From the NCBI GenBank assembly GCA_963575745.1, contig CAUYUJ010000103.1:372001-436000 (forward strand): 64,000 nt of DNA, written 5' to 3'. This DNA comes from Prorocentrum cordatum (lineage: Eukaryota). The notes beneath the pieces were generated by a model that was not told where the DNA came from, made no database searches, and saw only the letters and a program-made list of their open reading frames with translations. The translations under genes were made by a program, and so were the position numbers. Position 1 is the stretch's first letter. Every line of letters begins with the position of its first letter. This document shows positions 1 to 64,000 of the stretch, in pieces.

Positions 1-4200
<4,200 letters not shown>

Positions 4201-5385
4201 TGCGAGAATCATAAGGCTGTGGTTCGCAATCTTGAGGTTGTGGTTCAGATTGCCCCTGTGCTGTGGGCTTCGGCGTATTAGCCATGCCTCTTGCTGCAGG
4301 CTCTGGCTTCGACCGTTCGCTCCCATACGCTCTCGTCGCCGTTGTCGTTCCGTCCTAGGTCTCGGCGGGGGTACTTGCGGCTGGATCCGACTCAGGGTCC
4401 TCCAGGGTTCGTCGTCATCGCCATATTGTCGTCGTCGTCCGCCATCGTCGCCCGACGTCGTCCGTTGGTCATCGTCGTCGTCGTCGTGGGTCATCGTCTG
4501 CGTCGTCGTTGTGGTTGTCGACATCGGTCGTCTGTCGTTGGTCATCGTCGTCGTCGTCGTCGCCAGCGTCGTCGTCGTCCACCGTCGGTCATCGGTCGTC
4601 TGCCCTCGGAGGGGCTGGCGGATGAGCTGGAGGAGGAGGAGGGGAGGGAGAGGAGGAGGACGAGGAGGAGGACGAGGAGGACGAGGAGGACGAGGAGGAC
4701 GAGAACGAGGAGGAGGACGAGGAGGAGGACGAGGAGGAGGAGAAAGGAGGAAGGCGGAGGATGATGAGGAGGAGGAAGAGGAGAAGGAGGAGGATGAGGA
4801 GGAGGAAGAGGAGGAGGAGGAGGAGGAGGAGGAGGAAGAAGGGGGGGGGACGGGGAGGGGGAGGGGGGAGGAAGTTGGAGGGAGGAGGAGCCCCCCGTTG
4901 CTGGCGGCGGCGGCCGGGCAGCGCTACGCTGCTAGGCGCCAGGCTCCAGGCGTCTTCGGGAGGGGGTTCGGCCCAGCAGCAGGGACGTGGAGGAAGATGC
5001 GGGGTGGGGGGGTGCGGGGGTGGAGGGGAAGCAGCAGTTGTGACAGGAACTGCAGGGTCAGCAGGAGCAGCGGCGGCAGGAGCGGCGGCGGCCAGCCCAA
5101 GGGCAGGAGGCGGAGGGAGGTGCGCAACAGCAGCAGCAGCAGCGACAGAGCAGCGAACGCCGTGATTCGTTCAACGCGCGGCCCCGACCTCTCGACCCAG
5201 GCTTGGCGTTCCGTCCAGGATAGTTTTTTTGACAGCCCCGGGCGCGAAAACGACCCCCCAGGGGCCGAAATTCGTGAACCGCCCTGGCCTGAATTTTCCA
5301 AGACGGGGGCCGGAATTCCGCAGGTACGCCGGCTTCTCCCGGAAGTGTTACCACGGAGGTTTGGGACCACATCAAAGCCTTAGAA

Positions 5386-6033
5386 ATGGAGGTATCGACC
5401 CTCAAGATCACCACCCACCACAACCCCCCAGACCCAGACATGGAGAGGACAGTCGTGATAGGAGGTTTACAGTCGTTCGGGAGCCTGGAGGAGGCGAAGG
5501 GGTGGTTGAGGAATAAGCTCTGGGATTTGTATGGGCCGCAGCCCAACGAGGTGTACGTGAAGGGGGAGTTTCGTGGACTGATCTTTGCTAAATTTCCCGA
5601 CGGCGGGGATCGGGACACGGTGGTAGGCCTATTTCGCAAAGCTTCTATCTGGGAAGGGGGGGGGGGGAACAAGGTTTGGGCGAAAGCGGACCAGCCCCTA
5701 GAGAAGCGTGTCCTCTCTTCATTCGCATTCGGCCTGAAGTACCTGATGAAAGAATGGGGGTACGAGGCGAAGGCGGTGTGGGCAGACCCCGAGGACGGCA
5801 AGGTGTGGCTGGGCACGGAAATGGTCTCCCACGCGACGATCGACGGAGGCAAGCTTCAGGTGACGCACGGCCATGGCTGGGACTCTTGGCTGAACGACCC
5901 GGCCTACCCTGGCTTTCCGGATCTCGTGTCCAGGCTGAGCGGCAAGGTCGAAAATGGCGCCTCCAAGGGTAGCGGAAAGATGGGGGCAAAGGGAAAACCA
6001 AAAGGGAAGGGCCGTGGACAACATGGCAAGTAG
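5386..6033 (+). CDS. LINE ORF1-like protein (possible RRM-like fold, G/K-rich tail)
   Basis: Normal-complexity ORF directly upstream of the endonuclease; TVVIGGL and VYVKGEFRGLIFAKF resemble RNP2/RNP1; ends GKMGAKGKPKGKGRG. Confidence 0.6.
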   Translation: MEVSTLKITTHHNPPDPDMERTVVIGGLQSFGSLEEAKGWLRNKLWDLYGPQPNEVYVKGEFRGLIFAKFPDGGDRDTVVGLFRKASIWEGGGGNKVWAKADQPLEKRVLSSFAFGLKYLMKEWGYEAKAVWADPEDGKVWLGTEMVSHATIDGGKLQVTHGHGWDSWLNDPAYPGFPDLVSRLSGKVENGASKGSGKMGAKGKPKGKGRGQHGK

Positions 6034-6138
6034 GGGTGCCAGCGGGGCGCAAGCAGAGGCGTTTCACAGCACAGCTTCAAGGACCCGACCGTTTGTCCGG
6101 ATCTCGGAGCAGCTCTTCATACTACTGCAACTGGTTCT

Positions 6139-6969
6139 GTGCCGACTGGCTTAGCCAAGACGTCGCTTGCAGTTGCCCGGGGTGGTCGTTTGCTTCCCTG
6201 CAGCACTGAATTCACCATTGGTTCGCGGAACATTGAAGGCTACACTATTGCAAAGCAAGTGGAACTTGAACAAACCATGGAAACAGAGGGCATCGGCGTT
6301 TTATGCATTCAGGAGACATGGCAAACATTATCTGACACCTTCGTCACGGACACGGGGTACTTGGTCGTGCTGTCAGGGGGCGCCGAAGACCGGCCAAATG
6401 ATCCAGAAGATCGTGCCGGCGTTGGCTTCATAGTCGCACCGTCGGTGCGCAGATCTGTTGTTGCTTTCCGCCAGGCGACGTCCAGGCTTGCATCGCTGAA
6501 ACTACGAATTGTTGGAGGTAAAGCGGCAGTGGTGTCCGCATACGCTCCGCACAGTGGCAAAGATTTCCTTAAGAGACACAGATTCTTCAATGAGTTATCT
6601 GATTTAGTTCGCAAGCTATCTGCGCATGGGCCTAAGCTGATCATGGGTGACATGAACGCGAGACTGTACGAGCAGTTCGTCGGAGAGTCGCTCGTGGTCG
6701 GGCCGCACGTGTTTGCATCCCCGGGGTCCGACTGCAAACCGGATGCAAACCGGCACTTGCTAGTGGAGGCGTGCACTCAATTCGACATGTGTTTGGCCAA
6801 CACGTTCTTCGAGCTCCCGCTTGAAAGTTTGGCCACATGCTATAATGTCGGACGCGTCGCTGGGGAGGCGGTGAACCCACACACGCACTCGCAGATTGAC
6901 TTTCTAGCATGCGAGCAGAATTGGTTACATAATGTAAGAGCCGTGCGGTCCTTCACGCACGCCCCATGA
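6139..6969 (+). pseudogene. LINE ORF2 apurinic/apyrimidinic-like (EEP) endonuclease segment
   Basis: Motifs GSRNIEG, LCIQETW, GVGFIV, VSAYAP, IMGDMNAR, LANTFF, QIDFL; TGA stop just before the expected terminal H (SSHH). Confidence 0.9.
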
Positions 6970-6984
6970 TCATCTCATCATTTA

Positions 6985-8993
6985 TTGCTGCATGCGGTGC
7001 TTCACATGGAAATGGAACAATGCGCAGCCGAACGCATCAATCCCGACCTGCGGATGCTGATGGAGCCCTGCACCAGGCGTTCCTTCGCGCAGTGCTTCAG
7101 CCATGCGCAGGAGCAGTGCGAAGAAGCAGCACCTGACCATGGAGATGTAAACGTAGCTTGGTCCCGGATGGTCGACCGCTTTCGCCGGGCGGAGCAGACG
7201 ACGCTGACCAAGGAGTGCCGTCGCCCTACGCGCCCTTGGACAAGCAGCTGTACTCTTAATCTTGTAGCCCGTAGACGTGAAGCAAGACGGCAGGGAGATC
7301 CGCTGGAAGAGAAAACCATTGCGAAGCAGATCGAGGCATCAGTCGCACGCGTTCGTGCGCACTGGCTCCAGCAATTTACAAAAGACGGCAATTGGGCGCA
7401 GATTCGGAAAATGAAGAAATGGCGGGTCCGACAACCTGGCAGACTCCGAGACAGCTGTGGGGAACTCGTAGACAGCGACAGGCGTGCAGACACTTTGGCA
7501 AAACACCTGGAACGCATTCAATGGGCGGTGCGACCGACCACCATTCTCCCCGAGTGCGAGAACATCGGCCCGGAACTGCCCGTGAGGCAGGGTCCCATCC
7601 TGGAGTCAGAGATTAGGGAAGCCGCGAAGAAACTAAAGAATGGGCGCGCTTCAGGATTAGATCAGGTACCGCCAGAGTTCTGGAAAGCTGTGACCGAAGA
7701 CGGGGAAACCGCGTCTTCGTGGATAGCCAGATTCTGTAATTCTGTGTGGTCGCAAACTTGCGTGCCAGACGCGTGGCGCAAATCCAGAGTTCAGATGATC
7801 TATAAGAAGGGCGACCATTCGGCATGCGACAATTACAGACCCATCAGCCTTCTCCCAATCGGATATACAGTATTTCACATGGTCATGCTACAAAGGCTGA
7901 AAGACGCAGGAGCGGAAGACCGAATATGGCGAACACAATTTGGCTTCAGATCTGGACGAGGAACAGCTGACGCGATCTTTATCGCAAGACGGGTCATTGA
8001 AGATGCCTGGGCTACAAAGCAAGGGTCGTCGTTGTTACTTGCCCTGGATTAGGCCAAGCCTTTTACTCAGTGTCGCCCGCCGCCCTGGCGACATCGCTGC
8101 TGAGGTTCGGATGCCCGCGCAAATTTGTCGACATGGTAGAATCGATGTATCGATCCCGGTGTTTCGTCGTGTCTGATTCTGGCGCCACGTCAGCTGAACG
8201 GAGCCAACACTTTGGACTGTGCCAGGGATGTCCGTTGTCTCCTTTTCTGTTCACAATTGTTATGGCCACTTTGCTGACGGACGCGCACTCCATCTTCCGG
8301 CAACGTGTGCCGCACGTGGAAGAGCCCCATTTCGTGAGGGAGCTGGTGCAAGCCGACGATGCGCTCCTGCTCGACACCAACCCGGACATCGTTCAAAGCC
8401 CCATGGCATGCATAGAGGAGTGCGGGCAACATTACGGACTGAGCCTAAATTGGCGGAAGGTAGAAGTAATGCGCGTCCGTAGTGCAGCACATGTGATCAA
8501 TAGCGAGGGCGTTGCAGTGACAGAGAAATCTAGCCTGATTTACTTCGGCGCCCAATTGTCTGCAGACGGTCGTAGTGGGGTGGAGTTCAGCCGGCGTTTA
8601 GGCGCCGCCAGGCAGGATTTCAACGCGTTGGGTACAATTTGGTCGCATTCCACGTTAAGCCGCACACAGAAAGTGCGCATTTTCAACGCGTGCGTCGTGG
8701 CCAAACTGACCTATGCATTGTTTGCTGCGTGTCTGAACCAAGCAGAACGCAGGATAATAGATGGGTTTCAAGCCCAATACCTTCGAAAGATTGATCACGT
8801 CCCGCATTCTTGCACTAGCAGGATTTCAGACAGCACCGTGCTAAGCATGGCTGGACAGCCGCCTCTGAGCGAGCAGCTCTGTAAACAACAAATGATTTTC
8901 ATGGGCAAGCTTGCTAGACGCCCTGGCACGGACCCCGTGCGTTTGTCTGTCTTTGAGCCTGATAGGTTTGATGCGAGCGCCATCTGGCCCTAG
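6985..8993 (+). pseudogene. LINE ORF2 reverse transcriptase, disrupted by a stop and a frameshift
   Basis: LKNGRASGLDQVPPEFWK, IYKKGD, NYRPISLL, QFGFRSGRGTADAIF, LALD*AK, GLCQGCPLSPFLF, QADD (YADD variant), YGLSLNWRK. Confidence 0.93.
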
Positions 8994-10139
8994 GAAAAGA
9001 GGCTGGCCCCGACAGAGCTGGGGGAACACGGTGATGAACAATTGTTTACGAGTGGCCGGCCCGCTCGCCTGGCTGCGTACTTCCGCCCGGAGGGCGGTGC
9101 AGCGCGAGCGCAGGCGTCGGCAGTGCAATCGTGTCGAATTTGATGCATTTTCCACCTCTGCTAGCGCACCGTCTGGCGCAAGGCTTCTGACTCCGAACCT
9201 CGATCGTCCTCCGCCCGCTCCGACGACGACATCCATTCCTGGGGCATGTCCTGACCAGAATTGACAGTGATCCAACCGTGGCCGATCCGAAACCGACCCC
9301 TTCGTGGCGCGTGGAGTTCATAGCGCGAGCAAGGCGAAAAGAGGCGAAATCACGATCGGGACGAGGAGGTTGATCAGTTTAACGGGGACCCAGGAGGAGG
9401 AACAGGAGGCAGGAGGAGGCACGGGGGAGGGGGGAGGAGGGCGTAAGAGGGAGCAGGGGAGAGGATCAGTGAGGGAGAAGGACGAGGATGGGGAGGATTG
9501 GGAGGATGGGGAGGAGGGGGAATCGAACCGAATGAAACACACCACGGCAACAACGCAGTTTCGTGGACACGACCTGTGCCTTTGCGAACCGCTCGGCTCT
9601 TCTGGATACGAACTCCCTGCCCCCAGCGGGCGAACAAATCACTTAGGCTCTGGCGTCGCCTCCGAACTCCAGAACGATTTGAGGGCCACCACCGAACACC
9701 CCCTGGAGAATGACGCCCCACCTGTCACGCACGGGAAACCAAAAACGACCCCATTCGCACCAAATGGGCATTTTTTTTTCGTCCGCGGGGTAGAAGGAAC
9801 AGGACGTCGTTCGCGGGGTAGCAGAAACAGGACGCCTTCTGCGAACTAGGAGAAGAAAGCGGGCGAGGAGGACGACGCAGATTGTGGTGGAGGGGAGGGG
9901 GTCGGGGACGAGAATCAGGAAAAGGACGAAGGTGGAGGAGGAACGCAGTATGTGATAGCCGCCCCGACTGGATGGCGACAAGATTGCATCAAAATGGGTC
10001 GGCTGACCTTGTTTGCTGCATGCTGTTTTGTTCTCGTCGCAAGGCCGTCGCCTCACCCTTGCCCGGGAAACGACGCGGGTGGGTCACAATCAACCGAGCA
10101 ATTTCTCGAGACGTGGCTCCACGAGAAATCCTAAGTCGA

Positions 10140-12050
10140 AGGCGCGCGAGCGAGCGAGTTGGTTCGGACGGCGGCCAGGGCCGACCCCCGCTCGCCATCG
10201 AAAGCGCGCGAGCGCGCCAGTTGGTTCGGGCTGGCGGCCAGGGGCGACCCCCATTGTCATGTCCTGTTCGGACACCCGAGCAAGACATGACAGGGGGGTC
10301 GGCCCTGGCCGCGGAAACCCGTTTGCCATCGCCAGCACGCGCAAGTTGGCTAGGGCCGGCGAGCAGGGCCTACCCCCCTTGTCATGTCCTGCTCGGATAT
10401 CCGAGCAGAGCACGCGAAAAGGATCGGCCCTTGCCGCAGACCACCGCTCGCCGTCGACAAAGTGCAAGGGCGCGAGTTGGCCAGGGCCGACCCCCTTGTC
10501 ATGTCCTGCTCGGACATCCGAGCAGGACATGACAGGGGGATAGGCCCTTGCCGCGGACCCCCGCTCGCCATCGACAAAGCACAAGCGCACGAGTTGGCTA
10601 AGGCTTGCGGCCAGGGCCGACCCGCCTGTCATGTCCTGCTCGGACATCCGAGCCGGACATGACAAGTGGATAGGCCCTTGCCGCGGACCGCCGCTCGTCA
10701 CCGAAAGCGCGCAAGTTGGCAAGGGCTTGCGACTAGGGCCGACCCCCCTGTCATGTCCTGCTCGGATATCCGAGCAGAGGGCGCGAAGGGGATCGGCCGC
10801 TGCCGCGGGCCCCCGCTCGCCATCGACAAAGCGCAAGCGCGCGAGTTGGCTCCAGCCGGCGGCCAGGGCCGACCCCCTTGTCATGTCCTGCTCGGACATC
10901 CGAGCAGGACATGACAGGGGGATAGGCCCTTGCCGCGGACCCCTGCTCGCCATCGACAAAGCGCAAGGGCGCGAGTTGGTTCGGGCCGGCGGCCAGGGCC
11001 AACCCCCCTGTCATGTCCTGCTCGGACATCCGAGCAGGACATGACAGGGGGACACGCCCTTGCCGCGGACCCCCGCTCGCCATCGAAGGCGCGAAAGCGA
11101 TCGAGTTGGTTCGGGCCGGCGGCCAGGGCCAACCCCCCTGTCATGTCCTGCTCGGACATCCGACCAGGACATGACAGGGGGTCGGCCCATGCCGCAAATC
11201 CCATCTCGCCATTGCAAATGCGCGCGCATGCCGGCAGGGGCTAGCAGCCGAAGCCAACGCCCTTCACGCGTCCTGCTCAAATATCGCAGCAGAAGGTGCG
11301 TTGTGCGATGTTGCTGAGGGCGAAGACCCGCAGCATTCGAACGGAATTCAAGACATGACTGGAGGGGCCCCGACGACCTTCTTGTCATCCACTGCTCGGA
11401 CATCCGAGCAGGACATGACAGGGGTGTCGGATCCAGCCCGAGGCCTCCATCACCAGTGCAGCGAACCTCCCGGGGCATCAGCTGCAACGGTAGTGGAGGC
11501 CTTGGGCTGGATCCGACATCCCTGCCATGTCCTGCTCGGATGTCCGAGCAGAGGATGACCAGAGGGTCGTCGGGCCCCCCCAGTCATGTCTTGAATTTCG
11601 TTCGAACGATGTGGTGAGAGCTCGGCGATGCTGTGGCACGACGCCCCCAGCAACTTTGCACATCACACCCCCTCTGCTCGGATGCCCGAGCAGAGGGCGT
11701 GAAGGGGGTCGGCCGTAGCCGCAAGCCTAAGCCAACTTGCGCGCGCGTTCTCGCGATGGCGAGCGGACGCCTGCGGCAGGGGCCGCCCCCCTTCACGTGC
11801 TCTGCTCGGGCATCCGCTCAGGACATGAAAAAGGGGGTCGGCCCTGGCCGCCAGTCCGAGCCAACTCGCGCGCTCGCGCTCTTGCGACGGCGAGCGGGGG
11901 TCCGCGTCGATCCCCTGCGCGTCCCCAACTCGGGCATCCGAGCAGGGCGCGCGAGGGGGGTCGTCCTTGGCGCGCGCGCGCGCGATGGCGAGCGGGGCCT
12001 GCGGTAGTAGCCGTTCCCTTTCACATGCTCCGCTCGGATATCTGAGCTGG
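10140..12050. repeat. Tandem array (~125-130 bp period) of 48-bp near-perfect palindromes at the foldback core
   Basis: ccccctgtcatgtcctgctcgga-ca-tccgagcaggacatgacaggggg has perfect 23-bp arms at 11004-11051; copies near 10249, 10374, 10491, 10620, 10743, 10873, 11004, 11134, variants near 11384 and 11521, more degenerate copies to ~12050. Confidence 0.93.
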
Positions 12051-14249
12051 AAATATGAAGAGGGTCGCCCCCGGCCGCCGGCCAGAGCCGACTTGTGCGT
12101 CTGCGTTTTTGCGTTGGCCAGCGGGGGCTTGTAGGTGGGGCCGACCCCTTCCGCGCGTCGCTTCAGGGCTGAGAAACAACGCGTTTATTTTCCAAGCGGG
12201 CGCAGTTTACATTCAAGGGGTTCTCAACCGAGCGCGGTTCGCACCGACGGAAAACAACCCTTTTGGTACCAAATGGGTCGTTTTCATTGAGGGTAAGATT
12301 CTTGGTTCCATTCCCTGTCTGCCAAGCAATCCCTGCTCGACTTGCTTAGCGAGGCGCGCGCGGCGGGGGCGGCCGTGGCTGGAAAGGAAAGATTGGGGAG
12401 AGGGCGGATGGAGAACATATTGCAGAAGATGGGTGGAATCGGGTCGGGGTCTATCCAGGCTTTGGGATCATCAGAAACGAATCCTGGGCTCGCCCAACAC
12501 GGCCGCTGGAGTCTGTTTTTTTCATTGTCAGATAGGCCCGTCTTTTTCCACCGCCCCCCCTCCTTATCCTTGTTTTGTGCCGTGGATAGTTCGAGCGGTT
12601 TTCGTCGGCCTTCGAGCTCCCGGGGAATTAATCAAGCCTGAACCTAAGTGTGCTTCGAAGGCGCGTCTCGGGGCGTCTCGCCCAGGCTCGACTTAGGATT
12701 TCTCGTGGCGGCGTGTCTCGAAAACGTGCTCTGATGATTCTGAGCCCGCCCGCTTCGGTTCCCGGGCAGGGGCGGGGCGAGGGCCTTGCGGCGATAACAG
12801 AACAGCATGCAGCAAACAGGTCAGCCGACCCATTTTTTTATCTAATCTTGTCGCCATCCAGTCGGGGCGGCTAGCACATGCTGCGTTTCTCCTCCACCTC
12901 GTCCTCTTCCTGCTCCCCGCCCCCAACCTCCCCTCCCCCCAGTTTGCCTCGTCCTCTTCACATGCTGTATTCTCTTAGTTCGCAGAAGGCGTCGTGTTCC
13001 CTCTACCCCGCGAACGACAAAAAAGACCCGCTTGGTGCGAATCGGGCTGTTTTTTTGTCTCCCGTGCGTGACAGGTCGGGCGTCATGGTGTTCGGCGGTG
13101 GCCCTCAAATCCTTCTGGAGTTCGGAGGCGACGCCAGAGCCTAAATGATTTGTTCGCCCGCTGGGGGCAGGGAGTTCGTATCCAGAAGAGCCGAGCGGTT
13201 CGCAGAGGCAGGGGTCGCGTCCATGAAATAGCGTTGTTGCCGTGGTGTGTTTCATTCGGTTCGATTCCCCATCCTCCCCATCCTCCTCGTTCTCCCTCAG
13301 TGATCCTCCTTCCTGCTCCCTCTTATGCCCTCCTCCTTCCTCCTCCGTGCCTCCTCCATCCTCCTTCTCCTCCTCCTGGACCCCCGCTAAAGATCGACCT
13401 CCTCGTCCCAATCGTGCTCTCGCCTTCCCTCGCCCTGCTCGCGATGCGAACTCCACTCCTCACAGGGGTCGGTTTCGGATCGGCCACGGCTGGATCACTG
13501 TCAATTCTGGTCAGGACACGCCCCAGGAAAAAATGTCGTCGTCGGGGCGGGCTGAGGACGATCGAGATTCGAACGCCAGGGAACCCCCGTCTTGGAAAAC
13601 ACAGGCCCGTGCGGTTCACGAATTTCGGCCCCCGAGGGGTTCGTTTTCGCGCCCGGGGCTGTCAAACAAAAAAAACGGGGCGGAACGCCAAGCCTGGGTC
13701 GAGAGGTCGGGGCCACGCGTTGAACGAATGACGGCGTTCGTTGCTCTGTCGCCGCTGCTGCTGCTGCGCACCTCCCTCCACCTCCTGCCCTTGGGCTGGC
13801 CGCCGCCGCTCCTGCCACCGTTGCTCCTGCTGACTCTGCAGCCCCTGCCACAACTGCTGCTTCCCCTCCTCCACCCCGCACCTCCCCACCCCTTCTTCCT
13901 CCACGTCCCTGCTGCTGGGCCGAACCCCCTCCCGAAGGCGCCTGGAGTGGCGCCCAACAGCGCAGCCCTGCCCAGCGGCCGCCGCCAGCCACGGGGGGCT
14001 CCTCCTCCTTCCAACATCCCCCCCCCTGCCCCTCTCCGCCTCCCCTCCCCGTCCTCCTCCTCCTTCTTTTCTTCCTCCTCCTTCTTCTCATCCTTCTCCT
14101 TCCTCCTTCCTCCTCCTCCTCCCCCTGCTCCTCTTCTTTCTCCTCCTCCCTCTCGTCCTCGTTCCTCCTTCCACCTTCCTCCTCCTCCTCCTCCTCCTCC
14201 TCCCCCTCCTCGTCCTCCTCCTCGTCCTCGTCCTCGCGCCCTCCTCGTC

Positions 14250-14285
<36 letters not shown>

Positions 14286-14888
14286 CTCCTCATGCCCCTC
14301 CTCCCCTCCTCCTCCTCCTCCTCCTGCGCGTCCTCCTCATCTGCCACCCCCTCCGAGGACAGGCGACCGATGACCGACGACGGACGACGACGACGCTGGC
14401 GACGACGACCACGACGATGACCGACGACAGACGACCGACGACGACGATGCAGTCGATGACCCACGACGACGACGATGACCAATGGACGACGTCCGACGAC
14501 GACGACGACGACGGACGACGACACGATGACGATGACGACGACAAGCCCTGGAGGACCCCGAGTCGGATCCAGCCGCGTGCACCCCCGCAGAGACCTAGCA
14601 CGGAACAACAACACCCAGAGGAGGAAGGGGAGAAGGGGGGAGGAAAAGAAAGATAATGAGGGGGAGGAACGATTAGCAGTAGGATCGCGATGACGTCATG
14701 GTAAGGAAAAGGAGGGATGTATGCGAGCAAACGGTGGAAGCCAGAGCCTGTAGCAAGAGGCACCGCTAATGCGCCGAAGCCCACAGCACAGGGGCAATTT
14801 GAACCACAACCTCAAGATTGCAAACCACGACCTTATGATTCTCGCTTTGTAGTAGACGTGTGAATAATCGGGGTATTGGTCGTACTCA

Positions 14889-14891
14889 GTT

Positions 14892-14947
<56 letters not shown>

Positions 14948-14967
14948 CGTAGTCGTAGTAGTAGTAA

Positions 14968-15056
<89 letters not shown>

Positions 15057-15083
15057 TAGTAGTAGTAGTAGTAGTAGTAGTGT

Positions 15084-15150
<67 letters not shown>

Positions 15151-15196
15151 CGTAGTCGTAGTAGTCGTAGTCGTCGTAGTAGTCGTAGTAGTAGTC

Positions 15197-15247
<51 letters not shown>

Positions 15248-15320
15248 TAGTAGTTAGTAGTAGTAGTAGTAGTAGTCGTAGTCGTAGTCGTAGTCGTAGT
15301 CGTAGTAGTCGTAGTATTAT

Positions 15321-15357
<37 letters not shown>

Positions 15358-15505
15358 CGTAGTCGTAGTAGTAGTAGTAGTAGTAGTGGCGGTCGTAGTA
15401 CCAGTAGTAGTTGTACTAGTAGTTGTAGAAGTAGTAGTCGTAGTGGTAGCAGTCGTAGTCGTAGTAGTAGGCTGTCTGGTAGACGTAGTCGTAGCCATTG
15501 TAGTT
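14889..15505. repeat. (GTA)n microsatellite
   Basis: Direct inspection. Confidence 0.97.
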
Positions 15506-15507
15506 GT

Positions 15508-15559
15508 ATTTCCAGTCTGTACGCAGTTTATTCAGAGCGGGAGGGGTTGGTTCCGAAGG
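15508..15559 (+). repeat. Direct repeat A1 (5' terminus of the YR element)
   Basis: atttccagtctgtacgcagtttattcagagcgggaggggttggttccgaagg recurs at 22228-22280 and 22564-22616. Confidence 0.92.
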
Positions 15560-15576
15560 TGATTTGGTTCAGGCCA

Positions 15577-16014
15577 ATGCACTCCGCCCAGCTCCCGTGG
15601 GCGGCGGCGGTCGTCGCCGGGCTGGCTTGGATTTCACAGGCGCTGCGTCCGCAGGCGACGCTCCCGATCGCGGTCCCGGAGCCGCGGGTGACGCACGAGC
15701 TCGCCTGCTCGTGCGAGGAGGAGCTGCGCGAGCTCGTGCGGGCTCGGGGCGAGCTGGAGTGGTTCCGGCTCTGCGTGGTGGCCTTGCTCGCCGCCTGCGT
15801 GGTGCTGGCGGTCTGCGTGGCGGCGCTCGCGCTGCTGGCGGCAGGCTGCTGCTGCTGCGCAGGCGGGGAGCGGGCCGCAGGTCGGCGGCGCGACGTCGCG
15901 CGGGCGGCGCCTCAGGCCGCCTTGCCCAGCCCCGAGCTCCTCTCGCAGCTCGCGGCTCGTGAGGTTCGGCGGGCGCGATGGCTGCCCCCGTCGCCGACGT
16001 CGAGCGGGCTCTGA
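15577..16014 (+). CDS. Small predicted membrane protein (hydrophobic N-terminus, short helical segment, TM helix, CCCC, basic tail)
   Basis: MHSAQLPWAAAVVAGLAWISQAL...CSCEEELRELVRARGELEWFRL CVVALLAACVVLAVCVAALALLAAG CCCC AGGERAAGRRR; first ORF after repeat A1; overlaps the gag-like start. Confidence 0.55.
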   Translation: MHSAQLPWAAAVVAGLAWISQALRPQATLPIAVPEPRVTHELACSCEEELRELVRARGELEWFRLCVVALLAACVVLAVCVAALALLAAGCCCCAGGERAAGRRRDVARAAPQAALPSPELLSQLAAREVRRARWLPPSPTSSGL

Positions 16015-17150
16015 CGATCGAGGAGCCCAGGTGCTGCTGCGGGACCCGACGCACCCCGCCCACACGTGGCACCACCTCATCTTGTTGCGGCGGCTGCGCG
16101 ACGCGGTGTGGCTGGTCATTTCGGCGCCGGAGGCGGTCGAGAGCGTGGACCTCTCGACGGTGGCGCTGGTAGCGCTTGCGCCAGGGGCCGCGGTGGCCGC
16201 GGGTCAGGCCGGGGATTGCCGGATGTGCGACGACACGGTCGTCGCCAGGCTGCCCGGCCTCCGCGCGCAGGCCGCGCGGCTGGCTGCTGTGCTGGGCGCC
16301 CCCTCGCCCGGCTCGCCCGTGGGCGCCGCCGCCTCGATCGGGCGCGTCGCAGACACCTCGGCCGTCGAGTTCGGCGAGGAAGTGGCCGGCGACATTGTGG
16401 GCAGCCCCGCAACGGGGATGACGCGTGGCCCGGTCGGGCTCGCGCTGGCGGGCCATCCGGGCCGTTGGCTCGCCGTCGAGCTGGTGCCGCGCGCGCAGGT
16501 CGCGGCGCGGCAGCTCGACCAGCACTGCGGCGCGGGGCGCGACGCCAGGATCGCGGCTCCGCCCGCGTCCGACTCAGCGGCGGGCACGCGCCAGCTCGGC
16601 AGCGTGCTCGGCGCCTTTCGGCCCGTCGACCTAGCGAGGGTCCCCGCCTGGCCTCGCGCTGGGCCTCGCGCCGTGGTCGAGCTGGCGAAGGGCATCCACG
16701 GGCTAGGGCTGACAGCCGCCGCGCATCACGCCAGCTGGGTGCGGGCGTCGGGCGCGCACAGCGAGAGCGCCGTGGCCTGGGAGCACAAGTTGCAGCGCCA
16801 GGTTCTCGGGCTGGCGGCGGGGCACGACGGGTTGGGCCCCGCCAGTTGTGCCTCACTCGAGCTCGCGGCGCGGCGCGTGGTCCAGATCGAGCGCGCTGTG
16901 ATGGCGAACCCCAAGGCGCCCAGCTTCGAGGGCCTGCACCGGATGATCGAGCACGTGCAGGACAGGCAAGGAGGCGCGCAAACGCGGGAGTTCACCGCCC
17001 ACGTGGCGCAGCAGGCCGAGAGCGAGGCTCGCATCTTGAAGCAGAACCGCCTGCTGCGCGAGGAGCTGGAGGCCAAGTGGAAGGACAAGGACAAGGGAGG
17101 ACAGGGGCAAGGACAAGGACAACTAGGGCCAGGGCGCGGCCCCGCCGGCG
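15978..17150 (+). pseudogene. gag-like ORF of the YR retrotransposon (frameshift near 16030; end approximate)
   Basis: MAAPVADVERALTIEEP then QVLLRDPTHPAHTWHHLILL...LELAARRVVQIE...EARILKQNRLLREE...KDKDKGG; position upstream of RT. Confidence 0.65.
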
Positions 17151-17395
17151 CGTGGTCCCAGCGGCCGGCGGGTCTTTCTCTTTGGGGCACTCTTCCGCTC
17201 CCTTGCGCGACTACGGGGGCGAAGACTCCGCTGCGTCAGCAGCCGATCTCGAGACTGGGGCAGGGCACGAACCTTCAAGAGGCGTGGCGCTCTCCGCCCT
17301 GTCTCGGGCGCAACCTCGACGCCCCCTTCTACAAGGGCTTCGAGGCAGTGAACTCGACTTTCGGGCGTGCTCAGCTTGGCAGCGTCGAGCTTTGA

Positions 17396-18830
17396 TGCGT
17401 GTTCGCGCGGCCCTTGCTCCTATGCTCCGGGAGCCGCTGCAGGAGAATGAGGCTGGCGCGCTGTCCGACCTCCTCCACTCTGACGACTTGTACACTCTGA
17501 CTGGGTGCGCCGCGCTGGGCGCCTATGACCCCTCTCGCTTGCGGGTGGCCCGCGGGGATCTGCGCCCAAAGGAGGTGGGCGACATCGCGCCCCCCGAGGC
17601 GGCAGTCTTCATCCGCGGCCCCGCGACCTATATCTCAAGACTGATGCTGCGCTGGCGGCCGACTTGGACGCTGGCGCTCTCCGCGGCCAGCCGCACTGGT
17701 GCCCCGTCCTCAAGGGGTCGCGCCAGACCATGGTCGACTTCCTGGGGGCCCTGCACTCGGGGGGGGCTCCTCACCTGGCGCCAGCGTGCGCGCAGCCGCG
17801 TCGGGTGTTTCTCTGTGAAGAAAAAGGATGGCATGCTGCGCCTGGTGCTGGACGCGCGCTGGACTAACCGCATGTGCCGGAAGGCGCCGCTATCACGCTT
17901 GGCAGCCCCGAGTGCACTGGCGAGGTTGTCCGCTTCGCGCGAGGCCCTGGCGCTAGAGGAGGTCGAGCTGCGGGCCGCAGGTGCGTCCGCTGCTGGCCGA
18001 CGACGCAGGTGCGGACCACGAGCTTTGCGGCTTCAGCGTCGGCCTCACCGACGGTTTCTACCAGTTCAAGAGCGAGCGGATGGCGAGTTACTTCGGCCTG
18101 GACTTCGCTCTCCGTCGACGAGATCGAGGCCGTGTTCGGGATTGTCTTGCGAGACATCTTCGACGAGCTGGAGTGCGGGCCCAGCCCGGTCTCACCGCGC
18201 GAGCGCCTCGAGGCGTGCTTCCTCGGCATGGCGATGGGCTGGAGCTGGGCGCTCCACTTCTGCAACGAAGCGATCAGCGACGTCATGCGGGGCGCGCTTG
18301 AGACGCTCGGGCTCCCGCGCACGCCGGTGGGGGACCGCCAATATCCTGCCGCCCGCCACCCCTGGGCTCCCGCCATGGCCCCCTGCGTCGACAACGCGAA
18401 CACGTTGGCACTTGGGGCCGATCACGGCCGGGCGGTCTTCAAGGTCGTGGTGGAGGGGCTCGAGGCGCGCGGCTTGGTGCTGCAAGACCATGTGGACGCT
18501 GCCCCCCGCTTCGAGTTCCTGGGCATGGTGCTGGACGGCCCCGCTCGACGCCCACGACGCACTCCGAGGCGTAGCTGGCGACTCTGGCTGGCCCTGGGTC
18601 ATGTACTTCGGTCGCGACGATGCTCGGGCGACGGTCTTCGCGTCTTGCTCGGCCACCTCTGTCATCATTTCGGCCTCGGGCCCGCCTGTCTCAGCTGCTT
18701 GCAGAGCGTCTACCGCTTCACGTTCGACCACCTGGGCCAGGTCAAGATGGTGCCAGCCGAGGTGTGGGGCGAGCTCTGGGCGCGCCGCGCCCTCGTGCTC
18801 TTCGTCGACGCCAACCTGGACCGCGGCTTC
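17396..18830 (+). pseudogene. Reverse transcriptase (DIRS-like), several frameshifts, catalytic motifs degenerate
   Basis: CFSVKKKDGMLRLVLDARWTN; VGLTDGFYQF (DLxDxFYQ-like); MAMGWSWALHFC; PCVDN (YxDD-like); FEFLGMVLD. Confidence 0.88.
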
Positions 18831-19500
18831 TACCATCGCGTCTTCAGCTCGGACTCCTCGGGCGGAGGGCGCGGCGGCTTCGCGCTCCACGAGACGCCGG
18901 CCAGCGCCTTGCGGCTGGGCTCGGCCACTGGAAGGAGCGCCAGCGGTTTTGCGAGGTGCTCCGGGCCGGCTTTCGGGGGCCCGGCTCCGCGCCCAGCGCT
19001 GCGGCGGCGGTGGCGGCTGAGCCAGGCGCCGAATGGGCTGACGGCTTTGCTGGCCCAGTGCAGAGCGATTCGCGGCGGCCCGACGCGTCGCTGAGCGTGG
19101 TGGAGCGCTCGCGTCGCGAGGTTGCCTGCAACCAGGAGGGCATCCCGAGCGCCTCGCGCTGGATCACCCATCCCGGTCGGTGGCGACTCGTGCCGGTCGG
19201 GGCGTGGAGCGGCCCAAGCGTGACACTTCCGATCCACGTCTTGGAGTGCCGCACGTCGCTCATGGGCCTCCGGCGGGCCGCCGTCTCGACCGCCGCGGAG
19301 GACACGGTGGTGGTCTCGCTGGGGGACGACATGGCGGACGTGTTGTCGACGGAGCGTGGGCGGGCTTCGGACTTTGGCCTCAACGCGCTGTGCCGGCAGT
19401 CCTGTGCGTGGCAGCTCGCGGCTGGGCTCGACTGGCGGCGTCGCTGCATCGAGTCTTCTCGGCGCGTCTCGGATCACGACTCGCGCCGAGCTCATCGGGG
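18831..19500 (+). pseudogene. RNase H domain (DIRS type), frameshifted
   Basis: VFSSDSSGGG..GFA; PIHVLECRTSLMGL; VVSLGDDM...RGRAS; RRCIESSRRVSDHDSR follow the D-E-D-D pattern. Confidence 0.8.
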
Positions 19501-19699
19501 AGAGTTGCAGCCTGGCGACATCTTCGCCCCCCCGGCCAAGCAGCGCAGCATGGATTGGCAGCGCTGCGCCGCGGTGGCCGGCCAGCTACAGGCTCGCAGT
19601 CGGCCCCGACCCGTCGTCAGCCCGCCGCCGCCTCCATCGCAGCAGGCGACTGGCGGCAGAGGGGTCCAGTGCGCAGACCGGGTGGCGGCCCCCGCTGCC

Positions 19700-20350
19700 C
19701 GGCGTTTTTTTTTTTTTTTTTTTTTTTTTTGGGGGGGGGGGGGGGTATTTTTTTGTTGTTTGCTCTCTCAGTGTGCGGCCCCTCCAGGCAGGACTGGCGG
19801 TCGCCTGCCCCGTCGAGGTAACAGACGGAGCCCATCTCGACCTCTTGGACCCCAAAGTGATCAGCTTGGTGCTCCAGTGGATCTCTCAGGGCCGCGTCTG
19901 GAACGTTCGTTTCGGCGCCCCTTGGGGGCCGCGCATTCTGGGGCGGCCGTCTTGGGGCGCGAGTGCGCGGGCGTCTCGGCGAGGTTCTTGAGGGCAATAC
20001 AAAAGGCATCTCGGAGGCACGCGACATGCATTACGGTCGAGAACCCGGTTTCTTCAGCTCTGTGGAATTGGGATCCTATGGCCTCTGTCCTCAAGTCCCT
20101 CAATGCCGAGTTCGTCTCGTTCGACATGTGTAGGTTCGGGACCCCCTACAAGAAGCCCACGAGGTTTTCCTTCACGCTCCTTCAGCTGAATGAGTTTATT
20201 GATCTTCGGTGCGCGTGCTCGGGGCCTCATTTGACCATGCAGAGTCAGGTCACGACCCCGTGCTTTGGCAAGTCTCGCAGCGCGTGGCTCACCGAGCTGG
20301 CTGGGAAGTACCCCCCACGCCTCTGCGCGGGCGTGGCGCAGTGTGCGCGG
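19700..20350 (+). pseudogene. C5 cytosine DNA methyltransferase-like domain, degenerate
   Basis: AGLAVACPVEVTDGAHLDLLDPKV..WISQGRVWNVRFGAPW (motif IV G-x-P-C with C>W), ITVENPVSSALW (motif VI-like), FDMCRFGTPYKKPTRF (motif VIII-like); expected FxGxG position is occupied by a polyT/polyG run at ~19706-19755. Confidence 0.62.
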
Positions 20351-20926
20351 CTGTCGGCGCCCGCCCTCGCGACTCTCGGCCATGGCGCACCCGCTTGGAG
20401 CTGGACAGCCGTGGAGGCCGCCGTCCGAGCCCGGCAGCCGCTCCCCTGGTTACGTCCGCCTCGATGTCTGGCCAGAATGGTTTTTGGCTGGTGGCGGGCT
20501 GCCGGCTCCTGGGGCGCACGCTGCCCCCCTGAATGGGCCCGCGTCCCACGTCGGCCCTGGCCGTTGGAACTCCGAGGCCGACCAAGCGAAGTTCCGAGGC
20601 GATCGACGTCGAGGCCGAGCCGCCCGCGGTTGCCCCGAAGGTCAAGCGTGTCCTGCAGCCGACGTCGAAGCGCGTGGCCAGGCCCGCCGCCGCCGCCCCG
20701 CCCTCGGTGACCGACGCTGCGCTCGTGGCGGTGCCGGGGCGTCGGAGCGCTCGCGGAGGCCTGCCGCGGCGGACGTGCCCTCGCCAAAGGCTGCGACCAG
20801 GATCGCTCGCAGGCAGGTCGAGGGGGCGGCCGGGCCGAGCCTGATGCTCTCGGACCTCGCGCAGGTGGAGGTGCGCTCAGTGTCGGACGAGACGCCCACG
20901 CGTTCGCCGAGTTCGAGCTCCGCGCG

Positions 20927-21880
20927 TTGCAGGCGGGCCACCGGAGGGGGGCGCTCGACGACCGCGACAGCCTGGACCAGGTCGCGGCGGAGTACACCAA
21001 CGACGAGATGTATTTGAAGGGCGCGGACGCGTGGGCGCCGCGCGTGCTGATGTGCGCCATCATCTTCGCCAAGAGCCTGGCCAAGGGCAGCTTGCCTCGC
21101 TGCCGCCGCGCCATCAAGGGCTTCCTGAAGGGCGAGCCGCCGACGTCAGAGGATCCGCGCCCCGTCGAGGCCGCCGCCATCCTGGCCGAGGACCTCTTCG
21201 AGCGCGGCGACCCCGTCGCCGTCGAGTCGGGCCTTGCCTTCCCGGTCCAGTTCGATGCCTTCCTGCGGCCCGGGGAGGCGCTGAAGCTCAAGATGGGGGA
21301 CGCGGTGCTCCCGTCGGCCGCCGGGTACATCGAGACCTGCGTCATCGTCGCCCAGCAAACGCAGAAGGGCCAGGCTCCGACGCGGGGGGCGAAGTCAGGC
21401 GAGTACGACGACACCGCGGTCGTCGGCCTGCCCGGCCTGGGGCCCAGCTTCGCCCCGGCGGTGTTGCAGCACCTCCACAAGCTCACGAAGACGGGGAAGC
21501 TCCTCTTCGAGCCCCTCAACCTGGCCCGCTGCGAGAAAGAACTCAAGGCGGCGGTGGCCAGGTTTCGCCTCGACCACCTCGGGATCACCCCCCGCGGCGC
21601 CCGCCGCGGTGGGCTCGGCACGGCCGCCCGCCGGAACCTCCTCTCGCTTGGCGAGATCAAGAAGCGCGGGCGCTGGTTGACCAGCAAGAGCGTGGCGCGC
21701 TACGAGAAGAAGGGCACTCTGCTGCGCCAGATATCGTTGATGGGCGCGAGGGATGTCGCCCTCGGTGCAGCTCTGCTCGAGATCAAGCGGGGCTCGACCG
21801 CCTCGACGATCGGCTCGCCCGCAGTGCGCATGGCGGCTAACATCGCGAGGATCCGCCGTGGTCAGCAGCTGCGCGACTAA
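20927..21880 (+). CDS. Tyrosine recombinase (phage integrase family) of the retrotransposon
   Basis: FDAFLRPGEALKL (R), AKSGEYDD (K), TPRGARRGG (HxxR with H>R), KKRGRWLTSKSVARYEK (W...Y nucleophile). Confidence 0.88.
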   Translation: MQAGHRRGALDDRDSLDQVAAEYTNDEMYLKGADAWAPRVLMCAIIFAKSLAKGSLPRCRRAIKGFLKGEPPTSEDPRPVEAAAILAEDLFERGDPVAVESGLAFPVQFDAFLRPGEALKLKMGDAVLPSAAGYIETCVIVAQQTQKGQAPTRGAKSGEYDDTAVVGLPGLGPSFAPAVLQHLHKLTKTGKLLFEPLNLARCEKELKAAVARFRLDHLGITPRGARRGGLGTAARRNLLSLGEIKKRGRWLTSKSVARYEKKGTLLRQISLMGARDVALGAALLEIKRGSTASTIGSPAVRMAANIARIRRGQQLRD

Positions 21881-22010
21881 GGCCGGATAGCAGTCTGGTA
21901 GTCCTTCGCCCAATCACGCGGGTGCTTCGAGTTAGCCGCCTGAAGGCCTGGTTTTTATGGCTTGTCCCAATGCCCACCCACCCTGGAGACAAGACCAATA
22001 GTTGGCAGTT

Positions 22011-22710
22011 TGGCAGGATTTCCTTGTCGCTCTTGTTTTTTATGTGTTTATGCCGCTGGATCTGATGTGATCCCGCTCAATGTGGATTCCTCGGCGCGTC
22101 GCCGAGCCTTGAGTCACAAAGATTGGCGCCCCTCGCTCTGCGTCTTTCTTTCTCGTCATGGGCTCATCTCTGTGGCTATGCGCCTGTTCCGCCAGCATCC
22201 GTAATGCCCCCGCCAGCGTCGATAATAATTTCCAGTCTGTGCGCAGTTTATTCAGAGCGGGAAGGGGCTGGTTCCGAAGGCGCCCAGCCCGCCCTCCCCT
22301 TTTTGCCTTTGAACCGATCGCGTTGCTCTGTTGTATGTAGCTGTGCTGGCAGGATTTCCTTTTCGCTCTTGTTGTTTATCTGTTTATGCCGCTGGATATG
22401 ATGCGATCCCGCTCAATGTGGATTCCTCGGCGCGTCGCCGAGCCTTGAGTCACAGGGATCGCTGCCCCTCGCTCTGCGTCTTCCTTTTTCGTCCTGGGCT
22501 CATCCCTGCGGCTGTGCGCCTGTGCCGCCAGCATCCGCAATGTCCCCGCTAGCGTTGATAATAATTTCCAGCATGTACGCAGTTTGATTCAGAGAGGGAG
22601 GGGTTGGTTCCGAAGGCGCCCAGCCCGCCCTCCCCTTTTTGCCTTTGAACCGATCGCGTTGCTCTGTTGTATCTAGCTGTGCTGGCAGGGTTTCCTTTTC
22701 GCTCTTGTTG
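22011..22710 (+). repeat. ~336-bp tandem duplication containing repeats B and A (B1-A2-B2-A3)
   Basis: tggcaggatttcctt at 22011 and 22347; gctcaatgtggattcctcggcgcgtcgccgagccttgagtcaca in both copies and again at ~26377. Confidence 0.92.
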
Positions 22711-22822
22711 TTTTTCCCAACCCTCCTGCGTTGGGTTCTCGTTTTGAATAGAGCACTGCTCGCGCGAACCTTCCTTCCTTCCTTCCCGTCCCTCTCTTCC
22801 CCCCTGCCTTTGGCTTCGCTCG

Positions 22823-25800
22823 TCGCCATCCCTGGGGGGCTGCGATCTGTGAAACTGTCGCCACTTTCGAGGCCTGCTGGGGGGCCCAGCACAGTGGGCA
22901 CTCACTGCAGATGCAAATGAGACCTCGCCATCCCTGGGGGGCTGCGATCTGTGAAACTGTCGCCAATTTCGAGGCCTGCTGGGGGGCCCATCACAATGGG
23001 TACTCACCGCAGATTCAAATGGGAGCTCGCCATCCCTAGGGGGCTGCGATTTGTGAAACTGTCGCCACTTTCGAGGCCTGCTGGAAGGGCCCAGCACAGC
23101 GGGTACCCACCGCAGATTCAAATGGGACCTCGCCATCCCTGGGGGGCTGCGATCTGTGAAACTGGTGCCACTTTCGAGGCCTGCTGGGGGGGGCAGCACA
23201 GTGGGTGCTCTCCGCGGATGCAAATGGGACCTCGCCATCCCTGGGGGGCTGCGATCTGCGAAACTGTCGCCACTTTCGGGGGCTGCTGGGGGGGCCCAGC
23301 ACAGTGGGTACCAACCGCAGACGCAAATGGGACCTCGCCATCCCTGGGTGGCTGCGATCTGCGAAACTGTCGCCACTTTCGAGGCCTGCTGGGGGGGGGC
23401 CAGTACAGTGGGCACTCACCGCAGACGCAAATGGGACCTCGCCATCCCTGGGGTGCTGCGATCTTTGAAACTGTCGCCACTTTCGATGCCTGCTGAGGGG
23501 CCCAGCACAGTGGGTACTCTCCGCAGACCCAAATGGGACCTCGCCATCCCTGGGGGGCTGCGATCGGTAAGCTGTCGCCAGTTCCGAGGGCTGCTGAGGG
23601 GCCCAGCACAGTGGGTATTCACCGCAGATTCAAATGGGAGCTCGCCATCCCTGGGGGGGGGGGGGGGAGCTGCGATCTGTGAAACGTTCGCCACTTTCGA
23701 GGGCTGCTGAGGGGCCCAGCACAGTGAGCATTCTCCGCAGACCCAAATGGGACCTCGCCATCCCTGGGTGGCTGCGATCTGGGAAACTGTCGCCACTTTC
23801 GAGGCCTGCTGGGGGGGGCCCAGCACAGCGGGTACCCACCGCAGATTCAGATTAGACCTCGCCATCCTTGGGGGCTGCGATGTGTGAAACTGTCGCCACT
23901 TTCGATGGCTGCTGAGGGGCACAGCACAGTGGGTACCCTCCGCAGACTCAAATGAGACCTCGCCATCCCTGGGGGGCTGCGATCTGCGAAACTGTCGCCA
24001 CTTTCGAGGGCTGCTGGGGGCCCAGCACAGTGGGTACCCACCGCAGACCCAAATGAGACCTCGCCATCCCTGGGGGGCTGCGATCTGTGAAACTGTCGCA
24101 GCTTTCGAGGCCTGCTGGGGGGCCCAGCACAGTGTGTACCCACGGCAGACTTAGATTAGACTTCGCCATCACTGGGGAGCCCAGCACAGTGGATATTCAC
24201 CGCAGGTGCAAATGGGACCTCGCCGTCCCTCGGGGGCTGCGATCTGTGAAGCTGTCGCCACTTTCGAGGGCTGCGGGGAGGGGCCCAGCACAGTGGGTAC
24301 CCACCGCAGATTCAAATGGGACCTCGCCATCCCTGGGGGGCTGCGATCTGTGAAGCTGTCGCCACTTTCGAGGCCTGCTGGGGGGGGCCCAGCACAGTGG
24401 GTACCAACCGCAGACGCAAATGTGACCTCGCCATCCTTGGGGGGCTGCGATCTGTGAAACTGTCGCCACTTTCGAGGCCTGCCGGGGGGGGCAGCACAGT
24501 GGGTACCCACCGCAGACTCAAGTGTGACCTCGCCATCCCTGGAGGGCTGCGATCAGTGAAGCTGTCGCCACTTTCGAGGGCTGCTGAAGGCACAGCACAG
24601 CGGGTACTCACCGCAGACCCAGATTAGACCAAACCATCCCTGGGGGGGGGGGGCTGCGATCTGTGAAACTGTCGCCACTTTCGAGGCCTGCAAGGGGGGG
24701 GCAGCTTTGTGGGCACCCACCGCAGATTCAGATTTGACCTTGCCATCCCTGGGGGGGCTGCGATCTGCGAAATTGTCGCCACTTTCGAGGGCTGCTGAGG
24801 GGCACGGCACAGTGGGTATTCACCGCAGATTCAAATGTGACCTCGCCATCCCTGGGTGGCTGCGATCTGGGAAATTGTCGCCACGTTCGAGGCCTGCTGG
24901 GGGGGGGCCCAGCACGGCGGGTACCCACCGCAGATTCAGATTACACCTCGCCGTCCCTGGGGGGCTGCGATCTGTGAAACTGGTGCGGCTTTCGATGGCT
25001 GCTGAGGGGCACAGCACAGTGGGTACTCTCCGCAGACTCAAATGGGACCTCGCCATCCCTGGGTGGCTGCGATCTGCGAAACTGTCGCCACTTTCGAGGG
25101 CTGCTGGGGGCCCAGCACAGTGGGTACCCACCGCAGACCCAAATGAGACCTCGCCGTCCCTGGGGGGCTGCGATCTGTGAAACTGTCGCCACTTTCGAGG
25201 CCTGCTGGGGGGCCCAGCACAGTGGGCACCAACCGCAGACCTAGATTAGACCTCGCCATCCCTGGGGAGCCCAGCACAGTGGATATTCACCGCAGATGCA
25301 AATGGAACCTCGCCATCCCTCGGGGGCTGCGATCTGTGAAGCCGCCGCCACTTTCGAGGGCTGCGGGGAGGGGCCCAGCGCAGTGGGTACCCACAGCAGA
25401 TTCAAATGGGACCTCGCCATCCCTGGGGGGCTGCGATCTGTGAAACTGTCGCCACTTTCGAGGCCTGCTGGGGGGGGGCCCAGCACAGTGGGTACCAACC
25501 GCAGACGCAAATGGTACCTCGCCATCCCTGGGTGGCTGCGATCTGTGAAACTGTCGCCACTTTCGAGGCCTGCTGGGGGGCCCAGCACAGCGGGTACCCA
25601 CCGCAGACTCAAATGGAACCTCGCCATCCCTGGAGGGCTGCGATCAGTGAAACTGTCGCTACTTTCGAGGGCTGCTGAAGGCACAGCACAGCGGGTACTC
25701 ACCGCAGACTCAGATTAGACCTTGCCATCCCTGGGGGGGGGGGGGGCTGCGATCTGTGAAACTGGCGCCACTTTCGAAGCCTGCAGGGGGGGGCAGCACA

Positions 25801-26113
25801 GTGGGCACCCACCGCAGCTTCAGATTTGACCTCGCCATCCCTGGGGGGCTGCGATCTGCGAAACTGTCGCCACTTTCGAGGGCTGCTGAGGGGCACAGCA
25901 CAGTGGGTATTCACCGCAAATTCAAATGTGACCTCGCCATCCCTGGGTGGCTGCGATCTGTGAAACTGTCGCCACTTTCGAGGGTTGCTGAGGGGCCCAG
26001 CACAGTGGGTACGCACCGCAGACTCACACTAGACCTTGCCATCCTTGGGGGGCTGCGATCTGTGAAACTGTCGCCACTTTCGAGGGCTGCTGATGGGGCA
26101 CAGCACAGTGGGT
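22823..26113. repeat. ~102-bp satellite, ~32 units, with an ~1090-bp higher-order repeat
   Basis: Unit ctcgccatccctggggggctgcgatctgtgaaactgtcgccactttcgaggcctgctggggggcccagcacagtgggtacccaccgcagattcaaatgggac; starts at 22924, 23026, 23129, 23231; the same 57-bp deleted unit at ~24162 and ~25252. Confidence 0.96.
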
Positions 26114-26346
26114 TTCCCGCACGTTTTTCTCCGGCTTTTCGTTCCCGACTCCACATATCCTCTTCGAGCGTGTAGTTGTCGCCCCTCGTTCTTGTATGGT
26201 TCTCCTGCGCATCATGCCATAGGCGCGTGTCCCAAGTAGCTTACAGATCAAATAACGAATCCTGCAATTTGATTGTCCGTGCAAGTTTCGGCCCACTCCT
26301 GGTTTCCCATGATACAAATGGGTTGGGTACGTCACAGGGCAATTTC

Positions 26347-26524
26347 TGTGTATGCCGCTGCATATGATGCGACCCCGCTCAATGTGGATTCCTCGGCGCG
26401 TCGCCGAGCCTTGAGTCACAGAGATTGGTACCCCTCGTTCTGCGTCGTGCTTTCTCGTCCTGGGCTCATCGCTGTGGCGATGCGCCTGTTCCGCCAGCAT
26501 CCGCAATTCCCCCGCTAGCGTTGA
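26347..26524 (+). repeat. Third copy of repeat B
   Basis: tatgccgctg...caatgtggattcctcggcgcgtcgccgagccttgagtcaca...ccagcatccgcaa...ccgctagcgttga matches ~22384-22558. Confidence 0.92.
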
Positions 26525-26554
26525 GAATCATGAATAATCGGGGTATTGATCTTA

Positions 26555-26790
26555 GTAATAGTAGTAGTCGTAGTAGTAGTAGTAGTAGTAGTAGTAGGAG
26601 GAGGAGTAGTAGTAGTAGTCGTAGTAGTAGTAGTAGTAGTAGTCGTAATAGTAGTAGTAGTAGTAGTAGTCGTCGTCGTCGTCGTCGTCGTCGTAGTAGT
26701 CGTAGTAGTCGTAGTAGTCGTAGTAGTCGTTGTAGCAGTAGTAGTAGTAGTAGTCGTAGTAGTAGTAGTAGTAGTAGTAGTAGCAGTAGC

Positions 26791-26862
<72 letters not shown>

Positions 26863-26917
26863 CGTAGTCGTAGTCGTAGTCGTAGTCGTAGTCGTATTTG
26901 TAGTAGTCGTAGTAGTC

Positions 26918-26954
<37 letters not shown>

Positions 26955-27405
26955 GAGTAGGAGTAGGAGTAGTAGTAGTAGTAGTAGTAGTAGTTGTAGT
27001 TAGTCGTAGTCGTAGTCGTAGTCGTAGTCGTAGTCGTAGTCGTAGTCGTAGTCGCCGTCGTAGTCGTTAAGTCGTAGTCGGTAGTCTAGTCGTAGTCGTA
27101 GTCGTAGTTGTAGAGTCGTAGTCGGCAAGTCCGTAGTCGTAAGTCGTAGTAGTAGTTAGTAGTAGTAGTAGTGTGTAGTCGTAGTAGTAGTAGTAGTAGT
27201 CTTATAGTCGTAGGTAGTAGTAGTAGTAGTAGTAGTCGTAGTAGTAGTAGTAGTAGTAAGTAGTAGTAGTCGTAGTCTAGTCTAGTAGTAGTCGTAGTCG
27301 TAGTCGTAGTCGTAGTCGTCTCGTGGTCGTCGGGTAGTCGTAGCCGTAGTAGTAGTAGTAGTAGTAGTAGTATAGTCGTAGTAGTAGTCGTAGTATAGTG
27401 TAGTC

Positions 27406-27443
<38 letters not shown>

Positions 27444-27484
27444 TAGTAGTAGTCGTAGTAGTCTTAGTAGTCGTAGTAGTAGTC

Positions 27485-27554
<70 letters not shown>

Positions 27555-27603
27555 CGTAGTAGTAGTAGTAGTAGCCGTCGTAGTGGTAGTAGTAGTGGTA
27601 GTA
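26555..27603. repeat. (GTA)n/(GTAGTC)n microsatellite
   Basis: Direct inspection. Confidence 0.97.
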
Positions 27604-40626: not shown

Positions 40627-41175
40627 CTAGTCATCGACATACTGGGGTGCAGGGGTGGCCGTCCATTCGGCTGGCAGCAGCCCTCGGTACCAGTAGCATG
40701 GATGAGCTTCCCCTTGACTGCAGGCCTGAGGCACCAACCGATCGCTTCGTTCGAAGGCCACACACCCAGTATTGCATCGGCATGTCCAGTATCGATGTAA
40801 TGATGTCTCGTTGTCCTCACCACAGCGATCACACTTGGCATCAATGGAGCGATTGCCGTTGGACAACACAGCCTGCTTCCGCGCCTTAGGCCATGTGGCC
40901 CCTGTGGCGACTGAAACAAGCAAAGCTGCCAGGCGCCGCCCAATGTGAGGAATATTCTGGATTTGCCTAAGCAAGCGCCGATAGGAATAGCTGTCAGTAC
41001 CATGTTCCAATCCTTCTCCGTCGTAATGCCGCGCGGCCTTCGCCCATCTGGGCGCCATGGCTGCGCTCCTGACCTCATCAAAAAACTCGTGAAAACTCGC
41101 ATCGCCGATAGCGTCGATGCCAGTAAAATTCTCATCAGGACAAGCCCAAGAGGTCGCACCAGGAGGTGACCACAT
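40627..41175 (-). pseudogene. LINE ORF2 post-RT zinc-finger region
   Basis: ATGATWPKAR...KCDRCGEDNETSLHRYWTC (CxxC-x8-H-x4-C). Confidence 0.8.
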
Positions 41176-42829
41176 CGTCGGTGACTGGAACCCATCCGAA
41201 ATCCAGCAAGTGAAATATCACGGCTGACATGGGGCCCTTGATATGCCTGGACCTCTGGGCGTGGGGCAAGGCCTCCAACTTCTGGCGTACCTTATCCCAC
41301 GCCCGAATAATACCTGGACGAGCCTCTGGATGTCGACGCCAGTTGGAGAGCCACTGCCGAAACGTGCCCGTGATGAAACGCTGCGCAGGGTCTAGGGAGT
41401 TGGCCTCCAACTCGAGCAAGGTTGTGAGGCATCGACCTCGGACTCGAGCACCGCAGGCAGCCCCGAGACGTCGACGATATCGAACCAACTCCTGGCCCAC
41501 CACACCGTAGACCTCGTAGCCGTAGGATCCTGCAGCTTGAGCCCCCTGTCTTTCCAACCGTGAAGTGGTCTTAGTCCTCCTAAGAGTCCTGGCGTACTTG
41601 ACCACCTTACGGTGCCTGACGAGGTGCTTGGCGCTGCGCTTGACCCGCTGCTCCCGAGCGTGGCGAACCCCAGCTCCAAGGTCGACTCCGAGGTAACTGG
41701 CATGCTTCGCCGCCGTCATCGTGACTCCTCTCAGCTTGAGCGCCCTGACGATCTCCTTGGCCAACCCAAGCTTCGTGCACGTGACAACTGACTTGGATGC
41801 AACACTGAGGCCCTGCACCTTGAGCAAACGAGCTGTGGTGACAAGGCAATCAACCATGTCACGCTTGACCTGCGCCGCTGACCCCTTGGTGGCTTGCGAC
41901 AAGTCGTCGATCCAGAGTCGGTGGCTACACCGCACATTCGAAGTACAAATCCGATCCATGATAAAATACGTCATCGCACGTGCAAAGCGTGTCCCAGACC
42001 GTAAACCTTTTATGATACTGCATGTCGGCTCAAAAGCCCTCGAAAATGCTCGAATCTGCTGCAAGGAGCGTGGATGCGAACATTGTAATAGTTCCAAATA
42101 CAGAAGCGTGGGTGGAAACCCGAGCCGCAGCGCGGCTCGGGCAAGCTTGAGCCATAGCATGTTATCGTAGTACCCGTCGATACCTGTAAGAACGTGTGCG
42201 TATGTGATTCCCAAGACTCCCGCAACTTCTTCGTCAGGAACCCGGCGGAACGCCTCGCCCAACGACGAATTCGAATTACCTATAACAGCTGCATCCCAGT
42301 GAGCCTCCGTGGACCTGGACCAAGACTTCACCCAAGGTTCTCGCGACGTACTCCATACTCTGGATACCATCGACATGAGGCTTATCACGCGGCCCCCATT
42401 CAACTTTTTTGGGAGGAGGCGGCCGAGGACGAGCATGGTCTGCACGGGCCAGACCAAGAGATACTCAATCGCGGCGAACAGCGCGCATAACTCGGCTACC
42501 CCAGCGTCGGGCAGCCTCTCGATATCACATGGCGTAAGACGGTCCACCCCCATCCCCGCACGAGGCTTCGTAGATCTCAGGGCCCGCCTAACATCCTCCA
42601 CACCTAACTCAGGAAGATGATCAGGATCGTCTCTGACAGCCTGCCGAACAATCTCAAGAAAATTCCCAAGCGTCTCGTCGGGGTCGGAAATGGGCGGAGC
42701 CCACTTGCGATGCCACTTGTCTGACTTGAAATCAACTATATCCTTCGGATGGTAAAGAATAACAGACCCACCACATATTTCCAAACTAGGTACTGGATCT
42801 TGCCTCATGGCCCTGTGGAGCGCACCCAA
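41135..42829 (-). pseudogene. LINE ORF2 reverse transcriptase
   Basis: AGMGVDRLTP, LLPKKLNGGRVISLM, TGIDGYYDNM, SIIKGLRSG, LWIDDLS, GLSVASKS, YLGVDL. Confidence 0.88.
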
Positions 42830-43429
42830 AGAAGATCCCTCGACGGCCCAGTCCTGGAACTCTCGAAGCGACTGGTGCAGGGCTTTACGTTGACTAGACT
42901 TGGCGACCTTATCCGAAAACTGAACGAAAGTGTCGAGCTGGACTATCGAGCAGCTTCCAATGGACGATCAGAAAGCGAGCCATTCAGACCAGGGGGGAAC
43001 AAGGCAGTTCGATACTGACACGTGAACCTGATCGGGCCTGTCTTCAACGAGGCGTCGGCATTCTCTTTCCAATCTCTGCTGCTGCACAAGTCCGTTGCCT
43101 CGAGCACGATGCTTGTGCAGTGACGTGAGTAGCGAGTGGACCCTCGCCCACCAGCTAGCAACCTGATCGCGCAGTGGTACTGCTCGGTGCTGCTCCGAGA
43201 CTCTGACCTCCTGCACAGTGAAGACTGGAGCTAGGGCACGCTGGGGTCCTCGAGAGGCTTCCTCAGACATGTGGTGAGCACGAATAGTATCCTCCACAGT
43301 AGAAGCCCAAGTGGGGGGATCATATAACTAACGCTAGGGCTCCCTCGGGGCTTGGGGGGCTGGGTCGACGCCTCGGGAGGACCAGTGCCGTTGCCCCACT
43401 GAACAGAGGTGCCACCAGAGCGACCCTCG

Positions 43430-44818
43430 TCAGTGGACCCGCCAAGGGCTTCGCCAGCCATCCGCAAAGGCCCGCAAGCAGCGCCGGGACCGCCGCCTTC
43501 CTCCGAGGGGGGAGCCCCAACAGCACTGACCCCAAAAGGCAAAAAAACTGCTGCAATTAGAATTGGCAACATCGCTGCGAAGGGAGGCCTCTTGCCCCTC
43601 GGGCCTCCCTTCCGCGCAAAAATTCAACTGGTCTGCCCAAGGGTCCTCCTCGGAACAGACTGACAGATCATCGTGAAACCTGTCAGCGGAAACATGCAAC
43701 GCGGGCTGGGACTCAGGGCGCTCAGGAAGGTGCTCCACGGGGTCCTGCTGGGCTCCCTTGTTCTTCTGAAGGTCAATGGCCTCCGGGACATCCCCATAGA
43801 GCCTCGCGTACACCTCGTTCCGTTTGATGGCACTCTCCTGGGCAGCAATCAGCCGAGCAGCGCGTGCTCGACTGGACTTGGACTCTGGGGTCGGCTCTTT
43901 CCCAGGCCGCGGCGCTTGAGGAAGACGGGCCGCTAGAGAAAGCGATCGCTTAAGTAAGTGCCGTCCGTGGTCACGCAGCCGCACGCGCAAGCCGATGTGG
44001 GTCTTCCAAGGCACTGCCAACTCGGGCTCCACAGACACCACGTAACTCAATGCGGAAGTACTGCACATCGCGAAGTCGATGTGAGACCCAATATTCCCTG
44101 CATTGCACGTGTAATCTACGTTGGCCGTGAGAATGTGCCCTCCAACCCGATCCGTGAAACCTGCTCTGCTGACCGCAGCGGCACTGATATTGAAATCTGC
44201 CGCCACTATCCACGGAAGCTGCAGCGCTCGAAATAAAACCCCCAGACGGCGATACCGAGCAACATTGGGCCCCGTAAATCCAATGCCAGAGTATCCGTAG
44301 AAAGTGATGAGAACGAAAGAATACCCTTTCATGTGAATGGTAATCGCACAGAAGCCGTCGTTTGATCTGGTCGATTCATGCTGCAGCATATGTGAAGAAG
44401 CTGCCCCCAGAGAATGAGCTCGGAGATGCCCGTGAGTGAGGATCCACTCGCCCCCTTCGTTGCCATGCCCCATAGACAGCTCTCGAACATGTTTATCCTT
44501 CGGCCTAGCTGGATTGCAAAAGAGTTTCATCCGAAGTTTCCTCGCCTTGTCATCCCACTGCCGAACGGCTCCTCTGCCAACATGGGTCTCGGTGAATGCA
44601 AAGTACTGGGTGCACTGCCTCTGCTCAGCCACGCACTGCCATATCTTAGTACCCATACAAGTGATATTACCAAAGACTAAGTCGGTGAAACTGGGGGCGC
44701 TGTGATCACTGGCGCTCAACTGATCTGATGATGAATCTTCGGGTGCATCCCGAGGAGCCTGGCTCGCACTCAAGCCCGAAGATGGGGAGGAGGAGGATGG
44801 CCTGCTGGGAGTAGCCAC
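43430..44818 (-). pseudogene. LINE ORF2 APE-like endonuclease
   Basis: LVFGNIT, FAFTETHV, LITFYG, WIVAADFNI, SHIDFAMCS, WKTHIGLRV. Confidence 0.85.
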
Positions 44819-44875
44819 TGTGCTCGCCGTCGTGCTGGCCGACGTAATGGACGACGAACGGGGCTGACGCGTGCG

Positions 44876-46060
44876 TCACGCCTGCGGCTGGGCCTGACTG
44901 CCCGTGCCCTTGCCGATCGTCGCCCCCGCGGTGGGCCCGTTCTTGCCTTTGCCCTCCCGCGTCTGCTGGTTGGCGTTCAGGCGCCGCGAACTTCGCTCGG
45001 GACAGGTGCTCGGCCGCGGCCTGCACCCTGCTCGCCCGCTGCTCCTCTGCGGCCGCCTGCGATGCCTTCTGCTCCGCCGAAGGTTCCTCGCTCGCCGTTG
45101 CGGCGGAGGCCGTCGGCGCCGCAGCTTGACCTGCAGCGGCTGGGGGTTGGCCATCACCGCCTGGGACGGCCTGGTCGTCATTGTTCCTCCTCTTCTTGGC
45201 GAGCCGCTCCCTGATGGACGCCTTGAGCTCGGCTGCGCGCCGAAGCCAGGTCTGAACCTCCTCCTCCTTGGACTTCAATGTGTCCTTGGTGCCAACCAGG
45301 TCCTTCTCTAGCTGCGCCAAGGCTTCTTTCTCGCTCTGCTCGCACTCTAACTGATCGATATTGGTGAAAAAGCTCCTGATCCCATGACAGATGGAACAGG
45401 GACTTGGGGCCCTTGCCATCACCGTCGCCGCCATCGGACTCGAAAACCACTCCCTCCGCCTTGGCGAGGGTCTGCGCGGCCTGAGACTTGGCGATGATGG
45501 CCTGCGCAAGAGTCCTGGCCGCAAGCTGCTCTTTGGCCTCAGCCTGCGCCAACTGGTCACGAAGCCGTTGAACTGCCTTTGACCGCCTGATCGTGCTTCG
45601 TCCCGGCATCCCTCCAAGCTGCATCCGTACGCCGAACCTCGTCGGCCGGCGACACAACCTGCTGTGGGAATTGCACCGCCTCGATCTTGGTCAACTCCGC
45701 GGACAGAACCCTCTTCATCTGTTCATCGGACGTCTGGGCTATAGCGGCCTTCAGTGAGGCCACGAGATCCTGACCCTCGATGGCGGACTGGTGGGTCTGA
45801 GAATTCTTCAGAATCGGCTTCGGGCTGGTGCCTCTCTTGACTAGATCGTTCTCAGGGTTGGAGTCGAAACGAACACGCCAAGGTGGGCCACCTGGGGAAG
45901 TCGATCTGGAGCGAGATCTCCTGGGCACAAAAAGGCGAACTTGTCTGCAACATACCCTGCATTCCCGATCAGCACGTGACAACATATCATTGTACTCGAA
46001 AGTACCGCATCCACCACATTTCGAGAATAAGCGTGACATCCTCGGCTTTCGCCGCCGCAA
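44876..46060 (-). pseudogene. LINE ORF1-like (CxxC...CxxC, coiled coil, GK-rich tail), frameshifted
   Basis: KCGGCG...RECRVC; coiled-coil-like KAVQRLRDQLAQAEAKE and EKEALAQLEKDL...; tail REGKGKNGP...GKGTG. Confidence 0.65.
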
Positions 46061-46176
46061 GGAACAACTCTAGAAGGACGGTTGTCGCTGCGGCGCCCCC
46101 CAAGCGCTCCGTGGAAACACCGAGGTCTGGGTCCCCTGGGACCACTAAAATGGGGTCTCGACCCAGATGGCTTGAG

Positions 46177-46753
46177 AGGAGGCGGAGGAGGAGGAGGAGG
46201 AGGAGGAGGAGGAGGAGGAGGAGGAGGAGGAGGAGGAGGAGGAGGAGGAGGAGGAGGAGGAGGAGGAGGAGGAGGAGGAGGAGGAGGAGGGGGAGGGGGA
46301 GGAGGAGGAGGGGAGGAGGAGGAGGAGGAGGAGGAGGGGGAGGAGGAGGAGGAGGAGGGGAGGAGGGGAGGAGGAGGGAGGAGGAGGAGGAGGAGGAGGA
46401 GGAGGAGGAGGAGGAGGAGAGGAGGAGGAGGAGGAGGAGGAAGGAGGAGGAAGAAGAGGAGGAGGAGGAGAGGAGGAGGAGGAGGAGGAGGAGGAGGAGG
46501 AGGAGGAGGAGGAGGAGGAGGGGAGGAGGAGGAGGAGGAGGAGGAGGAGGAGGAGGAGGAGGAGGAGGAGGAGGAGGAGGAGGAGGCGGAGGAGGCGGAG
46601 GAGGCGGAGGAGGCGGAGGAGGCGGAGGAGGCGGCGGAGGAGGAGGAGGAGGAGGAGGAGGAGGTGGAGGAGGAGGAGGAGGATGAGGAGGTGGAGGCTG
46701 GAGGAGGAGGAGGAGGAGGAGGAGGAGGAGGTGGAGGGAGGAGGAGGAGGAGG
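46177..46753. repeat. (GAG)n microsatellite
   Basis: Direct inspection. Confidence 0.97.
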
Positions 46754-47026
46754 GTTTCTTTGGTGTGGGGTCCTCGTTCGGAAGAGACAGCGCCCCGCGT
46801 TCTCCTCACGCCTCCTCCCTCCCGCCTCCTCCCTCCTCCCATCCCTGCCCCTGCCCTCCGCACGTCCACCTCGGCACGCCCCTCGCAGGCCTCGTGGCCC
46901 CATAGGGAGCTCCGCCGAAGACCCCGGCGGAGATATCCGCGAGGCGTGCCCCTTGGAGGAGGATCGGGGAGGATTTTTTGGGCAGAGCCTTCTCTCGGAG
47001 GGTCGAGGATCGAGGGTTCTTCGAAC

Positions 47027-47189
47027 AGGAGATCGACTACATAATATATTCACCCCGATCGTTTTTTTTCTTCGAGTCTACGATCAGTACGCAGAATGAT
47101 GGTAGAGCTACGGAGCATTCTACGTTTTGTTGCGTGCATTGGACGCGAAGATCAAGTTTGGGGTGCATCAATTCTGTAGTCGATCTCCT
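47027..47189. mobile_element. MITE-like element
   Basis: TIR aggagatcgactacataatatattcacccc ... ggggtgcatcaattctgtagtcgatctcct. Confidence 0.75.
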
Positions 47190-47827
47190 ACTGTAAGTGT
47201 CGAGGATCGAGGATTCTGGACGCGTTTGGGGCTTCTTGGTCCCCCCCAGGGCGCCCTCGTGGCCCCAGCCGGATTCTCAGAAGCCATCGCGCCTTCCGAC
47301 AAGGCCTTGTGAGCCTTCTCCGAAGCCGCAGGCGGCTACTCAGAAGGCTGAGATGGCTTCTGAGACGCCCCGCCTCCTTATGAGGAGGCCTGCCCCCTCT
47401 CGCTTCCCACCCGGGCTCGCCGCCGACATATAGAGAGCACGCGTGGGATCGACGGAGTCTCGCACTTCCGAAAGGGGCCTCGCTCCTCTCTCTCCCTCCT
47501 TCGGCCGCTCTCTTCCGACCCCCCTCCCCCCGCTCTTGCACGGGCGCAGCTGTCGGAAGTCCCAGAGCGTCGAAACTTTAATATAAAGGCACCAGCATGA
47601 TTTCTCGGAGGTCTGCGCGGTCCTCCAAGAAGGAATGCTTGTGCTGCTTTGTGCTCCTCTAGAGCAGTGGCCACATCGGGTGACGTTCCCCTCCTTCGTC
47701 CCACCTTCCTTGCGGCATGCGCATTGCATGTGGTTGGGTCTTCGCCAGGATATCATCCTTGCACTTTTTCTCAACCATCCTGTAGTGTTGGGTCCTCGTC
47801 TTGAAGAGGCAGCGAGCGCCCCGCGTT

Positions 47828-47893
47828 TCATCATCATTATCATCATCATCATCAGCATCATCGACATCATCAGCATCATCATCATCATCATTG

Positions 47894-47943
<50 letters not shown>

Positions 47944-48166
47944 CAACAGCATCATCGTCATCATCAGCATCATCGTCTTCATCAGCATCAGCAGCATCAT
48001 CATCATCATTCCCATCATCATCATCACCATCACCATCGTCATCATAATCACCGTCATCGTCATCATCACTCAGATCTTTCACCATCATCATCACCATCAA
48101 CATCATCCTCATCACTATCATCGTCAACGTCACCATCATCATCATCACTAACACCATCACCGCGAC

Positions 48167-48201
<35 letters not shown>

Positions 48202-48278
48202 CCGTCACCATCACCATAACCACCAGGATAGTCGTCATCATCATCACCATCATCATCAGCATTATCATTATCATCGGG

Positions 48279-48369
<91 letters not shown>

Positions 48370-48370
48370 G

Positions 48371-48405
<35 letters not shown>

Positions 48406-48492
48406 GCTTCATCATCATCATCATCACCATCACCACCACCATCAGCATCATCATCATCATCATCACCAGTATCATCATTATCATTATCAGCG

Positions 48493-48546
<54 letters not shown>

Positions 48547-48605
48547 CGATCACAATCACGATCATCATCACCACCATCATCGCCGTCATTATTGCAACCA
48601 TCGCC
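47828..48605. repeat. (CAT)n microsatellite
   Basis: Direct inspection. Confidence 0.97.
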
Positions 48606-48611
48606 AGCAGC

Positions 48612-49890
48612 TTCGGCACACCCCTCACGAGCATCGCGGCCCATAGGGAGCTCCACCGAAGGTCCCAGTGGCGCCGCCCGCATGTGTCTGACCCGCCCAT
48701 TTCGGCACACCGCTCACGAGGATCGTGCCCCCCCCCTTGGGGAGCTCCACCGAATGTCCCAGGGGCGCCGCCCGCATGCGTCCAACCCGCGCATTTAGGC
48801 GCACCCCTCACGAGCATCGCAGCCCAAAAGGGAGCTCCACCGAAGGTCCCAGGGGCGCCACCAGCATGCATCCGGCCCACCCATTTCGGCACACCTCTCA
48901 CGAGGATCGTGGCCCCTTAGGGGGCTCCCTCCGAAGGTCCCAGGGGCGCCGCCCGCATGCGTCCGACCACTTCATTCATTTCGGCACACCCCTCACGAGC
49001 ATCGCGGCCCCATAGGGAGCTCCTCCGAAGGTCCCAATGGCGCCGCCCACATGTGTCTGACCCGCCCATTTCGGCACACCGCTCACGAGGATCCCCCCTT
49101 GGGGAGCTCCACCGAATGTCCCAGGGGCGCCGCCCGCATGCGTCCAACCCGCGCATTTAGGCGCACCCCTCACGAGCATCGCAGCCCAAAAGGGAGCTCC
49201 ACCGAAGGTCCCAGGGGCGCCGCCAGCATGCATCCGGCCCACCCATTTCGGCACACCTCTCACGAGGATCGTGGCCCCAGGGGGAGCTCCACCGAAGGTC
49301 CCAGGGGCGCCGCCCGTATGCGCCTAACTTACCCATGTCGGCACACCCCTCACGAGGATCGTGGCCCAAGCAGTATTGATCCCCACCGAATGTCCCAGGG
49401 GCGCCGCCAGCATGCATCCGACCCACCCATGGCGGCACAACCCTCACGAGGATCGTGGCCACATGGGGAGCTCCACCGAAGGTCCCAGGGGCGCCGCCGG
49501 CATGCGTCCGACTCGCCCGTTTCGGCACTCCCCCCCCCAAGGATCGTGGCCCCACACCACAGGGAGCTCCACCGAATGTCCCAGGGGCGCCGCCCGCATG
49601 CTTCCGACCCATTCACGTCAGCACATCCCTCACGAGGATCGTGGCCCCCATAGGGATCTCCACGGGCCGTCACCACATGCGTCTTGCCCCACAGTCCGCA
49701 TGCGGCACCCGCCCCATGTTCGCACACCCCTCACGCTGTTCGCCCGACCCACGCAGTTCGTGGCCCCTAGGGAGTTCCTCCTCGATCGTTCCGCATGCCC
49801 TGCGGTACTCGCAACTGCATGTGGTTGGGTCTTTCGCCAGGATACTTTCCAACCGTCCTGTTGTGTTGGGTCCTCGTTTTGAACAGTGCC
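48612..49890. repeat. ~88-bp satellite, block 1, with a conserved terminal module
   Basis: Unit cacacccctcacgaggatcgtggccccatagggagctccaccgaaggtcccaggggcgccgcccgcatgcgtccgacccacccatttcgg. Confidence 0.94.
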
Positions 49891-49899
49891 TCGCGTTTC

Positions 49900-50344
49900 C
49901 CTCCTCCTCTTCCTCCTCCTCCTCCCTCCTTCTCCTCGTGCTCCTCCTCTTCCCTCCTTCTCCCCCGCTCTCCCTCCTCCCTCCTCCCACCGTTGCCTCT
50001 TCTCTCCGCACGTCATCATTACCATCGTCATCATCATCGTAATTATCATTACCTGCATCATCATCAACAACAACATCATCATCATCACTGTTATTATTGT
50101 TATCATTGTCATTGTTGTTATTTCTGTAATTAGTGTGATGTTTATTAGTATTATTCGTATTCTTCTTACTATTACTGTTATATCAATGATAATAACTATT
50201 ACTACTATTGGTATTACTCTAATTATTATTATTAGTATTACTATTATTATTAGTAGTACTATTATTATTATTATTCTTATCATTATTGCTACCATTATTA
50301 TTCTTATTATTCTTGTCACCATCACCATCACCATCACCATCATC

Positions 50345-50376
<32 letters not shown>

Positions 50377-50400
50377 CAGCATCATCATCATCATCGTCAT
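49900..50400. repeat. (CCT)n then (CAT/TAT)n low-complexity spacer
   Basis: Direct inspection. Confidence 0.9.
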
Positions 50401-50403
50401 GTT

Positions 50404-51633
50404 ACACCCCTCACACGTTTCATGGCCCCATAAGGAGCCCCACCGGAGGCCCCAGTGGCGCCGCCCGCATGCGTCCGACCCACCAATTTGGGCACACCCC
50501 TCACGAGGATGGTAGCCCCATAGGTAGCTCCACCGAAGGTCCCAGGGGCGCCGCCCATTTGCGTCACACCCGCCCATTTCGGTACACCCCTCACGAGGAT
50601 CGTGGCCCCAAAGGTAGCTCCGCCGAAGGTCCCAGGGGTGCCGCCCGCTTGCGTCCGACCTACCTATTTGTTGGGCACACCCCTCACGAGGATCGTGGCC
50701 CCATAGGGAGCTCCACCGGAGGTCCCAGGGGCGCCGCATGCGTCCGACCCACCCATTGCGACACACACTCCTCACGAGGATCGCTGCCCCATAGGGAACT
50801 CCACCGCCGAAGGTCCCAGGGGCGCCGCCCGCATGCGTCCAACCCGCGCATTTAGGCACACCCCTCACGAGGATCGCGGCCCCGTAAGGGGGCTCCACCG
50901 AAGGTCCCAGGGGTGCCGCCCGCGTGCGCCCGGCCTCGCCGCCCGCATGCGTCTCACCCACCAATGTCGTCTCACCCATCACGAGGATCCTGGCCCCCTC
51001 ATTGGGAGCTCCACCGAAGGTCCCAAGGGCGCCGCCCATTTGCGTCACACCCGCCCATTTCGGTACACCCCTCACGAGGATCGTGGCCCCAAAGGTAGCT
51101 CCGCCGAAGGTCCCAGGGGTGCCGCCCGCTTGCGTCCGACCTACCTATTTGTTGGGCACACCCCTCACGAGGATCGTGGCCCCATATGGGGCCCCATATG
51201 GGGCTCCCCCGCTCCCCGCCCCTGCCTGCCCGTGAATCAATCCTCGTTAGACGTTCGCACATTTGCCCGGGTGCCGGAGGCACGGGCCAAGTTTCCCCCC
51301 CGAGTTCTAGATTGGCACGGCCTTCGGGCCGATCTGGAGTTGCGTTGCGTTGCGAAGTTCCTTGCGGCCGTCCTCGCGCGCGCCTCCTCCCATTTTTCTG
51401 CGCGCCCTTCACACATTTCGTGGCCCCATGAGGAGCTCCACCGAAGGTCGCAGCGGCCGTCATCGCATGCGTCTCCCCCACAGCCCGCATGCGGCACCCG
51501 CCCCATGTTGGCACACCCCTCACGCGGCTCGCCCGTCCCACGCGGTTCGCGGCCCCATAGGGAGTTCCTCCTCGATCGTTCCGCCTGCCCTGCGGTACTC
51601 GCAATTGCATGTGGTTTGAGTCCTTCGCCAGGA
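50404..51633. repeat. ~88-bp satellite, block 2, same terminal module
   Basis: Same unit; ends gggagttcctcctcgatcgttccgc.tgccctgcggtactcgcaa.tgcatgtggtt...tcgccagga as at ~49770-49841. Confidence 0.94.
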
Positions 51634-52179
51634 GCATGTTCGTGAGGTCGGATCTCAAGAGAGCCCGGGCTTCCGAGGCGGAGCGCTGGATCAGGGAGAA
51701 GGCCATGGACGCGGCGGAGCGCCGGGCGAACGAGGCACGGAGCCCCACCAGCGCAGAAGGGGAATATCTGTACCGATGCCGCTGCACTTCTTTCGTCGTG
51801 ACGGCTGGCTTCGCCTCGGGATCCTGGCCAGAACGTGGTCAGGGGAGGAACATCGGAAACTGGAGTATGTACACCACCAGTGACACGCTGGTTTTCAGTC
51901 CCAGGACTTCTTGAGGGTCGGGGACGACGTCGGGGTGGTGTGGTGTATACTTCTTTCCTTGTTTTCCCCCGGCGAAGCAACGAAACATGTGTACACCAGG
52001 ATCCCGTATACACCAGGATCCGCTGTCCTGTGCAAGTGTCAGCGCAGGGCTGGGAAAAAGCGTCGGTGACGACTGCATTCGCCTCGAGATTTTGGCCGGG
52101 ACGCCCCCTGGAGAGGTCCAGGGAGTGGCGGTTTTGGTACCTTGTCAGCGGGGTAGGCTACATAGGGTAAGAGACGGGG

Positions 52180-52440
52180 TGGCAGGGAGGGACGGAGGGA
52201 GGGAGGGGGAGGAGGGGAAGGAGGAGGGGGAGGAGGAGGAGGAGGAGGAGGAGGAGGAGGAGGAGGAGGAGGAGAAGGAGGGAGGAGGGGAGGCGGCCTC
52301 TTTCCTCTTCGGAGGAGAGTGGATGAGGATGAGGAGGATGAGGGGGACGAGGGGGGAGGAGGGAGGAGGGAGGAGGAGGACGAGGGGGTACGAGGGAGGA
52401 GGAGAAGGAGGAGGAGGAGGAATTGGAGGAAGTGGAGGTG
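52180..52440. repeat. (GAG)n low-complexity tract
   Basis: Direct inspection. Confidence 0.9.
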
Positions 52441-53270
52441 CAAAATGCCCTCCGTTTAAGGCTGCTGCGTGGGAAGCGCTGGATGCCATAATGGCTTGGG
52501 CCAGCGATGCGAGCATAGAGATGCCGTCGGCACGGTCGGCCCACTGAAGACCAGACGAAACTCTAAATGTCCAGACACTTTGAAAGTCGAGATCAGTGTC
52601 GGCAAGTACTCGGCGGACATATTCAGTGAATCCGTCCGCTTGGCAGCCGCACCAACTCGCCGACCGTGTGTGCATCCAGTGGCGCCAACCCTTTACCATT
52701 GGTAGGGTGCGTAGTTCTTTGGGCAGCGACTGTAACGGCTGCTTGCTTCCACGGCTGTCTGCTTGCATGGCGGAGGCGACCTCCGCTAAGCTCTCCGCAA
52801 TCTTGCACATCTCGAAATGCGTTGACGTCTGACGGCGAACCTGGGGTCGGCGGCCCTGGAGGGTGTTGGCCACGAGGCAGAAGGCCAGGAGTCTGGGGGG
52901 AAACAAACACACAGACACAATTCATCGTCGATTCCCCAGAAAATATGGGAAAATATGGGAAGTGGGGGGGAAGACAAAAAACCCGAAAATACAGGAAAAT
53001 ATGGGGAATATTTTTATCTGTGTGTATTTATTTGTGTGTGTCCCAGGGCCCCTTCAAGGAGGATGCGTGTCGGACGGGTCTACCTGTCGTCAGCCGGACG
53101 CGACGCAGCGCCACGGCTGTCGGACGAGGTGTAGCTGCCACGCGAAGACCAGTACGTATTTCCAGCCAGGCGCGACGCAGCGCCACTGCTGTTGGCGCCA
53201 GTGGGGCTCGGCCGTGTGGCTGCAGGGGCAGAGAACCCCTCTGGCGCGGGAGCTCCAGTGGAAATCACTA

Positions 53271-64000: not shown

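Follow-up and report, generated by a model that had tools for sequence, protein, structure and literature searches.

The window, a 64,000-nucleotide stretch of the Prorocentrum cordatum assembly GCA_963575745.1 (contig CAUYUJ010000103.1), contains an element that spans positions 15508-26531 on the + strand. Its order is repeat A1, ORF0, a gag-like ORF, Pol (reverse transcriptase, RNase H, and C5-methyltransferase), a tyrosine recombinase (YR), and the repeat array B1-A2-x-B2-A3-x-B3. Six modules had been predicted here, collinear on the + strand between split direct repeats, and the matches of relatives together with repeat alignment confirmed all of them. The original prediction ended the element at 21880; this is only the stop of the YR ORF, and the element reaches 26531. 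Because a Pfam search of the window alone (10 frames) returned 0 relevant families and found none of the modules, module identity rests on intact relatives. We saw no protease and no DDE integrase in the element. Of the candidate stretches on viral contigs, none was confirmed (0 of 16 and 0 of 22) and there were 0 pattern matches; prokaryote genomes gave 0 of 3.

The expectation that this copy is degenerate was borne out by frameshifts and lost catalytic residues; judged by its sequence, the window copy is dead. Across 247 conserved columns, its decay spectrum has 31 changes that could be read unambiguously. We rejected strand-specific A-to-G editing as the cause of decay, since the spectrum (A>G 9 and T>C 6 versus G>A 3 and C>T 1) is strand-symmetric.

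Repeats, boundaries, and a nested insertion

Repeat A (52-53 nt) occurs at 15508, 22228, and 22564, with 47-50 of 53 positions identical between pairs. A1 (15508..15559, +) forms the 5' end of the element and is identical to A2 at 50/53 and to A3 at 49/53 positions. Repeat B (219 nt) occurs at 22011, at 22347, and as a copy split between 22683-22716 and 26347-26531, with 194-198 of 219 positions identical. B1 (22011..22229, +; 198/219 identical to B2) runs into A2 (22228..22280, +), and the boundary between them is the model circle junction. The following stretch (22281..22682, +) holds spacer x, B2 (22347-22565), A3 (22564-22616), and a second spacer x, and amounts to an additional 336-nt B-A-x unit. 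Tandem Repeats Finder (TRF) reported the same period (336, 91%), and the two spacers are identical at 65 of 66 positions. An AT core is present at both element ends and at the internal B/A junctions, A1 itself beginning with the AT core common to the flank. The ends are direct repeats, and no long inverted pair connects them. Just beyond the 3' end lies the head of a GTA microsatellite unit, which is also seen at 14863.

The last B repeat is interrupted. Junction alignment placed its left part at 22683..22716 (+); the right part (26343..26531, +) forms the 3' end of the element, ends in the AT core, and together with the left part is identical to B1 at 194/219 positions. Between the two lies a nested 3.6-kb insertion (22717..26342, no strand assigned) that is foreign to the retrotransposon and contains a satellite with a 102-nt unit (22823-26113). 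The satellite-bearing 3' repeat region had been proposed as a feature of the element. We instead read the satellite as a later insertion that split B3, and three observations rule it out as an element part: a 4-nt duplication flanks the insertion (22713-22716 and 26343-26346), the two B3 halves sum to 219 nt, and two public runs show a wide variety of left flanks meeting the sequence at 22709-22714 (bin depth 3162 and 201).

The gag-like, Pol, and recombinase modules

ORF1 (15978..17125, +) starts at an ATG at 15978, is frameshifted near 16025, and matches its profile over 16025-17125. It has 13 homologues at 41-65% identity (best 65%). Its predicted label as gag is positional only, as no capsid fold was recovered. 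The ORF1 model (pLDDT 70, pTM 0.32) gave no Foldseek match at E<=0.001, a best VIA Z of 6.3 on a coiled coil, and otherwise only weak SH3/Tudor-like matches.

Pol extends over 17212-20515. In the intact relative L001 and in long relatives, reverse transcriptase (RT), RNase H, and methyltransferase form a single ORF, which is broken by frameshifts in the window; this domain order was found in 9 of 13 relatives of at least 900 aa, among the matches listed. The N-terminal region and RT (17212..18910, +), which contain several frameshifts, were delimited by tblastn with intact relatives and by profile alignment. Pfam RVT_1 was detected in one of 11 Pol relatives (P0055, 2e-7). In the window RT, the first catalytic Asp reads Gly (18041), and YVDN reads CVDN (18384). 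Collinear matches to intact Pol relatives place an RNase H-like domain of DIRS type at 18860..19530 (+). Its motifs are DSS, E, DN, and D, with DN reading DD in the window, and we call it RNase H on the assumption that these are the motifs of DIRS elements; the domain had no Pfam match.

The C terminus of Pol is a compact C5-cytosine methyltransferase (19690..20515, +), identified through relatives, a profile, and a model of P0018. A cytosine-methyltransferase-like domain had been predicted between RNase H and YR, and the relatives, C5 motifs, and modelled fold all agree with it. We found 742 relatives (representatives) at E<=0.001, and the domain carries the C5-enzyme motifs FxGxG, PC, and ENP. 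The catalytic Cys is present in 107 of the 112 matches with a residue in that column; with only five relatives lacking it, a catalytically dead subfamily finds no support. Pfam DNA_methylase was recovered in 1 of 29 matches scanned. For the P0018 model, Foldseek ranks 1-3 and VIA ranks 1-2 were DNMT3B/3A (Z 11.3, rmsd 3.7, 193 aligned), but MET1 and M.HhaI tie with them, less than 1 Z unit away; the sequence profile matches DNMT2 at E 0.0018. As modelled, the domain of this intact relative folds as C5 methylases do, with DNMT3B first. The window domain is dead, with runs of T and G in place of motif I, PC reading PW, and a frameshift near 19935; ENP is kept.

The YR ORF (20382..21880, +) has its own ATG at 20382 in another frame and overlaps the end of Pol. 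Its core (20894-21880) is 86% identical to P0001. Both His of HxxRH read Arg and the N-terminal half is frameshifted, while R, K, R, and Y are kept. Pfam Phage_integrase was found in six of 11 YR rows (best 9e-4), and a search of the YR profile against PDB by sequence matched no recombinase structure. L001 also has a separate YR ORF, starting at 5893, after Pol. We did not adopt a YR-first order for L002, since L001, 96.6% identical to it, starts YR after Pol; a tandem, a circle, and an assembly join are indistinguishable there.

ORF0, a predicted leading membrane protein

ORF0 (15577..15978, +) encodes a predicted membrane protein of about 133 aa and starts at the sole ATG between A1 and gag. 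A weak hydrophobic segment (residues 5-23) and a strong one (59-98) are followed by a Cys cluster, a basic patch, a Pro/Ala linker, and a conserved C-terminal helix. Both segments were called by a Kyte-Doolittle scan, and the 40-residue segment has a hydropathy of 3.2. A small leading membrane ORF was part of the original prediction and is upheld by codon bias and by positional and C-terminal conservation with L001; L002 also has a positional counterpart. GC content at the three codon positions is 0.81/0.59/0.90, a contrast reached by 0 of 20,000 shuffles, or by 1 of 20,000 once the transmembrane (TM) part is removed. The signal is absent in 3' noncoding controls, and the codon bias is gag-like along the whole ORF.

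L001, with 37% gag identity to the window, has an ORF in the same place with two hydrophobic segments and a stop that overlaps the gag ATG; L004 has the same ATGA junction with gag. The window copy has lost this stop, the codon aligned to it being one base away from a stop. Nine of 13 C-terminal residues are identical between window and L001 (0 of 100,000 shuffles), with three third-position synonymous differences inside those nine codons. Outside the termini the similarity is weak, and the highest-scoring local alignment runs out of register (shuffle p 0.0035), in a homology comparison of two lineages only. ORF0 starts MH in the window, L001, and L002, and in the window and L001 the two hydrophobic segments precede basic residues. 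The hydrophobic segments and C terminus are kept in 7/7 cluster members, among which P0181 has a frameshifted N terminus. A 210-nt contig of run X2 covers 15693-15902 with nine differing letters and no gap. Three of the five metagenome loci (L003-L005) begin too near gag to reveal ORF0.

Between L001 and L002, pN/pS is 0.55 (p 0.08) for ORF0 versus 0.05 for gag, a much weaker constraint; the two shifted frames of ORF0 contain stops and have pN/pS of 0.9-1.0. A search of 2822 candidates of 79-254 aa produced no homologue of the window ORF0 at E<=1. In the ESM Atlas it had only matches below 0.9 (TMIE, SMIM, and Flu M2), which serve as leads only, and the L001 ORF0 had none. We consider it very likely that we have identified the element correctly and that ORF0 is a genuine gene.

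Relation to known elements and a putative role for ORF0

Both the window element and SymbioDIRS-Dnmt3 (de Mendoza et al. 2018, PMC5890265, as far as its accessible text goes) have a C5 DNMT that shares the Pol ORF with RT and RNase H, a separate YR ORF, an A-coding-B-A-B arrangement, and a dinoflagellate host. Because SymbioDIRS-Dnmt3 carries a DNMT in Pol, a separate YR ORF, and A-coding-B-A-B, the methyltransferase cargo, one of three features whose combination had been unfamiliar, belongs to an architecture already published. The window element differs in residing in Prorocentrum, outside Symbiodiniaceae, in one additional B-A-x unit, and in its leading membrane ORF; the text of PMC5890265 has 0 matches for transmembrane or gag. 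This likeness is a working resemblance in design as given in the text of that paper.

In the accessible part of PMC3783388, Ngaro/PAT-like elements share gag, RT-RNase H, YR, A1-B1-A2-B2 repeats, and no protease or DDE integrase seen, but Ngaro is without the methyltransferase; the window element has the C5 domain and ORF0. DIRS proper has an N6-adenine Dam domain and inverted repeats, in contrast to a C5 domain and direct repeats here. DAM-DIRS, DAM-LTR, and EpiLTR also append methyltransferase cargo to Pol, but these are adenine enzymes, or DNMT4-like cytosine enzymes, carried by LTR elements, with no membrane ORF mentioned in the available portion of 10.64898/2026.05.21.726589. The portion of 10.1101/2025.03.14.642691 consulted, which has 0 matches for DIRS or tyrosine recombinase, describes sORF2 of the Drosophila MDG1-group gypsy and FAST proteins; as with ORF0, a small TM ORF precedes gag, and its TM is followed by a basic patch. 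ORF0 is within the sORF2 size range of 60-210 aa (about 133 aa in the window, and 207 aa) and has 3-5 K/R in 15 residues in the window. It belongs to a different retrotransposon order, however, and has a stop overlapping the gag start (in L001) and no MGxxxS/T myristoylation motif: the window, L001, and L002 begin MH, and 0/7 members begin MG. The sORF2/FAST proteins have a single TM with a 10-50 aa ectodomain, whereas ORF0 has two hydrophobic segments.

We conclude that the element is probably a dead YR retrotransposon with split direct repeats, of the SymbioDIRS-Dnmt3 kind, which has one genuine gene beyond that design. ORF0 survives as its new feature, undescribed for methylase-carrying YR retrotransposons as far as found. 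Searchable literature yielded no description of a membrane ORF in YR elements; subscription journals, Repbase entries, figures, and the PMC5890265 supplement could show one.

By analogy with DIRS/Ngaro biology (PMC5890265, in part), RNA from A1 to the last B would be reverse-transcribed and closed into a circle whose junction copies B/A. The Pol-linked methyltransferase may CpG-methylate the new copy, which would then resemble host DNA (PMC5890265, in part). YR would integrate it through a short shared core, AT here, with no further duplication. Scanning ribosomes would translate ORF0 first and, after terminating at its stop, reinitiate at the overlapping start to make Gag. The cytoplasmic C-terminal helix of ORF0 might then recruit Gag or the RNP to a membrane, either the ER or the nuclear envelope. 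The dinoflagellate nuclear envelope stays closed at mitosis, and a membrane tether would be useful for that reason. We tentatively suggest such a putative tether role, in particle assembly or nuclear delivery.

Conservation that falls mostly on the final codons ahead of the gag start, with weak constraint over the rest, could instead mean that ORF0 is mainly a translational control leader that sets Gag output by stop-start coupling, its 3' end being an RNA signal and its hydrophobic stretches by-products of GC-rich codons. Neither leader contains an out-of-frame ATG, where chance predicts only 2-4 ATGs. We regard this as unlikely, given the three synonymous third-position differences within nine identical codons, the strongly hydrophobic 40-residue segment, a codon bias equal to that of gag over the full ORF, and hydrophobic segments kept in all seven members. 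The same codon-position test and anchored C-terminal identity argue against unrelated chance frames in the GC-rich leaders of the window and L001, as do the shared MH start, the same stop position relative to gag, and the stops and pN/pS of the L001/L002 shifted frames. Long open frames are usual in GC-rich DNA, the middle of ORF0 is poorly similar, and Atlas recognition scores are low, but we hold this reading to be very improbable.

Two readings give the protein a different task. ORF0 could serve the element's own maintenance or act on the host, as a membrane toxin, an antidote, or an anti-silencing factor. Such a protein, made from a short 5' transcript, would fit the fast evolution of ORF0, typical of conflict genes, and the 5'-biased transcription of SymbioDIRS, without Pol or YR coverage, in the available text of PMC5890265. 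We doubt this, as neither a partner ORF nor a family match was found and coupling to gag points to a shared assembly role. Comparably doubtful, or slightly more so, is a role in transmission independent of an envelope, in which ORF0, as a small fusogen like sORF2/FAST, would move particles between cells, for example at gamete contact. Position upstream of gag, size, 3-5 basic residues among the 15 that follow the TM, a Cys cluster adjoining the TM, and a family spread over many marine records are consistent with it. Yet MGxxxS/T is in no ORF0 seen, there are two hydrophobic segments with 58 residues ahead of the main TM rather than 10-50, the L001 ORF0 has no Cys cluster, and thecate single cells would offer little membrane contact. 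The tether stays our preferred, still tentative, reading. A bolder scenario, which we think unlikely, is a marine-protist YR lineage whose membrane protein, translationally coupled to Gag, moves the particle into the closed nucleus or, as a non-myristoylated fusogen, between cells. If so, the DIRS order would gain its first gene for membrane trafficking or an envelope-like function, and its partner would be a methylase by which the incoming copy is disguised.

The methylase cargo itself is already known. With our analysis, methylase cargo of putative Dnmt3 type reaches past Symbiodiniaceae into a large family (the 742 representatives at E<=0.001) mostly missed by Pfam. To our knowledge, descriptions of YR retrotransposons list gag, pol, and YR alone and give them neither a membrane protein nor an exit route from the cell. 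Coupling of gag to a conserved membrane ORF offers a handle on two questions: how such elements enter a nucleus that does not open, and whether they move between cells or species.

Repeat architecture and insertion site

The element extends from window position 15508 to 26531 in the layout A1-ORFs-B1-A2-x-B2-A3-x-B3, with x a short spacer. Repeat A (52-53 nt) lies at 15508, 22228, and 22564, and repeat B (219 nt) at 22011, at 22347, and as two halves at 22683 and 26343. Compared with the standard split-repeat order A1-B1-A2-B2, as given in the available text of PMC3783388, the element has one additional 336-nt unit. The two B3 halves overlap by exactly 4 nt, sum to 219 nt, and are identical to B1 and B2 at 194-197 of 219 positions; they are separated by 3626 nt carrying a 102-nt satellite. 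Contigs of two public runs arrive at 22709-22714 with many differing left flanks, at depths of 3162 and 201 versus single or double figures across the element. The satellite had been taken as part of the 3' repeat region, but because the halves complete a 219-nt repeat with a 4-nt overlap and many left flanks occur at high depth, we regard it as a later insertion that split B3. This insertion (22717-26342; 3.6 kb, high-copy) has a 4-nt target duplication, ~32 satellite units of 102 nt, and unique ends of ~105 and ~230 nt. Because its left end is attached to a variety of flanks in the public runs, its behavior is that of a mobile element carrying a satellite.

All four junctions, the two outer ones and the two inner B|A ones, have an AT core in common and no further duplication. 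Under the established model, integration of a circle by a recombinase would leave this pattern. GTA microsatellite flanks the element on both sides (14863-15507 and 26532-27603), and the element fits exactly where the tail of one unit would meet the 16-nt head of the following one. An identical 16-nt head stands before both GTA arrays, and a target preference for the headed microsatellite is possible. Near the 5' ends, window 15488-15500 and positions 299-345 of L001, a metagenome locus with a relative of the element, may bear a short likeness to the dinoflagellate spliced leader. Just right of the 3' microsatellite, 27897-30630 (+) is long, GC-rich, intron-poor, and coding-like with Cys-rich motifs, perhaps another mobile element's ORF.

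Coding modules and the state of the copy

All six modules of the original prediction are present in three + strand frames of 15500-22000: a small membrane-protein ORF (ORF0; 15577-15978), a gag-like ORF (15978-17125), RT, RNase H, and a methyltransferase (MTase) in Pol (17212-20515), and YR (20382-21880). Pfam returned no relevant family in 10 frames of the window, so each module was identified via intact relatives. For the YR core there are 8 homologues; the closest, at 86% identity, bears the NCBI name of a Prorocentrum cordatum protein (nr label also Polarella glacialis), and on this ground we call the host Prorocentrum-like. The gag-like ORF has 13, and at E<=0.001 the C-terminal half of the MTase matches 742 representatives. 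Among the 13 matching proteins of at least 900 aa, 9 follow the window's order of RT, RNase H, and MTase, two of the nine continuing into YR. A metagenome scan gave five loci, among them L001, an intact relative in which ORF0 and gag are followed by RT, RNase H, and MTase in one frame and by the beginning of YR.

The predicted structure of the gag-like protein P0160 opens with two small beta-barrel-like domains (residues 12-175; window 16025-16530) with weak SH3/Tudor-like fold matches (E 0.2-0.4), followed by a helical domain and, at the C-terminus, a long helix. P0055, a Pol relative, has ~400 additional residues between RNase H and MTase that resemble the off-frame of another gene; it may be an example of the other published architecture, in which Pol contains YR. 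In locus L002 (1-2073), a YR end is followed by 870 nt of 3' sequence that includes a 104-nt direct repeat, and then by A, ORF0, and gag. This is a junction of head to tail, reflecting a circle, a tandem, or an assembly join.

MTase relatives carry motif I, the PC motif, ENP, and the C-terminal motif, and the catalytic column is Cys in 107 of the 112 with a residue there (38 more do not cover it). With a model of the relative P0018 (pLDDT 83), Foldseek ranked DNMT3B and DNMT3A first (E 1e-6), as did VIA (Z 11.3, rmsd 3.7, 193 aligned), with MET1, M.HhaI, DIM2, and Dnmt2 within 1 Z. The Pol domain is a C5 methyltransferase, with a likely Dnmt3 affinity. The available text of PMC5890265 describes SymbioDIRS-Dnmt3 elements whose Pol includes the DNMT, whose YR has an ORF of its own, and whose repeats run A-coding-B-A-B. 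According to that text they come in two domain orders, are under purifying selection, have de novo activity on CG in yeast, and show transcription skewed to the 5' region. By that description, our element resembles them in its methylase within Pol and its split repeats.

The copy had been described as degenerate, and its sequence bears this out: with frameshifts in gag, Pol, and YR and lost catalytic residues, it is dead. The first Asp of RT is Gly and YVDN is CVDN; homopolymers replace MTase motif I and PC is PW; both YR histidines are Arg. Unchanged are 204 of 247 conserved columns of gag, MTase, and YR. A relative's protein, P0001, shares both His-to-Arg changes. Where motif I should stand (19705-19762) are T and G runs; a contig of the public run X1 is 28 letters shorter there, which confines the expansion to this copy or to its assembly. 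Of the 31 unambiguous changes at conserved codons (16025-21780), 15 are A>G or T>C and only 4 are G>A or C>T. Decay thus runs from AT to GC, and several of the changes create CpG. This is the reverse of the expected CpG-methylation footprint; CpG observed/expected is 1.08.

A membrane ORF ahead of gag

ORF0 starts at the sole ATG between A1 and gag. Its GC content by codon position (0.81/0.59/0.90) equals that of gag (0.78/0.55/0.90), and its codon-position contrast was reached by none of 20000 shuffles (1/20000 without the TM part) and was absent from two noncoding controls. The encoded protein has a weak hydrophobic segment (5-23) and a strong one (59-98), together with four Cys and a basic patch. 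L001, whose gag is 37% identical, has a 207-aa ORF at the same position. Its two hydrophobic segments lie at 22-45 and 112-136, the latter followed by basic residues, and its stop overlaps the gag ATG. Both proteins start MH, and their last 13 residues share nine identities (0/100000 shuffles as good), with three synonymous differences within those nine positions. In the window, the codon aligned to the L001 stop likewise overlaps the start codon of gag, and a single transition would turn it into a stop; from this we infer stop-start coupling in the window element too. Seven called proteins, falling into two clusters, retain the L001-type ORF0; in one of the seven the N-terminus is shifted.

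Some observations count against ORF0: pN/pS between L001 and L002 (96.6% identical) is 0.55 (p 0.08) versus 0.05 for gag, the middle parts of the window and L001 proteins hardly align, and a database search with the window ORF0 found no homologue at E<=1 among 2822 candidates of 79-254 aa. Across the two lineages compared, we nonetheless read ORF0 as a real membrane ORF coupled to gag, and a chance frame as very improbable. The combination of modules had been put forward as a candidate for an undescribed system. Its methylase and repeat design are known, already present in SymbioDIRS-Dnmt3 (PMC5890265, in the text available), and the satellite is incidental; what stands is the membrane ORF, apparently undescribed. 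A literature search confined mainly to open-access papers found no report of a transmembrane ORF in YR elements; in the portions available, the literature naming SymbioDIRS lacks the word 'transmembrane' and a review of dinoflagellate genomics does not list DIRS.

Proposed cycle and role of the membrane ORF

By analogy with split-repeat YR elements, transcription would start from A1, followed by reverse transcription and circularization at B|A. The Pol-linked enzyme would methylate cDNA in cis before YR integration, a cis methylation proposed in the available text of PMC5890265. ORF0 would be translated first and Gag presumably by reinitiation; that ORF0 is mainly a translational leader seems unlikely. 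A toxin, antidote, or host modulator is a quite improbable reading, and a fusogen about equally so: in size and basic patch ORF0 is like sORF2, the small TM ORF of Drosophila MDG1-group gypsy elements, but it lacks the myristoylation motif and has two hydrophobic segments in place of a single TM segment (sORF2 as given in the available text of 10.1101/2025.03.14.642691). We tentatively favor ORF0 as a membrane tether, which may bring in Gag or the RNP during assembly or for delivery to the nucleus.
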